Source: Candidatus Woesebacteria bacterium GW2011_GWA1_39_21 (lineage in GTDB: Bacteria; Patescibacteriota; Microgenomatia; UBA8517). From it: a stretch of 59,744 nt of DNA. Positions 1-59,744 of this stretch are shown here, in pieces; the stretch's first letter is position 1, and every line of letters starts with the position of its first letter. Location of the stretch: positions 1 through 59,744 of the forward strand of contig LBWP01000012.1 of the NCBI GenBank assembly GCA_000993685.1, in the 5' to 3' direction. The position numbers were made by a program, and so were the translations under genes. The notes beneath the pieces are model-generated. The model ran no database searches. It worked only from the letters and a program-made list of their open reading frames with translations, and had not been told where the DNA came from.

Positions 1-3
1 TAT

Positions 4-196
4 AACAGCGTTCAAGAAAACCCCACCCTTCAGGGTGGGGATGACCCGCCTGCTTAGCTGCGCAAGCTAGCGGGCAGGATTGAACTCTGAAAATGCGTAT
101 GAAGAGTCAAGCTTTGCTTTTGATAAAGTCTTAAGCTTTGCTTATATGTCATCCTCCTTGGGGAAATCCCGCCTTTTAAGGCGGGGAGGATGTCAT
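4..196 (+). mobile_element. Non-autonomous IS200/IS605-type element (PATE/MITE-like), copy 1
   Basis: Left hairpin CCCCACCCTTCAGGGTGGGG and right hairpin CCCGCCTTTTAAGGCGGG followed by GAGGATGTCAT. Near-identical reverse-complement copy at 10455-10648. Preceded by (T)TAT. No transposase ORF. Confidence 0.8.
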
Positions 197-230
197 TGAT
201 GGCAAATACATACTCAAACGACCTAGCAAT

Positions 231-253
231 TTCAGCTTTCCTTCAGGTATGAT
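231..253 (+). promoter_or_regulatory. TTCAG-N6-TTCAG direct repeat plus -10 (TATGAT) upstream of the ABC exporter operon
   Basis: TTCAG CTTTCC TTCAG G TATGAT. The same motif occurs at 12983-12998 and 10801-10816. Confidence 0.55.
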
Positions 254-271
254 ACCTAAACTTGAGCGGAT

Positions 272-1528
272 ATGAAGAAAATCAAAAGGTTATTTTCTTG
301 GACTTTGAAAAGTAGGGTGCGTGCAATAATTTTTGTTTTACTTATATTTGGTCTTGGTTTCGTGGTTTACAAATCGAGGGTGGATAGTACAGGTTCCCCC
401 CAATATCAAACTGCGATTGTTGAAAAAGCAACTATAGTCTCAACTGTTTCAGCTTCAGGACAAGCAATATTAGCGAACAACATTCCCGTGACCACGCAAA
501 CGGCCGGTTTGGTAGAAAAAGTTTATGTTAAGGACGGCGATAAAGTAGTCAAGGGACAAAGGATCGCAACAACTGTGCAAAACTCAGATGCCCAGAGGGC
601 GAGTAGCCAGGCATATGTGAACTACATCTCCGCGAAAAACAGCTTGGCTTCTGCTCAAAATAATCTATACACCCTTGATGCACAGATGTGGTCGGCAAAT
701 CAAAAGTTTGAAAATGATGCAGTTGCAAGAGGCCTTGATCCGTCCGACCCATCTTATATTCAGGAGAACGATGCTTGGTTAGCCGCTGAAGCAACGTACA
801 AAAACCAACAAAATGTAATTTCGCAGGCCCAACTGTCTTTAAATAATGCTTGGCTTTCGTATCAATCTACGTCACCGAACATTACTTCTCCAACCTCCGG
901 AGTAATAGCAAGTATATCCGTGGCTGATGGGATGGTTCTTTCGGGTGTTAATAGCTCCACATCAGGGTCGTCGTCAACACAGATTGCAGTGATCCAAACT
1001 GAAGGTAACCCGATAATTTCATTAAATGTCTCAGAGATTGACATTCCCAACATTGAGACTGGTCAGAAAGCAACCGTAACTTTTGACAGTATTTCCAATA
1101 AAACTTTCACTGGAAAAGTTGTCAGTGTGAACAAAATCGGAAGCGTTTCCTCTGGGGTCACGAACTATCCCGTAATGGTGACGCTTGACACAGCTTCGCC
1201 TGAAATATTGCCGAACATGTCTGCTTCCGCAAATATTATCATCGCCACAAAGGATAATGTGCTTTTAGTTCCCTCGTCAGCCATCCAAACACAACAGGGA
1301 GAGGATGTTGTCAGAGTTCTTAATAATGGTGTAATCGAGAATGTGATTGTTGTAGCTGGTCTTTCGTCTGATACTCAGATAGAAATTGTAAGAGGTCTTT
1401 CTGAAGGTCAAATGGTTGTAACGGGGTCAGTTTCGACAGCGACTGGTCAAAGCAGTAGCAGTTCCATTTTTAGCCGGGGAATTGGTGGTGCTGGTGGAAC
1501 AAGAACGTTTACTGGTGGGGGAAGGTAA
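272..1528 (+). CDS. Periplasmic adaptor (MacA/HlyD-like membrane fusion protein)
   Basis: N-terminal TM, lipoyl-like halves (VKDGDKVVKGQ, ITSPTSGVI) around a coiled coil, C-terminal GLSEGQMVV. First gene of an ABC operon. Confidence 0.85.
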   Translation: MKKIKRLFSWTLKSRVRAIIFVLLIFGLGFVVYKSRVDSTGSPQYQTAIVEKATIVSTVSASGQAILANNIPVTTQTAGLVEKVYVKDGDKVVKGQRIATTVQNSDAQRASSQAYVNYISAKNSLASAQNNLYTLDAQMWSANQKFENDAVARGLDPSDPSYIQENDAWLAAEATYKNQQNVISQAQLSLNNAWLSYQSTSPNITSPTSGVIASISVADGMVLSGVNSSTSGSSSTQIAVIQTEGNPIISLNVSEIDIPNIETGQKATVTFDSISNKTFTGKVVSVNKIGSVSSGVTNYPVMVTLDTASPEILPNMSASANIIIATKDNVLLVPSSAIQTQQGEDVVRVLNNGVIENVIVVAGLSSDTQIEIVRGLSEGQMVVTGSVSTATGQSSSSSIFSRGIGGAGGTRTFTGGGR

Positions 1529-1552
1529 TTATGGGAGGAGAGGAAGAAGCAT

Positions 1553-2266
1553 ATGAATATTATCGAAGTTTCGCATTTGTCAAAAATCTACAAAAACGAT
1601 TCGGTTGAAACAGTTGCTCTTTTGGATGTTTCTTTTGGCGTAAAAAAAGGTGAGTTCTTGGCAATTATGGGTGCATCCGGTTCGGGAAAGTCGACTTTGA
1701 TGCACATTTTGGGTGCATTAGATCTTCCGACCTCAGGCAGTTATATCCTTGACGGAGAAGATGTTAGTAAACTTAGCGAAGATCAACTTGCGGATATTAG
1801 AAACAGAAAAATTGGTTTTGTATTTCAGGCGTACAACCTTCTACCGAGAACTTCCGCTTTAAAGAACGTTATGCTTCCAATGGCTTACTCTGGTGTGCAA
1901 CTAGCCGGTCGTGTCAAAAAAGCTGAGGAACTTCTCAAAATAGTTGGTTTATCTGACAGAATGTATCACACCTCGAATCAGCTGTCTGGCGGTCAACAAC
2001 AAAGAGTTGCAATTGCCCGTGCACTTTCGATGACGCCATCAATTATTTTGGCTGATGAGCCGACGGGAAATTTGGCAACCACACAAAGAGATGAAATTAT
2101 CGAAATTTTTCAAAAACTTAATAGAGATGGTCATACGATAGTGATTATAACTCACGAGCCGGATATTGCCGAACATGCCAAACGAATAATCACGCTTAAA
2201 GATGGAAAGATTGACAGCGATAGAGTAAACGGAAAGAAACTAAAAAAACTTAAATTATGGAATTGA
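1553..2266 (+). CDS. ABC transporter ATP-binding protein (MacB/LolD family)
   Basis: Walker A GASGSGKS, signature LSGGQQQRV, Walker B ILADEPTGNL. Confidence 0.95.
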   Translation: MNIIEVSHLSKIYKNDSVETVALLDVSFGVKKGEFLAIMGASGSGKSTLMHILGALDLPTSGSYILDGEDVSKLSEDQLADIRNRKIGFVFQAYNLLPRTSALKNVMLPMAYSGVQLAGRVKKAEELLKIVGLSDRMYHTSNQLSGGQQQRVAIARALSMTPSIILADEPTGNLATTQRDEIIEIFQKLNRDGHTIVIITHEPDIAEHAKRIITLKDGKIDSDRVNGKKLKKLKLWN

Positions 2267-3480
2267 CGGAATTGGTAAAAGAAAGCTTGTCGACATTGGC
2301 TTTAAACAAATTGCGAACAGGTCTGGCGACACTTGGAATAATTATCGGAATCGGAAGTGTGATTACGCTGATTTCACTTGGACAGTCTGGTCAAAAATCA
2401 GTCCAAAATCAAATTGAATCATTGGGTTCTAATTTGTTAACAGTCGAACCTGGATCGGCAAGTAGCGGCTTTGTCAGAGAAGGTTTTGGTAGTGGAACGA
2501 CATTAACTCACGCTGACGCCAATGCATTAGCCAATTCTTCTGAAATCACAACAATCTCCACGGTTTCGCCGGAATTGGCAAGACGTGCACAGGTCGTTGC
2601 CGGCAGGAATAATGAGAATACTCAAATCATCGGCGTTACTCCGACCTACGCTTCTGTGCATAAGGCAAGCATCGCGTCAGGGGTATTTATTTCGCAAAGG
2701 GATGTTGATGCTTCTACAAAAAATGTAGTTGTCGGACCGGATATCGTGACTAATCTTTTTGGTGAGGGTTCAAATCCATTGGGACAAACGTTACGAATTA
2801 ATGGCATTGCATTCAATATCGTTGGAGTAACTGAAAGCAAGGGCGGCACGGGATTTCAAAACCCTGACACTTATGTTTACGTACCGTTAACAACGGCACA
2901 AAGTGTACTCTTTGGGGTCAACTATTTAAGTACGATTTCTGTCGAGGCAAAAAATAGCAATGTTATGACGGAAGCGGAAAACCAGATTGGGTATTTTTTG
3001 TTGGCGAGGCATAAGATCAACGATCCAACACAAGCCGACTTTTCCATCTTGTCGCAGAGCGATATTTTAGGCGCCGTTTCGCAAGTGACTTCGACTTTTA
3101 CCTCGCTTCTTGCCGGTATTGCGGCAATTTCACTGCTTGTCGGCGGTATTGGAATTATGAATATCATGTTGGTAACCGTGACGGAAAGAACGCGTGAGAT
3201 TGGTTTAAGAAAAGCTTTGGGTGCAAAAAGGAAAACAATTATTACGCAATTTATTGTCGAAGCTATTATTTTAACGGCAATGGGTGGAATTTTGGGGATG
3301 TTTTTCGGACTTGGCGCATCATTTATTATCTCAAAAATTATAAATTTGCCGTTTACTGTTTCGTTCTCGTCGATATTGTTGGCGATAGGCGTTTCTGGTG
3401 CGACGGGAATAGTTTTTGGTTGGTATCCGGCACAAATTGCGGCCCGGATGCAACCTATTGAAGCGCTTCGTTATGAGTAA
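2257..3480 (+). CDS. ABC transporter permease (MacB/FtsX family)
   Basis: LGIIIGI TM1, large extracytoplasmic domain, VGGIGIMNIMLVTVTERTREIGLRKALGA motif. Confidence 0.95.
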   Translation: MELTELVKESLSTLALNKLRTGLATLGIIIGIGSVITLISLGQSGQKSVQNQIESLGSNLLTVEPGSASSGFVREGFGSGTTLTHADANALANSSEITTISTVSPELARRAQVVAGRNNENTQIIGVTPTYASVHKASIASGVFISQRDVDASTKNVVVGPDIVTNLFGEGSNPLGQTLRINGIAFNIVGVTESKGGTGFQNPDTYVYVPLTTAQSVLFGVNYLSTISVEAKNSNVMTEAENQIGYFLLARHKINDPTQADFSILSQSDILGAVSQVTSTFTSLLAGIAAISLLVGGIGIMNIMLVTVTERTREIGLRKALGAKRKTIITQFIVEAIILTAMGGILGMFFGLGASFIISKIINLPFTVSFSSILLAIGVSGATGIVFGWYPAQIAARMQPIEALRYE

Positions 3481-3525
3481 ATTTATTATTTTACTAAAAA
3501 GCATGGTTGAAAGGCGGTGATAAAA

Positions 3526-3975
3526 ATGAAGAACAAAAATTGGATGATTCCAGCGGTTTTGGTCTTAGTTGTTGGAGGTGGCGTATTTTACGCAGGAATG
3601 AAGTATCAACAACATCGGGTGGGTAATCAGTTTAGACAATTTGCTGGAACTAGGGTTGGTGTCAATCAAAATGGTGTACGAAACGGTGTTAACAATCAAA
3701 ATTTCGGCAACCGTCCTATTAGCGGCCAGATTTTGAGTGTGGATGACAAGGCAATTACGTTAAAACTTAACGATGGAAGTACAAAGATTGTAATTCTGTC
3801 GGATAGTACGGCAATTAATCAATCAACCCAAGCCCAAAAAAGCGACCTTGTGGAGGGTGGACAAGTGACGGTTATCGGAACGATAAATTCAGACGGAAGT
3901 GTGACAGCACAGGATGTTCAAATAGGATCACTTTTTAGAGGAATACAGACTGTGCCTACATCTGGGCAAAATTAA
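3526..3975 (+). CDS. Membrane-anchored OB-fold/DUF5666-like protein
   Basis: N-terminal TM, G/N/Q-rich linker, beta-rich domain ending DGSVTAQDVQI. SD GGCGGTG precedes ATG 3526. Confidence 0.6.
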   Translation: MKNKNWMIPAVLVLVVGGGVFYAGMKYQQHRVGNQFRQFAGTRVGVNQNGVRNGVNNQNFGNRPISGQILSVDDKAITLKLNDGSTKIVILSDSTAINQSTQAQKSDLVEGGQVTVIGTINSDGSVTAQDVQIGSLFRGIQTVPTSGQN

Positions 3976-3990
3976 TACAACTGTTTTTAT

Positions 3991-4099
3991 TCAAACTTCG
4001 CGAAAACCGCGGACTTTTAGTCCACGGATGAGGCGGAGCTGTAAACAAACTTGTTGATCCCGGACAAGAACACGGGGGTTTTAGTCCTCGGTAGTTTAT
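3991..4099 (+). mobile_element. Second, unrelated IS200/IS605-type mini-element (~110 bp)
   Basis: Two related imperfect hairpins, CCGCGGACTTTTAGTCCACGG and CGGGGGTTTTAGTCCTCGG, ending TAGTTTAT. Preceded by TTAT (3987-3990). Confidence 0.6.
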
Positions 4100-4128
4100 T
4101 CCAAATGGTGGTTATGTTAGTCTAAGGT

Positions 4129-4824
4129 GTGAACTTGTTTTCAATAAAATTGATTGCCGTGGTTGCGATGGCAATTGATCACTTGGGAATATTTGTTTTT
4201 AACGATAATTTCTATTTTCGTTTGATCGGTAGACTTGCATTCCCCCTGTTCGCGTGGGCAATAGCAAACGGTGGCGTTTATACTAAGAATATTTATAAAT
4301 ATCTACTACGGATTTTTATTTTAGCAATAATCTCTCAAGTTCCCTACCAGTTGTTGTTTAGTTATTATGGAGTAGATAATCCTGGACTAAACATCTTATT
4401 TACATTCTCGCTGGCACTTGTTGGTCTGATCGTTTTTAAGAAAAGTAGAAATATTGTACTACGGATTTGTTCCGCCACTGCTCTTTCTCTAGTTGCCCTT
4501 GTAATCAATGCCGATTATGGCCCTTTCGGCGTACTCGCGGTATTTGTCTTCTATCTGTTTTTTGATAGTAAAGTAAAACAAATATTGGTCTACCTTTTAC
4601 TAGTCTTTGCTTTTTTTGTGACGCCGATATTTGTAAACAAACTTGCGAGTAACTTTTTTGAAGTAAATTATTTAAATTTTATGGAAATTTTATCGGTTAT
4701 CTCCTTACTTTTCATTGCGAGCTATAACAATCAAATAGGATACAAAATGAAATATGTTCTCTATATTTTTTATCCGCTGCATTTAGCACTTCTTTACGTG
4801 ATTAAAGTGCTATTGGTAAGTTAA
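4129..4824 (+). CDS. TraX-family membrane protein (putative acyltransferase)
   Basis: KLIAVVAMAIDH, GRLAFPLFA, NILFT, DYG and YIFYPLHL motifs; multi-TM. Confidence 0.85.
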   Translation: MNLFSIKLIAVVAMAIDHLGIFVFNDNFYFRLIGRLAFPLFAWAIANGGVYTKNIYKYLLRIFILAIISQVPYQLLFSYYGVDNPGLNILFTFSLALVGLIVFKKSRNIVLRICSATALSLVALVINADYGPFGVLAVFVFYLFFDSKVKQILVYLLLVFAFFVTPIFVNKLASNFFEVNYLNFMEILSVISLLFIASYNNQIGYKMKYVLYIFYPLHLALLYVIKVLLVS

Positions 4825-4853
4825 TTTTAGACGCTTTTTAAATGGTAACATTT

Positions 4854-5714
4854 TTACACTTCCGGCTTGGGAGTTTTTAGGGTGTAGGTATCTTGATTGT
4901 ATTCACTTACTCCAACCCATTTCCCTTCGCCCTTTATAAGGCGCTCATATGGGTAGCAATGTCGACAACCGTTGGTTGGACATTTGAAGTGTCCCAATTT
5001 CACAGCTAGTGAAATTCTATCGGCAATTTTTTCTATCTTTCCGATGGCATCCTTTTCATCGGGTAATTTTTTTTCAACAATACCTTTACTGTTGTCTAAG
5101 TACCAGTAGCTTGCCTTTGTAATACTTCTGCTTTGAAGATTTTTTGCCAAAAGGTAATAAATTGGGAGTTGCAACGATTCGCTACCCTCCTCGAATTTAC
5201 CGGTTTTAAAGTCGACAATGTGAACTGTATCTGATTTTGGAAGATATTCGATCCAATCGATCTTTCCACAGAGAATAACGTTATTTTCTTGCGAGAACCA
5301 ATAGTTTGGAAGACCAATTGAAGATTTTAATTTGATGGCTTTTTTTGAAAGAAATTTTGGGTCGTCAATGATTGTTTGGATCATCTTGCTTCCACGTTGT
5401 TTGAATTCATATTCTTGGTCGGGGTTGTCAAAACCACCGATTTGTCCTGATACTTTTTTCCATTCGTTTTCAAATTTGATTAAGGGAGATCTTGAAAATC
5501 TTTCTTCACTTGGAACTTCTGAAAGGGATTCGATAACCAGATGAACAACTTTCCCCAGAGTAAGAGCTGGAGTAATCAGCGAGATTTTGTGATTGGTTTT
5601 GATATCTTTATATTTGTTGTGCAAATAATATAAACGCGGGCATTTTAAAAAGTCGGAAATCGAGCTGTGAGAAAGCCATAACGCAGAGAACTTGTCCAGT
5701 TGGTTGTTTTCCAT
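4854..5714 (-). CDS. PD-(D/E)XK nuclease, RecB/Cas4-like
   Basis: LSHSSI..F.KCPR, G..VH, GKID, IVDFKTG, QL.IY, C-terminal C-x4-C-x2-C. Confidence 0.85.
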   Translation of the reverse strand: MENNQLDKFSALWLSHSSISDFLKCPRLYYLHNKYKDIKTNHKISLITPALTLGKVVHLVIESLSEVPSEERFSRSPLIKFENEWKKVSGQIGGFDNPDQEYEFKQRGSKMIQTIIDDPKFLSKKAIKLKSSIGLPNYWFSQENNVILCGKIDWIEYLPKSDTVHIVDFKTGKFEEGSESLQLPIYYLLAKNLQSRSITKASYWYLDNSKGIVEKKLPDEKDAIGKIEKIADRISLAVKLGHFKCPTNGCRHCYPYERLIKGEGKWVGVSEYNQDTYTLKTPKPEV

Positions 5715-5810
5715 ACAACATATAATATCACGATAGATGCGTGTTTATCGCGCTTGTATTTTTCCTCTTGCCTAAATTTCAGAAATTAACTATAGTCAAA
5801 AAGTACAAAT

Positions 5811-6305
5811 ATGGCTGATCAAAAAACACCTGAAAAACTTGAACAGGGGAAAGTACTAGATGCTGAAATTGTTGAGGACAATACCACTTCCGATACAACA
5901 ATCAGTCAGGTCGATGAGTTGAAAAATATTGAAAATTTGATAAATTCGAATCTTACCAAAATTACCAAACTTCAGGATGATATTAAGCCAGTTAAGGAGA
6001 TGTTGGAGTCACTTTTGGATGCGGATTTGCAGTATGCCGAGTTGGATCAAAAGGCGATGGAAGCAGCAAAAGTAAAATCGGCAAAAAGAAAGGAACTAAT
6101 GAATACTTCAAACGGTAGGGAACTGACGGAAAAACTTAAGTCATTAAAAGCTGAGCTTAAAGAGGCTAAAGACGCACTTTCGGATTACCTAAAGGAATAT
6201 CAGGGTAAAACCGGTTTTAATGAATACGAGGGACCTGACGGTGAACTTCGACAAATTGTCTTTACTGCGAAACTCGTACGGAAAACAAAACTTAATTGGG
6301 ACTAA
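5811..6305 (+). CDS. Coiled-coil hypothetical protein
   Basis: 164-aa charged helical ORF; no recognisable catalytic motif. Confidence 0.6.
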   Translation: MADQKTPEKLEQGKVLDAEIVEDNTTSDTTISQVDELKNIENLINSNLTKITKLQDDIKPVKEMLESLLDADLQYAELDQKAMEAAKVKSAKRKELMNTSNGRELTEKLKSLKAELKEAKDALSDYLKEYQGKTGFNEYEGPDGELRQIVFTAKLVRKTKLNWD

Positions 6306-6377
6306 AAGCGAGTCGGAACAGTTGGTATTTTGATGTCATGTTGACAACTTAAGATCTTCAACTTTCTCTTGAGGAAA

Positions 6378-7313
6378 CTACTGCGACTTTGCACAGGAGA
6401 AAACTGGAACTCTCATTATAATAAATCCAAATCTGGCAGAGACGTAATTAAATTTGCAGCTTACTCCTAAGAACGGCATGTAATATTCCTTGGTTATCGG
6501 TGGTTGCGGTGTTTCCGTTGGCGTGGGTGTTGAGGTAATCTCATCTGGGGTAGGGGTTGGTGTTTCCGATGGTTGAGGCTCTTCCGTAGGAGTTAGTGTT
6601 GAGGTTGGCTCTTGAGTAGGTGTAGGCGTCTCACTTAAATTTGGTGTTGGTGAAACTTCAACTTCGGGGTTTTCCGAGTCCGATATTGTCCCTTGAGGGT
6701 TAGGGATGTTTCGGAGTATTAAATCATTGTAGTTGTTGTTTGAGTCATACGAATTACCCCTTGTTGTGTCAGACCCGACCGTCATTGACTCAACACTTGA
6801 AGTTTCAAACGCTTTTCTCTCAATACTTTCTCCAACAGCAGGATTTATTGCAGGCTGCGTTTCGTAATCTGATGCGGAATCTCCGTACCCAACTAAGTCG
6901 ATGGTTGTATCTGAGCTATTTTTCAATATGACGGTATTATTATTTGAGAGACTATACGAACCGGAAGAGTAAATATTGTCGTACTGATAATTTCCGGAAA
7001 CGTCCGGATGTGTAATTAAGAAAAAGCCGTGTGCTTTGATCATTCCTGACATGCTCGAAATAAGTGGCGATTCTGTTCCTGAGGAAGTTTTTTTACGTAA
7101 TTTCCATCCAGTTAAATCAACGTCTGTACTTGTGGCGTTGTAAAGTTCGACAAATTCGTCGTTAGCGGTTGCTCCGCCGATTTGGATTTCAGAGATTACA
7201 ACATAATCCGTTGCAGATTTTACGTAAGATTGCTTGTAAGAAAAAAATAGTATTGCGGCGAGAAAAACAACTGCCAAAGGAGCAAGTGTTTTTTTACTTA
7301 ACATGCGGGGCAT
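6378..7313 (-). CDS. Lamin-tail-domain surface protein with Pro/Thr-rich linker
   Basis: Signal/TM, VVISEI..DEFVELYN..VDLTGWKL LTD motif, TPTP repeats. Confidence 0.8.
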   Translation of the reverse strand: MPRMLSKKTLAPLAVVFLAAILFFSYKQSYVKSATDYVVISEIQIGGATANDEFVELYNATSTDVDLTGWKLRKKTSSGTESPLISSMSGMIKAHGFFLITHPDVSGNYQYDNIYSSGSYSLSNNNTVILKNSSDTTIDLVGYGDSASDYETQPAINPAVGESIERKAFETSSVESMTVGSDTTRGNSYDSNNNYNDLILRNIPNPQGTISDSENPEVEVSPTPNLSETPTPTQEPTSTLTPTEEPQPSETPTPTPDEITSTPTPTETPQPPITKEYYMPFLGVSCKFNYVSARFGFIIMRVPVFSCAKSQ

Positions 7314-7352
7314 TAATTTATAATGGCTGAAGAATCTTTATTAGTCAAGTAT

Positions 7353-7595
7353 TTAGTTACGACTTTTCCTAAATAGGGCAAGTTGATGGCTTTTGCTTTT
7401 AATTTTCAATAGAGCGGTTCTTTCAATCTGCCTAATTCTGCCTTCCGTTACACCGTAATTTTTCCCAATTGATGTGAGTGTCTTTTTCCTTAATCTTTTT
7501 AACAATACTTCTCGTTCTTTTCCTGATAAAGCTGGTATTTTTTTGACAAAAAATGAAAAATACTTTAGAGTCCTGTTCGACCTCATCTTATCCAT
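7353..7595 (-). CDS. Stand-alone sigma-70 region 4 HTH protein
   Basis: LSGKEREVL..R...TLTSIGKNYGVTEGRIRQIERTALLKI. Confidence 0.8.
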   Translation of the reverse strand: MDKMRSNRTLKYFSFFVKKIPALSGKEREVLLKRLRKKTLTSIGKNYGVTEGRIRQIERTALLKIKSKSHQLALFRKSRN

Positions 7596-7728
7596 AGTAT
7601 ATCCGAAAATTGGTAAATGTTTAGCTTTTAACGTAACAATTGTGTCAATGCAACTTCATAACAGTTAAAATCTAGTAATTTAAATTACAGCTAATTATCA
7701 GAATTTACCGTTATATTTTTAGATTCTT

Positions 7729-8790
7729 ATGTGGAAAATTTTCTCGCTTTGTCTTATAGTTTTTTTATTTTGGCTGTTGGGAGTAGTGTTACAAAAGAAG
7801 AATTCTGTGATGGATTCAAGGCAAACACCAATAAATTTTGCTTCGCAAAAAAATCTTTCAACAAATTCGCTACAGATAACACAAATGCGGAAAAGAAGTT
7901 ATCCTGGAAGTATTCCCGTTATTGAAAAAGATCTTGGAGAAAAAAATGACTACCATCAGTATATTGCATCATATTTATCAGATAATCTGAAAATATATGG
8001 ACTTCTAACGGTCCCTATAGGTAAAAAGCCTGACGCTGGTTGGCCAGTAATAATCTTTAATCATGGATATATTTCACCCGAACAATATAAAACAACTGAA
8101 AGATATGTCGCCTATGTTGATGCTTTCGCGAAAAACGGATATATCGTTTTCAAATCCGACTATCGTGGAAACGGTAGTTCTGAAGGACAACCTGAAGGGG
8201 CATATTATTCTCCGGCATATACAGTTGATGTTTTGAATGCAGTTGGCTCGATCAAGAAACTCCAGGATCCTAAAAGTGGCGATAATGAAAAGTTTGTAAA
8301 TACAGACAAAATCGGAATGTGGGGGCATTCGATGGGCGGAAATATTACCTTGCGAAATTTAGTGGTCGATGGAGCGGATATTAGAGCCGCAGTTATTTGG
8401 GGTGGGGTAGTTGGTTCGTATTATGACCTTGCAAATAACTGGCATCGGAAAACTCCATTTCGACCTTCTGAAAGAGAACGCTTTAGGTCGAATTATCGAC
8501 AAAATTTAATTGGCACCTATGGTTCTCCAGATTCTGCCTCGGAATTTTGGCAATCAGTTGACCCAACGTTTTATTTGTCCGATATCACTACTCCGATTCA
8601 ACTGCACACAGGTGGGGACGATGAAGTAGTTCCGGTTGGTTTTTCAATTGCTCTGCGAGACAAACTTGAAACATTGGGGAAAGTTGCTGAGTATTATAAT
8701 TATCCTGGTGGTGATCACAATATTTCCTCACCTAATTTCAATTTAGCGATGGGGAGATCTCTGAAATTTTTTGATAGACATCTAAAGTAG
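7729..8790 (+). CDS. Membrane-anchored alpha/beta hydrolase (S9 peptidase-like)
   Basis: HGY oxyanion motif, GHSMGG nucleophile, DEVVP Asp, GGDH His. Confidence 0.85.
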   Translation: MWKIFSLCLIVFLFWLLGVVLQKKNSVMDSRQTPINFASQKNLSTNSLQITQMRKRSYPGSIPVIEKDLGEKNDYHQYIASYLSDNLKIYGLLTVPIGKKPDAGWPVIIFNHGYISPEQYKTTERYVAYVDAFAKNGYIVFKSDYRGNGSSEGQPEGAYYSPAYTVDVLNAVGSIKKLQDPKSGDNEKFVNTDKIGMWGHSMGGNITLRNLVVDGADIRAAVIWGGVVGSYYDLANNWHRKTPFRPSERERFRSNYRQNLIGTYGSPDSASEFWQSVDPTFYLSDITTPIQLHTGGDDEVVPVGFSIALRDKLETLGKVAEYYNYPGGDHNISSPNFNLAMGRSLKFFDRHLK

Positions 8791-8902
8791 GCAACAATAT
8801 ATTTTGGTTGCAAATACTTGTTGTGTAAAGAAATGAATTGTCATTTTGTTTCCAAACCAACAGACTGGATTTCAGTATGAATATACAAATACATTATTAA
8901 TT

Positions 8903-9292
8903 ATGACTTATAACAACTTAAACGAAGATGAAAAAAAGATTATAGAAGACGGGGGAACAGAAGCGCCATTTGGCGGAGTGTACGACAATTTTTATGAGGA
9001 AGGGACATTTATTTGCCGACGTTGTAATTCTCCACTTTTCTCCTCGAAAAATAAATTTGATGCCGGCTGTGGTTGGCCGGCCTTTGATGAAAATCTTCCA
9101 AAAGCAGTAAAACGTATTCCCGATGCTGATGGAACTAGAACGGAGATACAGTGTGTCAATTGTGGTGCACATTTAGGTCATGTTTTTGAAGGAGAACACT
9201 TTACTAAAAGTGATATCAGGCACTGTGTAAACTCACTTTCAATCCGCTTTATACCAAAGGAAGATAAACGACCAATAATTAAACATGAATAA
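8903..9292 (+). CDS. msrB: Peptide-methionine (R)-S-oxide reductase
   Basis: GTEAPF, CRRC, GCGWPAF, RTEIQCVNCGAHLGHVF, RHCVNS. ATG 8903 preferred over upstream TTG. Confidence 0.95.
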   Translation: MTYNNLNEDEKKIIEDGGTEAPFGGVYDNFYEEGTFICRRCNSPLFSSKNKFDAGCGWPAFDENLPKAVKRIPDADGTRTEIQCVNCGAHLGHVFEGEHFTKSDIRHCVNSLSIRFIPKEDKRPIIKHE

Positions 9293-9839
9293 AAACGAGG
9301 AGACAGCAACCCTTGCCGGGGGTTGTTTTTGGTGTACTGAAGCTGTTTTTCAAAGACTTAAGGGAGTTCTGTCAGTAACTTCTGGATATTCGGGAGATGG
9401 AAAGATAAACCCGACATACGATGAAGTTTCGACTGGAAAAAGCGGATATATCGAGTCAGTACAAATTGAGTTTGATCCGGAAATAATTTCTTTTTCGCAA
9501 ATTCTTGATGTTTTTTGGAATACTCATGACCCGACAACCGTCGACAGGCAGGGAAACGACGTTGGTCCGCAATATAAATCGGCAATCTTTTATCGAAACC
9601 GAAAACAAAAAGACGCGGCTGAAAAATCAAAAAAAGAATTGGGAAAAGAAGGTGTCTATAAAAACCCCGCTGTAACAAAAATTTTACCTTTTGCAAAGTT
9701 TTATCCGGCGGAAAAATACCACGTCAGATTTTATGAGAATAATCCAAGCAGTATGTACTGCAATTTGGTAATTACTCCGAAAGTTGATAAACTTTATGGA
9801 AATTTCGGCGACAAAATTAAAAAAGAATATTTGAGGTAG
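9285..9839 (+). CDS. msrA: Peptide-methionine (S)-S-oxide reductase
   Basis: AGGCFWCTEA, HDPT, RQGNDVGPQY, FYPAE.YH. Confidence 0.95.
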   Translation: MNKNEETATLAGGCFWCTEAVFQRLKGVLSVTSGYSGDGKINPTYDEVSTGKSGYIESVQIEFDPEIISFSQILDVFWNTHDPTTVDRQGNDVGPQYKSAIFYRNRKQKDAAEKSKKELGKEGVYKNPAVTKILPFAKFYPAEKYHVRFYENNPSSMYCNLVITPKVDKLYGNFGDKIKKEYLR

Positions 9840-9842
9840 GAT

Positions 9843-10391
9843 TTAAGGGTAACAATTTGGCCAGAGATAAAATTTGCCAATCGATATTAAATATGCTGCA
9901 GTTTGTGTCGCCTCCTCGGCATTTAAACGTAAATCAGGATTGGGATCTTCCCCCATTGGAAGACGATTGTTTTTCCATGTCGATGTGTTGAATTGAAAAA
10001 GCCCGGCGTATGGTCCGTTGATTGCACTTGGATTAAAACCAGATTCGCAGACAGCAACATATCGCAGAACATTAACATCAATTCCGTACTGTCCGGAAAA
10101 TCTTTCCATAAATCCCTGAATTTCTTCTGAACTTACTTTGGGTTGGGGAATTGGTGTAGTTGTAGGAATTTTGGTTGGAATTGCCGTTGGGGATGGGGGT
10201 GGTGTGGTTGTCGGAGATTCAATTGGAGATGGTTTGGGAGCTTCTGTGGAAGTTGGTGAGGTACCTAAATTTTGTATCGATAAGGAGAGAACATTATCAT
10301 CTTTGTTTTGATGAAAAATTCTCTCAGCGGCCCTGTATCCTGCGTAAAAACAAAGAAGTGGAGTTATAATCAAAATTGCGATTTTCTTCAT
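9843..10391 (-). CDS. Secreted lysozyme-like (SLT/Rpf-type) transglycosylase with PT-rich linker
   Basis: VAVCESGFNPSA...YAGLFQF...TW...WPNC. Confidence 0.8.
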   Translation of the reverse strand: MKKIAILIITPLLCFYAGYRAAERIFHQNKDDNVLSLSIQNLGTSPTSTEAPKPSPIESPTTTPPPSPTAIPTKIPTTTPIPQPKVSSEEIQGFMERFSGQYGIDVNVLRYVAVCESGFNPSAINGPYAGLFQFNTSTWKNNRLPMGEDPNPDLRLNAEEATQTAAYLISIGKFYLWPNCYP

Positions 10392-10454
10392 AACAAGTTT
10401 CTGACGAAATTGATATTTAAACTTTGTATTTCTATGGTGACTTCACATTATACT

Positions 10455-10648
10455 ATGACATCCTCCCCGCCTTAAAAGGCGGGGTTTCCCCTAGGAGGAT
10501 GACATATAAGCAAAGCTTAAGATTTTATCAAAAGCAAAGCTTGACTCTGCATACGCATTTTCAGAGTTCAATCCTGCCCGCTAGCTTGCGCAAGCTAAGC
10601 AGGCTGGTCATCCCCACCCTGAAGGGTGGGGTTTTCTTGAACGCTGTT
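10455..10648 (-). mobile_element. Non-autonomous IS200/IS605-type element, copy 2
   Basis: Reverse complement of 4-196 with few differences. TTAT (minus strand, 10649-10652) abuts the left end. Confidence 0.8.
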
Positions 10649-10649
10649 A

Positions 10650-10683
10650 TAAAATCAACCCCCGCGGGGGGGCGAGGGTTGAT
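10650..10683 (-). terminator. Intrinsic terminator-like hairpin
   Basis: Minus strand ATCAACCCTCGCCCCCCGCGGGGGTTGAT followed by TTTAT. Confidence 0.5.
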
Positions 10684-10869
10684 ATGAAAGGGGTAAAAAA
10701 ACTCAATTATTTTGTATCCGTTTGAATTTAACTTTCCCTATAGTTATCCGTACTTCGAGAGGTTTACCCTCCCCTATTTTCGGTAATATATACCAACATT
10801 CTGAAAGAAAGCTTAAAAATACTTTGTGATTATGACAAAACAAAATTAGATATTTGCTATACTTAAAAT

Positions 10870-11259
10870 ATGAAAAAGTGGGTTAGTATTGGCGTTGGAG
10901 GAATTATCTTTATCGCATTTTTGCTTTACATCATCACTAGTCTTTGGATTGGTAGCGATGTGCGTCGCTATTGTAAATCCGCGATCAGAATATATGGTGA
11001 CGGATGCGTTTTTGCCCTATCAGAAATGCTCGACGACAAAAGTATGCCATTTCGAGACAGAAATCATGCAATTTGGGCACTCGGGCAATTGGCGGATCCC
11101 AAAGCTTTACCCTATCTAACAAAATACTATACCGGAGTTATTCCCGAAAAAGAAAGCTTAGATGGGGCATTGAGTCAACGCGAAATTTCTAAAGCAATCA
11201 GACTTGCGCAGGGCAGTTTAAATATCACAGCAATCGTCTGGAGGCACGAAATAAAGTGA
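10870..11259 (+). CDS. Membrane-anchored HEAT-repeat protein
   Basis: N-terminal TM; RNHAIWALGQLADPKALPYL HEAT-like unit. Confidence 0.7.
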   Translation: MKKWVSIGVGGIIFIAFLLYIITSLWIGSDVRRYCKSAIRIYGDGCVFALSEMLDDKSMPFRDRNHAIWALGQLADPKALPYLTKYYTGVIPEKESLDGALSQREISKAIRLAQGSLNITAIVWRHEIK

Positions 11260-11265
11260 AACTGA

Positions 11266-12270
11266 CTATTCAGCTGGCAACTTCACGGTAAATATCGAGC
11301 CTTTGCCAACCGTACTTTCTACGCCAATTGAACCATTGTGAATGTTAACAATACTTTTTGCGATTGATAATCCCAACCCAAATCCAAGTGTATTAATTTT
11401 CGATCTGGAAGCGTCGGAACGATAAAATCTTTCAAACAAATAAGGTAGATCCTCCTTTGGAATTCCAATTCCATTGTCTGAAACTGCAATAATTATGTAC
11501 TTGCCTTTACAGTTGTATTTTATATTGACCATCTTTTTTTTCTGTGAATACTTAACCGCATTATCCAGCAAAATTGTAATCAGTTTTTCCAAACTCTCTT
11601 TATTTCCGCTCAAAAAAACATCGTCTTTGTTAAATTCAATTTGTATACCTTTACTTTTTCCGAGGGGTCTGATCTTATTAACTGAAGTTTCAACAATATC
11701 TTTTAGATTCACTCTCGCAAACGATTCTTTCAAATTATTTTGCTGGTAGCGGGTTAAACTTAGTAAATCGTTGGTCAAGCTTGTCATACTTTTTACATCG
11801 TTTAAACTATCCTTAAGTGTAAAAAGTGCAGATTTCAAATCAATTTTCTTATCCCTTAATGCAACTTCAATCGAAGTTTGGAGTGCCGTAAGTGGAGTTT
11901 TTAATTCATGGCTCGCGTCTGCAATAAAACGTTTTTGCTCCTCCATCGCATTTTCAATTGGATGGAGAGTCAACCCAGCCAAAAAATATCCTGCCAGGGA
12001 AGAAAAAATTAAAATAACAACGTTTGTATAAATTAAAATAATTAATACCCGATCCTCAACTTCCCTAAGATCCTCAATAAACATCATGTTCTGCGTCGTA
12101 GGAGGCAGATAGATCCGCTGAGGCGGGTTTAGGCGTCTTTCAATCAAGGATAATCTTTGTTGTATTTCCACAGAAACCATCCTGTATATAAAAAGGCTAA
12201 AAGCGATACTAATCGCCACAATGATCCCAGAGTAAACAACAGTTAATTTGATACGGGCCTTCTTAAACAT
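11266..12270 (-). CDS. Two-component sensor histidine kinase
   Basis: Two TMs, DASHELKTPL H-box, LLDNAVKY, DNGIGI, GFGLGLSI. Confidence 0.95.
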   Translation of the reverse strand: MFKKARIKLTVVYSGIIVAISIAFSLFIYRMVSVEIQQRLSLIERRLNPPQRIYLPPTTQNMMFIEDLREVEDRVLIILIYTNVVILIFSSLAGYFLAGLTLHPIENAMEEQKRFIADASHELKTPLTALQTSIEVALRDKKIDLKSALFTLKDSLNDVKSMTSLTNDLLSLTRYQQNNLKESFARVNLKDIVETSVNKIRPLGKSKGIQIEFNKDDVFLSGNKESLEKLITILLDNAVKYSQKKKMVNIKYNCKGKYIIIAVSDNGIGIPKEDLPYLFERFYRSDASRSKINTLGFGLGLSIAKSIVNIHNGSIGVESTVGKGSIFTVKLPAE

Positions 12271-12277
12271 GCGCGAA

Positions 12278-12961
12278 TTAATTCACCGCCAATTTATAAC
12301 CAAAACCTCTGACTGTTTGGATTAACCGTGGTTGGTCTTTAAACGGTTCGTCAATTTTCTTTCTTAGGTAACCGATGTAGACCTCTACCGTATTAGGTAA
12401 AATATCGGCTTCATATTCCCAAACACTTTCCATTAACGTATCTTTGCTTATAATTTTACCCGAATTTCTCATTAAATATTCCAAGAGGGTGAATTCTTTC
12501 CTAGACAATTTAATTTGTTTGTTTCCGCGCGTTACTTCAAAAGTTGTTTTATCAAGCGTTAAACCACCAACCTTAAGTACAGAATCTTTCGCGACTTCCC
12601 ACGGACGCCTCCCTAAGGCGGTAACTCTTGCAAGAAGTTCCTCAAAAGAAAATGGTTTCGGCAGGTAATCGTCCGCACCGATATTTAACCCCTTAACCCT
12701 GTCTTCAACACTACTTCTTGCCGTCAACATCAAAATTGGTGAGGGAACATCATCGTCCTGTCTAAGTTTTTTACAAATTGTCATTCCATCAATTTTTGGC
12801 AGCATCAAGTCAAGGATAATTAAGTCATAGTTTTCACCTGACGCAAGATCGTAACCCACCTCACCGTCGTAGGCAACATCAACAACATGACTCTCCTGTT
12901 CAAGGCCTCTTTTTAGTGAATTGGCAATTTTTTCCTCGTCTTCAACAATTAATATTTTCAT
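12278..12961 (-). CDS. OmpR/PhoB-family response regulator
   Basis: ILIVEDE, LDLMLP, GADDYLPKPF, winged helix ending TVRGFGY. Confidence 0.95.
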   Translation of the reverse strand: MKILIVEDEEKIANSLKRGLEQESHVVDVAYDGEVGYDLASGENYDLIILDLMLPKIDGMTICKKLRQDDDVPSPILMLTARSSVEDRVKGLNIGADDYLPKPFSFEELLARVTALGRRPWEVAKDSVLKVGGLTLDKTTFEVTRGNKQIKLSRKEFTLLEYLMRNSGKIISKDTLMESVWEYEADILPNTVEVYIGYLRKKIDEPFKDQPRLIQTVRGFGYKLAVN

Positions 12962-12967
12962 ATCTTG

Positions 12968-12998
12968 ATTATATAATGAAATCTGAATCCAAGCTGAA
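12968..12998 (-). promoter_or_regulatory. Promoter of the response regulator operon with a TTCAG-N6-TTCAG box
   Basis: Minus strand TTCAG CTTGGA TTCAG, then TATAAT 6 nt before ATG. Confidence 0.6.
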
Positions 12999-13062
12999 AG
13001 CGGTTTCTAATATATTGAATTACCTCTAACTATTACTGTAAAATGAATTTATAGAAGTATTT

Positions 13063-13482
13063 ATGATGCACAACAAGAGAAAATTTGTTCTTTTATCGAT
13101 AATTGTGTTAATACTCTCCGCAGTCGTAGTTTTTATATTACTTTCAATGCATCAGCCGCCAAACACCGGCAAGCAATCAGTTGAGGATAATACAAGTCAC
13201 ATTATCGCTCAAAGCGACAAACCCTTTTATATCGAAATTCCCTCGACTCCAGCAACGGGGTACCAGTGGCAAGCAGATTTTGATTCTAAAGCACTAAAAC
13301 TTGTCAATGTCGAGTTTAAACAAACCCAAAACCAAGGAATAGTCGGGGCTACCGAAATCCAAGTATTTGAATTTCAGCCGCTTGCAAAACAAGATTCAGT
13401 TGTAACGCTTCAATATGTTAGACCGTGGGAAAAGGACGTCCCTGCCGCAGACACTAAAATCTACAAAATCTTTGTGAAATAA
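13063..13482 (+). CDS. Chagasin-family (I42) cysteine protease inhibitor, membrane anchored
   Basis: STPATGYQW, GIVGA and YVRPWE loops. Confidence 0.85.
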   Translation: MMHNKRKFVLLSIIVLILSAVVVFILLSMHQPPNTGKQSVEDNTSHIIAQSDKPFYIEIPSTPATGYQWQADFDSKALKLVNVEFKQTQNQGIVGATEIQVFEFQPLAKQDSVVTLQYVRPWEKDVPAADTKIYKIFVK

Positions 13483-13517
13483 AATTTGACTAAATAAGAT
13501 TGATTCAAAGACAGAAA

Positions 13518-13889
13518 CTACTTCTTTTGCTTTTTCATCAGACTTTGTTTCAAATGCGATTCGTGCGATTCAATTCCGAAGATATCATTCAACTCCTGAA
13601 CAATATTCACCATTCTCACGCCAATTAAATCTTGAACCGGCGTTTCCAATCTCTCGTTCAAATAATCAATAATCACCAAATCATAAGGTCTCTCTAAAAA
13701 CATCGAGATAAATTCTTCGTGGACTTCTTCATTTAATTCAGAAAGAATTGCACCAATAATTTTGTTATTAATATATTCATCAACTAAATTCCACAAATCT
13801 ACTTTTTCCTCGTTGTCGTTCACAATATTTTCAATGTGAACTTTTAAACTATCGATCTCGATCAAATGGTCAAAAAATACTTTACTCAT
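13518..13889 (-). CDS. Hypothetical protein
   Basis: 123-aa helical ORF overlapping the upstream stop codon (coupled). Confidence 0.6.
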   Translation of the reverse strand: MSKVFFDHLIEIDSLKVHIENIVNDNEEKVDLWNLVDEYINNKIIGAILSELNEEVHEEFISMFLERPYDLVIIDYLNERLETPVQDLIGVRMVNIVQELNDIFGIESHESHLKQSLMKKQKK

Positions 13890-14857
13890 GTTAAACCTAA
13901 TAATGTATTATCTAAAGCTGGAATCTTTCCGTATTCAACTGGTCCCAATGGAATTTTGTTTTCTGGATCGTCAACAAAAAACACCAACACTTTTCCTTTT
14001 TTATACTTCATTCCACCAAGAGAATCCATAACCTCAGGACTCCCTCCAAATTGTTTGCCGGTCCATGCTGCCGGCCCGGAATCCGCGATTGCACAAACTA
14101 CGGCGTTCCCATTTTCAACATTAACAATTATAACCTTCCTATATTTATACCAATTTTTTAGATACGGCTGTCGCGTATTCCAATCGGGTAGATACAACGT
14201 TTGAACAACCGCATACCACTTTTCCGTCTCCTCTAAACTTGGTGTGAGTGCCTCCCTCGACAATGCAAAATAACCCCATGCCCCGAGTCCGGGCGCCATT
14301 CCAGAGGCAGCATATTTATCGTCTCCATGCCCGATCATACCATCTCCCGGATAGCGTTTCAGGTGCTGTTCGGCGCCAATATAACCAAATGTCGTATTCA
14401 AATGTTCACCCTCAAGCGTTGCCTTTGCAGGAATTCCTGTTGTGTCTTTGACAATATATTCCACAACTTTTTCTTCGTTCACCGATAAGGGTCTAGCAAC
14501 ATCCGGAAGTATTGGTCTCAACGCATCGGTTAAAACCTGGTTCTTAACTTTCAAATTCGAAAAAGCCTTATCTAACTCTGGATAACTATAGATCTCGTGT
14601 GGTTGAGGAAGCGACAGTGTTGAAGAAGGAGTGCTTAACAGAAAACTTCCACCAATTAACCCTGCACCGATTAGTTTCGCCGAATGCTGCCTGATCTGTT
14701 TTAGGCTAAGATTTTTTTCCTCCAAAGCTTTTTTTACCTTGGGAAAACTTACAAATAAATTATTCTCTTCTTCATTATTTTTTAGCTTTAATTTATTTCT
14801 AAGACTCTCAAAATCTATCTTTTCCTTAAACAATTTTTGAGCAGGTGATTTGCGCAT
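13886..14857 (-). CDS. Hypothetical membrane-anchored protein with a possible RlpA/DPBB-like C-terminal barrel
   Basis: VIIVN..NG.AVV..IADSGPA....K.FGGSPEVM..LG resembles the DPBB D.GP motif. Confidence 0.55.
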   Translation of the reverse strand: MRKSPAQKLFKEKIDFESLRNKLKLKNNEEENNLFVSFPKVKKALEEKNLSLKQIRQHSAKLIGAGLIGGSFLLSTPSSTLSLPQPHEIYSYPELDKAFSNLKVKNQVLTDALRPILPDVARPLSVNEEKVVEYIVKDTTGIPAKATLEGEHLNTTFGYIGAEQHLKRYPGDGMIGHGDDKYAASGMAPGLGAWGYFALSREALTPSLEETEKWYAVVQTLYLPDWNTRQPYLKNWYKYRKVIIVNVENGNAVVCAIADSGPAAWTGKQFGGSPEVMDSLGGMKYKKGKVLVFFVDDPENKIPLGPVEYGKIPALDNTLLGLT

Positions 14858-14862
14858 ATACT

Positions 14863-14896
14863 AAAGTAAAAGAGTGAAAGGGTAAAAGGGTGAAAG
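14863..14896. repeat. Degenerate 8-nt tandem repeat (RAAAGRGT)
   Basis: aaagt aaaagagt gaaagggt aaaagggt gaaagt. Confidence 0.6.
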
Positions 14897-14943
14897 TTTA
14901 TGCATTATTTTATTTATTATGTGATGCAGGTCTTCTGAATTAT

Positions 14944-16299
14944 CTAATTACTAATGTCCAGCGCCTTTCTTAATCTTACAAGGGTTTCTTCTTTTCCTAA
15001 AATTTCAATCGAATCATTTATTGGCGGAGTAAATTTTTTCCCTGTCAATGCAATTCTTAAATCCATAAAAAAATCACCTGTTTTGAATCCTTTACTTTTT
15101 ACTTCATTAAGAAGATTTGTATTAATGCTTTCCAGTTTCCATTCAGAAATACTAGAAATTATTTTCAGAGCACTTCCCAAATGTTGATTTGCATCATCGC
15201 CAAACAAATTTTTATCGACACTTGGTTTTTCGTAAAAAAAGCCGGCAAGGTCGAAATAATCAGATAATTTAACTATTCTCTCCTTGACAATGGGAATTGA
15301 TTTATCAAGTATATCTTTATTTAATTTATCCTTATACAGATCACCTATCAAACGGGATAGTTGGTGATTGTCTGTATTTCGGATGTAATAGCCATTAAAC
15401 CAATCAAGTTTTTTTCTGTCAAAAATTGGGTTTGAAACTTGAAAACCATCAGGATTAAAAACTTTTACAAACCCTTCCAAAGAAAAGGTCTCGCTATTAT
15501 CTTTCGGTGCCCATCCGGTAAGCATAATGAAATTTAGAATAGCATCAGGAAGATACCCTTCATCTAATAAACCTTCACAAGATGTACTTCCCTTTCTTTT
15601 TGATAGTTTACCTCCTTCTGGGTCAAGAATATCTGTCAAATGTCCAATCTCCGGAACATCAAATTTTAAATACTTATACACAAGAAGGTGGATTGGTGTT
15701 GATGACATCCAGTCGTGGCCACGCAAAACATGTGTCACGTTCATATCTGTGTCATCAACAACCACAGCCAGATGGTAGGTCGGATAGCCATCAGTTTTTA
15801 ACAATGTAGCGTCACCCACAACCGAAGTGTCCCACTCGACAAATTTCTTCGATACAAAATCGGTAAATGAAATTTTTTCGTTATCCGGAACTTTAAGTTT
15901 AACTGCCCCACTCGCTAGTTTTTTACTTCGGCAAGGGTCTCTCAAATCTTTTGAAAAACCATCCTCTTTCGCGTTTTTTGCAACACATTGGCAGTAGAAA
16001 GCCTTACCCATCGCAACCAGCTTTTCCGCTGCTTTTTTGTAAATATCACTCTTCACTCTTTCTGATTGTATGTAATATTCATCCCACTGAATATTAAATC
16101 TTTTCAAAAGGCTTTTTATTTCTTCAACTCCACCGGTTTTCTCTCTTTTTTTATCTGTATCTTCAATTCTGAGAATGAAATCACCATCGTTATGTTTCGC
16201 CAACGCATATGCATACAAAGCAGTCCGTAAATTTCCGATGTGCATCGAGCCAGTGGGGCTTGGGGCAAAACGAGTTCTGACAGAATTAGCTTTACTCAT
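14944..16299 (-). CDS. gltX: Glutamate--tRNA ligase
   Basis: RTRFAPSPTG.MHIGN, LRIEDTD, PTYH...VVDD, KLSKR. Confidence 0.95.
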   Translation of the reverse strand: MSKANSVRTRFAPSPTGSMHIGNLRTALYAYALAKHNDGDFILRIEDTDKKREKTGGVEEIKSLLKRFNIQWDEYYIQSERVKSDIYKKAAEKLVAMGKAFYCQCVAKNAKEDGFSKDLRDPCRSKKLASGAVKLKVPDNEKISFTDFVSKKFVEWDTSVVGDATLLKTDGYPTYHLAVVVDDTDMNVTHVLRGHDWMSSTPIHLLVYKYLKFDVPEIGHLTDILDPEGGKLSKRKGSTSCEGLLDEGYLPDAILNFIMLTGWAPKDNSETFSLEGFVKVFNPDGFQVSNPIFDRKKLDWFNGYYIRNTDNHQLSRLIGDLYKDKLNKDILDKSIPIVKERIVKLSDYFDLAGFFYEKPSVDKNLFGDDANQHLGSALKIISSISEWKLESINTNLLNEVKSKGFKTGDFFMDLRIALTGKKFTPPINDSIEILGKEETLVRLRKALDISN

Positions 16300-16347
16300 A
16301 AAAATCTAATTGAATTGTAACACCCACGAAGGGTATACTCAAAGTCA

Positions 16348-16423
16348 GAGTAAAAGGGTAAAAGAGTAAAAGTGTGAGAGACAAACTTAATTCTTACGTT
16401 TTACCTTCTTGCCTTTTTACCTT
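16348..16423. repeat. 8-nt tandem repeat (AAAAGRGT) followed by complementary tract
   Basis: agagtaaaagggtaaaagagtaaaagtgt, then ttttaccttcttgcctttttacctt. Confidence 0.55.
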
Positions 16424-16428
16424 ATAAC

Positions 16429-17472
16429 ATGACTTCCTTAACCCAAGTATCAATTCTGTCAAGGAAAATAATCCGTTACTCGATTTACACCGCTATTTTT
16501 ATCGTAATTGTCCGATACTCATATTTAATCGGGACAAAAATATACCGAAAGTATTTTCCTGAACCACCACCGCCACCCACCTTATCGTTTGGCAAGTTGG
16601 CAAAAATCCCGTTTCCGGAAAAAGAAGTTCCAAAGGATCTTGTATTTACTTTGGAAACTGTAGACGGCAAACTCCCAAAATTCCCAAAGCAACTTTCTGT
16701 TTATTTTATGCCAAAGGCAATCTCCACAATTAACTCGCTGGATTCAGCAAAACAAAAAGCTACCAGCTTGGGCTTTGATCCCAACGGCGTTGAGTTAGTT
16801 GAAACCGTATATTTGTTTAAACACAGTAAATCGCCAGCATCATTAAATCTGAATATTGTAACGGGAATTTTCTCAATCAGTTATGACTTAAATTCCAAAC
16901 CATCCGTCTTAGAACAACCACCTCCGGATCCCAAAACTGCAACTGCTTTAGCAAAAACTTATCTCACACGTGCGAGGTCTCTACCAGGTGATCTTACGGG
17001 ACCAGTGGCAAATGAGTATCTAAAAATACAAGACGGAAAAATCGTACCCGCAAGTTCGCTGTCCAACGCAAACGTCACAAAAATTAATCTTTACAGAAAA
17101 GATTACAACGACTTGTCCAATGTTACTGGAACTGCAAATCAGGCTAACATTTGGTTTATGTTTACAGGGTCAAGAGACCCAGGAGATCAAGTTATTGCAG
17201 CAGAATACAAATATTTCTCCGTTGATGAAAACAAAAGCGGAACTTATCCGATCAAAACTTCCGACGAAGCTTGGGAAGAACTAAAATCGGGAAATGCATA
17301 TTTTGCTAACGTCGATGATTCCTCAAACGGAAATATCACAATCCGAAAGGTCTACCCGGCTTATTATGACCCAAACCAATATACAGAATTTTACCAACCA
17401 GTTATTGTTTTTGAGGGGGATAATAATTTCGCAGCCTACGTTTCCGCAGTAGCAAATGACTACGTTCAATGA
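16429..17472 (+). CDS. Membrane-anchored hypothetical protein
   Basis: 347-aa ORF with TM and PPPPP linker. Its stop codon lies inside the adjacent mobile element end. Confidence 0.7.
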   Translation: MTSLTQVSILSRKIIRYSIYTAIFIVIVRYSYLIGTKIYRKYFPEPPPPPTLSFGKLAKIPFPEKEVPKDLVFTLETVDGKLPKFPKQLSVYFMPKAISTINSLDSAKQKATSLGFDPNGVELVETVYLFKHSKSPASLNLNIVTGIFSISYDLNSKPSVLEQPPPDPKTATALAKTYLTRARSLPGDLTGPVANEYLKIQDGKIVPASSLSNANVTKINLYRKDYNDLSNVTGTANQANIWFMFTGSRDPGDQVIAAEYKYFSVDENKSGTYPIKTSDEAWEELKSGNAYFANVDDSSNGNITIRKVYPAYYDPNQYTEFYQPVIVFEGDNNFAAYVSAVANDYVQ

Positions 17473-17611
17473 CATCCTCCCCGCCTTAAAAGGCGGGGTT
17501 TCCCCAAGGAGGATGACATATAAGCAAAGCTTAAGATTTTATCAAAAGCAAAGCTTAAGATTTTATCAAAAGCAAAGCTTAAGATTTTATCAAAAGCAAA
17601 GCTTAACTCTG
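17469..17611 (-). mobile_element. IS200/IS605-type element copy 3, right-end portion only
   Basis: Matches 10455 onward, then diverges after AAGCTTAACTCTG. Confidence 0.8.
17522..17606. repeat. 24-bp tandem repeat x3.5 (AAGCAAAGCTTAAGATTTTATCAA)
   Basis: Three exact units plus 13 nt. Only 1.5 units are present in copies 1 and 2. Confidence 0.95.
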
Positions 17612-17646
17612 TTTGCACATAGGACACCAAATTTAGTTTAAAAATT

Positions 17647-18372
17647 TTATTTCTTCCTACCCTTCCAAATTCCATCAATATTATCCAAACTTAATTCAGC
17701 AGGTAATTGACTTTCATCTTCCAACCTCATTTTAATCATAAAAGAATATGCCGCAACAATCCTTGTAACGTTATCCAAAAACTCCCGATCTCTATCTTTA
17801 AATGTAATATTACCAGTAGCTGCCATTCCCATATCCAGATTATGGTGAACTTTTCCATTAGAAAATTCCAGATATGTGTATGGAGCATCTAATCCACGAT
17901 CCCAATCTTCCATTGTTCTCTGTATATCAATTAATCCGATCGATTGTTTTGTTCTTTTATCTTTTATATCCAGTTCCGTCAATATATATTTTTTTCCGTA
18001 GTAATCAGTCTGCCACCCTCCATCATTTAAATAATCTCCATACCCCAAAGATGTACCTTTAGAAAAATATGTACTAGACCCCAAATTATCGATTAAATTC
18101 CAATCTGTAACTTCGCCGCTGCCGTCAAAAATTTTGCTATTGGCCTCGCTTAAGATAAGCGGAATCTCTGACTTAGTCCGTTGGAATCGATCTTCGCTTG
18201 AATATGCTTGCCTGCTCAATTCTTGTTTTCTCTCCTGATCTTTTTGCTTCTGAGTAATTTCTCCCTGTCTTTTAGCTTCCAAAGCCGCCTGTTTAGAATT
18301 AAACTCTGCAGCTTCCTCAGCTTCTCTTTGTTTTATAATATCAGCGTTTTCATTTAGTAGTTTCTTTGCCAT
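17647..18372 (-). CDS. Hypothetical protein (possibly the 3' part of a frameshifted gene)
   Basis: 241-aa ORF; the frame stays open without a start codon up to ~18564. Confidence 0.55.
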   Translation of the reverse strand: MAKKLLNENADIIKQREAEEAAEFNSKQAALEAKRQGEITQKQKDQERKQELSRQAYSSEDRFQRTKSEIPLILSEANSKIFDGSGEVTDWNLIDNLGSSTYFSKGTSLGYGDYLNDGGWQTDYYGKKYILTELDIKDKRTKQSIGLIDIQRTMEDWDRGLDAPYTYLEFSNGKVHHNLDMGMAATGNITFKDRDREFLDNVTRIVAAYSFMIKMRLEDESQLPAELSLDNIDGIWKGRKK

Positions 18373-18533
18373 CTCAATATCAGGTGAGCTAGAAGAACCA
18401 ATATCAATATAATTAATCGGTAATGTGCTCGGACGACTATTACTATCAGAATTTGAACTTATATGATGGTAGATAGGTTTAGCATCTGTTACAGAAGTAC
18501 GAGCTTTGGGGTCGTTAACACTACTATCAGTAT

Positions 18534-18851
18534 TTAAACCCCTATAGCCGTAAGGATTCGTGTGTCATCAGTCATCGAAGCGACAGGGAGTAATCCGACA
18601 ACTTCTTTAATATCCGGTAAGGGGGCGCCATGTGCCCGTGCGTACTCCCAACAAACAATAGCCCCTAACCCGACCGAGCTCATCCCTATCATGTGAGGAA
18701 TTTTAGCGTCAGAGTTGATATTTACGACTAAACTATTGAAACGATTTTGATATCCCTTTATTTTCCCCAAAGCATCACTAAAAGACCCGCCTTCCCGAAA
18801 GGTTTTTTGTGTTTTTTCTATAAACGGGTGAACACAGCTTCTTTCAATCAT
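18534..18851 (-). CDS. Hypothetical protein (possibly the 5' part of a frameshifted gene)
   Basis: 105-aa ORF with upstream GGAG SD; ends in GGGGTTTAA. Confidence 0.5.
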   Translation of the reverse strand: MIERSCVHPFIEKTQKTFREGGSFSDALGKIKGYQNRFNSLVVNINSDAKIPHMIGMSSVGLGAIVCWEYARAHGAPLPDIKEVVGLLPVASMTDDTRILTAIGV

Positions 18852-18970
18852 TTTTCCCTATCTCCTGAATAATTGTGACTATATTAACATCTTTTATTTC
18901 GATTATCCAATATTTATGAGAAAATGTTACTCATTATCAGCAAATAAATTCTGTCAAATCGTACCCAATA

Positions 18971-18993
18971 GTTCGAAACCTAGCTGGCCTGCC
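18971..18993 (+). other. tRNA 3'-end fragment (att-like scar; Trp-like)
   Basis: G TTCGAAA CCTAG CTGGCCT G CC has exact T-loop/T-stem/acceptor/discriminator spacing; no 5' half. Confidence 0.45.
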
Positions 18994-19025
18994 TAGTTGG
19001 TTTTTACCATGTTCGTACTCCTCAT

Positions 19026-19697
19026 TTAGATTGTAACTCTTACATTTCTCTCGTGATCTATCAAGTAACGAGGTTTAAGAAACTGCCCTCCGTCCAAATA
19101 TTCATCACACGTACTCATATAAGTATAAATACCATATTTATAATTCAAAGCAACAACATCGTTATTGTATAAGCCATAAGGGAATACAAACTCATCACAT
19201 TTTATTTTAAATTCTGTTTCTATAGATTTTTTTGACTCTATTAATTGGTATAAAACTTCAGCATCAGACAACACCTCACCTTGACCAAAAGGCGAATTTC
19301 TGTATACCCCACCTTTTGCAGTTAGTTGCAACTCGCTATCTTTATAGACGGCTAAGGCAGAATGAGAAACTCCATGTGACACAATTAATATATTTTGTTT
19401 TACTAATCTGCGAATAGAAGTTTTATTCAAATACCCCTTTTGACCTAATTTTTGTGTAATAACAGAAAGTTTTATTGGGTAGGGTTTGTTGAATACATAT
19501 GGTAAAACTAAACTCTCAAAAGATTCGTAACCATCATCAAAATACAAATTCAGGTTCTTAAAGACGGTTTGTTGATTGTTTATACTTAATTCAATCCGCT
19601 CAATTATTTCTTTCAAAAATTCTAAAGTGACTGTATATTTATTATTCAGTTCTCTCTCACTTTCAACAACGTTATGAAAAATAAGATTAAGCTGCAT
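19026..19697 (-). CDS. Polysaccharide deacetylase (CE4/NodB-like)
   Basis: FHNV, YFDDGY, SHGVSH, FVFPYG. Confidence 0.85.
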   Translation of the reverse strand: MQLNLIFHNVVESERELNNKYTVTLEFLKEIIERIELSINNQQTVFKNLNLYFDDGYESFESLVLPYVFNKPYPIKLSVITQKLGQKGYLNKTSIRRLVKQNILIVSHGVSHSALAVYKDSELQLTAKGGVYRNSPFGQGEVLSDAEVLYQLIESKKSIETEFKIKCDEFVFPYGLYNNDVVALNYKYGIYTYMSTCDEYLDGGQFLKPRYLIDHERNVRVTI

Positions 19698-20322
19698 ACT
19701 TTCGTAAAATACTTACTAGAGATGAAGTACCGGTAATTTGATTAATTTTAAAACCCACTCTATTCATAGTTCCTGTTTGGTCAATACAATCATCTAAAAG
19801 GATAACCTCGTTATATTTCAAGTTATTTGCATGCATATATTTTTCAAAAAACTTCAATTGTCCGTTATTACCAAAATCTCCCTTAAGGTATCCAATCTCG
19901 CAAGATATTAAATAATCATCAAATATATTATCCAGGCAGGCACCTTTAATGGTAAATCTTCTGAATGTATCCATATTGTCAGTAGCAACTACAACTTTTG
20001 AACCCTTTCTTTTTATAGTTTTAACAAGGTCAGGGATCTCATCAGAAACCAACTTCATGTTTATACAACTTGTAGCGAGCTCTTCGAGAATCATTTTCGG
20101 TTCGACTCTTATTCCTTCACCTATCATTCTGGTTATATCTTCTGATTTATACTCACCCTTCATCCAAGGATTTATTAAGTGTTTATTATCTATAAATAGC
20201 CACTTTGTAATATTTTTATAGTAAGCGTTGTTAATATTACCTGTTCGAGACATATGTTCCCAAAACAAAGAATTGGATAATGTCTTATTCCAATCTATAA
20301 ATATAACTTTGGGCTTAATCAT
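19687..20322 (-). CDS. HAD-superfamily hydrolase
   Basis: IFIDWNKTLS motif I, VATDN, K, LLDD. Start ATG 20322 or GTG 20340. Confidence 0.75.
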   Translation of the reverse strand: MIKPKVIFIDWNKTLSNSLFWEHMSRTGNINNAYYKNITKWLFIDNKHLINPWMKGEYKSEDITRMIGEGIRVEPKMILEELATSCINMKLVSDEIPDLVKTIKRKGSKVVVATDNMDTFRRFTIKGACLDNIFDDYLISCEIGYLKGDFGNNGQLKFFEKYMHANNLKYNEVILLDDCIDQTGTMNRVGFKINQITGTSSLVSILRKYAA

Positions 20323-20537
20323 GATAATGAATAATAACACTAGTTAAATGCTATTAGAAATGGAAAACATATCAAAGATAAAGTAAGTGGATTTGTTCGC
20401 AAAACTACTGAAATTGGAAGGTCACTATAAAAATATAACACTTAAGTTTGAGCGTAATAAGTTCGAATACTTTCCATCCAGGGCTGCATTAGTCTTCAGC
20501 CTCGATCTCTAATTTGGAGCTAGCCTCAAACCTTGCC

Positions 20538-20558
20538 TGCGTCTGGAAGGAATCGAAC
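20538..20558 (-). other. tRNA 3'-end fragment (att-like scar; Arg-like)
   Basis: G TTCGATT CCTTC CAGACGC A. The implied 5' end GCGTCTG is typical of tRNA-Arg; no 5' half present. Confidence 0.55.
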
Positions 20559-20576
20559 ACTTGATATAATAAGTTG

Positions 20577-21095
20577 ATGCAAAAACTAATAATAGTTTGC
20601 GGATTGCCTGGATCCGGAAAAACAACGTTAGCGAAAGAATTATCGAGAAAGCTAAAAATTACCTGTATACATAAAGACTCTATAAAAGAAAACCTGTATG
20701 AGATACTGGAATTATCTACGTTAGAAGATAGTAAAAGGATCGGCGGACAATCTATTCAGCTACTTTACAAGCTCACAGAAGAACAACTTGAAAACGGGTT
20801 AGATTTAATTATCGAAGCTCCATTTTACTTTGAAGAAGATTATGAAATTTTTAGAAATTGGAAATTAAAATTTAAACTAAAAATTTATTCGATAATATGC
20901 AAAATCAACAACAAAGAACGCTCCAAAAGATTTCAATCGCGTGAACGACATCAAGGCCATCATGATACAGAACGACTATCAGATACTGCAATGTCAAATG
21001 AAGTTTACAAAAAACTTCCTGGCAAAATTATTAAAATTAGTACAGACAAGCCGCCTAAAAAGTTGGTTGAAGAGTTAAGTAAATTTCTGAAATAA
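20577..21095 (+). CDS. P-loop kinase (AAA_33-like)
   Basis: GLPGSGKTT, HKDSIKE, lid R...RERHQGH. Confidence 0.8.
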   Translation: MQKLIIVCGLPGSGKTTLAKELSRKLKITCIHKDSIKENLYEILELSTLEDSKRIGGQSIQLLYKLTEEQLENGLDLIIEAPFYFEEDYEIFRNWKLKFKLKIYSIICKINNKERSKRFQSRERHQGHHDTERLSDTAMSNEVYKKLPGKIIKISTDKPPKKLVEELSKFLK

Positions 21096-21167
21096 ATTGT
21101 ATTAATTCAAATTTTTATAAATCTCCACCAAATTCCTAGCTAGAAGTTCCATTTTTGATATGCTAAA

Positions 21168-21198
21168 CCTGAAGGGTGGGGTTTTCTTGAACGCTGCT
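21168..21198 (-). mobile_element. IS200/IS605-type element, isolated left-end fragment
   Basis: CCTGAAGGGTGGGGTTTTCTTGAACGCTGCT matches 10618-10648 (1 mismatch); TTAT abuts on the minus strand. Confidence 0.75.
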
Positions 21199-21202
21199 AT
21201 AA

Positions 21203-22156
21203 TTAGTTGCCCCAAACGTAGCTTGTGAACAGCCAATTAATTAACCTTTTTGTCTCTCTAAATCTATCATCGCTACCCAAAACTGCAATTAATACCTTCG
21301 CATTCCCACGTTCAATGTACGTAATCAAATTCTCCATAGCCCCGTCTGTTTTCCCTGTTTTAACACCCTTGACACCATCGACTTCGCCCAGAAGCTGGTT
21401 AGTATTCGTGAAGCGGTATCTGACGTTGTTATTTTCATCCCTAATTACATAGTTTTTTGTCTCGACTATTTTTTCAAATACAGGGTTCTGCATGGCATAA
21501 AATGAAGCTTTAACCAAATCCTGCGCCGTAGTTGACTGGCCAATTTGATCAAGTCCCGTTGGGTTTAAAAAAATGCTGCTTGTCAAACCTAAATTACGGG
21601 CTTTAAGATTCATCTCGGCAACAAAAATGTCCCTACCTCCAGGATAGTTTCTTGCTAAAGCTTCGGCGGCATCGTTTGCGCTATCCACCAAAAGCGCATA
21701 AAGTAGATCGTTTACGCTAATCACTTCACCACTTTTGAGTCCAACAACCTGGCCCTCGATAGTAAAACTAGGAACAACAACCTTCTTCTTAAGATCGTAC
21801 ACATCCAATGAAACTAGCGCAGTAATTATTTTTGAAGTTGACGCTGGCATAACAGACACCTGTGGCTGTTTTTCATAAAGAACAGCGCCCGTGTCAACAT
21901 CAATTGCCAGTGAAGATTTTGCTGAAATGTCAAAAATTTCACCGCCCACATACTTCGGGTATTGAACCTCGGAAGCTTGCACAATCTCAGTACTTACACC
22001 TAAAGTGCTGCTTTGCTCGATTGCCGATCTTTTTAAATACCCCAACCTTTGTGAAGATATAGTTAGCGCAAACAATGATGTAGACAAAAAACTTGAGACT
22101 AATAATGTAAAGAGGCGAAGTCTACAATTTTTGAGTAGATTATCAAACATCCCCAT
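21203..22156 (-). CDS. dacA: D-alanyl-D-alanine carboxypeptidase (peptidase S11)
   Basis: PASTSK, SAN, NPTGL and KTG motifs. Confidence 0.9.
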   Translation of the reverse strand: MGMFDNLLKNCRLRLFTLLVSSFLSTSLFALTISSQRLGYLKRSAIEQSSTLGVSTEIVQASEVQYPKYVGGEIFDISAKSSLAIDVDTGAVLYEKQPQVSVMPASTSKIITALVSLDVYDLKKKVVVPSFTIEGQVVGLKSGEVISVNDLLYALLVDSANDAAEALARNYPGGRDIFVAEMNLKARNLGLTSSIFLNPTGLDQIGQSTTAQDLVKASFYAMQNPVFEKIVETKNYVIRDENNNVRYRFTNTNQLLGEVDGVKGVKTGKTDGAMENLITYIERGNAKVLIAVLGSDDRFRETKRLINWLFTSYVWGN

Positions 22157-22216
22157 ATCAGAAACATTAGCTTATTGAGTTTCTTTTTTCAATGACAAAT
22201 TGAGAAAGACTACCTT

Positions 22217-23542
22217 TTATTCTTCTTTGTTCTTTGGAGGTAAACGAAAATCCACTCGCTCCATATCTCTCGGGAAAAGGGAAGCCTCACGGATATTAGA
22301 AAGATCTAAAAGAAGCATCGTTAACCGCTCAAGGCCAAACGAAAAGCCTCCCTCGGGTGGCATCCCGTATTTGAAAGTTTGCAAATACATTTTAAAATTT
22401 TCCGGATTCATACCTTTCGCCTTTATGATTTTGACTAATTCGCCATAATCATTAATTCGTTGCGATCCGCTTAGAATTTCAACTCCCTTAAAAAGAAGGT
22501 CGTAACTTAAAGAATACTCCGGGTCCTTAGGGTCCGGCATGGTGTAAAAAGATCTTTTTCTTGTTGGGAAATGTGTGATTGTGACAAAATCACAATTTTT
22601 CTCCTCGTGCGCCCATTTACAAATTTCCCGTTCATCCTCCGGCATCATATCAAGTTCTTTTGTGTGGTCAATCCCCGTTCTATCCATTAAGATTTTTTGT
22701 GCTTCGCGGAGTGTTAACCTAGGAACATTCTTATTTACTTTTATTTCAGCTACTTTGTATTCATTTAATACATCTTTGCACTTTTCAACCGCGTAGGAAA
22801 TTGTTTCCCTACCAGTAAATTCCATTGCATCAAGAAGATCAGTAAAATCAACAAAGCCTAATTCGCAATCCATTTGAATCGACTCTGAAAGATGTCTTGT
22901 TGTAACAGAAGGTTCTGCTCGATATGCACGTGAGACAAGACAAACTCTCTCAAATGTCGGAACCAGCATCTGTTTGTAAAGTTGGGGACTCTGTACCAAA
23001 AACGCCCCGTGGCCGTAGTAGTCAACTTTAAATACTTCACTTCCACCTTCAGTTGAAGAGGCAGAAATTGTCGGTGTAAAAATCTCAGTACACCCCAGTT
23101 CTTTCGAAGCTTTTCTAAACCCCTCCATCAAACTCTCTTGAACTTTAAATATTTTTGCAACTTTTGTGTGGCGAAGAGTCAGTGTTCGGAAATCAAGCAA
23201 CGTCGGCAGTTGTAACCCCAGTTCATCTTTCCCCATATCAAAAGGAAGTTCTTCGGCTTTTGATAGAATTTCCAAACGGGTGATCCAAACCTCAATTGTT
23301 CCAGTTTTAATATTTTTATTTACCATTTTCGACGGACGCTTGTTGACAACACCACTAACTTCCACCGCACTTTGCGGAGTAACCTTTGGCAAATTTTCTC
23401 CGACACATTGGATCAACCCTGACATATCACGAATATCCAAAAAAGTAATCTTACCGTGGTCTCTGATTTTTTCAATAAAACCCTGAAGTTTAATCGTTTT
23501 TCCAATTTTGTCTACAGCGTCTGTTGCCAAAGTTCTCAACAT
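22217..23542 (-). CDS. aspS: Aspartate--tRNA(Asp/Asn) ligase, short archaeal/non-discriminating type
   Basis: OB-fold, QSPQLYKQ, YRAE..RH, EILSGSQRI, GFSFGLERL; no GAD insertion. Confidence 0.88.
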   Translation of the reverse strand: MLRTLATDAVDKIGKTIKLQGFIEKIRDHGKITFLDIRDMSGLIQCVGENLPKVTPQSAVEVSGVVNKRPSKMVNKNIKTGTIEVWITRLEILSKAEELPFDMGKDELGLQLPTLLDFRTLTLRHTKVAKIFKVQESLMEGFRKASKELGCTEIFTPTISASSTEGGSEVFKVDYYGHGAFLVQSPQLYKQMLVPTFERVCLVSRAYRAEPSVTTRHLSESIQMDCELGFVDFTDLLDAMEFTGRETISYAVEKCKDVLNEYKVAEIKVNKNVPRLTLREAQKILMDRTGIDHTKELDMMPEDEREICKWAHEEKNCDFVTITHFPTRKRSFYTMPDPKDPEYSLSYDLLFKGVEILSGSQRINDYGELVKIIKAKGMNPENFKMYLQTFKYGMPPEGGFSFGLERLTMLLLDLSNIREASLFPRDMERVDFRLPPKNKEE

Positions 23543-23556
23543 AAGCGTATTTTAAA

Positions 23557-25062
23557 CTAAGCTCCCACTTTTCTCAAACTCTTTTCGATCTCCCTTTTAG
23601 CCTGCGTCGTTTTTACAAAATCAAGCCAATCTCTTGGAGGAGATTTGTAATTTTTATTTTTAATAATTTCAATAACATCACCACTTGAAAGTTGTTGATT
23701 CAACGATGCAATTTTTCCGTTGACCTTCACACTTTTAACAAAACCAGATAAATTGGTATGGACCGAGTAGGCAAAATCGATCGGCGTCGCACCTATCGGA
23801 AGATCATAAACATCCCCCATCGGTGAAAAAACAAAAATTCTAGAACTCAATGCGTCAAACCTAACAGCTTCCATATATTCACTACTATCTTTTATTTCTT
23901 TCTGCCAATCTGCCAACTGTTTAACCCAAGACAATTTAGTGAACGATTTATCGAATGGCCTTTTATCAAGAAGGTCGTTTGTTATACCTTTCTTCAATTT
24001 CATCCCCGCATACGCCCAATGTGCGGCAATTCCATTTTCAGCCTGTTCATGCATTGTCCAAGTTCGAATTTGAATTTCAATAATCCTTGCCCCAACTCCA
24101 AAAACCTTGGTGTGAATTGAACGATATCCATTTGGCTTAGGTTGAGCAATAAAATCAGAAATTCCAATATACGGCACTGGTTTATATAGCCCGTGGATAA
24201 TCCCCAAAACTTTATAGCAATCTTGCGCTGTTTCAACAAGCACACGAAGCGCGATGATGTCATGAATTCTCTCAAAATCCCAGGCAATATCCGGTCTTTC
24301 CAATTTTTTCCAAAGTGAATATAAATGTTTTTTCCTACCACTAACTTTTGATTTCAATCCACTCGCCGCCAACACTTTCAACAGCTTTCTTTTCATTGTG
24401 TCAACATCTTTTTCCGTGTTCTTGTAATACGGTTTCGACAAACTCACAACTTTTTCGTGCTCCTCAGGATAAACATACGGAAAGGCTAGATCATCCAATT
24501 CCGCTTTCACTTGACCCATACCCAATCTTTCAGCTAATGGAGCATAGATTTCCAAGGTTTCTTCCGCAATTCTCTTTCTCTTTCCTTCTTCGACTCCGTG
24601 AAGCGTTTTCATATTATGAAGTCGATCTGCAAGTTTAACCAAAACAACTCGTAAATCTTTAGCCATTGCCAAAAACATCTTACGCAGATTTTCGATAAAC
24701 TCTTCATTCTTACTGCCCCTGAGTTTGATATTTGAAATCTTTGTTACCCCATCGACCAAAACCGCGACAGGGTCGCCAAATCCTTCCGCGAGATCCTGCC
24801 GCAGCGCCCCTCCGTCTTCTACGGTGTCGTGCAAAATTCCGGCCACAATTGTTTGCGTATCAAGATTCCACTCAAATAGTTTTTTACCAACCTCCAGGGC
24901 ATGCATCACAAAGGGTTCACCTGTCTTTCGTCTTTGGCCGTGATGAGCCAGAACTGCAAAATCCCAAGCTTTATTAATCATTACAACATCAACACCGTTT
25001 TGCATCAACTGCAAACGGAATTTTACGTATTCGCCCTTTATTAATTCATTATCGCCTCTCAT
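23557..25062 (-). CDS. RelA/SpoT (p)ppGpp hydrolase/synthetase with TGS, lacking ACT
   Basis: LHDTVED, KLADRLHN, PKPNGYRSIHT, EIQIRT, ATPIDFAYSVH. Confidence 0.95.
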   Translation of the reverse strand: MRGDNELIKGEYVKFRLQLMQNGVDVVMINKAWDFAVLAHHGQRRKTGEPFVMHALEVGKKLFEWNLDTQTIVAGILHDTVEDGGALRQDLAEGFGDPVAVLVDGVTKISNIKLRGSKNEEFIENLRKMFLAMAKDLRVVLVKLADRLHNMKTLHGVEEGKRKRIAEETLEIYAPLAERLGMGQVKAELDDLAFPYVYPEEHEKVVSLSKPYYKNTEKDVDTMKRKLLKVLAASGLKSKVSGRKKHLYSLWKKLERPDIAWDFERIHDIIALRVLVETAQDCYKVLGIIHGLYKPVPYIGISDFIAQPKPNGYRSIHTKVFGVGARIIEIQIRTWTMHEQAENGIAAHWAYAGMKLKKGITNDLLDKRPFDKSFTKLSWVKQLADWQKEIKDSSEYMEAVRFDALSSRIFVFSPMGDVYDLPIGATPIDFAYSVHTNLSGFVKSVKVNGKIASLNQQLSSGDVIEIIKNKNYKSPPRDWLDFVKTTQAKREIEKSLRKVGA

Positions 25063-25154
25063 TGATAGTTATTGGTTTAATAATTAAGTCAACAGTTTAC
25101 TTAATTAAAGTCTTCCTTTTGATTACATGCACATTCGCAAAAAATGCTTTACAC

Positions 25155-26903
25155 CTAAAACATGTTTCCGGCATTAGATTTAATATCTTTAACTTTAAGT
25201 TGCAACGATACTTGCCCGTTCCAATAATTTTCTTCCAGGTTATAGACGATGTCCAATTTAACACCCGGCACGAAGTCGGTTACTTGGTTTTGGCTATTAA
25301 AAAAAATTGCCTCGTATTCATACGCATCGTGTTCCAAAATAAACTTAAGGTGATTACCGCTTCTTCCCACCTTTCGCACATCTTTTATCGCACAGGCATA
25401 TGTACTAAATGTCGGAGCTGGATTCCCAATACCGAACGGTCCCATCTTCTCAATTTTCTCTGCCAATTTGTTAGTTAACCCATCAAATCCTAAATTTATA
25501 TCAACCCTTAAACGCTTTTCCAGTAAGTCGTTTTTCAAGTTCTTTGCACAATAATTTTGCAAAAGCTTCTTAAATTTGGAAATATTCTCACTTTTTAGAA
25601 CAAACCCGGCGGCCATTTGGTGACCCCCAGCGCCAATTAACAACCCCTCAACACTTCGGATTGCATCAATGATACTAAACTCTGGAATCGATCTTGCAGA
25701 ACCCTTCGACAATCCCTCACCACGCGAAACAACAACTGAAGGTCGCCAAAATTCTTCAACAAGTTTTGCTGCAATCAAACCAACAACACCTTCGTGGTAA
25801 GATTCATCGTCGATAATAATAATTTTATCCGATTTGTTCTTTTTCAGTAACGATTTTGCTTGTGCAACGGATTCCTCAACAATTTTTTGCCTCCTCGCAT
25901 TTGTTCTATTTAGCAGTTGTGCAAGTTCACCAGCTCTCTTTCCGTTTTTAGTACACAAAAGCCTTAGCGATTCAATTGCGTGTTCCAACCTACCCATCGC
26001 ATTCAGTCTTGGTGCGATCACGTAATTAATCTCATAAATACCGATATTCCCTTTATTGATGCCCGAAGCTAAAAAGAGCGCGTTCAAACCTGTCCGGTTT
26101 GTTGTATTTAATTTTTCCAAACCATACTTCACAATTGAACGGTTAACATCTAAAAGCGGCATTTGGTCGGCAACCGTTCCCAAAGCGGCCAGTTCTAAAC
26201 CATCTTCAATCTTAACTTTACCACCCACATTTTTTCTGAGAAAAGCACCTATAGGCACTGCTGGTGCAATTTTTCTATCAATTTCCCGAGTAAGTACCCA
26301 GGAAATTCCAGCACCACAAAGTTTTTTTGTGTGAACAACAGAATAAGCATCAGGGTATTTCTCACCTTTTTCATGATGGTCAACAACGATCGTATCGATA
26401 CCCAACTGCCTTGCCTTGTTAACGGCTTCAAAAGCAACAATACCGTTATCGACCGTTATAATTAGTGAAAGTTTTGGATATTGTTTCTTAAGTCTCACAA
26501 TACTTTCAGGCTTTACACCGTACCCCTCCGAAAATCTTTCTGGAATATAAGGTGTAACATCCAAACCTATTCCATATAGATATTCCCACAAAATTGCAGT
26601 CGAACAGATTCCGTCAACATCGTAGTCACCAAAAATAATTACCTTTTCTTTACCTGCTTTTGCCAAACGGATTCTTCTAATTGCAGAGCTTACTGACTTT
26701 TGGTCAATACCCAAACTTCTTAACCCAGCCTTTTGCGGATCGGTTGGATTAAAAAACTCCTTTTTTTGCTTTTCCGTAACAATTCCACGATTTTTTAATA
26801 GTTGATCAATAATATCTTCCACCTTATTCTTTAAATTCTGATGTTCAAATCGCGAAATCAAACGCCACTCGCCAAATCCTGTTATAATTTTTGTCTTTTT
26901 CAT
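25155..26903 (-). CDS. recJ: Single-stranded-DNA exonuclease RecJ
   Basis: GDYDVDG, TVDNG, DHH, LGTVAD, PRLNA.GR, GSARS, GGH.MAAG. Confidence 0.95.
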   Translation of the reverse strand: MKKTKIITGFGEWRLISRFEHQNLKNKVEDIIDQLLKNRGIVTEKQKKEFFNPTDPQKAGLRSLGIDQKSVSSAIRRIRLAKAGKEKVIIFGDYDVDGICSTAILWEYLYGIGLDVTPYIPERFSEGYGVKPESIVRLKKQYPKLSLIITVDNGIVAFEAVNKARQLGIDTIVVDHHEKGEKYPDAYSVVHTKKLCGAGISWVLTREIDRKIAPAVPIGAFLRKNVGGKVKIEDGLELAALGTVADQMPLLDVNRSIVKYGLEKLNTTNRTGLNALFLASGINKGNIGIYEINYVIAPRLNAMGRLEHAIESLRLLCTKNGKRAGELAQLLNRTNARRQKIVEESVAQAKSLLKKNKSDKIIIIDDESYHEGVVGLIAAKLVEEFWRPSVVVSRGEGLSKGSARSIPEFSIIDAIRSVEGLLIGAGGHQMAAGFVLKSENISKFKKLLQNYCAKNLKNDLLEKRLRVDINLGFDGLTNKLAEKIEKMGPFGIGNPAPTFSTYACAIKDVRKVGRSGNHLKFILEHDAYEYEAIFFNSQNQVTDFVPGVKLDIVYNLEENYWNGQVSLQLKVKDIKSNAGNMF

Positions 26904-27005
26904 TTCTTGTAATTCTATTACTTTTTATTTAGCTATGTTTCTCTTTGTTTAACAAACAAGCCAAAGATACAACGAATAATTAAATTGAAGTATAATTGCA
27001 TTTAT

Positions 27006-28436
27006 ATGAACATCCAAATACCAAAAAAACTCGGTGGCCTTATTAAAACTTTCCAAAAGCACGGTTTTGAAATTTATATTGTCGGCGGCGCTGTCAGAGA
27101 TGTTTTAATGGGTAAATCCACCTATGACTGGGATTTGACAACAAACGCAACTCCGCAAGAGACGTTAAAAATACTACCAGATGCCTACTACGACAACCAG
27201 TTTGGTACGGTAGGTCTTCCTAGTGAAGTCGAAAATGAAAGACCGTACGAAATTACCACTTTCAGAACAGAGTCCGGTTATTCGGACACCCGACACCCAG
27301 ATAAAATATCCTGGGGGAAAACACTCATGAAAGATCTTGCAAGAAGAGAGGCAACAATCAGTGCAATGGCTTTCAAGATTGTTGGACTAGGTAAATCCGT
27401 CGCAAAAAAAACGATAAGGAAAAGGACTTCATCGACCAAAGACGAACATCCGGATTTTATTCCTGCATTGGTAGAGCTGGTCGATCCCTACAATGGACAA
27501 CAAGACCTTAAAGATAAAATTTTTAGAGCTGTCGGAGACCCTGATGAAAGATATCGTGAAGACGCTCTTCGGATGATGCGAGCTATTAGAATTTCGGCAC
27601 AGTTAGGTTTTACTATCGAAGAGAAAACCTTCGAGGGAATTAAAAAAAACGCGTCGCTCATCAACAAAATTGCAAAGGAAAGAGTCAGAGATGAGCTACT
27701 AAAAATTTTTGCTTCACCTTATCCATATGAAGGTGTACTTCTTTTCCGGAACACAGGGTTACTGAAAGAAATTATACCGGAAATGGAAGCGGCCTTTGGC
27801 GTTCAACAAAAATCCCCCGGCAGACACCATATCTACGACGTTGGTATTCACAGCTTGATGTCTTTAAAGCATTGTCCATCAAAAGACCCAATTGTTCGCT
27901 TTGCCACTTTTATCCATGACAGCGGAAAAGTACAAACTTACAAAATAGACAAAAGTGGAACAATTACCTTTTATAACCATGAACTGGTAAGCACAAACAA
28001 CGCCTATGAGATTGCAAAACGTCTGCGTTTTTCAAATAAAGATACGGGTAAATTGATTAAACTCGTCCGATGGCATCAATTCACAGTCGATGAGCGACAA
28101 ACCGATTCAGCCGTGAGGCGGTTTTTACGCAATGTCGGGCAGGAAAACGTCAACGATATGTTAAACCTGCGCATTGGCGACCGTCTTGGAGGCGGGGCAA
28201 CTGAGACCTCTTGGAGATTGGAAGAATTCAAACAAAGACTCATTGATGTTCAAAAGCAACCATTTACAGTTCTTGATTTAAAAGTTGACGGAAATGATGT
28301 GATGAAGATATTAAACATTAAACCAGGCCCGGAGGTTGGGAAAATTCTAACCCGCCTTTTTGAAAAAGTCGTTAAAAAAGAAATTGAAAATACAAAGGAA
28401 GATCTCCATAAGGAGTTGCGAAGTATGACAATTTGA
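27006..28436 (+). CDS. cca: CCA tRNA nucleotidyltransferase with HD domain
   Basis: VGGAVRD, DWD, EITTFR, EDALRMMRAIR, ERVRDE, H..HD. Poly(A) polymerase cannot be fully excluded. Confidence 0.85.
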   Translation: MNIQIPKKLGGLIKTFQKHGFEIYIVGGAVRDVLMGKSTYDWDLTTNATPQETLKILPDAYYDNQFGTVGLPSEVENERPYEITTFRTESGYSDTRHPDKISWGKTLMKDLARREATISAMAFKIVGLGKSVAKKTIRKRTSSTKDEHPDFIPALVELVDPYNGQQDLKDKIFRAVGDPDERYREDALRMMRAIRISAQLGFTIEEKTFEGIKKNASLINKIAKERVRDELLKIFASPYPYEGVLLFRNTGLLKEIIPEMEAAFGVQQKSPGRHHIYDVGIHSLMSLKHCPSKDPIVRFATFIHDSGKVQTYKIDKSGTITFYNHELVSTNNAYEIAKRLRFSNKDTGKLIKLVRWHQFTVDERQTDSAVRRFLRNVGQENVNDMLNLRIGDRLGGGATETSWRLEEFKQRLIDVQKQPFTVLDLKVDGNDVMKILNIKPGPEVGKILTRLFEKVVKKEIENTKEDLHKELRSMTI

Positions 28437-28458
28437 ATAGATAGGTTAAAATTAATCA

Positions 28459-28755
28459 ATGCCCCAAAAATTTGTTGATTACTTTCTTGTAATTGACAGT
28501 AAAGTTACCGTTTTGATATCTTCGTTTCTTAAACCGTACGGGTTGAACACTGTTCAAAAAGATCTTGTCTACACAATTCCAGTCTTCATTAAAATAGCCG
28601 TCTACCTGTTAATACTACTGACCTTACTAGTTATATTGAAAATGTTTCACCGCCACAACAGAATAATTCACTTTCTCTTAATGTTTACAATTTTTTTGAT
28701 CGCAATGTCTATCTTCGGAGTATTTTTAGGGTTCTTCCAGTTGTTGTATTCATAA
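28459..28755 (+). CDS. Small 2-TM hypothetical protein
   Basis: 98 aa with two hydrophobic helices. Confidence 0.55.
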   Translation: MPQKFVDYFLVIDSKVTVLISSFLKPYGLNTVQKDLVYTIPVFIKIAVYLLILLTLLVILKMFHRHNRIIHFLLMFTIFLIAMSIFGVFLGFFQLLYS

Positions 28756-28842
28756 CTAACGCCAGAGAAAGATTTTTCCGTTGCGTCGGATAATAATTGG
28801 TTTGGTTAATTTCTTATAATAGTGAATTTTAAAGGTTGAAGT

Positions 28843-29721
28843 TTATTTACTTATGACTATCTTTGGCTTTTTGAATTTATCAAACGTCAGTAAAAGTGGA
28901 ATGGCAACAAAAGGAGATGAATACGTCCCAGAAACCGTTCCGATCAAAAGTGCAACCGCAAACCATCTGATAGACTGTCCCCCTAAAAGCACCAAAGCTA
29001 CCAACATGAAGATAATCGTGAAAGAATTGTTCAAAGATCTGGTCATAGTCTGTGTAACTGCACCGTCGGCAATTTCACTAAGATTCCTGTAATCTCTTTT
29101 AGAAACTTCACGGATCCGATCAAACACAACAATAGTATCGTGAACTGAGAAAGAGAGGATTGTTAACATTGCTGTCACGAACAGAAAGTCAATTTCCACG
29201 CTCAAAAAATGGCCCAAAAGTGAAAAGGATCCCAAAAGTACGAGACTGTCATGCAACATTGCCAAAACCGCAGCAAGACCGTACTTAATATTTTTAAATT
29301 GGTATGCAACCCAAAGTAAAATGATGCTGGTAGAAAAAATCACTGCATATATCGTTTTTTGAATTAGCTCAGGACCAATTGCAGGTCCCACCACTTCGTA
29401 ACTTAACTCTTGATAATTTGTATCTACATTCTTCAAATCCGCACCCACTTGTACTTTCTGTCGCTGTGAAAGCGCTTCGGTTTTTATCGTAAATTGATGG
29501 TTGGCTGATGAATTAATCGAAACGTCTGAAACACCTGCATTTTTGAAAACACCGGTTAGAGCATCTTTCCCAACGTCTTTGGAAAAACTATAGTTGACGA
29601 CCGATCCACCCGTAAAATCAATCCCAAGTTTTAATCTCCAAAAAACAAGAGACAGTATCGAAGTCAAAAGGAAAAATCCGGAAATACTAAAATAAATAGA
29701 CTTATATTTCATCCAGTGCAT
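28843..29721 (-). CDS. secF: Protein translocase subunit SecF
   Basis: GIDFTGG, LHD, FSVHDTIVVFDRIRE, GTYSS. Confidence 0.95.
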   Translation of the reverse strand: MHWMKYKSIYFSISGFFLLTSILSLVFWRLKLGIDFTGGSVVNYSFSKDVGKDALTGVFKNAGVSDVSINSSANHQFTIKTEALSQRQKVQVGADLKNVDTNYQELSYEVVGPAIGPELIQKTIYAVIFSTSIILLWVAYQFKNIKYGLAAVLAMLHDSLVLLGSFSLLGHFLSVEIDFLFVTAMLTILSFSVHDTIVVFDRIREVSKRDYRNLSEIADGAVTQTMTRSLNNSFTIIFMLVALVLLGGQSIRWFAVALLIGTVSGTYSSPFVAIPLLLTFDKFKKPKIVISK

Positions 29722-29771
29722 ACCTTTTATAAAAACAGATCGTTATAAAACAAACCGAAAAAAATGTATAT

Positions 29772-31106
29772 TTAAGACTTTCTTTCTTTAAGTAAAACTC
29801 TCAATAAATTTCGTGAAACAAATATTCCTGTAAAAAGACTCACAAATACCCCCAACGCCAAGGTGATTGCAAAACCCCGAACCGGTCCTGAAACATGTAA
29901 AAACTTCCAGTCCAGTGGATTAGCAAGAACAAAAGATGTTGCTAAAGTTGCGATATTTGCATCCCGAATCGAATCCCACGCTCTTCCGAAGGAAACCTCC
30001 AAAGCGTCAGCCAGTGGCCTGACACGGATTTCTTCTTTGAATCTTTCGAATATCAAAATGTTAGAATCAACTGCCATCCCAACCGATAATAAAAATCCTG
30101 CAATTCCCGGTAGTGTTAAAGTTACCGGAATTAGTTTGTAAATTGCCAATGTTATCAGACTAAATATCACAAGTGCAAAGTCGGCAATCAAACCCAGTTT
30201 TCCATACATTAAGATCATAAAAAATAAAACCATTAGAAGACCAATTAGTCCTGCTTGCACAGATTTAGCAACAGAGTCTGTCCCTAAAGATGCTTGGATA
30301 GTCTGTTGTTCAACTAAATGGATAGGCACAGGAAGTGCTCCGGCATTTAACTGAATTGCCAAATTTTTCGCCTCTTCTGTTGAAAAGCTTCCACTAATAA
30401 CAGCAGAACCCCCAGAAATTCGATCTTGCACAACTGGTGCTGAAACCACTGAATTATCCAGAATGATCGGCAATGGCTTACCGATATTTTTCGCTGTCAG
30501 TTCTTCAAATTTTCTTGCGCCATCGTCGGTAAAAGTCAAGGCAACGATAGGTTTGGATGTTTGGCCGTCAAATTCCACCCTTGCTCCACGCAAATCAGCC
30601 CCCGTCAAATCAGTGGGCTCTAAATTTTGTTCACTCCCTTCGCTCACTTGAGCAAATTCCAGCTGTGCGGTTTTACCAATTAAATCAATTGCAGAATTTG
30701 TATCTTTTATTCCCGGAAGCTCAATAATTACCCGAAGCTTATCTTTAAACGACGAAGTGCGTACAGTTGGCTCTGATACGCCAAAAAGATTAACACGCCG
30801 CTCAATAATATCCCGAACCCCCTCCACCGATGTCATTTTCATATCGCTGGCTACTTTTGAGGTATCTGCCTCAAACACTAGATAACTTCCACCTGCCAAA
30901 TCAAGACCTAAAGACATATCTAAATCCCTTTTCAAATCCTTACCAAAAATCCGTATATCCAAATCCGGCCTAATGATCTGGCCATCAACGTGGATAAATT
31001 TATAGGTGATTTTGACTGGAATTCGTTTCGGAACGGAAATCACTAAACAAACGACTGTCAGAAGTATGACAATGATAATATTTCGTAAAGCTTTTTCAAT
31101 TCGCAT
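29772..31106 (-). CDS. secD: Protein translocase subunit SecD
   Basis: LGLDLAGG, RRVN.FGVSEP, GALPVP, GMAVDSNILIFER. ATG 31106 preferred. Confidence 0.95.
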   Translation of the reverse strand: MRIEKALRNIIIVILLTVVCLVISVPKRIPVKITYKFIHVDGQIIRPDLDIRIFGKDLKRDLDMSLGLDLAGGSYLVFEADTSKVASDMKMTSVEGVRDIIERRVNLFGVSEPTVRTSSFKDKLRVIIELPGIKDTNSAIDLIGKTAQLEFAQVSEGSEQNLEPTDLTGADLRGARVEFDGQTSKPIVALTFTDDGARKFEELTAKNIGKPLPIILDNSVVSAPVVQDRISGGSAVISGSFSTEEAKNLAIQLNAGALPVPIHLVEQQTIQASLGTDSVAKSVQAGLIGLLMVLFFMILMYGKLGLIADFALVIFSLITLAIYKLIPVTLTLPGIAGFLLSVGMAVDSNILIFERFKEEIRVRPLADALEVSFGRAWDSIRDANIATLATSFVLANPLDWKFLHVSGPVRGFAITLALGVFVSLFTGIFVSRNLLRVLLKERKS

Positions 31107-31265
31107 AATTGTAAATTTATCTCCAGTTGCAAAGATTTTACAACAAACAGTCAGAAACAATATCACAAAATATTTTTTGGCAGGAGCTGAAAACCAACAT
31201 TAAACTCTAGTATCTACCTCAAAACAATTTTTTGAATGAAAACGAAATTTAGTTTTGAAGTAAAC

Positions 31266-31850
31266 CTACGATACCAAACTTTCTTCGTCCCCAATTATCA
31301 TAACACGACTACCCGAGAGGATATCCTGCAAAAACGGGTCTCTTCTTTTTTTGCGAAATTCCAATTCTTCCCTACTCATCACGGTATAATTTATCTCTTT
31401 ACCTCTTTTGGACTCCTCTTTTCTGATAATTGCAGCCAACTCCGGTAAAACAACTTCCCCAATAATTAATATATCCACAGAATCTTCTCGTTTACGACTC
31501 TTTTTCCGCGCGAACTTCCCAGAAAACATTACCAACGAAATTCTACCAATTCTACTTTTATTTGCGATTATTTCATTCCCTAACCCGGTAGTTTTACCAA
31601 CTATCGAAAGTAAATCCTCATAAAAGGCATATTCATCGTTAAGATAGTAATATACACGGTTACCTCTGTTTTCTTTTTTCAAAAGACCTGAACTTTCCAT
31701 TCTTTTTAATTCGCGCCTGACAGCATTAATTTCTTCCTTAATTGCACGGACAATACCCCTAACATGATACATTTCAGATATATCCGAAAAGAATAAGTCC
31801 AATATTTTTACTCTAACTTTTGAGGTTATAATATCCGAAAGAGTGGCCAT
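31266..31850 (-). CDS. Winged-HTH plus nucleotidyltransferase-fold protein
   Basis: N-terminal HTH (VRGIVR..INAVRREL); FSGKF...VDILIIG resembles a degenerate Pol-beta motif. Confidence 0.65.
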   Translation of the reverse strand: MATLSDIITSKVRVKILDLFFSDISEMYHVRGIVRAIKEEINAVRRELKRMESSGLLKKENRGNRVYYYLNDEYAFYEDLLSIVGKTTGLGNEIIANKSRIGRISLVMFSGKFARKKSRKREDSVDILIIGEVVLPELAAIIRKEESKRGKEINYTVMSREELEFRKKRRDPFLQDILSGSRVMIIGDEESLVS

Positions 31851-31914
31851 AATAATTAGTAATCGTTAACAATAATATATCACTGAAGTTCAAAAAATCA
31901 AACCACAAAATTAC

Positions 31915-33132
31915 TCAATATTTTATCTTACTTCCTGAAGGGACGGCCTCTACCCAAATCATACCCCTAACAAATGAGATTTCCTTGCCTTTATCATCAA
32001 AAAACAATGTTCTTGACGTGATACCCTCTTTTTTCCACGCACCATTTGTTACTGTACCATTGTTGAATAGCACGAATTCACCTTTACCGACAACATCATA
32101 GTTCATATGAAACTCTTTATCGACGGGGCCCCTTTCCTTGACAAATTGAATAAGCACATTTTTTACCTGGATTTGTTTATTGTCGTATTCCAAGTCAACA
32201 AATGGTTTTCCGCCGCTTGTCCGCTTGTAGGAGTTACTGGCACCGTCATATTGCCAAGCTACATCATAGTCACCCTTATTCTCCCAAAAACCGAATGATA
32301 TATCACTGATTTTACTATCACTTACCGGGGAGTCATCCTTAAATTGCCATTCGCGAAAATTTTGGCTCCAGCTGTCACCATTTTCGTCTTTGTATACAAA
32401 ACCACGTTTTTCAGCTTCTTTATACACTTCATTGATATAAGCTGTGGGTTGGTGTTCAATTGCAGCGTCTTTCTCATTACTGATACGGTTGGGGAGTCGT
32501 TTCAATGCAGGAAAACCAAGATTGGATTGACCATCCATATCATTCCCATACGTGCCATTTCTCCAACCAATCTTATCCAAAAGTTTGAAGGCATCAACTT
32601 CAGAAGCAATCTTTCCCGCCTCCTTCACGCCACCCCAACAGTTATTGCAGATATTATTGGCTCCTCCCCAATGGAGGAATATTGGTTTCTCACCATATTC
32701 AGCAGCCCAATTAATAAAGTAGACACGCGCGCTTCGGATTACCGCCAATTGGAAATCTGACACTGCAGCATTGCAATAAAATACTCCCAAAAATCTGGTA
32801 ATTCCTCCTTCAGCCACAGCTTCATAAACAACGTCTGCTCTCGAAATACCGGAAAGCGGACGGGCATCAACATGATTTTCTACCATCGCAGTAAGCGGTC
32901 TTCTTGTTTCCCAAACTTCTCTAACTGGTTTTGAATACATCGCACCGTTTATAGGACATTGTTCTGTTTTTGGAAGAGAATCGTCTATTGTCAAATTCCC
33001 ATTAGAAGATCCTACCATGCTACTCGTTTGAGGTTTTCCTTTTAAGTATGAAAATGCCGCCCAAGATACTCCGCTTGAAATAAGATACAATCCCAGCAAG
33101 CTTACAACTAACGCTAAAGGGAATCTTTTCAT
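31915..33132 (-). CDS. DUF3048-family surface protein
   Basis: RP..MVEN..ARP.SG..AD.VYE..AEGGITRF, IRSAR. Confidence 0.85.
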   Translation of the reverse strand: MKRFPLALVVSLLGLYLISSGVSWAAFSYLKGKPQTSSMVGSSNGNLTIDDSLPKTEQCPINGAMYSKPVREVWETRRPLTAMVENHVDARPLSGISRADVVYEAVAEGGITRFLGVFYCNAAVSDFQLAVIRSARVYFINWAAEYGEKPIFLHWGGANNICNNCWGGVKEAGKIASEVDAFKLLDKIGWRNGTYGNDMDGQSNLGFPALKRLPNRISNEKDAAIEHQPTAYINEVYKEAEKRGFVYKDENGDSWSQNFREWQFKDDSPVSDSKISDISFGFWENKGDYDVAWQYDGASNSYKRTSGGKPFVDLEYDNKQIQVKNVLIQFVKERGPVDKEFHMNYDVVGKGEFVLFNNGTVTNGAWKKEGITSRTLFFDDKGKEISFVRGMIWVEAVPSGSKIKY

Positions 33133-33186
33133 ACAAATTTCATGATAGTAACAAAAAAGATTATTTTCAATAGACAACAACAATCA

Positions 33187-33639
33187 CTATGCTGAAGCCT
33201 TAGCTAAAGCTTCCTTCTCCTCTTTTGACAAATCCTGCTTACAGTGACCCTTATCGACCCTCTTGACATAAACGCGCGTCCTTTCTCTTGTATGCAAACC
33301 GGTAATAATAAAACCTGTTAGATGTTCATCCAAAAGCACCAAAGAAAAGCTGTGGTTACCTCCCAACTCCGAAAATGGATTAAATTGAACAAAAGCAACT
33401 TTTTGTAAGTGATGCGAAACATTTTTCTTCAATGCTTCCAGCTCCTTGTTTATACTTCCGATTCCTTCAGTGTTGGCCTTCTCAATAGACGAAAGATGTG
33501 TCAGAATTTTAATTAAGTCAGCTCTACCAACACCCTGCGACAACTTCCTGAAAAATAAAAAAATGTAAATCGATAGCGATAACGAAAGGATGTTTAAAAT
33601 AAAAAGAAAAACTAAAAGAGCTGTCAAATAGTTGGCCAT
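33187..33639 (-). CDS. DUF4446-family protein
   Basis: TM, FNPF.E.GG..SFS..LLD, H.R..TRVY.K, LS.EE. Confidence 0.85.
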   Translation of the reverse strand: MANYLTALLVFLFILNILSLSLSIYIFLFFRKLSQGVGRADLIKILTHLSSIEKANTEGIGSINKELEALKKNVSHHLQKVAFVQFNPFSELGGNHSFSLVLLDEHLTGFIITGLHTRERTRVYVKRVDKGHCKQDLSKEEKEALAKASA

Positions 33640-33756
33640 AATTTAATCATACACAAAAACTGTTGTTTGTTCGACAGCCTTCTTATTAAAGTGGTATACA
33701 GTTTGTGATACCCAGGTTAATTGTTTTTCATCCAGTTTTGTGCTATTAAAAAAGCA

Positions 33757-34050
33757 GTGTCAAAAAGAAGAACTCGCTTACAAAAAATTAAGGCGCAGAA
33801 AAAAATTAAATTGGCTCCAGAGTTGTTGCAAAATTCAAATAAAACGTCCGAAGCTGAATCTGTCAAGAGTGATTTTCCAAACAGTGAAAAAATCAAATTG
33901 GAAACAAAAACAATTTCAAATAATCCCGTAGATACGGAACAATCCCTAAATTTGAAGCTGATCAGAGAGGATATAACCAAAAGCCTCATCACTTCCAGCC
34001 TCATGTTGTGCCTGATAGTAGTGATATACTTACTTTGGTACAAATATTGA
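33757..34050 (+). CDS. Small protein with C-terminal TM anchor
   Basis: Basic N-terminus (SKRRTR), IREDITKSL, TM tail. Start codon uncertain. Confidence 0.5.
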   Translation: MSKRRTRLQKIKAQKKIKLAPELLQNSNKTSEAESVKSDFPNSEKIKLETKTISNNPVDTEQSLNLKLIREDITKSLITSSLMLCLIVVIYLLWYKY

Positions 34051-34110
34051 TTTGTACATTAAACCGTTAGGAATCAGGTCAGCTGCCCTTCGGGAGGAGG
34101 TGAAGAATTA

Positions 34111-34242
34111 ATGTATTGTGTAAAATGTCGTGCCAAGAGAGAAGGCAAAGACGTTCAAGAAGTAACAATGAAGAACGGCAAGAAAGCCAAGAAAGCAAAA
34201 TGCGAAGTCTGTGGCACAACAATGTTCAGAATCGGAGGCTAA
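34111..34242 (+). CDS. 43-aa zinc-ribbon protein (DUF5679-like), absent from the ORF track
   Basis: MYCVKCRAKREGKDVQEVTMKNGKKAKKAKCEVCGTTMFRIGG; strong SD GGAGGAGGTG; two CxxC. Confidence 0.85.
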   Translation: MYCVKCRAKREGKDVQEVTMKNGKKAKKAKCEVCGTTMFRIGG

Positions 34243-34266
34243 ACTCACGGTTTTGAATACTTAACC

Positions 34267-34300
34267 AAAAGGGTAGTTCCTGCGACGCGGGAGCCCTTTT
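34267..34300 (+). terminator. Intrinsic terminator after the zinc-ribbon gene
   Basis: CAAAAGGG...TTCCTGC GAC GCGGGAG CCCTTTTG. Confidence 0.65.
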
Positions 34301-34315
34301 GTTTGTGAATAGTCA

Positions 34316-34933
34316 ATGACTAAAGACAATTTCAAAAAAATATTCAGCACTTTCGATCGTAACTACGTACCAATTCCACTCGAGGTCTTTGGGGAAAACC
34401 CTTACAAAACTCTGGTTTCTACGTTACTCTCTTCCAGAACTAAAGACGAGGTTACACTCAAGTCATCAAAAAGATTGTTTGAAGAGGCGCCAAATATTAA
34501 CAGATTGGGTAAGCTAAGTCAGACAAAAATCCAAAAGTTAATTTACCCAGTTGGCTTTTATAAAAGTAAAGCGCGGCACCTGGCAAAACTTGCCGATATG
34601 GTTATACAGAATCACCGTGGAAAAATTCCTAACACGAAAGAGGAACTGATGAAACTTCCTGGCGTTGGAAGAAAGACCGCCAATCTGGTCTTAAACAGAG
34701 CTTTCAGAATCCCTGCAATTGCCGTTGATACCCATGTACATAAAATCAGTAACTTGTTGAGCTGGGTAAAAACCAAAACTCCTGAAAAAACAGAAGTTGA
34801 GCTGATTAAGATACTTCCCAAAAAATATTGGAGTGATACCAACCGTCTTTTTGTCTCTATCGGAAGACAGTTTAATACCCAAAAGAAGTTACTATCATTT
34901 CTCAAGAGGAAAAAGTTAATTAATACGCCGTGA
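34316..34933 (+). CDS. nth: Endonuclease III-family DNA glycosylase (no Fe-S motif)
   Basis: LLSSRTKD, HhH LPGVGRKTAN, AVDTHV. Confidence 0.9.
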   Translation: MTKDNFKKIFSTFDRNYVPIPLEVFGENPYKTLVSTLLSSRTKDEVTLKSSKRLFEEAPNINRLGKLSQTKIQKLIYPVGFYKSKARHLAKLADMVIQNHRGKIPNTKEELMKLPGVGRKTANLVLNRAFRIPAIAVDTHVHKISNLLSWVKTKTPEKTEVELIKILPKKYWSDTNRLFVSIGRQFNTQKKLLSFLKRKKLINTP

Positions 34934-35570
34934 TCGCGACAGCGAAGGTATTTTGGGCATAAATACATCCCCAAACGAATTCCCCACCGTTGAGAAGTTT
35001 CTTATGACCCAAGGTGTTATCCCAAAGTCCAACCGTTTCTTCAGGTGTTAAACCTCCATATGCTAAAAATTCGGCGATCGTTGAGTATTTTTCAAATATC
35101 CACTTAAGGTCCGGGCGCCTTTCCGTCATGTTTCCAAAACCTTCGTGTCCATCTAATTTCCCAAGCTCCAGAAGTTCATTTAACCTAATTGATGCAATTG
35201 TACAAAGCTCATCTGCTTGTTTTAAGGGATTAACGCCATACTCAACGCGTTTCCCATTTACAGCTTCCCATAATTGAGGTCCTCCCCAAATAACTCCTTG
35301 TGAAACTTTCTTGACACTCGGCGAGGGAACTTTGGTGGGAGCAGGCGTACCCTGCTCAATGACATAACTCGTCGCATCAGGTTGGGTAAAAATTTGCGTT
35401 AAATACTCATCCATACTTTTTTGGCCTTCAAGATAACCACGAAAATATGTATAACGAAGAGCTGTGCATAAAAGCAAAACAAGAGCCGTGGCCATCCCGC
35501 TAAAAAGCAGAGTTTTAACAATGATTAGTACAACTTTTTCAGCAAACTTCCAACGATTTTGACTAGGCAT
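34920..35570 (-). CDS. CAP/SCP-domain membrane-anchored protein
   Basis: VN..R...G..PL, H.GF, AE.LA, W..T.GH..LL. Confidence 0.8.
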   Translation of the reverse strand: MPSQNRWKFAEKVVLIIVKTLLFSGMATALVLLLCTALRYTYFRGYLEGQKSMDEYLTQIFTQPDATSYVIEQGTPAPTKVPSPSVKKVSQGVIWGGPQLWEAVNGKRVEYGVNPLKQADELCTIASIRLNELLELGKLDGHEGFGNMTERRPDLKWIFEKYSTIAEFLAYGGLTPEETVGLWDNTLGHKKLLNGGEFVWGCIYAQNTFAVAITAY

Positions 35571-35577
35571 AATCAGC

Positions 35578-36027
35578 TTATTTATAATCGGAAGAATCCA
35601 AAAGTATTGTTACCGGTCCGTCAAGTTCAAGCGAGATTTTCATATATTCTCCAAAAACACCTTTCTGAACATCGATTCCCTTTTGTTCGAGAAGCTCCAA
35701 AAAGAGTTCATACAAAGTTCGCGCCTCTTGCGGGTTTTTTGCTTTAATAAATGAGGGTCGATTACCATCTTTAGTATCAGCATAAAGAGTAAATTGTGAC
35801 ACAACCAATATCGAAGAATTTGTGTCGGAAACAGATAAATTCATCTTATCGTTATCATCAGACATGATTCTTAATTTAGATACTTTTTCCGCCAATACTT
35901 TTGCATCAGCCTCAAAATCACTCTCACCGACTCCAAAAAGAACAAATAGCCCTTTGCCAATTTTCCCCGACACTTTCCCGGACACACTCACTTCAGCTCT
36001 GTTTACCCTTTGAATAATCAAACGCAT
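35578..36027 (-). CDS. dtd: D-aminoacyl-tRNA deacylase
   Basis: MRLIIQRV, VSQFTLYAD, GNRPSF, DGPVT. Confidence 0.95.
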   Translation of the reverse strand: MRLIIQRVNRAEVSVSGKVSGKIGKGLFVLFGVGESDFEADAKVLAEKVSKLRIMSDDNDKMNLSVSDTNSSILVVSQFTLYADTKDGNRPSFIKAKNPQEARTLYELFLELLEQKGIDVQKGVFGEYMKISLELDGPVTILLDSSDYK

Positions 36028-36072
36028 ACGCTTATTTTAGCAAAAACTTGCGAATCTTGTCGCCCTACAAAA

Positions 36073-36186
36073 TCAAAGCTCACTTTCCTTCGGTCTGTAT
36101 TGAAGGGCTTCCGCTATGTGATTAGTCGTGATATCCTTTACTCCCTCCAAATCTGCAATCATCCGAGCGATTTTTATTACTTTAAA
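36073..36186 (-). pseudogene. Displaced second copy of the yifB/comM 3' end (island boundary)
   Basis: Translates [37 protein letters not shown] versus [37 protein letters not shown] at 41924-42037. Confidence 0.9.
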
Positions 36187-36208
36187 GAAATATTTTATTC
36201 ATTGTTAT

Positions 36209-37009
36209 TTATAAGTCAGACTTCCTTTTTAAACTATTAATCCTATTTTTTCCGTCTTCGAGTAAATATACCCTCATTTCAGCTGGTATCCTTTCCCACC
36301 GACTTAGGCACCTGAAAGGTGCCGCTACTTCGACAGGAGTTTCCGCCGAATATTCTTTTAAAAACCGATGTGTAATATTGTCCTTCAACCTTTCTAAAAG
36401 CTCTTCGCCATTGTTTTTATTATCTACCAAAATTTTGGTTCCACAAACATACCTATCTACGAGAGGACCTGGTACAAAACTACCATTGGGTGTTAACAAA
36501 AACGCTGGGAAAAACGTTACTTCTCTCCCGGAAAACAACCAATATGTTTTTGAAAATTTAACCAATCTACCATCAAAAGTTCGTTGAGAATAGTCCTGGT
36601 TAGGGTTGAAGTTACCTGAATTTCGAATTGCTAATAAGTACACATCTTTGTCCAGATTAACTAAATCCGTATTAACCACGTCTACAAACGATCGTGAAAC
36701 TGTTATATCAATTCCGACTGGAACATCTTTTAAAAAACTTTTTATTTGTAACATATCTATCCCCTGGCTTTCTTTTGAAATTGTTAGGCAATCATGCAAT
36801 CCTGAAATTAAAGGTTGTAATAGATTGTCGCCTTTCACTTTTTCCAGTCCATTTATTTCTGGAGTAACTACCTCGATATCAATATCTGAAGTTGGTTTGG
36901 GTAAACCATATGCCCTTGAGCCTTCAAGTAATATGTAATCAGATAGCGGGGAAAAAATTTCAACCACCCTCTCAATTATTTCGTTAGAAAAGCGTTCATG
37001 TGATGACAT
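36209..37009 (-). CDS. Pol-beta-type nucleotidyltransferase domain protein
   Basis: LEGSRAYG...SDIDI...IDIT motif. Confidence 0.7.
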   Translation of the reverse strand: MSSHERFSNEIIERVVEIFSPLSDYILLEGSRAYGLPKPTSDIDIEVVTPEINGLEKVKGDNLLQPLISGLHDCLTISKESQGIDMLQIKSFLKDVPVGIDITVSRSFVDVVNTDLVNLDKDVYLLAIRNSGNFNPNQDYSQRTFDGRLVKFSKTYWLFSGREVTFFPAFLLTPNGSFVPGPLVDRYVCGTKILVDNKNNGEELLERLKDNITHRFLKEYSAETPVEVAAPFRCLSRWERIPAEMRVYLLEDGKNRINSLKRKSDL

Positions 37010-37113
37010 AGTAAGTGAAGTATATAACACATAACCTATTATGGGATATATTTCTGTTTTTGTATTTTGATTTAAGGATATTAATTAATATACAATACGA
37101 TCATAGACATCCA

Positions 37114-38124
37114 ATGAAAATATTAGTTACAGGGGGTTCAGGTTATATCGGTAGTCACACTTGTTTAGAACTACTTAAAATGAATTACGAAGTTGCAGTA
37201 ATTGACAACTTGAGCAACAGCAAGAAGACAAGTCTGAAAAGAGTCGAAAAAATAACAAAAAACAAAATAGACTTTTTTAAAGTTGATTTGCTCGATTTAA
37301 AAAAATTAAATCATGTTTTTGACAAATTCACTCCCGATGCAGTAATACACTTTGCTGGGAAAAAAGCAGTAGGGGAATCGGTAATAAAACCTATAGAATA
37401 TTATAAAAACAACCTAGGTGGAACAATAAATTTAATTGAGGTAATGAAAAACCATAATATTAAAAAATTAATCTTCAGCTCCTCCTGTACTGTATACGGC
37501 TTGCCCAATAAAGTCCCTATAAAAGAAGATTTTCCTGTGTCGGCGGTAAATCCCTACGGCAGGACAAAACTTTTTATTGAATTTCTTTTACAGGACGTCT
37601 CTCAGTCGGATCCCAATTGGAATATTATTGTTTTAAGATATTTCAATCCCGTCGGAGCCGATCAAAGCGGTATTATTGGGGAAGATCCAAACGGAATTCC
37701 TAATAATCTATTTCCGTACATAACTCAGGTGGCTGTCGGAAAATTGCCTATACTTTCAATCTACGGTAATGATTACCCTACTCCTGACGGAACCTGTATC
37801 AGAGATTATATCCATGTAAGTGATTTAGCTTTCGGTCATGTAAAAGCTATCGATAAACTACGCAAATCTTCAGGTACTAATACATATAACTTAGGAACGG
37901 GCAAAGGTTACAGCGTTCTAGAAGTGCTCTCTACATTCGAAAAAGTGACGGGTAAAAATATTCCTCACCGATTCGTTAAAAGAAGAGAAGGTGATGTATC
38001 AGCTTCATATTCGGATACAACCAAGGCTCGCCGGGAGTTGGGGTGGAAAGCTAATAAAAATCTCGAAGACATGTGCAAAGATGCGTGGCATTTCCAATCT
38101 TTGAATCCCCGAGGGTACAACTGA
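37114..38124 (+). CDS. galE: UDP-glucose 4-epimerase
   Basis: GGSGYIGSH, KAVGES, YGRTK, LRYFNPVGA, RDYIHV. ATG 37114. Confidence 0.95.
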   Translation: MKILVTGGSGYIGSHTCLELLKMNYEVAVIDNLSNSKKTSLKRVEKITKNKIDFFKVDLLDLKKLNHVFDKFTPDAVIHFAGKKAVGESVIKPIEYYKNNLGGTINLIEVMKNHNIKKLIFSSSCTVYGLPNKVPIKEDFPVSAVNPYGRTKLFIEFLLQDVSQSDPNWNIIVLRYFNPVGADQSGIIGEDPNGIPNNLFPYITQVAVGKLPILSIYGNDYPTPDGTCIRDYIHVSDLAFGHVKAIDKLRKSSGTNTYNLGTGKGYSVLEVLSTFEKVTGKNIPHRFVKRREGDVSASYSDTTKARRELGWKANKNLEDMCKDAWHFQSLNPRGYN

Positions 38125-38145
38125 TCAACTTTATGGTTAAATAAA

Positions 38146-38604
38146 TTATTCTATTTCCCCAATATACTCCCCCTCTTTTGAAAATCCTTCATTAAAATCT
38201 TCAAGTAGTTTAGCGGATAAAGTTTTTGGCAAGAGATTATCAGGTAAATTATCAATATCAAGCCATGTTAACCAAACATCTCCGTCAGGATGTTGGGGAT
38301 CTTTCATACCTTCAAGTTTCTCTGTTTTGTCAATATTTCCTAATATAAACAGCTCTATACTATGTTCATCCTCATCAAGTTTGATAAAATCACGAACGTA
38401 GAGAATTTTTTGAAAATCAAACTTCACATCTTCCCCACATTCCTCTCTGGTTTCCCTTATACACGCATCCTTTATTGTTTCCCCATACTCCAAGTGACCG
38501 CCAATATAATGATAGAAATCACTTTTTTTTCGATACTGAACTAAAACTTTCTTGTCATGAATTACTACAAGCCTTACTCGTACATTAATCCTCTTATTTA
38601 ATTT
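38146..38604 (-). CDS. NUDIX hydrolase, 5' end lacking a canonical start
   Basis: Nudix box GGHLEYGETIKDACIRETREECG. The frame is open 37 codons upstream of the annotated TTG (..RINVRVRLVVIHDKKVLV..). Confidence 0.75.
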   Translation of the reverse strand, partial: KLNKRINVRVRLVVIHDKKVLVQYRKKSDFYHYIGGHLEYGETIKDACIRETREECGEDVKFDFQKILYVRDFIKLDEDEHSIELFILGNIDKTEKLEGMKDPQHPDGDVWLTWLDIDNLPDNLLPKTLSAKLLEDFNEGFSKEGEYIGEIE

Positions 38605-38641
38605 TTATAACTTTAAAATAACTTCTTGCTGATAAATTCAT
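38600..38641 (-). repeat. Internal copy of a yifB/comM segment (att-like)
   Basis: 39/42 identical to 42020-42061 (27 bp exact); encodes MNLSARSYFKVIKI. Confidence 0.9.
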
Positions 38642-38692
38642 ACTGGAGGTTTCCGCAATCATTATTTTCTAACGCAAAACTATATAACAAAT

Positions 38693-38722
38693 TTGACAAT
38701 GTGTTGTCATTTTTTATATAAT
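38693..38722 (+). promoter_or_regulatory. Sigma-70 promoter of the T-box/argHG transcript
   Basis: TTGACA-18 nt-TATAAT. Confidence 0.8.
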
Positions 38723-38742
38723 ACCTAACATATTCGTGTAAA

Positions 38743-38958
38743 GGCGTTTGCACTGGAGTCGCGATCCAGGAGCTCCCGGTCAAAATACCGGGCGGAGTGG
38801 CCGTAATATCACTAGAGCATGTCACAAGGAAACTGAGTGCTTGAAAAATAAGGGTTATTTATCATTTGTGAATTGTAAATAACTGAAAAAGGGTGGTACA
38901 GCCTTAGAAGGGCCCCTTTGAATACCAACCAAATTTGGCATTCGAAGGGGCTTTTTTA
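38743..38958 (+). ncRNA. T-box riboswitch (ultrashort Stem I, probable Arg CGC specifier) with terminator
   Basis: CTGGA-GTCGCGA-TCCAG stem I, GGAGC, stem II CCCGGT..ACCGGG, GCCGTAA stem IIA/B, antiterminator AAGGG-TGGTACA-GCC..CCCTT, terminator GCCCCTTTGAAT..ATTCGAAGGGGC-T6. Confidence 0.85.
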
Positions 38959-38968
38959 GTTGTTATAT

Positions 38969-40321
38969 ATGAAAAAACTTTGGCAAAAAAATGCAGTTAG
39001 ATTAAATCCGGTTATTGAAGTCTTTGAAACAAAGGGCGATCTTATTTTGGATCAAAAACTGGTCAAGTACGATGTCTGGGGTTCAGTTGCTCAGGCAAAG
39101 ATGCTTAATAAAATAGGTATTATCACACCGAATGAATTATCCAGTGTGATCGCCGGGCTTCAGGATATATTAAAGTTAAATGAGCAAAACAAATTTATTC
39201 TGGAGGCGGGAGATGAAGATGTTCATACCAAGATTGAAAATTACTTGACGGAGAAATGCGGTGAGGTTGGTAAAAAAATTCACACAGGGAGGTCCAGAAA
39301 TGACCAGGTCTTAACGGTAATAAGATTATTTAGTAAGGAGCAATTAATTCTTATCTGGCAGGAATTAATCACTCTTGAAAATAGTTTTTTGAAATTTGCA
39401 AAAAAATTTCAGTCTGTGGCGATGCCCGGATATACCCATCTACAAAAAGCCATGCCTTCGACAGTGGGTTTATGGGCTTTGGCTTTTTTAGAGTCTCTTT
39501 TAGATGACTCTAAATCTATTAGTCATGCATATGAGTTAAATAATCAATCTCCTTTGGGTTCTGCAGCCGGTTTCGGTGTGCCGCTGGGATTAGATAGAGC
39601 GTATTCTGCTAAACTCCTGGGTTTTGCCAAAGTCCAGATTAATCCTGTTTATTGTCAAAACAGCAGAGGTAAAATAGAGGCAGAAATTGTAGCTTCACTT
39701 ATTCAGATACTGGCCACAATTAATAAGTTTGCCTCCGATGTGTTATTGTTTACAACAGCAGAATTTAACTACTTTACAATTTCCGAATCTTTATGTTCGG
39801 GAAGCAGTATCATGCCGCAGAAGAAAAATGTTGATGTAGCGGAGCTGTTAAAAAGTAAAGTGCACCTTGTTTTGGGTTATTATATCCAGCTTATAAGCTT
39901 ATCGAATAATTTGTTTTCTGGTTATAACCGGGACCTGCAAGATAGTAAAAAACCATTAATGGAGAGTTTTGAGATAGTTCTGGATAGCCTAAAAGTCGCT
40001 GATATTCTGATTAATAATCTGACTCCGAATAAAGAGAAATTATTAAGTAGTCTGACGCCAGAGATATTTGCCACGCATAGAGCATTTGAGTTAGTTAAAA
40101 AAGACATACCATTTAGAGAGGCATATCAAATGGTAGGAAGTAGTAATCAGGATATTCGTATTAAAGACATCGATAAATTACTTAAGTTATCGACCCATAT
40201 TGGCGGGACAGGAAACTTAGGTTTGAAATTATTTGAAAAGGAAGTTGGTTTAAGCAAAGTGGGTTTTGCTGAAGAGGAAAATCATTTCTATTTGTCAATA
40301 AAAAAATTACTTGAGAATTGA
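38969..40321 (+). CDS. argH: Argininosuccinate lyase
   Basis: KLW, EDVH, HTGRSRNDQV, MPGYTHLQ.A, GSSIMPQKKN, GYNRDLQ. Confidence 0.95.
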   Translation: MKKLWQKNAVRLNPVIEVFETKGDLILDQKLVKYDVWGSVAQAKMLNKIGIITPNELSSVIAGLQDILKLNEQNKFILEAGDEDVHTKIENYLTEKCGEVGKKIHTGRSRNDQVLTVIRLFSKEQLILIWQELITLENSFLKFAKKFQSVAMPGYTHLQKAMPSTVGLWALAFLESLLDDSKSISHAYELNNQSPLGSAAGFGVPLGLDRAYSAKLLGFAKVQINPVYCQNSRGKIEAEIVASLIQILATINKFASDVLLFTTAEFNYFTISESLCSGSSIMPQKKNVDVAELLKSKVHLVLGYYIQLISLSNNLFSGYNRDLQDSKKPLMESFEIVLDSLKVADILINNLTPNKEKLLSSLTPEIFATHRAFELVKKDIPFREAYQMVGSSNQDIRIKDIDKLLKLSTHIGGTGNLGLKLFEKEVGLSKVGFAEEENHFYLSIKKLLEN

Positions 40322-40332
40322 GGTGGTATTAA

Positions 40333-41604
40333 ATGAATATTAAATCTGATTATATAAAAACTGCTTCTTACGAAGGTAAAGTGGGTAAGGTTAAGAAAGT
40401 TCTCTTGCTTTATTCCGGAGGGTTGGACACTTCGGTAATCTTGAAATGGATTCAGGACCATTATAAGGCGGAAGTCGTAACTTTAACAGCCGATTTGGGA
40501 CAACAACACGATGGCTTGGAAGCAATTAAAAACAAAGCTCTAAAGTTTGGAGCCGTGGATGCAATTGTAGCCGGTTTCAAAGATGAGTTTGCGGATGATT
40601 ACATAGCCACGGGTATCAAAGCCAATGCTGAATACCAAGGAGAATATCATCTTTCAACACCAATAGGCAGAGCAATACTGGCAAAAAAGGCTGTTGAGAT
40701 AGCTAAGAAAGTTGGTGCCGATGCAATTGCTCATGGATGTACGGGGAAAGGTAACGATCAAGTGAGGATTGAGGGTTATGCCCTGACTTTTAATCCAGAT
40801 ATAAAAGTAATCGCTCCGGTAAGAGAATGGGCAATGGATAGAAATGAAGAAATTAAATATGCCCAGGAGTATGGAATTCCAATTCCTGCTTCAGTGGAAT
40901 TTCCGTATAGTGATGATGACAATATGTGGGGTATTACCTGGGAAGGCGGAGAAATAACCGACCCGGGTCTGATAGCTCCGGAGGAAAAATTTTTAACCAC
41001 TTATACATTGCCTAAGGATGCGCCTGATAAACCGGAATTCGTAAAATTAGGATTTGAACAAGGCATACCAACCTCGCTTAATGGAGAGAAATTAAGTTTG
41101 GCTAATTTAATTATTAAATTGAACAAACTTGCCGGTTGTCATGGCGTAGGAACGGTTCAACTTTTGGAAGACAGACTAATCGGTCTGAAAAATAGAGGAG
41201 TATATGAACATCCGGCAGCCCATGTAATTATCGAAGCTCACAGAAATTTAGAGAAGTATGTTTCAACAAGAACCTTAAATGAGTTAAAGGAAATAATGGA
41301 TATTAAATGGGGTTATATGTGTTATGGAGGCTTATGGTATGACCCGGCCATGACAGCAATCAATGCTTTTAATGACAAGGTTAATGAAAAAGCAACAGGG
41401 GAAGTAACCATAAAACTATTTAAGGGTAATACCACAGTGGTGGCAGTCACATCCCCCTTTGCTTTGGACTATGTTTCCTTCAATAAAAATGAAGGTTATG
41501 ATCTGAATGTTAATATCAGCGCCGGGTTCATCGAAGTACACTCTTTACAAATGAAGCTTGCCAAACAGATCGAGCGAAAGATGAAATTAGGAAAACAATC
41601 GTAA
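40333..41604 (+). CDS. argG: Argininosuccinate synthase
   Basis: LYSGGLDTS, HGCTGKGNDQVR, YS.D.N.WG, K.RGVYE.P. Confidence 0.95.
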   Translation: MNIKSDYIKTASYEGKVGKVKKVLLLYSGGLDTSVILKWIQDHYKAEVVTLTADLGQQHDGLEAIKNKALKFGAVDAIVAGFKDEFADDYIATGIKANAEYQGEYHLSTPIGRAILAKKAVEIAKKVGADAIAHGCTGKGNDQVRIEGYALTFNPDIKVIAPVREWAMDRNEEIKYAQEYGIPIPASVEFPYSDDDNMWGITWEGGEITDPGLIAPEEKFLTTYTLPKDAPDKPEFVKLGFEQGIPTSLNGEKLSLANLIIKLNKLAGCHGVGTVQLLEDRLIGLKNRGVYEHPAAHVIIEAHRNLEKYVSTRTLNELKEIMDIKWGYMCYGGLWYDPAMTAINAFNDKVNEKATGEVTIKLFKGNTTVVAVTSPFALDYVSFNKNEGYDLNVNISAGFIEVHSLQMKLAKQIERKMKLGKQS

Positions 41605-41649
41605 AAACTCGATTTATCAAAGACAAAATAAAGATTATTTACGAATCGT

Positions 41650-41807
41650 TTGACAATCCTATAATATGCGAAGTAAAATACGGAATATGTTTGGGATATA
41701 CTCTTTCACCCTAAGGCTGACATTAACTCCTCGCAGGAGAGTATAGCTTTTAGTGAGAGGAAATTCTTATTCCTTATAATACCTCTCATAAAAGAGAGGT
41801 CTTTTTG
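41650..41807 (+). promoter_or_regulatory. Putative arginine leader-peptide attenuator
   Basis: TTGACA-18-TAAAAT; ORF 41687-41746 MFGIYSFTLRLTLTPRRRV*; TGAGAGG (41754-60) competes with terminator ACCTCTC-ATAAAA-GAGAGGT-CTTTTT. Confidence 0.7.
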
Positions 41808-41818
41808 TTATTAAAAAT

Positions 41819-41896
41819 ATGAGTATAGAAAAAATCGATTTGAAAGCTGGATTGTTATCTGATAGAACCGCTAAAGAATTCGGCACCAAGGTTTAA
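41819..41896 (+). pseudogene. 25-codon 5' stub of the attenuator-controlled gene
   Basis: MSIEKIDLKAGLLSDRTAKEFGTKV* immediately after the terminator, ending at the island edge. Confidence 0.45.
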
Positions 41897-41923
41897 TTAA
41901 ATTCCAACACCAAGTCAGAGGTT

Positions 41924-43473
41924 TTAAAATTCACTCTCTTTCGGACGATACTGAAGCGCTTCGGCAAGATGTGAAGTCAAAATATCTTTTTCACCGGCCA
42001 AATCTGCAATTGTTCTGGCAATTTTTATAACTTTAAAATAACTTCTGGCTGTTAAGTTCATTGCATTTGTTGCCGAGACCATCATTGTACGACAGCCAAC
42101 GGAGAGTTGACAGAATTCCTTAACGCTTTTGGTTGTCATTTCACTGTGATTCCTGCGCGCGCAGGCGAGTTTGTGTTTTTATATCGTCTAGTTTGAACAT
42201 CTCTCGCCTTCTGAACTCTTTTTTGGATTTCTTCGGACGATTCCCTTTTGTTGTTTCCCCTTCGATCATCATCTACCAGTTTTTGTGTTTCAACCGACGG
42301 AACATCAATGTGCATATCAATCCGATCCAGAATCGGACCCGACACTCTTTTTTGATACCTGGAAACCATTCCGGGAAGGCACTTGCACGGTTTTTTCGGG
42401 TCACCAAAATAACCGCACGGACAGGGATTGCTTGCGGCTACCAGTAAAAATTGTGCCGGATAAGTCACAGTACCTTTAGCTCTGGATATAGTTATCTTTG
42501 CATCTTCCATTGGCTGTCTTAATGCCTCCAAAACATGTCTGGGAAATTCGGGAAACTCGTCCAAAAACAAAACCCCTCGATGTGCCAGCGATACTTCACC
42601 TGGTGACGGATTGGTTCCCCCTCCAATAAGACCGATCCTGCTTGTTGTATGATGCGGACACCTAAATGGTCTTGATGTAATAATTGATTGACCAATCGGC
42701 AAATTTCCAGTAATCGAGTAGATTTTTGTTACTTCCAAAGCCTCGTCTTCAGTAAAGCGTGGAAGAATCCCTGGCAACGCTCTGGCAAGCATCGTTTTTC
42801 CGCTACCAGGTGAACCCTTCATAAAAATATTGTGTGACCCGGAAGCGGCGATTTCTATCGCCCTTTTTGCCGATTCCTGTCCGACAATTTCAGAAAAATC
42901 AAATTCTGCGTCGGCGGTTTTCAAAAGTGCCGATAGTCCAATTGGTTTAAGGCTTGGTACCTTAACAGTTCCTGCAGTAAACCTGACTAATTCTAAAAGA
43001 GATTCTATCGGGTAGACTTTAATTCCGCTTACAACTGCAGCCTCATTTTCATTAACTTTGGGAATAAAAACTGCGCGCATCCCTTTTTCTTTCGCCAAAT
43101 AAACCAGAGGTAAAATTCCGTTAGTATGGCGCAGAGTTCCATCCAAGGACATCTCACCAAAAAACAAAAGGCCGTCGACTTTGGGTGCAATTTGTCCGGA
43201 AGCGATTAAAATTCCCAATGCGATCGGCAGGTCGTACGAAGGACCGGCTTTGGGAAGATCGGCGGGGGCTAGATTTACAGTAATTCTCCTGACCGGAAAA
43301 TCAGCTCCGGAGTTTTTAATTGCCGAGCGAACTCTCTCTTTACTTTCCTCAACTGCTTTATCTGGAAGTCCGACAATCGTAAACGAAGGCAAACCTTCCT
43401 GGATGTCAACCTCAACGTCAATCAACGTAGCATTTAACCCAATCGTTGCCCCTGAAGTAATCTTTGCGAGCAT
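41924..43473 (-). pseudogene. comM: YifB/ComM Mg-chelatase-like AAA+ ATPase, split by a 14-bp insertion (ORFs 42136-43473 and 41924-42139)
   Basis: IVGLPD, NLAPADL.K.G..YDLPIA, GSPGSGKT, HRGVLFLDE, NPCPCG, LDRID; the C-terminal ARTIADL..EALQYR is in another frame. Confidence 0.85.
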
Positions 43474-43540
43474 TAGTTAAGTATATAGTAGAAGGAATTT
43501 CGTAAGTAAGACTCAAATTTTCCTATCACATGCTTTTGAC

Positions 43541-43576
43541 AAAAAATTAAGGGTCAGTCATCTTACCGACCCTTAA
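43541..43576 (-). terminator. Intrinsic terminator downstream of the Crp/Fnr gene
   Basis: TTAAGGGTC-N12-GACCCTTAA-TTTTTT on the minus strand. Confidence 0.6.
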
Positions 43577-43707
43577 TGGTATGTTGTTTTGCTTTTATGT
43601 CTTTTCATTTTTTCATATGTCCATATAACAAAAATTCACCTTTTTTCAGTAACCGCGGTTACAATTCTCAAAAAGTATTGGCGAAAAACACACAAAAAAA
43701 TTTAGTT

Positions 43708-44385
43708 TTAAAAATTGAAATCGAGATGGGATCCATCCTCAAAAGTTTTACAGATCTCGTTTAATTTTTTTTCGTTAAAAAGTTTGAAGTACTTACCTTT
43801 TTTCGCAATCAATTTATTATCTTCCAGTTCGTTTATACATAAGGTCGCCGTTTCGCGTGTGATCCCGCTCAAATCGGCAACGTCCTGATGCGTAAGTGGA
43901 AGATCAATATGAGTGTAATTTTTAACTTTTCTTCCGAAACGTAGCCCTAAAAGTAGCAACGAAGAAACAACTTTTTGCTCAGCCGATCCACGGATTAAAA
44001 ACTGACTTCGAACAACGTACCCCTCAAGACCAGTAGACATCCTTTTTAAGAAAAATGATTGTATTTCAGGATTTTTTTCAATAAAGTCTGCAACCTTATC
44101 TTTCGCCGCTTTTCGCAAGTCCATGGCCACAAACGCCTCAAATTCACTATTGTTTTCGCGATCCGAAAGGAAGGCGCTCAGTGGAAATATTGAATAAGGT
44201 TTTAGAAAGTTCACCGTAAACTCAATCCCATTGTCATCGATAAAGAACGACCTGACAACCCCCTTTTCAATAAAATATAGATTTTCATACGCATCGTAAG
44301 CATTAAGGACAATCTCCTTTTTAGAATACGATATTTTGGGAAACCGAGAAAAAAAATTAGCCAAATCTTTTTCTTCCTGCTTCAT
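43708..44385 (-). CDS. Crp/Fnr-family transcriptional regulator
   Basis: cNMP-like beta-barrel (LYFIEKG.V), HTH LTHQDVADLSGITRETAT. Start ATG 44385 or 44403. Confidence 0.9.
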   Translation of the reverse strand: MKQEEKDLANFFSRFPKISYSKKEIVLNAYDAYENLYFIEKGVVRSFFIDDNGIEFTVNFLKPYSIFPLSAFLSDRENNSEFEAFVAMDLRKAAKDKVADFIEKNPEIQSFFLKRMSTGLEGYVVRSQFLIRGSAEQKVVSSLLLLGLRFGRKVKNYTHIDLPLTHQDVADLSGITRETATLCINELEDNKLIAKKGKYFKLFNEKKLNEICKTFEDGSHLDFNF

Positions 44386-44421
44386 TTGATAATATGATAA
44401 CATTAAATAATATCGATAAAT

Positions 44422-44592
44422 ATGGCAGACGTCATGAATAATTACAAATTGAACCGTTTTTTGCGAAAATACGCCCCGCATATTATCGCGGCTGTCGTTC
44501 TTCTGCTTATTTCTTTTTACGACAAATTCCTTGCAGGAATACTTCTTATTGTCTACATTGCCATAACTGTAATTTTTACGCTAAATTGGTAA
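44422..44592 (+). CDS. 56-aa 2-TM small protein, absent from the ORF track
   Basis: MADVMNNYKLNRFLRKYAPHIIAAVVLLLISFYDKFLAGILLIVYIAITVIFTLNW*. Confidence 0.5.
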   Translation: MADVMNNYKLNRFLRKYAPHIIAAVVLLLISFYDKFLAGILLIVYIAITVIFTLNW

Positions 44593-44731
44593 ATTTAAGC
44601 TGAAAAATTAGATAGTAAAAATTTGCAAGGCACCCCAAAAATAATTTACCCTCCAACATGAAGCGAAAAACAGCAGTTACGTACCTGTTACGCTTTGTAG
44701 CGTTTTATCTGATTTAATTATGAGAAGCTTT

Positions 44732-44833
44732 TTAAACAACGAAACTGACAATTCCAATTAAGACAACAAAAAACGCAGTAAAAGAAAAAAACATCACCAG
44801 ATAAAAAGCTTCTTCACCTCCAATACTATGCAT
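44732..44833 (-). CDS. 33-aa single-TM small protein, absent from the ORF track
   Basis: MHSIGGEEAFYLVMFFSFTAFFVVLIGIVSFVV*. Confidence 0.4.
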   Translation of the reverse strand: MHSIGGEEAFYLVMFFSFTAFFVVLIGIVSFVV

Positions 44834-44925
44834 AAAACGTAAAGGGCAGGAAGTAAAAAAGGGAAAACCAATTCATGTGAGGAATTGTAGTTTATATTAC
44901 AGATTTATCTTCCGCAAGTGGGAAA

Positions 44926-45543
44926 ATGAGTAACGTTATGTACAAATTACCCAATTTGGAATATACCTACGACGCGCTCGAACCTTATATTGATAAGGAA
45001 ACGATGGTGATTCATCATGACAAACATCATCAAGGCTACCTTAATAATTTAAACGACATTTTGAAGGAAAACCCTAAATTGCAAACAGTTGATCCCGAAA
45101 ACATATTTTCAAATCTTTCCAAAGTCCCGGAAGATGTCAAACAAAAGTTTATCAATAACGCTGGAGGGTTTGTAAACCACAATCTTTTTTGGAAAACATT
45201 TTCCCCCAAAACAACTACGCCCGACGGAAGTTTTAAAAACCTTATTGATGCAACATTTGGGGCGATTGACAACCTCAAACAAAAAATCTCTGATGCTGCG
45301 CTTTCACAGTTCGGAAGTGGCTGGGGTTGGCTTGTTGTTGACTCGGGAAAATTGGAGGTTATAAAAACGGCGAATCAGGACTCGCCACTTCTGCAAAATA
45401 AAACGCCGCTTTTCGGAATCGACGTTTGGGAACATGCATATTATCTGAAATACCAAAACCGCAGAGCTGATTATATTTCCGCAATTTGGAATGTTGTAAA
45501 TTGGGAGTATCTTTCCTCATTATTTGAAAAAAGTGTAAAATAA
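44926..45543 (+). CDS. sodA: Fe/Mn superoxide dismutase (Mn-type signature)
   Basis: HHDKHH, NNAGG.VNH, FGSGWGWL, NQD, DVWEHAYYLKYQN. Confidence 0.95.
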   Translation: MSNVMYKLPNLEYTYDALEPYIDKETMVIHHDKHHQGYLNNLNDILKENPKLQTVDPENIFSNLSKVPEDVKQKFINNAGGFVNHNLFWKTFSPKTTTPDGSFKNLIDATFGAIDNLKQKISDAALSQFGSGWGWLVVDSGKLEVIKTANQDSPLLQNKTPLFGIDVWEHAYYLKYQNRRADYISAIWNVVNWEYLSSLFEKSVK

Positions 45544-45574
45544 AGCACCTGCCTTTCGATACTTCGTAAGTACT

Positions 45575-46411
45575 ATGAGCAGAGAAAATGATCGTAGAAA
45601 ATTTCTAACTTGGGCAACTTTCGGTGTTGGTGGATTTGCGCTTGCAGCTTGCACAAAAAATCCTCAACAAATTGAGGAGGGTGTCACCAAAACATTACAG
45701 TGGCTTGAAAAAACTGCGGAAGCTCTCGAAAAAGATAAACAACTTCTACAAGCTTCACAAACCTCCCAAGCAAGACCGACACAAAAACCATCACCCTTAT
45801 CCCCAACAGCAGGAATTCGCACCGCAAGTCAAACTGCTTCTCCAATACCAAAAAACACCGGTATCAACCCTGTTACAAAAGAAACTTTAACTCCAACAGC
45901 CAATCTTGATCAGAATATTCTGTCTGAAATTCGTGCAGCAAGAGGTGGCGAAGCACTGAGTTTGGAGCAACCTTTGATATCCTGGGTCATCAAAATACCA
46001 AGACCATTTACCTCAGATGCAGTTTATGCTGTAATCGCGGTAAACCAGAATGGGGAGCAAAAAGGCGCAGCCGTTATCGATAATTTTGACTGCGGTTTGG
46101 AAAAACTTCAAGACACCGGAAAACTTGGCGAACCGTTCGGTTCCAACAAATCTCCAGCGATCAGCGGGCTTTGGAAACCCGACATTCGTTTCAATAACAT
46201 TAAAGGAGAAATGTTTGTCGAGGCGTCCATCGGCGTCCCTGCGGTTGTTACAGGAACTTCCTATCAATTTTCAGAAAAAGAACAAGCACTTAACTGTCCC
46301 AAAAAATCAGTATTTTCAAACCCCGGCAGCGTACCAGAAAAACTTGGCCAACAAACAGGAAAGCTTATACGCAACTTGGTTAACGGTTTTGAATCGGGTT
46401 ACTTCCATTAA
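45575..46411 (+). CDS. Putative lipoprotein with twin-arginine-like signal
   Basis: DRRKFL, hydrophobic core, LAAC lipobox, PT-rich linker. Confidence 0.6.
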   Translation: MSRENDRRKFLTWATFGVGGFALAACTKNPQQIEEGVTKTLQWLEKTAEALEKDKQLLQASQTSQARPTQKPSPLSPTAGIRTASQTASPIPKNTGINPVTKETLTPTANLDQNILSEIRAARGGEALSLEQPLISWVIKIPRPFTSDAVYAVIAVNQNGEQKGAAVIDNFDCGLEKLQDTGKLGEPFGSNKSPAISGLWKPDIRFNNIKGEMFVEASIGVPAVVTGTSYQFSEKEQALNCPKKSVFSNPGSVPEKLGQQTGKLIRNLVNGFESGYFH

Positions 46412-46422
46412 CTTTCTAAGTT

Positions 46423-48078
46423 TCAGTTCGGGATTTCAATTACCTCATCCCTTTTTTCTTTAACGAAAACGTTCCATTCTTCAAAAATCCTGATCACGTT
46501 TTTAAGTGGCGCTTCGAACAAAAAATCCATAATCAAAATAAAAAAATTAAATCTCTGAAGACCTTGTGACAAAAGTGACCCGACGTTGATAAAAGGCATC
46601 GTAATCAAAGAAAATAAATGCGAAAGTAAACCTTCCCTTTCACCGGCAACATTTAACTCCGTTGCTGTATAGCGAACCCTGTAAGCAAACAACAAAACCA
46701 AAGAGGAAAAGAAAAAAAATATCGTCGCGCTTAAAACGTTAAATCCAAGCTGCACAAGAACAAGTCCGATACTCGAAAAGATCAAAAAGAAGATAAAAAT
46801 ATAAAATGCCAAAAATACACGAGACAAGATGTACCCCACCTTCTGCCTTTCAAGGGAGAAGCTTATCTTTTCAACATCGTCGTCTTTGTAAACAAAACTT
46901 TTTACAACTTGGGTAATTCTCTTTGTGTTTTCCTCACCGGGTTTTTTAATTGTCGTACCAATGATAAACATCAACAGTGGCGAAAAGACCAGGTTGATTG
47001 TTAACGTCAGGTAGTTTAGCTCTTTGTTGACAAAAACTTCGTATGGAATTTCGATAACCAACGCAAGAAGTGCCTTGGTAAGAAAAATATAGATTATACT
47101 GCGGATAACGCCACGTCTGATTCTTGACCCGATTTTCGAATAACGCGCTTGGCAAATTTTTTGCAGCGCGTTTTCAAGTTTCTCCGGATCGGAAACAATT
47201 CGTTTGGCTTTCTTGTAATCTTTATCAATCAATTCCTTTAATACCAAAAAAGCCGGCAACTGGCGTTGCACAAAACGAAACATTCTTGGTTGATATGAAG
47301 AATTCAACTGACTTTCAATTTTGTCCCTAATTTCAAACAACCGCTCGTTTAAACTATCGACTTTGTCCGACTTCAGACCTTCCCAAGCCGGAAGGTAGGC
47401 ATTTAGCAATCTAAAACGAATCCACGCTTTATCCGATTTGTTCAAACTCCGATGAATGGCAATAAACATCTGAGTATCCCTGTCCTTTGCAGAAAGGTTG
47501 TGACCTTCCCAAATAAATCTATTTCTAAACCAGGAAAATACTTCAAAATTCAAGCTTTCCTTAATGTAGATTCCTGGGTCAATAATCTCTTCTATTTCGC
47601 TCGACAATACTCCTAAAAACCAGTTTGAGTTTTCCTCGAAAGCCTTTCCGTCAAATTTTGAGTCAACAAACGCAAACAGGCGCAGGTATTTCTCGATCAC
47701 AAGGTGTATTTCACTAATTTTGCTTTTCGGTATCGAAGCATTATTGAGATACCTCGCCCAAATAAGTTCTTTAAGAAGATTTTCCGACAGCTTTTGGACG
47801 TCACCAGTTTTTTTCTCCCATATTTGTCTCTTTAAGATCCGTTCAATTGCGTTTCTCCGCAACAGGTGGTCACCCTTGTAGTCAAGCGTGTTCCGAATTC
47901 TTTCGTACAAAAAGGCGATCGACCCCAAAATTTGACTTACCTTAAAATTCGATTCTATCAACTCCTTTCTTTTTAATTTATCAACGCTTTCATAGGCTGA
48001 AAGAAGCCGGATAACTTCACCGCTTAACAACATCGAATCAACCACTGTAACCGAATCCTTCTGAATAGGCTCCTTCAT
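46423..48078 (-). CDS. Hypothetical protein with large soluble N-domain and C-terminal TMs
   Basis: 551-aa ORF; YERIRN..DY...HLLRRNAIERIL; four to five TM helices. Confidence 0.7.
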   Translation of the reverse strand: MKEPIQKDSVTVVDSMLLSGEVIRLLSAYESVDKLKRKELIESNFKVSQILGSIAFLYERIRNTLDYKGDHLLRRNAIERILKRQIWEKKTGDVQKLSENLLKELIWARYLNNASIPKSKISEIHLVIEKYLRLFAFVDSKFDGKAFEENSNWFLGVLSSEIEEIIDPGIYIKESLNFEVFSWFRNRFIWEGHNLSAKDRDTQMFIAIHRSLNKSDKAWIRFRLLNAYLPAWEGLKSDKVDSLNERLFEIRDKIESQLNSSYQPRMFRFVQRQLPAFLVLKELIDKDYKKAKRIVSDPEKLENALQKICQARYSKIGSRIRRGVIRSIIYIFLTKALLALVIEIPYEVFVNKELNYLTLTINLVFSPLLMFIIGTTIKKPGEENTKRITQVVKSFVYKDDDVEKISFSLERQKVGYILSRVFLAFYIFIFFLIFSSIGLVLVQLGFNVLSATIFFFFSSLVLLFAYRVRYTATELNVAGEREGLLSHLFSLITMPFINVGSLLSQGLQRFNFFILIMDFLFEAPLKNVIRIFEEWNVFVKEKRDEVIEIPN

Positions 48079-48166
48079 GCCGATATTATACTACCAGTAT
48101 CGTAAATAAACTTACAGCTTAATCGATCTTGTTTATCAAAACGCTTTATAATGATAAATTTATAGT

Positions 48167-49810
48167 ATGTCTAGTTCTGCCCAAAGTTCTCCGGTTGCAT
48201 ACCTTTGTAACGAATTTGGAATCGATAGCGACCTACCAACATACTCCGGAGGACTTGGTGTTTTAGCTGCAGATCTTATCAGCGAAGCGGCTGATCAAGA
48301 TTTTCCAATGGTCGGAGTCGGAATTTTGTACAAAGGAAAAGAATTCGTCCAGCACGTAACAAGTGACGGAACAGAAGAACAAAGAGATTCGCAGTTCGAC
48401 CATGATACATCATTCTTACGACAAACTACAATTAAAGGAAAACCTCTGATAATTAAACTTGCTTTCGACTCAGAGGAAGTTTTAATCAAATCCTACCATA
48501 TCAGACTCGGCGAACACGTTGTTTTATATTTCCTTTCAACCGACGTTGACGGAAATCCACCCGAGTGGGTTTCCGATATGGACGCCTTATACAGAGGAGA
48601 CAATAATTCGCAAATTCGACAGCAAATCATTCTCGGCATCGGTGGGGTACGCCTTCTTGAAGCTCTTGGAGTTAGCCCGTCAATTTATCATATTAACGAG
48701 GGCAGACCCGGTTTTATCATATGGGAAATCACTAAAAATATAATGCAAAAAGAGGAGCTAACTTTTGAAGATGCTTGGAATAAAGCCAAACATAAAATCG
48801 TTTACACCAATCATACGCTAGTAAGGGCAGGCAATCTCGAATACCCTGTCGAATGTGTCAGAAATTGGGCTAAACATTTTTCTGACGACCTCGGCGTCGA
48901 CGTTGACCGCTTGATCAAAGATGGTTTGATTAATCCACAAACCTTCAGCATCACACTTTTTGCACTCAACGTCTCATCAAAACGAAACGCCGTAAGTAAA
49001 GTTCATTTGGAAAACTCCAGAAACGCATGGTCGCAATATGATTGGGAATATGTCACAAACGGCATTTATCTTCCCAGATGGCAAGATAGTGACTACCGAA
49101 ATACCAACCTCAGTGACAGGGAAATTTGGGACCTTCATATGTCGAAAAAAATTGAACTTTCAAAAACAGTTTTACAAAGAACGGGTGTTGCTTATGATCC
49201 AAATAAATTAGTAATTACTTGGTCCAGAAGACTGGCGGACTACAAACAACCAAGGGTGATCTTTTCTGACATCAAACGACTTTACGACATTGTCCAAAAG
49301 CCCGGTAGGCAGGTACAAATTCTATTCTCTGGAAATTCACACTCGGCAGACCCTAATGCAAAAAACATCATCGAAGAAATAATCAAAATCATGTCTACCG
49401 TTCTTTCAGGGTCAGCAATTTTCATTCCCAACTATAACATCTCACTCGCTAATCATCTCACGTCGGGGTCTGATGTTTGGCTCAACACCCCCAAGGGTAA
49501 CCTTGAAGCAAGCGGAACTTCTGGAATGAAGGCAATATCAAACGGAGTACTAAATTGTACAGTACTCGACGGTTGGACATACGAAGTTGATTGGAAAGAC
49601 ATCGGCTGGGTACTTGATAAAGACAATATAGCAGAGGATTTCTACACCAAACTGGAAAATGAAATCGCGCCTCTGTATTACGAGAGAAATCAAAATGGAA
49701 TCCCTGAAAAATGGATCCAAAAGATGAGAAAATCAATACAAATTTCTAACAGCTTCTCATCGGGACGAGTTTTACAGGAATACAAAAATAAAATATACGG
49801 ATTAACTTAA
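48167..49810 (+). CDS. glgP: Alpha-glucan phosphorylase (short form)
   Basis: PTYSGGLGVLA.D, HINEG, YTNHT, RR..YK (PLP Lys), DVWLNTP..EASGTSGMKA. Confidence 0.9.
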   Translation: MSSSAQSSPVAYLCNEFGIDSDLPTYSGGLGVLAADLISEAADQDFPMVGVGILYKGKEFVQHVTSDGTEEQRDSQFDHDTSFLRQTTIKGKPLIIKLAFDSEEVLIKSYHIRLGEHVVLYFLSTDVDGNPPEWVSDMDALYRGDNNSQIRQQIILGIGGVRLLEALGVSPSIYHINEGRPGFIIWEITKNIMQKEELTFEDAWNKAKHKIVYTNHTLVRAGNLEYPVECVRNWAKHFSDDLGVDVDRLIKDGLINPQTFSITLFALNVSSKRNAVSKVHLENSRNAWSQYDWEYVTNGIYLPRWQDSDYRNTNLSDREIWDLHMSKKIELSKTVLQRTGVAYDPNKLVITWSRRLADYKQPRVIFSDIKRLYDIVQKPGRQVQILFSGNSHSADPNAKNIIEEIIKIMSTVLSGSAIFIPNYNISLANHLTSGSDVWLNTPKGNLEASGTSGMKAISNGVLNCTVLDGWTYEVDWKDIGWVLDKDNIAEDFYTKLENEIAPLYYERNQNGIPEKWIQKMRKSIQISNSFSSGRVLQEYKNKIYGLT

Positions 49811-50212
49811 GTGCTGTTTAACCTTCTTTACAACCTCTTCAGGGGTCTGCATTGCTTTGATCAAATAATCTAAAGCCCCTAAATTCATCACTCGGTCTTT
49901 TTCTTCCTGTTCAGCAAGATTGGTTAAAGCGATGACTTTTATCGTTTTACCTTTTGCATCGCTTCGCAGCTGTGTTAGAAGCTCAACACCAGAAAGGCGT
50001 GGAAGCATCAGATCTAAAAGAATAATATCTACTTTACTTGATAACGCTAAATGGAGACCGTCTTCCCCATTGACAGCAGTTAAAACATTAAACCCCTCAA
50101 ATTTAAACTTCTCCGAATACATCTTACTAAGTACCGGATCGTCCTCTATTAGTAAAATTGTCGGAATTTTTCCCAAATCAACCTGATCTTGTTGGACATT
50201 TTGTTGTGGCAT
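49802..50212 (-). CDS. Single-domain response regulator (receiver only)
   Basis: LLIEDD, LLDLMLP, ALTN, LIK. Confidence 0.9.
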   Translation of the reverse strand: MPQQNVQQDQVDLGKIPTILLIEDDPVLSKMYSEKFKFEGFNVLTAVNGEDGLHLALSSKVDIILLDLMLPRLSGVELLTQLRSDAKGKTIKVIALTNLAEQEEKDRVMNLGALDYLIKAMQTPEEVVKKVKQHLS

Positions 50213-50302
50213 TGTTACATACCATCATAATGCAAAAAGCAGTATCTTTTCAATTACAAAGAAAGACTTGTGAATATCTGAACTAATAAATATAATACAG
50301 TT

Positions 50303-50905
50303 ATGAGGAAGTTTTTCGGAGTTTTCATCTTGTTTTTACTAATTATCTTTTCAGCAAAAACCGCCTCAGGTGCTGAAGGAACCTTCGAATTACGAAGCAC
50401 CGACAGCAATGGCTATAAATGCTTTGCAGCATCGCTTCAGCAACAAAATCTAAATTATAAGGTTTTGGTCTCATGTAGAAACATTATCTTTCCAGTTGAC
50501 GATACGATTTACACCTACGTGTTGTGGGCAAATCCTCAAGACGGAGGCTCCGCCATAAAACTTGGTTCAATTGGACTTGGAAGAGCTGAGTTTATCCTCA
50601 AACCGGCATTTACAAGCCTCTTTATAACCGCTGAACAAAATCCAAGTGTCAAAACACCGGCGGGAAACGTCGTAATGAAAGGCAGCATCAAACCAATCAC
50701 CTTCCTTGAAAAGCAAATAACCAGCGCAAATCAGGAGACAACAGATCAGGAGAGCGCTTCCACTGTCGAAACGCCATCGCCAACACCGGCAGGAACCTCG
50801 GTTCGGGATAGACTTTTAACGGGGTTGAAAAGAGCTGGTCTGGCATCGGGCCTTGCACTAGTTGCAATTTTAGGACTCGTTTTCGTTCTTACAAGACCAA
50901 GGTAA
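50303..50905 (+). CDS. Secreted protein with C-terminal TM anchor
   Basis: Signal peptide, beta-domain (Y.LW, LFITAE; RskA-C-like), S/T linker, TM plus RPR tail. Confidence 0.6.
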   Translation: MRKFFGVFILFLLIIFSAKTASGAEGTFELRSTDSNGYKCFAASLQQQNLNYKVLVSCRNIIFPVDDTIYTYVLWANPQDGGSAIKLGSIGLGRAEFILKPAFTSLFITAEQNPSVKTPAGNVVMKGSIKPITFLEKQITSANQETTDQESASTVETPSPTPAGTSVRDRLLTGLKRAGLASGLALVAILGLVFVLTRPR

Positions 50906-50912
50906 TCTATTC

Positions 50913-51335
50913 TTACGGAAGGTACTTCTTAATCACCTCAACTACTTGACCTGGAGTATAGTTTGACTTAACAAGATAATCCTTCACACCATAACTTCTA
51001 ATTTTTTCCTCGTCGTCTGAACCACTCAAATTAGTTAAAGCGATCACCGGAACATCTTTTCCCTTTTCGTCCTGCCGAAGCCTCACAAGCAGATCGATTC
51101 CAGACAATTTAGGTATTAAAATATCAAGAAGGATAAGGTCAACTTTTTGACTGACAGCATAATTCAACCCCTGAAGTCCGTCTTCTGCAATGAGAACATT
51201 ATAACCCTCAATTTCAAGCTTCTCCCTATAGATCCCGACTAAAAAGGGATCATCTTCTATCAGAAGAATTACTTTTTTACCAGGTTCTGACACCAGAGGA
51301 TTTGTCTCTGACGCAGCTTGAATATCATCCGCCAT
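50913..51335 (-). CDS. Single-domain response regulator (receiver only)
   Basis: LLIEDD, LLDILIP, ALTN, LVK. Confidence 0.9.
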   Translation of the reverse strand: MADDIQAASETNPLVSEPGKKVILLIEDDPFLVGIYREKLEIEGYNVLIAEDGLQGLNYAVSQKVDLILLDILIPKLSGIDLLVRLRQDEKGKDVPVIALTNLSGSDDEEKIRSYGVKDYLVKSNYTPGQVVEVIKKYLP

Positions 51336-51436
51336 GTCTGAAATTTATTATAGCAAGCGTAAAATAAAATGCCATATTCGTTTTACGCGCAGGTATATAA
51401 TCTCTTACATATTTTACTAATTTAAGTAAGAGGAGT

Positions 51437-53032
51437 TTATACCTTTTTTACAACCGGTAGTTCAAACCAAAAATTACTGCCTTTATCAGGCTCGGAGTTC
51501 AAACCTTGCGTTCCACCAAACTTTTCAATCAAAAGCTTTGTAATGTAAAGCCCCAGTCCCGTACCAAAAGTTTTTCCCGATGTCGATTCGGCCCTATAAA
51601 ATTTCTGGAATAATCTACTTTGTTCCTCTTTTGATATTCCGGGTCCTGTATCGACAACTTCCACCTTCACAAAACCAGGTATTGGATTACTCATTACAAT
51701 GTTAACTTTTCCTTTTTCGGTAAATTTAATGGCATTGCTTACAAAATTACTGATCACTTCCCTAATCCTGTCTGGATCAACTTTAACATTATCTTCCAAG
51801 CCGTTTGGAACCACCAATTTAAAGTCTAACTTTTTTCTCTCGGCTTCAACTCGAAATGAATAATATGTTTCCTGAATTGCGCGGATTAAGCTTGTTTCTT
51901 CCATTTGATAGACAATCCTGCCTTCTTCAATTCTTGAAACGTTAAGCATGTTGTTTACTAAACGTACCAGCCTATCCGTAACCGCCATGGCATCAGCTAA
52001 AAATTGCCGCGCCTTTTCGGGTATGTCTCCGGTATCTCCTTCGATAATCATCGAAACATAACCTTTGATGGCAGTTAATGGCGAACGCAACTCATGCGCA
52101 GCCATACTGACAAACTCATCCTTTTGTTTGTCCAAGTCTTCTAACCTCTTGTTCAAAAGTTGCAGCTGTTCACGTTGTCTAACTTCACGTATCACACTTC
52201 GAATTAACAATATACCAACTACCAACAGTGCAATAAAAACACCACTTCTAAAGAAGATCTCACCAAACGATGAAGACAATACAACTTCTGCAAACGATAA
52301 AATAATCAAAAGTACAGTAACTACTTCTGTTCCGATAATTTTAACGTTTAATAATTCGTGTCTTGAGATTGCATAAAAGGTAAAAAATACAAAAGGAAGC
52401 ATAAAAATACCACTTAGGGGTACAAAGCTGGAATTGTCAAAAACTGTAGTAAACAAAAAATTAAACACCAAGATAAACCCAAACATCATCAAAACCCCCA
52501 ATAATAGAAATACAAATTGCAATCGGGCATTACCTTTAGAACTTATCAATCGCTTTATTAAAATAATTAGACCAGCAATCACAGACGAGACCGCTACTAT
52601 GGCAAAAAGACCCATCCCGGGAGCAGGTATTGGTTGAGGAGTGACTCCCTCCTTTATAATCACTTCTGAGTACATTAATGGAGTCAGTGTAATCACTGAA
52701 ACTACAAACAATACCGGTACGTAAATGAACTTAACCAATTTAGAAAATTTATATTTCTCTTGTGGGAAAATATATGTTAGTAAAAAGAACAGCCCTGCTT
52801 GGTATACCGCAAAAAACATCACAAGTCTTACAGAAAGAGCGCCAAATACAGGGTCGAAAATTTTGTAACTTATATAATTAGCTATTCCCCATAGCGCACT
52901 AACAATAGTAAACAGAAGAAACAATCGGTTGGTTACACTCTTGCGGTTACTAAAATAAATAATGAAACCCAATATAGATATTGCTGCAACAGCAATCCCT
53001 AAAGCTAATAGGTCAAGATTTAAGACAGGCAT
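51437..53032 (-). CDS. Histidine kinase with HisKA_7TM-like intramembrane sensor
   Basis: About nine TM helices (NRLF, FP, YAI.RH.L), AAHELRSPL, N..SNAIKFT, DTGPGI, GTGLGL. Confidence 0.9.
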   Translation of the reverse strand: MPVLNLDLLALGIAVAAISILGFIIYFSNRKSVTNRLFLLFTIVSALWGIANYISYKIFDPVFGALSVRLVMFFAVYQAGLFFLLTYIFPQEKYKFSKLVKFIYVPVLFVVSVITLTPLMYSEVIIKEGVTPQPIPAPGMGLFAIVAVSSVIAGLIILIKRLISSKGNARLQFVFLLLGVLMMFGFILVFNFLFTTVFDNSSFVPLSGIFMLPFVFFTFYAISRHELLNVKIIGTEVVTVLLIILSFAEVVLSSSFGEIFFRSGVFIALLVVGILLIRSVIREVRQREQLQLLNKRLEDLDKQKDEFVSMAAHELRSPLTAIKGYVSMIIEGDTGDIPEKARQFLADAMAVTDRLVRLVNNMLNVSRIEEGRIVYQMEETSLIRAIQETYYSFRVEAERKKLDFKLVVPNGLEDNVKVDPDRIREVISNFVSNAIKFTEKGKVNIVMSNPIPGFVKVEVVDTGPGISKEEQSRLFQKFYRAESTSGKTFGTGLGLYITKLLIEKFGGTQGLNSEPDKGSNFWFELPVVKKV

Positions 53033-53070
53033 TCTATATTATTTATAACACTTCCGAGATACATCCGCTA

Positions 53071-54603
53071 TTACTTCTCGATCGAGGGTTCACTTTTAAT
53101 CCATTTCTGCTTTCCACCAGATTTAAAAAATTCAGGATATTCATATGGCCACAACAACACCACAGGCTCCTGTCTCTCTCTCAAAGCACGATAATTCGAT
53201 GTGTATTCAGAATTTTCTTGAAGTAAAGATTTGACTACTTCAATTTTTATTTTTTTAGCCAGACTGTCAGTTTTAGTGATACCTTTTTTTAATTCTACAT
53301 TAATTTCTAGAAACTGATTTTGATTCTTATTATACTTGATCATTAACGTAAATTTTGACGTTATATACTCTTCAAAATGGCTTTGTTGTAAAGCGTGTCT
53401 TATAGTATCTGGGAAAATATTCGCGCCGTAGAGTTTGACGACAAAATCTTTCCTCTCGTAAAGATAGACAAACGGCAATTTCCATACTTGTATATTCATC
53501 TCAGTTAATCTCTTATCAAGATAAATACCCTCTTCGTTAAATTTACGAGTCAATTCAACATATCCAATAATGCCCCCATAGTCTTTAAGGTTATATCTTA
53601 CAAAAGGTATACCACTCCAACCGGTACAAAATAACACATTGTTATTTTCTTCGAAATAGAATAATTCTGGAAAATATTGTGTTAGAGTTGGTAGTCTGTT
53701 AGTCTCCGGGAAAATCCTGGGTGTAATTTTTGGATGCTCATTTAGAAGTACTCTAACTAAAATAGTTAATGGCGTTTCATGGGCCATTGTTCCCATGTCT
53801 GCAGTACCATAATGATTTAGTGATCGCTTAAAATAATCTTTTATCTTTGCTCTTTCGTAAATATAATTCCTAAACTCTTCAGTGAAACCTTCAGCTGAAA
53901 AAATAAATCCCAGATTATATTTTTTCCAGTCAACCCCTAAACTTGCCCCCTCATCTATCACATCTTTTACTAACGGAGGGTAACCCCCGATGATTACCTG
54001 ATCAAATCTGTTCCCTAATGATATTACAGCTTTTAAGATTTCCTCTTTAAATATTCCGGGCGTATAAATTGTAAGTGGGTATTTTCCCCTTTCTGCAACA
54101 ATCCTTATTGCCTCGTAAGTAAAAAGTCCACCAATCCACGCACCCATAGCAAAGCAATCCAAATATAAAGTCGTCTTTTTATGAATATCGAAATTATTCC
54201 TTAGATATAGCTCTGCCAATAATGCATATTGACCATCTTGTTCTTTTTCTCTCGGAAAATAAAAAGGTTCTCCAGTAGAACCTGAGTTAGTAGAAATCGT
54301 CCAACGTCTTTCGACAAAGTTTCCATCCCAACACAGTTCTTGGATTGAATACTTCCGTAAATAATTGTCTTTATCAAGCGGAGGGATTTTTTTGAAGTCT
54401 TCAATTTTTTTAATTGTGTCCGGACTAATATTATTTTTTTTCAAAAAGTCCTTGTATGCCGGAACTCTTTGCGACATCAATTTGAAGAGTTTCAAAGCAC
54501 GATTTTCCCCTCTTCGTACCCAGTATTCTTCAGGTTTCGTTTTCAGCTTACTTTCAAGACTTAAAACATTTTTGAATCCGTAGGGTATTTTTTGGATTTG
54601 CAT
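53071..54603 (-). CDS. PaaK-like (phenylacetate-CoA ligase family) adenylate-forming enzyme
   Basis: VPAY, STNSGSTGEP P-loop, FSAE, HYGTAD, RYNLKD, ERKD, G.NIFP. Confidence 0.85.
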   Translation of the reverse strand: MQIQKIPYGFKNVLSLESKLKTKPEEYWVRRGENRALKLFKLMSQRVPAYKDFLKKNNISPDTIKKIEDFKKIPPLDKDNYLRKYSIQELCWDGNFVERRWTISTNSGSTGEPFYFPREKEQDGQYALLAELYLRNNFDIHKKTTLYLDCFAMGAWIGGLFTYEAIRIVAERGKYPLTIYTPGIFKEEILKAVISLGNRFDQVIIGGYPPLVKDVIDEGASLGVDWKKYNLGFIFSAEGFTEEFRNYIYERAKIKDYFKRSLNHYGTADMGTMAHETPLTILVRVLLNEHPKITPRIFPETNRLPTLTQYFPELFYFEENNNVLFCTGWSGIPFVRYNLKDYGGIIGYVELTRKFNEEGIYLDKRLTEMNIQVWKLPFVYLYERKDFVVKLYGANIFPDTIRHALQQSHFEEYITSKFTLMIKYNKNQNQFLEINVELKKGITKTDSLAKKIKIEVVKSLLQENSEYTSNYRALRERQEPVVLLWPYEYPEFFKSGGKQKWIKSEPSIEK

Positions 54604-54604
54604 C

Positions 54605-55651
54605 TTATTTCAATCTCATTATTCTTTCGCCTGCAAGCTCATTTGATATCGCCAAAGTGGACAATTTTCTCCTTCTGCTGAGTTCTAAAATTTTTTTCAG
54701 CATCAATTTTGTTCCTGCAACCTTCTTTCTAACATATTGTGTATTCAACCCATGGTTTTCATACTCTGCATAAACACTTATCAAACCTCCGGAATTAACA
54801 ACATAATCTGGTGCATATAAGATGGACCTCTTGTACAAAACATCTGCAACACCGTCACTTTCTAATTGATTATTAGCACCACCCGCTATAACAGAACAAT
54901 TTAACAGCTTAATCGTTTTGAAATTTAAGCAATTGCTCAATGCACAAGGACAAAAAGCGTCAACTTTCTGATTAAAAATCTTACCCGAATCAACGACTTT
55001 CACATTTGGATATTTCATCATAATCCTTTTTAGAGTTAATTTATCGACATCGGATACATAAATGTTATGCGAATGGTTATATATTAACCTCAAAAGTTCG
55101 CCTCCAATTTTTCCAACACCTTGAATCGCAAAGCTTTTTCCTTCCAGACTTTCTTTCCCATAAACTTCTTTTAAACACGCTTGGATCGAGTAAAACAAAC
55201 CCAAACCAGTATACTTTACTGGGTCGACATTCACTCCAACAAAGTATCTACTAAAGCGTCGCATCATAATTACATCGTCTCTACTAATTCCAACGTCTGC
55301 ACCTGTTATAAAATGTCCACCTAATAGATTCACTTTTTTTGAGTATGCTTTCAAGAATTCTCTTCTGTTTTTTATTTTTCCTTCTGCTACTATCACCGCT
55401 TTTGCTCCACCACACTTTAAACCCGCCAATGCCGCTTTTCGCGACATTGTTTTTGAAAGTCTCAAAGAATCAACCAATGCCTCGTTATAAGACCTGTAAT
55501 TCCAAATCCTCGTAGCTCCAAATGCTGGAATATCATTATTTCCCCGATGTATAGAGATGAATCCATTTAAATCCGTTTCGCTATCGTGGAAAAAGGTTAC
55601 CAGTCTGTGGTCGTCAAAATCCTCCAGTTGTTTTACCAAATCCAGATCCAT
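54605..55651 (-). CDS. Leu/Phe/Val-type amino acid dehydrogenase
   Basis: GATR, LS..M..K, GGAK, GADVG, QGVGKIG, GGANNQL, APDYVVNSGG. Confidence 0.9.
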   Translation of the reverse strand: MDLDLVKQLEDFDDHRLVTFFHDSETDLNGFISIHRGNNDIPAFGATRIWNYRSYNEALVDSLRLSKTMSRKAALAGLKCGGAKAVIVAEGKIKNRREFLKAYSKKVNLLGGHFITGADVGISRDDVIMMRRFSRYFVGVNVDPVKYTGLGLFYSIQACLKEVYGKESLEGKSFAIQGVGKIGGELLRLIYNHSHNIYVSDVDKLTLKRIMMKYPNVKVVDSGKIFNQKVDAFCPCALSNCLNFKTIKLLNCSVIAGGANNQLESDGVADVLYKRSILYAPDYVVNSGGLISVYAEYENHGLNTQYVRKKVAGTKLMLKKILELSRRRKLSTLAISNELAGERIMRLK

Positions 55652-55653
55652 AA

Positions 55654-56721
55654 TTAATCTAACCTCGATATCGGATAAAGATATTCTTTAATAAACCTTT
55701 CCCGACTTTCTCCCCGCACAATCCTTTTTATTGCAACCGTTACTGCAATACCCCCCAAAAGAGCAGCGCTTCCCAATTGCGGCCACGAAACTAGTTTTTT
55801 TGCTATCACTTTGTTGGCGGAAAGCAACATTCTAGAATCAACTTTATCAGGACCTCCAACTATCTGGTTTATAACAATATCTGCAAAGTCTTTTCTCGGA
55901 TCATATTGTCTCAATCTCTTTCTCCAATAATCGACGTCTTTCTCAAAAAATTTTTTATACCCTAAATCGTACCGTTCAATGTGCAAAACTGCCCAATCAC
56001 CATTGTCAGTCACCATTAAGACAGGGGTTTTATACTTTATTGCCAACTTCCTAATCTCAATTTTTAATAACATGTTATCAATTTCTTCGACAATACAATC
56101 AATTTTTTTTGATTTTAGAAGATTTTCAAGCTGGGGACTGGAAATGCCCTTGGTTAAGGCGGACACTTTTGCATAAGGATTATCTTCGTAAATTCTTCTT
56201 GCAGCAATAACACATTTATTTAAACCAACCTGATAAACACCAGCCCAAATTCTATTTAGGTTCGTTGTATCCAATTCGTCAAAATCTGCAATTGTAATAT
56301 TTTTAGAAATTCCAGACTGTGTTAAAACAAAAGCAATGTTACTGCCAACACTCATTCCAAACACCGCAACTTTATAATCTCGAAGCCGCTTCTGTTCTTC
56401 GGCAGTAATAAGATCCTGATTGCGATTTGTCTTAAGTCTAAAGTAATCTGCTTCTTTAACACACTTCACTAGTGAATAATTCCAGGGATAATAAACGTAT
56501 AAAAAATCATCTTTTTTCTTGTTCCTGTATTTATTAAATTCAGGGGATTTGCAAACTTCCGTTTTATCTTGACCGATGAATTGAAGGTTATCGATAAAAA
56601 AAAGTTCCTTGATTTGCCTTTCAAAAGCATCGTTGACATATATGTCTTGATGCTTATTAATAATTTTTTTTACAGTTGAAGGATCCTCAAATACAATTGG
56701 TTTAATATCAATTTTCGTCAT
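55654..56721 (-). CDS. ThiF/E1-like adenylyltransferase, Rv1355c-like (no nitroreductase domain)
   Basis: VYYPW, TNRNQDLITAEEQ, FGMSVGS, ADFDELDTTNLNR, EEID, SWPQL. Confidence 0.85.
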   Translation of the reverse strand: MTKIDIKPIVFEDPSTVKKIINKHQDIYVNDAFERQIKELFFIDNLQFIGQDKTEVCKSPEFNKYRNKKKDDFLYVYYPWNYSLVKCVKEADYFRLKTNRNQDLITAEEQKRLRDYKVAVFGMSVGSNIAFVLTQSGISKNITIADFDELDTTNLNRIWAGVYQVGLNKCVIAARRIYEDNPYAKVSALTKGISSPQLENLLKSKKIDCIVEEIDNMLLKIEIRKLAIKYKTPVLMVTDNGDWAVLHIERYDLGYKKFFEKDVDYWRKRLRQYDPRKDFADIVINQIVGGPDKVDSRMLLSANKVIAKKLVSWPQLGSAALLGGIAVTVAIKRIVRGESRERFIKEYLYPISRLD

Positions 56722-56749
56722 AATTTATCTCCTACAATTTTTCCGGTAA

Positions 56750-56837
56750 CAAAAACCGCCTTGGTAGGCGGTTAAATAATAAATGACTGTTAGTCATTAA
56801 CTAAACTAAAAAGAATCTCCTGCAAATAGAATTTCAT
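56750..56837 (-). promoter_or_regulatory. Short leader ORF plus hairpin and terminator directly upstream of the ThiF operon
   Basis: ORF 56837-56790 MKFYLQEILFSLVND*; hairpin AATGACT-AAC-AGTCATT; terminator AACCGCCT-ACCA-AGGCGGTT-TTT about 30 nt before the ThiF ATG. Confidence 0.5.
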
Positions 56838-56893
56838 AATCTTATCTTCAATTCTAAAGTTATAGGCGTAATAAATCAACGATTTAAAAATAA

Positions 56894-57389
56894 CTACGGG
56901 GTATAGCGGAAGGATTGAGCTATTAGGTCAAGATCAGAATATAAATCAACATCTTTTGTCGATAAAGAATACACAATTCCTCTAACATAGATATAATAAA
57001 ATTTATCCTTCTCTATCATTCCAGTAATTGCAGGGTAAGAAGCAACAATCAAATCTTTTTTGTTTGTTAATGTGAATTTATTTTTCACTTCTAAGTCATT
57101 CAGATAATCTGTTAAATCACTGTAATTAGTACCGTTAATATTAATATATATTACCTGATGACGAGGAAATAATAACACTTCCCATTTTTTCTATGACATC
57201 ATAATTATCTGGTACTAGTATAGTAAAATCCATAGAACTTGAAGATATGAAAGTTTTCATATCATTATTTACAGGTGTCAGGGTAGGAATTATTTTCAAT
57301 GCAATGTGCGTGTTCGATCTCTTTAAAATAAGACCTAGCAAGATAATTAGTACAATCAAAACCGACGCAAGAAAGATTACTTTTTTCAT
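56894..57389 (-). pseudogene. Membrane-anchored PsbP-like protein, frameshifted (ORFs 57141-57389 and 56894-57178)
   Basis: Adding one AT unit to the AT run at ~57143-57151 fuses ..SSSSGNIY with ININGTNY..; FTI.VP..Y and IAQSFRY motifs. Confidence 0.7.
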
Positions 57390-57391
57390 AT

Positions 57392-57585
57392 TTAATATCC
57401 GTATACTAAGTTACCATTATCTGTATTAATAAATAATAGCACCAATCCGTCCAACATTTCTTTAGGATCTCTTATTCCTGTCTCTTTTCTCTTTTGTAAA
57501 TACCGAAGTTTTGTTTGAATCAGTTCTGTAGTTAAACCAGATAATATCGTTATCTTTTACTGCCCAGATTTGATTTATCGAAAAA
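57392..57585 (-). pseudogene. Degraded 3' fragment of an upstream gene
   Basis: Broken frames ..NQIWAVKDNDIIWFNYRTDS.. and ..ETGIRDPKEMLDGLVLLFINTDNGNLVYGY*, stopping 2 nt before the next ATG. Confidence 0.4.
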
Positions 57586-57689
57586 TAGCTTTTATCTCTT
57601 TTCAAAACGTAAAGAGTGGTAAACAAGTTCTTGTCAAAGTTTTGAGTTTCACAATATTTTAAATTGATGAGGATTCGGGAGTGGATAAT

Positions 57690-57725
57690 TTATGGGGTAT
57701 AACGGAAGGATTGGGCAATCTGGTC
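57690..57725 (-). pseudogene. Orphan 3' end of a paralog of 56894-57389
   Basis: Encodes DQIAQSFRYTP* versus DLIAQSFRYTP* at 56894-56929. Confidence 0.75.
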
Positions 57726-57768
57726 AATAACTTGACCAACCACTCAAAATACAAGTACACTAAACTAG

Positions 57769-58257
57769 ATGAAGAGAATTGGTGGTAATGTAATCCCTTT
57801 AGTTATAATTATAATTTTGTTATTGGTTTTAGGATTGTATATCGCTTATAAAAGTTTTTTGTCAAAAAACAACCAATCAACTTATAACTCTACACATAAT
57901 CCACAAGCGTCCCTTGCACCAATCGATTCTGATTTTCCATCCCTTTATTCAAAAGTTGAGTGGTCAGAACCTATCACAGAGGAATATTTATATTCCGATT
58001 CTATGAATAACACTTTCTCCCTCAATTCAACCGTAACTAAAACTAAAAATTTGATAAATGGAACCACGATGACTAATACCATTACTTATTATCGTAATGA
58101 GCTTAAGCGATTAAGTTGGAAAGAACAGGGTTCTGCCGGTGGTCCAAATGGGGAAAATTATGTTTTTGAAAAGAATGGTGAATACTTCGCAATTGATTTT
58201 TTTGTTAAATCAGACTCTCCTTTGATGTATCAGGCAATTGTTTCACACAGTCTCTAA
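57769..58257 (+). CDS. Membrane-anchored hypothetical protein
   Basis: KRIGGN.IPL.III pilin-like N-terminal TM; YY..EL...W motif. Confidence 0.6.
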   Translation: MKRIGGNVIPLVIIIILLLVLGLYIAYKSFLSKNNQSTYNSTHNPQASLAPIDSDFPSLYSKVEWSEPITEEYLYSDSMNNTFSLNSTVTKTKNLINGTTMTNTITYYRNELKRLSWKEQGSAGGPNGENYVFEKNGEYFAIDFFVKSDSPLMYQAIVSHSL

Positions 58258-58258
58258 T

Positions 58259-59743
58259 TTATTTCACCTCAACAAAATCGGCCCCTTCTAAATAGATGTT
58301 TTTATTACTAAAATCTTTCAAGATACCAATTTGATTTTCTCCATCAATGATGCTTATATCTGTTTTATTAATTCTAAAGAAACAAACAAGGTCACCATAA
58401 CCATCCTTATTCACATCCTGATGGTTATCAATACATTTATCAAACGATTTTTCGTCGCCTGTTTTACCAAATGTAAGAGTATCTTTAATTATATCATTGG
58501 GCGCGTCGAAGATTTTCGAAGATAAAATCGCAATCTCAATTAATCCGTTGCTTTTTGAAACGATCTTGTTATGATCAGTATGGCGTTTCACATTAATATC
58601 AATCTTTTGTGTCAGTATATTTCCTCCTGGAGTTGGTCTATATCGGAAAGTGTACATGTTGTTTTCATTTGATTTATTTGAACCCTCATATAATTCAAAT
58701 AAAGTTGATGCGTCGACATCTGTACCATATACTGCAAAACTATATTCTTCCCCAACAGGTAGCACAATTTCAACCTTATAAATTTCATCAGGTGGTGTTG
58801 TAATGAAAGCAGAATTTATACCTGTTCCGTTTGGAGGAAGCGGATCATCTAATCCTGGATTAGAATACGCATCTTCAAAAAAATAAGTAGAATTGGGAAT
58901 TTCTTTCAGTGTGTTTCCCGTAGCTTTATCAAAACCTGTTCTTCTTCCACTTGAATCAGTAACTAATATCTGTGAAGGCAACTTTGCAGTTACCTCAAAA
59001 CTACTAAAATCACTGGAGGTCTTATGGAAACGACGCATGGCTAAAGCATTGTTTTGATAAGCTGGATCATTAAGAGCTAATCTTGGGTATGCTGGGTCGT
59101 TGATTAAAAAAGAATTGTCATCGATACCCTTCGCTACTACCCAGTGTTGTGTCCCTGGAACCTTAAGAGATACTGGCCGATTGTTATATATCTCGTCGGA
59201 GACTTGATTATAATCATAGTAATTATCATAGCCTTGAAAAATTATTTTTTGAGTACCATATTTACTATAGGAATCAGCCGAGTAATTACCAACTGATGCC
59301 CACCATAAATTTCCGAAGCGATACCCAAGGCTTACACAGCCTTCAGTGTTACATTTTGTATTTTTCTTAAAATAATTATTAACTGTAGAGGGGTTCGTTG
59401 GATTTCCGTCCAGATCTTTGTCTATACCAAAATACTTTAATATCATCGAAACAGAACTTAACGCGCATCCGCAATCACCAATTGTTTGTCCACACCACAA
59501 GCTTTGACTGTTTCCACTGTCATATTCATGACCGCTCCAATTTAAATCAGTTTGCTTAAACATTGGAACATTTAGGATTATCGGGGTGGGAGTTGGAGTT
59601 GTAGAAATAGTTGGAGTAGGGTTTATTGTAGGAGTCAATGTGGCGGTTGGAATTGGAGTAGGAGTTGGAGTTGGTGGAGGTGTATAAGAATAGCAATTAC
59701 AATTTGTCCATGTAGATAGTTCTCCCCCGCAAACTACTCCCGT
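58259..59743 (-). CDS. Surface protein with PT linker and C39-like cysteine peptidase domain (5' partial, runs off the window)
   Basis: LNVP.FKQTD..W, CGCALSS..M, QHWVVA.G, INDP. The frame is open to the window end. Confidence 0.8.
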   Translation of the reverse strand, partial: TGVVCGGELSTWTNCNCYSYTPPPTPTPTPIPTATLTPTINPTPTISTTPTPTPIILNVPMFKQTDLNWSGHEYDSGNSQSLWCGQTIGDCGCALSSVSMILKYFGIDKDLDGNPTNPSTVNNYFKKNTKCNTEGCVSLGYRFGNLWWASVGNYSADSYSKYGTQKIIFQGYDNYYDYNQVSDEIYNNRPVSLKVPGTQHWVVAKGIDDNSFLINDPAYPRLALNDPAYQNNALAMRRFHKTSSDFSSFEVTAKLPSQILVTDSSGRRTGFDKATGNTLKEIPNSTYFFEDAYSNPGLDDPLPPNGTGINSAFITTPPDEIYKVEIVLPVGEEYSFAVYGTDVDASTLFELYEGSNKSNENNMYTFRYRPTPGGNILTQKIDINVKRHTDHNKIVSKSNGLIEIAILSSKIFDAPNDIIKDTLTFGKTGDEKSFDKCIDNHQDVNKDGYGDLVCFFRINKTDISIIDGENQIGILKDFSNKNIYLEGADFVEVK

Positions 59744-59744
59744 A

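What the first reader, a model, noticed from the sequence alone, without database searches (positions are those of the whole stretch)
38693..38958. Ultrashort-Stem-I T-box with an Arg specifier and a transcription terminator
Stem I is a 5-bp hairpin whose terminal loop GTCGCGA holds CGC, followed by GGAGC, stem II and a IIA/B pseudoknot. This is the architecture known from actinobacterial ileS translational T-boxes. Here it is coupled to a classical antiterminator/intrinsic terminator, has a variant bulge (UGGUACA), controls argHG and occurs in a CPR-like genome. I do not know of this hybrid class being described. GCG (Ala) is an alternative reading of the loop, but gene context favours Arg.
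Basis: partly seen in the sequence, partly recalled or inferred. Interest (0 to 1): 0.8.

Follow-up and report, generated by a model that had tools for sequence, protein, structure and literature searches.

The report
Miniature arginine T-box before argHG
The leader of the argH-argG operon of this tiny-genome (CPR, Microgenomates-like) bacterium is a real tRNA-sensing T-box switch that shows its arginine codon on the tip of a 5-bp hairpin yet ends in a transcription terminator, a combination that reviews of the field treat as atypical.

Summary
At 38693-38957 (+) there is a perfect sigma-70 promoter, a 5-bp Stem I with apical loop GU[CGC]GA, a hairpin Stem II, a IIA/B pseudoknot, Stem III, a T-box bulge UGGUACA and a -29.5 kcal/mol terminator with U6, 12 nt before argH-argG. 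Rfam T-box scores 34 bits (cut-off 93), because 76 Stem I positions are replaced by 7 nt.

The element belongs to a conserved family. I found 31 distinct CGC-loop leaders in related genomes, and all 31 have a terminator. Outside the 19 that I found by searching with ArgH itself, their operons hold argHG or argS in 5 of 12 cases.

A sister family differs by one base (GU[CAC]GA). It carries UGGG, which matches C73 of tRNA-His, and precedes hisS, tRNA-His or his genes. This fixes the codon frame, so the specifier is Arg (CGC), not Ala.

It is not a plain actinobacterial class III T-box. The loop has 7 nt, Stem II has no S-turn motif, the K-turn is non-canonical, and control is by termination.

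T-box control of argG and argH is already known in Clostridioides difficile. Earlier notes of this scan report short-Stem-I terminator T-boxes in at least 23 other genomes, those listed being CPR-like. I found no paper describing them. There are no RNA or bench data.

The parts
38693..38722 (+). Sigma-70-type promoter: TTGACA, 18 nt, TATAAT. The inferred transcription start is near 38729.
   Evidence: 12 of 12 consensus match. By eye, most of the 11 related leaders printed show promoter-like hexamers just upstream; L077 and L074 show none, and L050 has about 70 nt of extra leader.
38743..38774 (+). Stem I domain. Basal helix GGC (38743-45) pairs with GCU (38772-74). An asymmetric internal loop has 5' GUUUGCA and 3' GA. 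The 5-bp stem is 38753-57 with 38765-69, and the 7-nt apical loop is 38758-64.
   Evidence: Covariation in all 8 pairs of the two helices across 38 relatives.
38760..38762 (+). Specifier codon CGC (Arg), followed by G38763 and A38764.
   Evidence: The genome encodes tRNA-Arg(GCG) with discriminator A73. The frame is fixed by the sister family with CAC and UGGG and by argS and argHG contexts.
38775..38792 (+). Stem II reduced to a 6-bp hairpin with conserved loop CAAAAU. There is no AGUA/GAA S-turn motif.
   Evidence: All 5 modelled pairs covary. AAAAU is invariant in the alignments A2-A4.
38793..38813 (+). Stem IIA (CGG/CCG) and IIB pseudoknot (AGUG 38796-99 with CACU 38810-13).
   Evidence: Relatives keep 3-6 Watson-Crick pairs here with 30 different sequences, such as AGUAC/GUACU, GUC/GAC and GUUC/GAAC.
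38817..38840 (+). Extra hairpin with a conserved UGUC...GAG internal motif, between IIA/B and Stem III.
   Evidence: Folded. Present in the Arg, His and long-Stem-I Tyr-type leaders of the clade.
38853..38884 (+). Stem III, flanked by purines.
38890..38917 (+). T-box sequence and antiterminator. Helix A1 is AGGG/CCCU, the bulge is UGGUACA (38894-38900), and helix A2 is GCCUU/AGGGC.
   Evidence: Energy -7.8 kcal/mol. UGGU matches A73 of tRNA-Arg.
38912..38957 (+). Intrinsic terminator: a 12+4-bp hairpin (38912-38951) plus U6 (38952-38957). Its 5' arm overlaps the 3' half of the antiterminator.
   Evidence: -29.5 kcal/mol. The same layout occurs in 31 of 31 CGC-loop relatives.
38969..40321 (+). 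argH (argininosuccinate lyase).
   Evidence: Pfam Lyase_1 at 5.4e-53, plus a weak ASL_C2 match (23.2 bits, below its 27.3 cut-off).
40333..41604 (+). argG (argininosuccinate synthase).
   Evidence: Pfam Arginosuc_synth at 1.4e-61 and Arginosuc_syn_C at 1.5e-60.

Best explanation
This is a tRNA-Arg-responsive T-box riboswitch that controls argH-argG by transcription attenuation.

Proposed course of events:
1. Transcription starts near 38729.
2. The apical loop of the 5-bp Stem I presents CGC to the anticodon of tRNA-Arg(GCG).
3. The tRNA elbow has no docking platform. I infer that the anticodon stem is clamped by the hairpin Stem II, through its A-rich loop, and by the IIA/B pseudoknot.
4. If the bound tRNA is uncharged, its ACCA end pairs with UGGU of the bulge and stabilises the weak antiterminator, and RNA polymerase reads into argH.
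5. If the tRNA is charged or absent, the much stronger terminator forms and transcription stops at the U6 run.

Shown here: all the sequence elements, their conservation and covariation, the codon frame, the matching tRNA, and the mutually exclusive helices.

Inferred: tRNA binding, the role of Stem II, and termination itself.
For: - Identity as a T-box: end-to-end match to RF00230 at E 7e-6. It is the only hit in the genome.
- Helices: terminator -29.5 against antiterminator -7.8 kcal/mol, with shared bases 38912-38917.
- No long Stem I: the perfect promoter ends 21 nt before the basal helix at 38743, and there are no distal-platform motifs upstream.
- Matching tRNA: tRNA-Arg(GCG) with A73 is encoded in the genome.
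- Family: a model of the 5' domain hits 35 of 151 genomes of the class (this tally includes one unpublished genome, G141). 96.9% of cells are paired and 12 of 13 pairs show compensatory change.
- Terminators: 31 distinct CGC-loop leaders all carry UGG[U/C] and a terminator.
- Gene context, in the 12 leaders found without reference to genes: argH-argG in 2 (the window and L077), argS in 3 (L050, L118, L119), and a GNAT with an M20 hydrolase (ArgE/DapE-family in L121, PepT-like in L123) in 2. I saw no alanine gene among the ORFs I scanned with family models; many operon ORFs were not scanned.
- A different short hairpin, U[CGA]G, precedes argH-argG in L076.
- Sister family: GU[CAC]GA with UGGG in 17 of the 17 leaders that keep a T-box core. 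It lies upstream of hisS or a tRNA-His gene (15 of 26). tRNA-His has C73.
- Among ArgH-homolog loci, 20 of 80 have this 5' domain upstream and 37 of 80 have a T-box core motif.
Against: - The Rfam score is far below the gathering cut-off (34 against 93).
- The simple terminator scanner found nothing.
- There is no expression or biochemical evidence.
[quoted passage not shown] PMC10482949 (passages) says class III T-boxes require Stem II, and TBDB (PMC7778990, passages) describes the Stem II S-turn as monitoring the specifier-anticodon pairing.
- Here the 5' K-turn strand has CA where GA is expected, and Stem II has no S-turn motif, so the binding mode is unproven.
- The alternative frame reads GCG or GCA in different relatives. 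Both are Ala codons, and tRNA-Ala of this genome also has A73. The loop sequence and bulge alone therefore do not exclude Ala.
- I could not retrieve tRNA-Arg(GCG) from the two UGGC genomes I queried, G067 and G135.
Confidence: 0.82

Rival explanations
1. The specifier is GCG (Ala), one base further 3', and the switch senses tRNA-Ala(CGC).
For: GCG is followed by A, the commonest base after a specifier (recalled). tRNA-Ala(CGC) exists and has A73, which fits UGGU. In relatives with a [CGC]A loop the shifted frame reads GCA, which is also Ala.
Against: - Operons hold argS, argH and argG. I saw no alanine gene among the ORFs I scanned with family models; many operon ORFs were not scanned.
- In the sister family the shifted frame would read ACG (Thr), yet those leaders carry UGGG and precede hisS, tRNA-His or his genes.
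- The L076 loop reads U[CGA]G, whose shifted frame is GAG (read by eye; its argH-argG context is).
- 8 of 31 leaders have UGGC, which needs G73. G73 is seen in tRNA-Arg of G067 and G068, while both tRNA-Ala genes of this genome have A73.
Confidence: 0.03
2. The 3' hairpin acts mainly on translation or mRNA stability rather than as a terminator, as in the translational class III T-boxes.
For: Short-Stem-I T-boxes described so far mostly act on translation (PMC10482949, passages). The argH start codon lies only 12 nt after the U-run, and no Shine-Dalgarno sequence is visible.
Against: The GC-rich hairpin of -29.5 kcal/mol followed directly by U6 is a textbook intrinsic terminator. It contains no start codon and no SD within reach. 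In relatives the SD and start lie well outside the hairpin. All 31 relatives keep the U-run.
Confidence: 0.07
3. It is a decayed T-box that no longer binds tRNA. It would act as a constitutive or protein-controlled attenuator, since it lacks the platform, the S-turn and a canonical K-turn.
For: It scores below the Rfam cut-off. Three elements that reviews call important are missing (PMC7583486, PMC10482949, PMC7778990, passages). It is the only T-box in this genome.
Against: The specifier loop, AAAAU loop, pseudoknot and UGGN are strongly conserved, with compensatory changes, across many genera. The specifier and UGGN change together between the Arg and His families. Decay would not preserve this.
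Confidence: 0.05
4. A full-length Stem I exists, transcribed from a promoter further upstream.
For: About 200 nt of AT-rich intergenic DNA lies between the divergent NUDIX gene (38146-38493, minus strand) and the promoter.
Against: Rfam's global alignment finds no distal Stem I. No AG-bulge or distal-loop motifs occur in 38494-38740. A perfect promoter sits directly before the leader here, and promoter-like hexamers do so in most related leaders.
Confidence: 0.02

Closest known systems
Class III ('ultrashort Stem I') ileS T-boxes of Actinobacteria, such as Nocardia farcinica and Mycobacterium tuberculosis (PMC10482949 and PMC7583486, passages read; Sherwood 2015 not held)
   Same: The specifier sits in the apical loop of a short hairpin. 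There is no elbow-binding platform. Stem II and the IIA/B pseudoknot follow directly, and the discriminator domain has a UGGN bulge.
   Different: The loop has 7 nt rather than 5-6. Stem II is a bare hairpin with a CAAAAU loop and no S-turn motif. The 5' K-turn strand lacks GA. The output is an intrinsic terminator, not SD sequestration. The specificity is Arg, the target is a biosynthetic operon, and the host is a CPR bacterium.
Canonical class I transcriptional T-boxes (Rfam RF00230, for example B. subtilis tyrS), including those before argG, argH and argC of Clostridioides difficile (PMC11477304, table passage)
   Same: Same T-box sequence, antiterminator and terminator logic, Stem III, IIA/B pseudoknot and regulated pathway.
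   Different: 76 model positions of Stem I, including the platform that reviews call generally required for transcriptional T-boxes, are replaced by 7 nt. The score is 34 bits against a 93-bit cut-off.
Short-Stem-I terminator T-boxes noted earlier by this scan in other genomes, those listed being CPR-like, and seen here before ileS, valS, aspS, pheS, proS, thrS and hisS of relatives
   Same: Same design principle and same clade. The His family shares the whole 5' backbone and differs by one specifier base.
   Different: This one reads Arg and controls biosynthesis genes. Ile, Asn and Asp members keep an S-turn-type Stem II and a UGA K-turn strand, which the Arg and His backbone mostly lacks.

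Membership tests
T-box riboswitch (RF00230) | Conserved T-box sequence forming an antiterminator with a 7-nt bulge that starts with UGGN | tested here: met
   AGGGUGGUACAGCC at 38890-38903 aligns to the model. The last bulge base is A rather than C.
T-box riboswitch (RF00230) | Score at or above Rfam's gathering cut-off | tested here: not met
   34 bits against 93. The deficit comes from the deleted Stem I.
T-box riboswitch (RF00230) | Specifier codon that matches the amino acid of the regulated genes and a tRNA of the genome | tested here: met
   CGC before argH-argG. tRNA-Arg(GCG) is present. The frame is fixed by the His sister family.
T-box riboswitch (RF00230) | The N of UGGN is complementary to the tRNA discriminator base | tested here: met
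   UGGU against A73 of all four tRNA-Arg genes. This also fits tRNA-Ala.
T-box riboswitch (RF00230) | Mutually exclusive terminator that overlaps the antiterminator | tested here: met
   Shared bases 38912-38917. Energies are -29.5 against -7.8 kcal/mol, and a U6 run follows.
T-box riboswitch (RF00230) | Long Stem I with a distal platform for the tRNA elbow | tested here: not met
   76 model positions are replaced by 7 nt. No motifs upstream.
T-box riboswitch (RF00230) | Read-through dependent on uncharged tRNA | not testable with these tools
   No RNA run holds the locus.
Class III (ultrashort Stem I) T-box | Specifier in the apical loop of a short Stem I, with no platform | tested here: met
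   5-bp stem and 7-nt loop. The literature gives 5-6 nt (PMC10482949).
Class III (ultrashort Stem I) T-box | Stem II bearing an S-turn | tested here: not met
   Stem II is a 6-bp hairpin with loop CAAAAU. The AGUA/GAA positions of the model are aligned to AUA/CAA and the distal part is deleted.
Class III (ultrashort Stem I) T-box | Stem IIA/B pseudoknot | tested here: met
   AGUG/CACU here. Relatives show 30 different paired sequences.
Class III (ultrashort Stem I) T-box | K-turn at the base of Stem I | tested here: inconclusive
   The 3' strand GA-GC is present. The 5' strand ends in CA here, and in UA, AA or GA in relatives, where GA is expected.
Class III (ultrashort Stem I) T-box | Control of translation by SD sequestration | tested here: not met
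   A terminator hairpin plus U6, with no SD in or next to it.

The most novel reading that the evidence does not exclude
CPR (Microgenomates-type) bacteria hold a large, so far undescribed class of co-transcriptional T-boxes. These work without any tRNA-elbow contact. In the Arg/His backbone they also lack an S-turn Stem II and a canonical K-turn.

This would show that anticodon pairing plus a minimal clamp is enough to win the race against RNA polymerase. A nested hairpin-plus-U-run pause in Stem III, seen in 20 of 31 Arg leaders, may help.

One backbone was retargeted between Arg and His by a single specifier change plus the matching UGGN change.
Probability: 0.45. Interest if true: 0.75.

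Novelty: new variant of a known kind. Interest (0 to 1): 0.62.

Why it matters
Reviews argue that T-boxes acting on transcription need the long Stem I platform to capture tRNA fast enough, and that short-Stem-I forms mostly act on translation. A conserved and widespread family that joins an apical-loop specifier to an intrinsic terminator puts that kinetic argument to a direct test.

The family also gives the smallest natural decoding modules yet for engineering, about 75 nt from Stem I to the pseudoknot. A natural Arg/His pair shows how specificity is reprogrammed.

Standard annotation misses these leaders, because Rfam's cut-off is not reached. Riboswitch-poor pictures of CPR genomes are therefore partly an artefact.

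T-box linkage also marks several unknown genes in relatives as candidates for arginine-related functions.

Tried and rejected
- **Expression data.** No RNA holder was listed for 38400-39600, so I did not use read laying.
- **Default Rfam scan.** The scan of the window found nothing. The T-box appears only with the E-value threshold.
- **Simple terminator scanner.** It found 0 sites. I replaced it with RNAfold.
- **MAFFT alignments.** Alignments of whole leaders (A1) and of longer 5' domains (A2, A3) misplaced IIA, the pseudoknot and the insertions of L038 and L077. I therefore modelled only Stem I, Stem II and ACGG (A4, R1) and analysed the pseudoknot sequence by sequence. There the cross-paired control is weak (mean 3.58 against 2.81 pairs), because many relatives share GUUG/CAAC.
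- **Search for tRNA-Arg(GCG).** A BLAST search in five genomes returned other isoacceptors for G067, G135, G100 and G031. The UGGC-to-G73 link therefore rests on another isoacceptor in G067 and is open for G135, where Arg(CCU) has A73.
- **Script to sort leaders by Stem I length.** My script misfires on long leaders, so I give no exact count of short leaders. Its terminator test was positive for 72 of 85 hits.
- **Histidine-phosphatase leaders.** Leaders before histidine-phosphatase genes (L074, L081) could not be used to calibrate the codon frame.
- **Papers.** Papers not held: Sherwood 2015, Suddala & Zhang 2019a and 2019b, and Vitreschak 2008. The TBDB supplements, which may list Rfam hits with truncated Stem I, are closed. 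Searches for T-box with 'Candidate Phyla Radiation', 'Patescibacteria' or 'Microgenomates' gave 0 papers.

Full report
**What is there.** The intergenic region before the 38969 start codon holds a perfect sigma-70 promoter: TTGACA at 38693-98, an 18-nt spacer and TATAAT at 38717-22, a 12 of 12 match. A structured leader of about 230 nt follows.

With Rfam's gathering cut-offs the whole window gives no hit. With an E-value threshold the T-box model RF00230 matches 38738-38920 from its first to its last position, at 34 bits and E 7e-6 against a cut-off of 93 bits. The alignment shows 76 Stem I positions replaced by 7 nt. It is the only T-box match in the 1.04-Mb, 92%-complete genome.

Read from the sequence and the folds, the leader has these parts:
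- Basal helix 38743-45 with 38772-74.
- Stem I: CUGGA/UCCAG with loop GUCGCGA (38758-64).
- GGAGC.
- A 6-bp Stem II with loop CAAAAU.
- IIA (CGG/CCG) with the IIB pseudoknot AGUG/CACU.
- An extra hairpin (38817-40).
- Stem III.
- An antiterminator (38890-38917, -7.8 kcal/mol) with bulge UGGUACA.
- A terminator (38912-51, -29.5 kcal/mol) followed by U6 (38952-57).

The simple terminator scanner missed this hairpin.

The two downstream genes are argH and argG. The upstream gene is a divergent NUDIX gene. I found no ornithine carbamoyltransferase in the genome, so the organism may make arginine only from citrulline. That is an inference from a genome that is 92% complete.

**Is there room for a long Stem I?** No. 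The -10 box ends 21 nt before the basal helix at 38743. The 250 nt upstream carry none of the distal Stem I motifs. By eye, most of the 11 related leaders I printed have promoter-like hexamers just upstream of the leader; L077 and L074 show none, and L050 carries about 70 nt of extra leader.

**Relatives.** RF00230 finds matches in 49 of 101 genomes (100 related genomes plus the window's own, which gave no match under that call's stricter filters). Only 4 are above the cut-off. Many matches are 105-200 nt long.

Reading the matches and naming the downstream genes shows that apical-loop specifiers are common in this clade:
- AUC before ileS.
- GUC before valS.
- GAC or AAC before aspS-type genes.
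- UUC before pheS.
- CCC before proS.
- ACC before genes that cluster with a thrS.
- CAC before hisS.

A rough script found a hairpin plus U-run after the T-box core in 72 of these 85 hits.

Nine leaders, counting the window's own, carry the same loop motif as the window. I built a covariance model (R1) of Stem I, Stem II and the start of IIA from 7 leaders of this backbone, six with the Arg loop and the hisS leader L069. It hits 35 of 151 genomes sampled across the class. That tally includes one unpublished genome, G141, which I did not use further.

On 38 aligned leaders, 96.9% of pair cells are standard pairs and 12 of 13 pairs change on both sides. Sliding the partners gives at most 42.7%. 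The alignment was fitted to the model, which favours it. The IIB pseudoknot keeps 3-6 Watson-Crick pairs with 30 different sequences.

**Which codon?** The loop allows CGC (Arg) or GCG (Ala). Both tRNAs exist and both have A73. Loop variants in relatives do not decide the matter either. GU[CGC]GA, AGU[CGC]GC, CU[CGC]GA and [CGC]A all keep CGC, but the shifted frame reads GCG or GCA, which are both Ala codons. Four other lines of evidence decide for Arg.

1. Gene context. Among the 12 CGC-loop leaders found without reference to genes:
   - 2 precede argH-argG (the window and L077).
   - 3 precede operons with argS (L050, L118, L119).
   - 2 precede a GNAT with an M20 hydrolase (ArgE/DapE-family in L121, PepT-like in L123).
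   - 5 precede genes of unknown function.
   - I saw no alanine gene among the ORFs I scanned with family models; many operon ORFs were not scanned.
2. The sister family. It has the same backbone, and its loop differs by one base, GU[CAC]GA.
   - All 17 of 26 members that keep a T-box core have UGGG.
   - UGGG matches C73 of tRNA-His.
   - They precede hisS or a tRNA-His gene (15 of 26).
   - The shifted frame would read Thr.
3. A different 5-nt loop, U[CGA]G, precedes argH-argG in L076.
4. The bulge. 8 of 31 CGC-loop leaders have UGGC, which needs G73. tRNA-Arg of G067 and G068 has G73, while both tRNA-Ala genes of this genome have A73. I could not retrieve the GCG isoacceptor of G067 or G135, so this fourth line is weaker.

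**argH loci.** Searching one genome per species with ArgH gave 80 loci. The closest named ones are Levybacteria/Levyibacteriota, Daviesbacteria, Gottesmanbacteria and Roizmanbacteria of the Microgenomates group.

Of the 80 loci, 20 have an R1 match upstream on the same strand. 37 have a T-box core motif upstream, after I dropped 4 doubtful pattern hits. Together with the first set this makes 31 distinct CGC-loop leaders. All 31 have a hairpin plus U-run after the T-box.

**Mechanism.** The parts and their conservation fit classical T-box attenuation. tRNA-Arg pairs with CGC. Its uncharged ACCA end pairs with UGGU and stabilises the weak antiterminator. Otherwise the strong terminator forms. 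Nothing of this is measured here, and no RNA run holds the locus.

How the tRNA is held without a platform is inferred. In class III T-boxes Stem II is required and, with Stem I, forms a groove around the anticodon stem-loop (PMC10482949, passages). [quoted passage not shown] Here Stem II is a bare hairpin whose conserved A-rich loop may take over that role, and the 5' K-turn strand has CA where GA is expected. The element works like a class III decoder joined to a class I output, but it fails two membership features of class III.

**Novelty.** T-box control of argG, argH and argC is listed for Clostridioides difficile (PMC11477304, table passage), so the target is not new.

The architecture differs from what I could read:
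- Class III and IV 'mostly regulate translation initiation' (PMC10482949, introduction).
- TBDB searched its translational model only in Actinobacteria and in Rfam hits with a truncated Stem I (PMC7778990, methods).
- No paper in the library joins T-box with CPR, Patescibacteria or Microgenomates.

Earlier notes of this scan describe the same design before aaRS genes in at least 23 other genomes, those listed being CPR-like. These are unchecked AI notes, but my own survey agrees with them.

I rate the element a new variant of a known kind. It is real and conserved, and it is of clear interest to the T-box field, but it is one more member of a class this scan keeps finding.

Noticed in passing
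L086, L088, L091, L092, L094-L097, L104, L105, L107, L108, L113, L114 and other loci: The sister family with loop GU[CAC]GA is followed by a tRNA-His(GUG) gene on the same strand in 15 of 26 loci. In several loci his genes or hisS come next. A tRNA gene thus appears to be under a T-box that senses that same tRNA.
   Followed up: partly
Same His-type loci, for example L086 and L090: In His-type leaders the bulge sequence GGGACC pairs with a nearby GGUCC followed by U6-7. This forms a terminator-like hairpin inside the loop of helix A2. A second, conventional terminator lies further downstream. The layout differs from the textbook one.
   Followed up: no
L093, L095, L097, L098, L102, L104, L106, L108, L109: 9 of 26 His-type 5' domains are not followed by a recognisable T-box core. 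L108 has a variant core. At least one of the nine (L093) precedes a HisRS-like gene, read by eye, with only a hairpin plus U-run after the decoding domain.
   Followed up: no
20 of 31 Arg leaders, for example L038, L065 and L077. Also long Tyr-type leaders L003, L004 and L014. Absent from the window's Stem III (38853-38884).: A GC-rich hairpin of -8 to -12 kcal/mol followed by U5-7 is nested in the apical part of Stem III, upstream of the T-box sequence. It looks like a terminator or a programmed pause site, and might give tRNA time to bind.
   Followed up: partly
L003-L014: Long-Stem-I T-boxes of the same clade, with an apparent UAC (Tyr) specifier, share the CAAAAU-loop Stem II, the IIA/B element and the extra UGUC...GGAG hairpin with the short Arg and His leaders. 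The short forms look like truncations within one lineage-specific backbone.
   Followed up: no
L116, L117, L120, L122, L124, L118 and L119: Arg T-boxes in relatives also precede genes with no or only vague family matches. These include a 190-aa and a 137-aa ORF, a homologous pair of 623- and 660-aa ORFs (the 623-aa one, the one scanned, has a HAD-like part; each is followed by a conserved 289/290-aa ORF that looks like a nucleoside hydrolase by eye), a 502-aa ORF, and 272-aa and 265-aa ORFs before argS. They are candidates for arginine-linked functions.
   Followed up: partly
Own genome G000: No ornithine carbamoyltransferase (TIGR00658) was found in the 92%-complete genome, although argG and argH are present.
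   Followed up: partly
Window 1-59744: The 59.7-kb window holds no tRNA gene and no Rfam family at gathering score.
   Followed up: no
L136, L139, L140, L143, L144 and others: Many of the closest ArgH loci, which have the same CPR-type T-box leaders, sit in records titled 'uncultured Gammaproteobacteria' or 'Pseudomonadales'. Their neighbours in the ranking are named Microgenomates-group phyla, so these titles look unreliable.
   Followed up: no

What the first reader, a model, noticed from the sequence alone, without database searches (positions are those of the whole stretch)
50913..56837. Candidate signal synthase-sensor system: ThiF + amino acid dehydrogenase + PaaK-like ligase + 7TM kinase + receiver
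Seen: co-oriented genes with gaps of 2, 1 and 38 bp. They encode two different adenylating enzymes, a Leu/Phe/Val-type dehydrogenase and a kinase whose only input is an intramembrane multi-TM domain. Established: Rv1355c-type ThiF genes neighbour signalling genes, PaaK/ANL enzymes activate carboxylic acids, and synthase-next-to-membrane-kinase layouts occur in autoinducer systems such as Legionella lqs. Inference: the three enzymes make or modify an amino-acid-derived hydrophobic small molecule sensed by the cotranscribed kinase, i.e. an undescribed quorum/host-sensing circuit in a metabolically minimal bacterium. No thiS/moaD or paa catabolic genes are nearby to explain it otherwise.
Basis: partly seen in the sequence, partly recalled or inferred. 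Interest (0 to 1): 0.85.

Follow-up and report, generated by a model that had tools for sequence, protein, structure and literature searches.

The report
Oxazolone-type synthase operon ending in kinase
An ultrasmall groundwater bacterium carries an operon in which enzymes related to those that make N-acyl-amino-acid oxazolone lipids are followed directly by a membrane-embedded sensor kinase, and the same pairing recurs across its whole phylum, which makes it a strong candidate for a chemical signalling system that has not been described.

Summary
Five co-oriented minus-strand genes (ThiF-like, Leu/Phe/Trp-type dehydrogenase, PaaK-fold ligase, 7TM histidine kinase, receiver) have gaps of 2, 1, 38 and 101 bp.

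The ligase is in 6 of 41 relatives, always in the same block. In 50 Patescibacteria loci with 6 kb or more on both flanks, ThiF is adjacent in 50 and a co-oriented kinase in 49. The kinase is always the last gene, at a median gap of 9 bp, in 28 gene orders.

The ThiF is closest to Rv1355c/TrzS, the published oxazolone synthetase. Most relatives add its flavin oxidase partner; this genome has none. Sister loci replace the ligase with a FeeM/LuxI-like N-acyl-amino-acid synthase next to the same kinase family.

Best reading: the enzymes make an N-acyl-amino-acid or oxazolone-like metabolite and the kinase is coupled to it. That the kinase senses the product is inference only.

My literature searches found no description of this. 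It is a new variant of known kinds.

The parts
55654..56721 (-). ThiF-like adenylating enzyme with a roughly 100-residue N-terminal extension. It corresponds to the N-terminal (cyclase) half of the Rv1355c/TrzS type.
   Evidence: Pfam ThiF 84.3 bits. The best NCBIfam hit is the Rv1355c family at 217.6 bits, covering protein residues 16-339 and model positions 26-325 of 722 (cut-off 476, a full-length model); the next family scores 70 bits. The NLNR and (E)IDNM motifs align with E. coli ThiF 1zfn. Invariant residues include R100, G122, D148, N154, N156, R157 and D215 in 61 relatives.
54605..55651 (-). NAD(P)-dependent amino-acid dehydrogenase of the Leu/Phe/Trp group. It is an accessory step of the system.
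   Evidence: Pfam ELFV_dehydrog_N and ELFV_dehydrog. NCBIfam ScyB Trp dehydrogenase 275 bits, below the cut-off of 600. In the PDB: Trp dehydrogenase 5b37 219 bits, Leu dehydrogenases about 211 bits. An ortholog is present only in the 6 of 41 relatives that have the ligase.
53071..54603 (-). Divergent PaaK-fold (ANL superfamily) adenylate-forming ligase. It is the marker gene of this system.
   Evidence: Only weak sequence hits. AF2 pLDDT 92.2. Foldseek hits: PaaK1 2y27 at E 1.3e-24, then BT_0428, AjiA1, ClxA and HCL. Invariant S107, G108, G111, P113, E238, G266, D341 and K498 in 72 sequences.
51437..53032 (-). Sensor histidine kinase. It has a HisKA_7TM membrane domain (nine predicted helices) followed by HisKA and HATPase_c.
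   Evidence: It is the last gene of the enzyme operon in 66 loci, at a median gap of 9 bp.
50913..51335 (-). Receiver-only response regulator (RR1).
   Evidence: Pfam Response_reg 76.8 bits, 140 aa, no output domain. A promoter-like site with an extended -10 lies at 51375-51347; this is a consensus match only.
50303..50905 (+). 200-aa protein with a signal peptide and a C-terminal membrane anchor, lying between the two receivers. It is conserved in this family only, and whether it belongs to the system is uncertain.
   Evidence: No Pfam or NCBIfam hit. Hydrophobic segments at 4-22 and 178-196. Present beside the kinase in G001, G003, G013, G014, G016, G002 and G005. Not found in the 79 of the 80 wider loci that come from other genomes.
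49802..50212 (-). Second receiver-only response regulator (RR2).
   Evidence: Pfam Response_reg 78.8 bits, 136 aa. Syntenic in relatives.
56754..56773 (-). Terminator-like hairpin just upstream of the ThiF start. It is a likely upstream boundary of the unit.
   Evidence: 8-pair stem with 5 GC pairs followed by a T run. This is a pattern match only.

Best explanation
The window holds a reduced member of a gene cluster that is widespread in Patescibacteria. Its core is a PaaK-fold ligase, an Rv1355c/TrzS-type ThiF enzyme and, always last in the operon, a 7TM histidine kinase.

Proposed mechanism (all of these steps are inferred; none was tested here):
1. The ligase adenylates a carboxylic acid and joins it to a hydrophobic or aromatic amino acid, giving an N-acyl amino acid. 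It would take the place of the FeeM/OxzA/TyzA acyltransferase of known oxazolone pathways and might not need acyl-CoA.
2. The dehydrogenase (an aminotransferase in other lineages) interconverts the amino acid and its 2-oxo acid, to supply or recycle a precursor.
3. The ThiF enzyme uses ATP to cyclise the N-acyl amino acid to an oxazolone.
4. Where a flavin oxidase is present it desaturates the ring. This genome has no such oxidase, so it would stop at the saturated oxazolone or at the N-acyl amino acid.
5. The hydrophobic product partitions into the membrane. There the polytopic kinase domain detects it and phosphorylates the receiver-only regulators, which act through protein contacts rather than DNA binding.

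Shown here: gene content, homology, and the conserved operon coupling. Inferred: substrate, product, and sensing by the kinase.
For: 1. Relatives. The ligase is in 6 of 41 relatives. The dehydrogenase ortholog is in the same 6. All 5 other ligase-positive relatives have ThiF, dehydrogenase, ligase, kinase and receiver in one block, in three different gene orders.
2. Wider loci. 137 loci were confirmed and the best 80 kept, with titles from at least nine candidate phyla. In the 50 loci with 6 kb or more on both sides, ThiF is adjacent in 50 and a co-oriented kinase in 49.
3. Kinase position. In 66 loci the kinase is the last gene, at a median gap of 9 bp. In 58 of the 66 the gene before it is a co-oriented cluster enzyme. 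There are 28 arrangements.
4. Even sample of the phylum. The ligase is in 43 of 401 genomes. By hand from the coordinates, 40 of those 43 have the 7TM kinase on the same contig and strand within 7.5 kb.
5. ThiF profile hits. 49 of 61 places lie within 5 kb of such a kinase (by hand).
6. Chemistry. Rv1355c is TrzS, a ThiF cyclase fused to a flavin oxidase that makes N-acyl tryptazolones. The relatives' oxidase passes the Acg-family cut-off (207 against 199 bits), and five loci carry the ThiF-oxidase fusion (381.8 bits to the Rv1355c model).
7. Sister loci. 18 ThiF+kinase loci lack the ligase. 8 of them have a FeeM/autoinducer-synthase-like gene instead. G002, a member of the window's own genus, does too.
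8. Export. An MFS efflux gene sits inside the cluster in G003 and G013.
9. Ligase precedent. Solved PaaK-fold relatives include ClxA and AjiA1. ClxA is described as an amide ligase (abstract).
10. Dehydrogenase and aminotransferase are mutually exclusive: 29 and 15 of 50, never both.
11. The authors of the oxazolone papers themselves raise signalling as a possible role.
Against: - No experiment, no RNA data and no ligand test.
- The window and its whole genome (92% complete) have no flavin oxidase and no FeeM-like gene. The canonical product cannot be made here.
- The ThiF scores below the curated Rv1355c cut-off (217.6 against 476), and the fused forms do too (381.8).
- The ligase has no demonstrated amide-forming activity. 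It could make a CoA thioester.
- The kinase family is far commoner than the ligase: 179 against 43 of 401 genomes. In G005, G012 and G018 it sits beside UbiA and polyprenyl synthase genes instead, so it is not tied to one chemistry.
- In the window's family the whole block, including a glucan phosphorylase, is syntenic. Local linkage there is partly inherited.
- The loci are related to one another, so the counts overstate independence.
- 3 of 43 ligase-positive genomes show no adjacent kinase: G378 has none found, G086 is at a contig end, and in G125 the kinase is on another contig.
- FeeM Pfam scores pass the cut-off in only 2 of the 5 proteins tested.
Confidence: 0.5

Rival explanations
1. 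The enzymes and the kinase form one module, but the kinase senses something else (membrane or envelope state, host contact, redox). It only controls or coordinates production of the metabolite, which acts as an antimicrobial, a stress metabolite or a membrane component.
For: Regulators commonly sit beside biosynthetic genes. Oxazolone production in proteobacteria is induced by antibiotics, and the authors suggest a stress role. N-acyl tyrosine relatives are reported as antimicrobial. The same kinase family also neighbours prenyl-lipid genes.
Against: The partner regulators are receiver-only, with no DNA-binding domain (the RR cluster has a median length of 130 aa). Simple transcriptional control of the operon is therefore not evident. 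The kinase has no input domain other than the membrane helices. In a quick tree the kinase clades follow the type of synthase, although relatedness confounds this.
Confidence: 0.3
2. The ThiF and the ligase act on a protein or on the kinase itself (E1-like conjugation or acylation), or they build a bound cofactor for the 7TM domain, rather than a free signal.
For: The ThiF/E1 superfamily includes protein-conjugating enzymes (one search lists UBA5 and E1 among weak hits). A saturated oxazolone is an activated acyl donor (established chemistry, recalled). The kinase is invariably co-encoded.
Against: No ubiquitin-like, ThiS or MoaD gene, and no conserved small ORF, lies in the clusters. The closest family by a wide margin is the small-molecule cyclase TrzS. 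An MFS exporter is present in some clusters.
Confidence: 0.08
3. Amino-acid salvage or catabolism. The dehydrogenase or aminotransferase makes a 2-oxo acid, a true CoA ligase handles the derived acid, and the kinase reports nutrient supply.
For: The ligase has the PaaK fold. The dehydrogenase is of the Leu/Phe/Trp type.
Against: The ligase scores 34 bits against the PaaK equivalog cut-off of 646. The Pfam scans of the finding's own genes and neighbouring ORFs named no 2-oxo-acid decarboxylase or oxidoreductase and no paa genes; the rest of the window was not scanned. This reading does not explain the universal ThiF, the frequent flavin oxidase, or the sister loci with FeeM-like synthases.
Confidence: 0.05
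4. A ribosomal peptide (RiPP) pathway in which the ThiF enzyme modifies a precursor peptide, as MccB or PaaA do.
For: MccB and PaaA appear among weak PDB hits. The ThiF has an N-terminal extension.
Against: No small ORF is conserved across the clusters. The largest family covers 5 loci and lies antisense over uncalled ThiF regions. The N-terminal extension itself aligns to the TrzS-family model.
Confidence: 0.03

Closest known systems
Oxazolone biosynthesis: OxzA/OxzB (Pseudoalteromonas rubra), TyzA/B/C and TrzA/TrzS (= Rv1356c/Rv1355c) of mycolic-acid bacteria
   Same: A ThiF-like ATP-dependent enzyme of the same family, the best NCBIfam hit. In most relatives a nitroreductase-superfamily flavin oxidase lies adjacent or is fused to it. 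An enzyme that could make the N-acyl amino acid sits beside it. Sister loci carry the FeeM-like acyltransferase itself.
   Different: A PaaK-fold ligase replaces the GNAT-type acyltransferase. A dehydrogenase or aminotransferase, an alpha/beta hydrolase and sometimes an MFS exporter are added. A 7TM histidine kinase ends the operon; the word 'kinase' does not occur in the two oxazolone papers I searched for it. The window's version lacks the oxidase. All scores lie below the equivalog cut-off.
Autoinducer synthase plus polytopic receptor-kinase pairs (LuxM/LuxN, CqsA/CqsS, LqsA/LqsS, AgrBD/AgrC); these names are recalled, not from a call
   Same: The synthase genes are co-encoded with a histidine kinase whose only input is a multi-helix membrane domain, which suits a hydrophobic ligand.
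   Different: No sequence relationship of the sensor domain to those receptors was tested or seen. The chemistry is different. The output is through receiver-only proteins. No signalling has been shown.
PaaK phenylacetate-CoA ligase and the PaaK-fold condensing ligases NatL2/AjiA1/ClxA
   Same: Same fold (TM 0.81 by target to 2y27; AjiA1 and ClxA are among the hits). The ANL motifs are conserved.
   Different: About 80 residues longer, 16-18% identity, and far below the PaaK model cut-off. The substrate is unknown, and no paa or benzoxazole genes are nearby.

Membership tests
Oxazolone synthetase pathway (OxzAB / TyzACB / TrzAS) | A ThiF-like cyclase of the TrzS/OxzB/TyzB group with an intact adenylation site | tested here: inconclusive
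   The best NCBIfam family is Rv1355c at 217.6 bits, against 70 for the next family. This is below the cut-off of 476, which was set for a 722-position fused model of which this protein covers half. The ATP-site motifs are kept.
Oxazolone synthetase pathway (OxzAB / TyzACB / TrzAS) | A nitroreductase-superfamily flavin-dependent oxidase fused or adjacent to the ThiF | tested here: not met
   None in the window or in the whole genome at 92% completeness. It is met in relatives: 35 of 50 loci, 5 of them fused.
Oxazolone synthetase pathway (OxzAB / TyzACB / TrzAS) | An adjacent FeeM/OxzA/TyzA-type N-acyl amino acid synthase | tested here: not met
   No FeeM match in the genome; a PaaK-fold ligase stands there instead. 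In sister loci the FeeM match is above the cut-off in L108 and L112, Autoind_synth is above the cut-off in L114, and FeeM is below the cut-off in L101 and G002.
Oxazolone synthetase pathway (OxzAB / TyzACB / TrzAS) | The product is an N-acyl oxazolone | not testable with these tools
   Needs expression and LC-MS.
PaaK phenylacetate-CoA ligase | Equivalog-level sequence match and a paa gene context | tested here: not met
   TIGR02155 scores 34.4 bits against a cut-off of 646. The fold is shared. The Pfam scans of the finding's genes and nearby ORFs named no paa genes. The genome was not searched for paa genes.
ELFV amino-acid dehydrogenases (Leu/Phe/Trp group) | Both ELFV domains above the Pfam cut-offs | tested here: met
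   45.9 and 74.8 bits. Substrate was not assigned: ScyB scores 275 against a cut-off of 600, and Trp and Leu dehydrogenases score alike.
HisKA_7TM sensor kinases (PF16927) | An N-terminal 7TM region followed by HisKA and HATPase_c | tested here: met
   41.3 bits against a cut-off of 28.6. The model shows nine helices.
Quorum-sensing synthase/receptor-kinase pair | The receptor binds the product of the co-encoded synthase and changes its kinase activity | not testable with these tools
   Only the conserved operon structure was shown.

The most novel reading that the evidence does not exclude
The 7TM kinase is the dedicated receptor for an oxazolone-class or N-acyl-amino-acid signal made by its own operon. 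That would make this the first signal and receptor pair of Patescibacteria, present in roughly a tenth of sampled genomes as the ligase form and in more as FeeM-type and methyltransferase-type forms. It would also be the first receptor for oxazolones, whose physiological role their discoverers call unresolved. In this reading the PaaK-fold ligase is a CoA-independent N-acyl-amino-acid synthase, suited to cells without fatty-acid or CoA metabolism.
Probability: 0.35. Interest if true: 0.9.

Novelty: new variant of a known kind. Interest (0 to 1): 0.8.

Why it matters
Oxazolones were found only recently. The groups that characterised them state that their physiological role is unknown and raise signalling as a possibility. 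A phylum-wide operon that ties oxazolone-type enzymes to a membrane sensor kinase offers a concrete, testable candidate receptor.

For Patescibacteria, ultrasmall and mostly host-dependent bacteria, I found no account of a cell-cell or host signalling system of this kind. In the 2024 perspective article I searched, the terms 'histidine kinase', 'two-component', 'quorum', 'signal' and 'sensing' did not occur.

The ligase may also be a new enzymatic route to N-acyl amino acids.

Tried and rejected
- RiPP reading. 314 small ORFs (18-75 aa) in and around the clusters gave no family wider than 5 loci, and that one lies antisense over ThiF regions.
- Expression. The look-up of sequencing runs listed 19 runs, all on record as DNA, from groundwater and soil metagenomes. 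No RNA holder was listed.
- Fold of the sensor domain. Foldseek against the PDB gave no match at E <= 0.001, only weak GPCR-like bundles (E about 0.01, TM 0.4-0.5). I draw nothing from this.
- Kinase tree. The careful search did not finish, so I report the quick tree. The ligase label needs 4 changes against 19.9 in shuffles, but related sequences share labels, so this is not independent evidence. L013 was dropped (no anchor gene recognised) and L015 was left out (split kinase).
- Range outside the phylum. The ESM Atlas listed ligase-like clusters whose few labelled members are mostly Actinomycetota or Cyanobacteriota. This is a lead only; I could not test it.
- Literature. Searches found no paper that joins oxazolones, or these enzymes, with Patescibacteria or a histidine kinase. 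Subscription journals are not covered, and supplements were not opened. The genome-neighbourhood supplements of the oxazolone papers might list kinases.
- Not used: complex prediction, the search for homologous proteins, the search of protein representatives.


Full report
**1. Observation**

- ThiF-like, 56721-55654
- ELFV dehydrogenase, 55651-54605
- ligase, 54603-53071
- kinase, 53032-51437
- receiver, 51335-50913

The gaps are 2, 1, 38 and 101 bp. Pfam confirms ThiF, both ELFV domains, HisKA_7TM + HisKA + HATPase_c, and a receiver with no output domain. The ligase is too divergent for Pfam: AMP-binding_C_2 scores 20.4 against a cut-off of 25. An AlphaFold model built on 72 relatives (pLDDT 92.2) matches PaaK1 2y27 at E 1.3e-24 with TM 0.81 by target, and the ANL motifs are invariant. 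The kinase input is a bundle of nine predicted helices with one short hairpin loop and no outside domain.

The window lies in a 1.04 Mb genome of 30 contigs, 92% complete. DNA runs place it in groundwater. Relatives' record titles place it in Patescibacteria.

**2. Close relatives**

- The ligase is in 6 of 41 related genomes, G000 included.
- A strong dehydrogenase match (E <= 3e-64) is in exactly the same 6. The other 10 matching genomes give only weak hits to ORFs of 420-460 aa.
- In all 5 other ligase-positive relatives, ThiF, dehydrogenase, ligase, kinase and receiver lie in one block. There are three gene orders, and two genomes have an MFS efflux gene inserted.
- The wider block (glucan phosphorylase, RR2, a 200-aa anchored protein, RR1, kinase) is also syntenic. 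Linkage within this family is therefore partly inheritance.
- The 7TM kinase is in 12 of 41 genomes. Where the ligase is missing, the kinase sits next to a short ThiF plus a FeeM-like gene (G002; its kinase is split in two ORFs), a distant ThiF-like gene (G011, G032), or UbiA plus polyprenyl synthetase (G005, G012, G018).

**3. The phylum**

A scan of species-representative genomes with a ligase profile confirmed 137 loci and kept the best 80. Their titles name Roizman-, Magasanik-, Doudna-, Woyke-, Kaiser-, Gottesman- and Nomurabacteria, Paceibacterota and Saccharibacteria. Several assemblies of about 1 Mb are titled 'uncultured Gammaproteobacteria', which I take to be mislabels.

Counts:

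| Feature near the ligase | All 80 loci | 50 loci with >= 6 kb on both sides |
|---|---|---|
| ThiF | 77 | 50 |
| 7TM domain | 71 | 48 |
| Kinase core | 68 | 49 |
| 7TM domain or kinase core | not counted | 49 |
| Dehydrogenase | 42 | 29 |
| Class I/II aminotransferase | 25 | 15 |
| Dehydrogenase and aminotransferase together | not counted | 0 |
| Neither of the two | not counted | 6 |
| Acg-family flavin oxidase | not totalled | 35 (5 fused to ThiF) |
| Alpha/beta hydrolase | 16 | 10 |
| Receiver | 44 | 33 |

- The one exception for the kinase, L053, has a 7TM match about 9.7 kb away.
- In 66 loci with a kinase ORF after the ligase, the kinase is the last gene. The median gap to the gene before it is 9 bp (quartiles 2 and 39.5). 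That gene is a co-oriented cluster enzyme in 58 of the 66. There are 28 arrangements.
- In an even sample of 401 genomes of the phylum, the ligase is in 43, the 7TM kinase in 179 and ThiF-profile hits in 59, at 61 places.
- By hand from the printed coordinates, 40 of the 43 ligase genomes have the kinase within 7.5 kb on the same contig and strand. The exceptions are G378, G086 and G125.
- By hand, 49 of the 61 ThiF places lie within 5 kb of such a kinase. Of the other 12: 1 lies at 8 kb, 1 at 12 kb, 3 cannot be judged, 2 are at contig ends, 3 are on other contigs, and 2 have none.
- For scale, G000 has 5 HisKA kinases and 7 receivers in all.

**4. What the enzymes are**

- The ThiF's best curated family is Rv1355c, at 217.6 bits over residues 16-339; the next family scores 70.
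- Rv1355c is now TrzS. [quoted passage not shown] Cyclisation comes first and desaturation second. TyzB/TyzC and OxzB do the same for tyrosine. For these papers I read abstracts, named sections and found passages.
- The separate oxidase in relatives passes the Acg-family cut-off (207.4 against 199). The fused forms score 381.8 on the Rv1355c model, against a cut-off of 476.
- The known pathways start with a FeeM/OxzA-type N-acyltransferase. Here a PaaK-fold ligase stands in that place.
- 18 ThiF+kinase loci without the ligase were fetched. They fall into four types:
  - 8 have a FeeM/autoinducer-synthase-like gene.
  - 6 have a SAM methyltransferase with a weak GNAT-like gene.
  - 2 have ThiF plus the oxidase.
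  - 2 have ThiF alone.
- Pfam support for FeeM is above the cut-off in 2 of the 5 proteins tested, and Autoind_synth is above its cut-off in 1.
- Solved PaaK-fold relatives include ClxA and AjiA1. ClxA is described as an amide ligase, and NatL2 as forming an ester (abstracts only).

**5. Mechanism**

I read the module as follows. The ligase makes an N-acyl amino acid. The ThiF enzyme cyclises it. The oxidase, where present, desaturates it. The dehydrogenase or aminotransferase supplies or recycles the amino acid and its 2-oxo acid. Some clusters add an exporter or a hydrolase. The kinase reports on the product to receiver-only proteins.

G000 has neither an oxidase nor a FeeM-like gene. The window's version is therefore reduced and cannot make the canonical unsaturated oxazolone. 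Sensing by the kinase is inference.

**6. Rivals**

The main rival is that the kinase senses another cue and only coordinates the pathway. Protein conjugation, catabolism and RiPP readings are weaker: there is no ubiquitin-like or small conserved ORF, the PaaK model score is very low, and ThiF is universal in these loci.

**7. Novelty**

The word 'kinase' does not occur in the two oxazolone papers I searched for it. In the ThiF review it occurs once, in another context, and 'Patescibacteria' does not occur there. 'Patescibacteria' is also absent from the de Rond preprint. My searches found no paper joining these themes. In a 2024 perspective on Patescibacteria, the terms 'histidine kinase', 'two-component', 'quorum', 'signal' and 'sensing' did not occur.

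I rate this a new variant of known kinds (an oxazolone gene cluster; a synthase and receptor-kinase pair), with high interest.

Noticed in passing
window 56894-57389 (-): Two overlapping minus-strand ORFs (82 aa with an N-terminal membrane anchor, then 94 aa) look like one gene split by a frameshift. They lie in the 31% GC stretch upstream of the ThiF gene. Relatives have a pilin-like gene (N_methyl motif) at this position.
   Followed up: partly
window 50303-50905 (+): A 200-aa protein with a signal peptide and a C-terminal anchor and no known family. It lies between two receiver-only regulators, is conserved beside the kinase in this family, and was not found in the wider loci from other genomes.
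   Followed up: partly
L015 (G002) 9051-10642: In a genome of the same genus the 7TM kinase is split into ORFs of 168 and 360 aa, and the ligase/dehydrogenase cassette is replaced by a divergent short ThiF plus a FeeM-like gene. This may be a decaying or swapped system.
   Followed up: partly
L012, L013, L014 (G012, G005, G018): The same kinase family sits directly after UbiA prenyltransferase and polyprenyl synthetase genes. This hints that the kinases are paired with different lipid-like products.
   Followed up: partly
L010 6041-6856; L011 11537-12706: A Tet-like MFS efflux gene lies inside the cluster in G003 and G013. In G003 the ORF is only 271 aa and may be truncated.
   Followed up: partly
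L018, L020, L040, L058 and other loci: Many TPA assemblies titled 'uncultured Gammaproteobacteria' have contigs and gene content typical of roughly 1 Mb Patescibacteria genomes. The titles are probably wrong.
   Followed up: no
window 11266-12961 (-); G000:C18:13173-15389: A second, ordinary two-component pair (a 334-aa kinase and an OmpR-type regulator) lies in the window. On another contig a kinase is followed by three receiver-only proteins.
   Followed up: no
window 44926-45543 (+) and 58259-59638 (-): An Fe/Mn superoxide dismutase and a C39-like peptidase flank the region. The dismutase suggests exposure to oxygen, although the oxygen-dependent oxidase of the pathway is missing here.
   Followed up: no
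L083, L084, L088, L089: In Gottesmanbacteria-type loci, type IV pilus genes (PilB-like and PilC-like by sequence appearance; I did not run them against Pfam) lie just upstream of the ligase. This may hint at the output of the receiver-only regulators.
   Followed up: no
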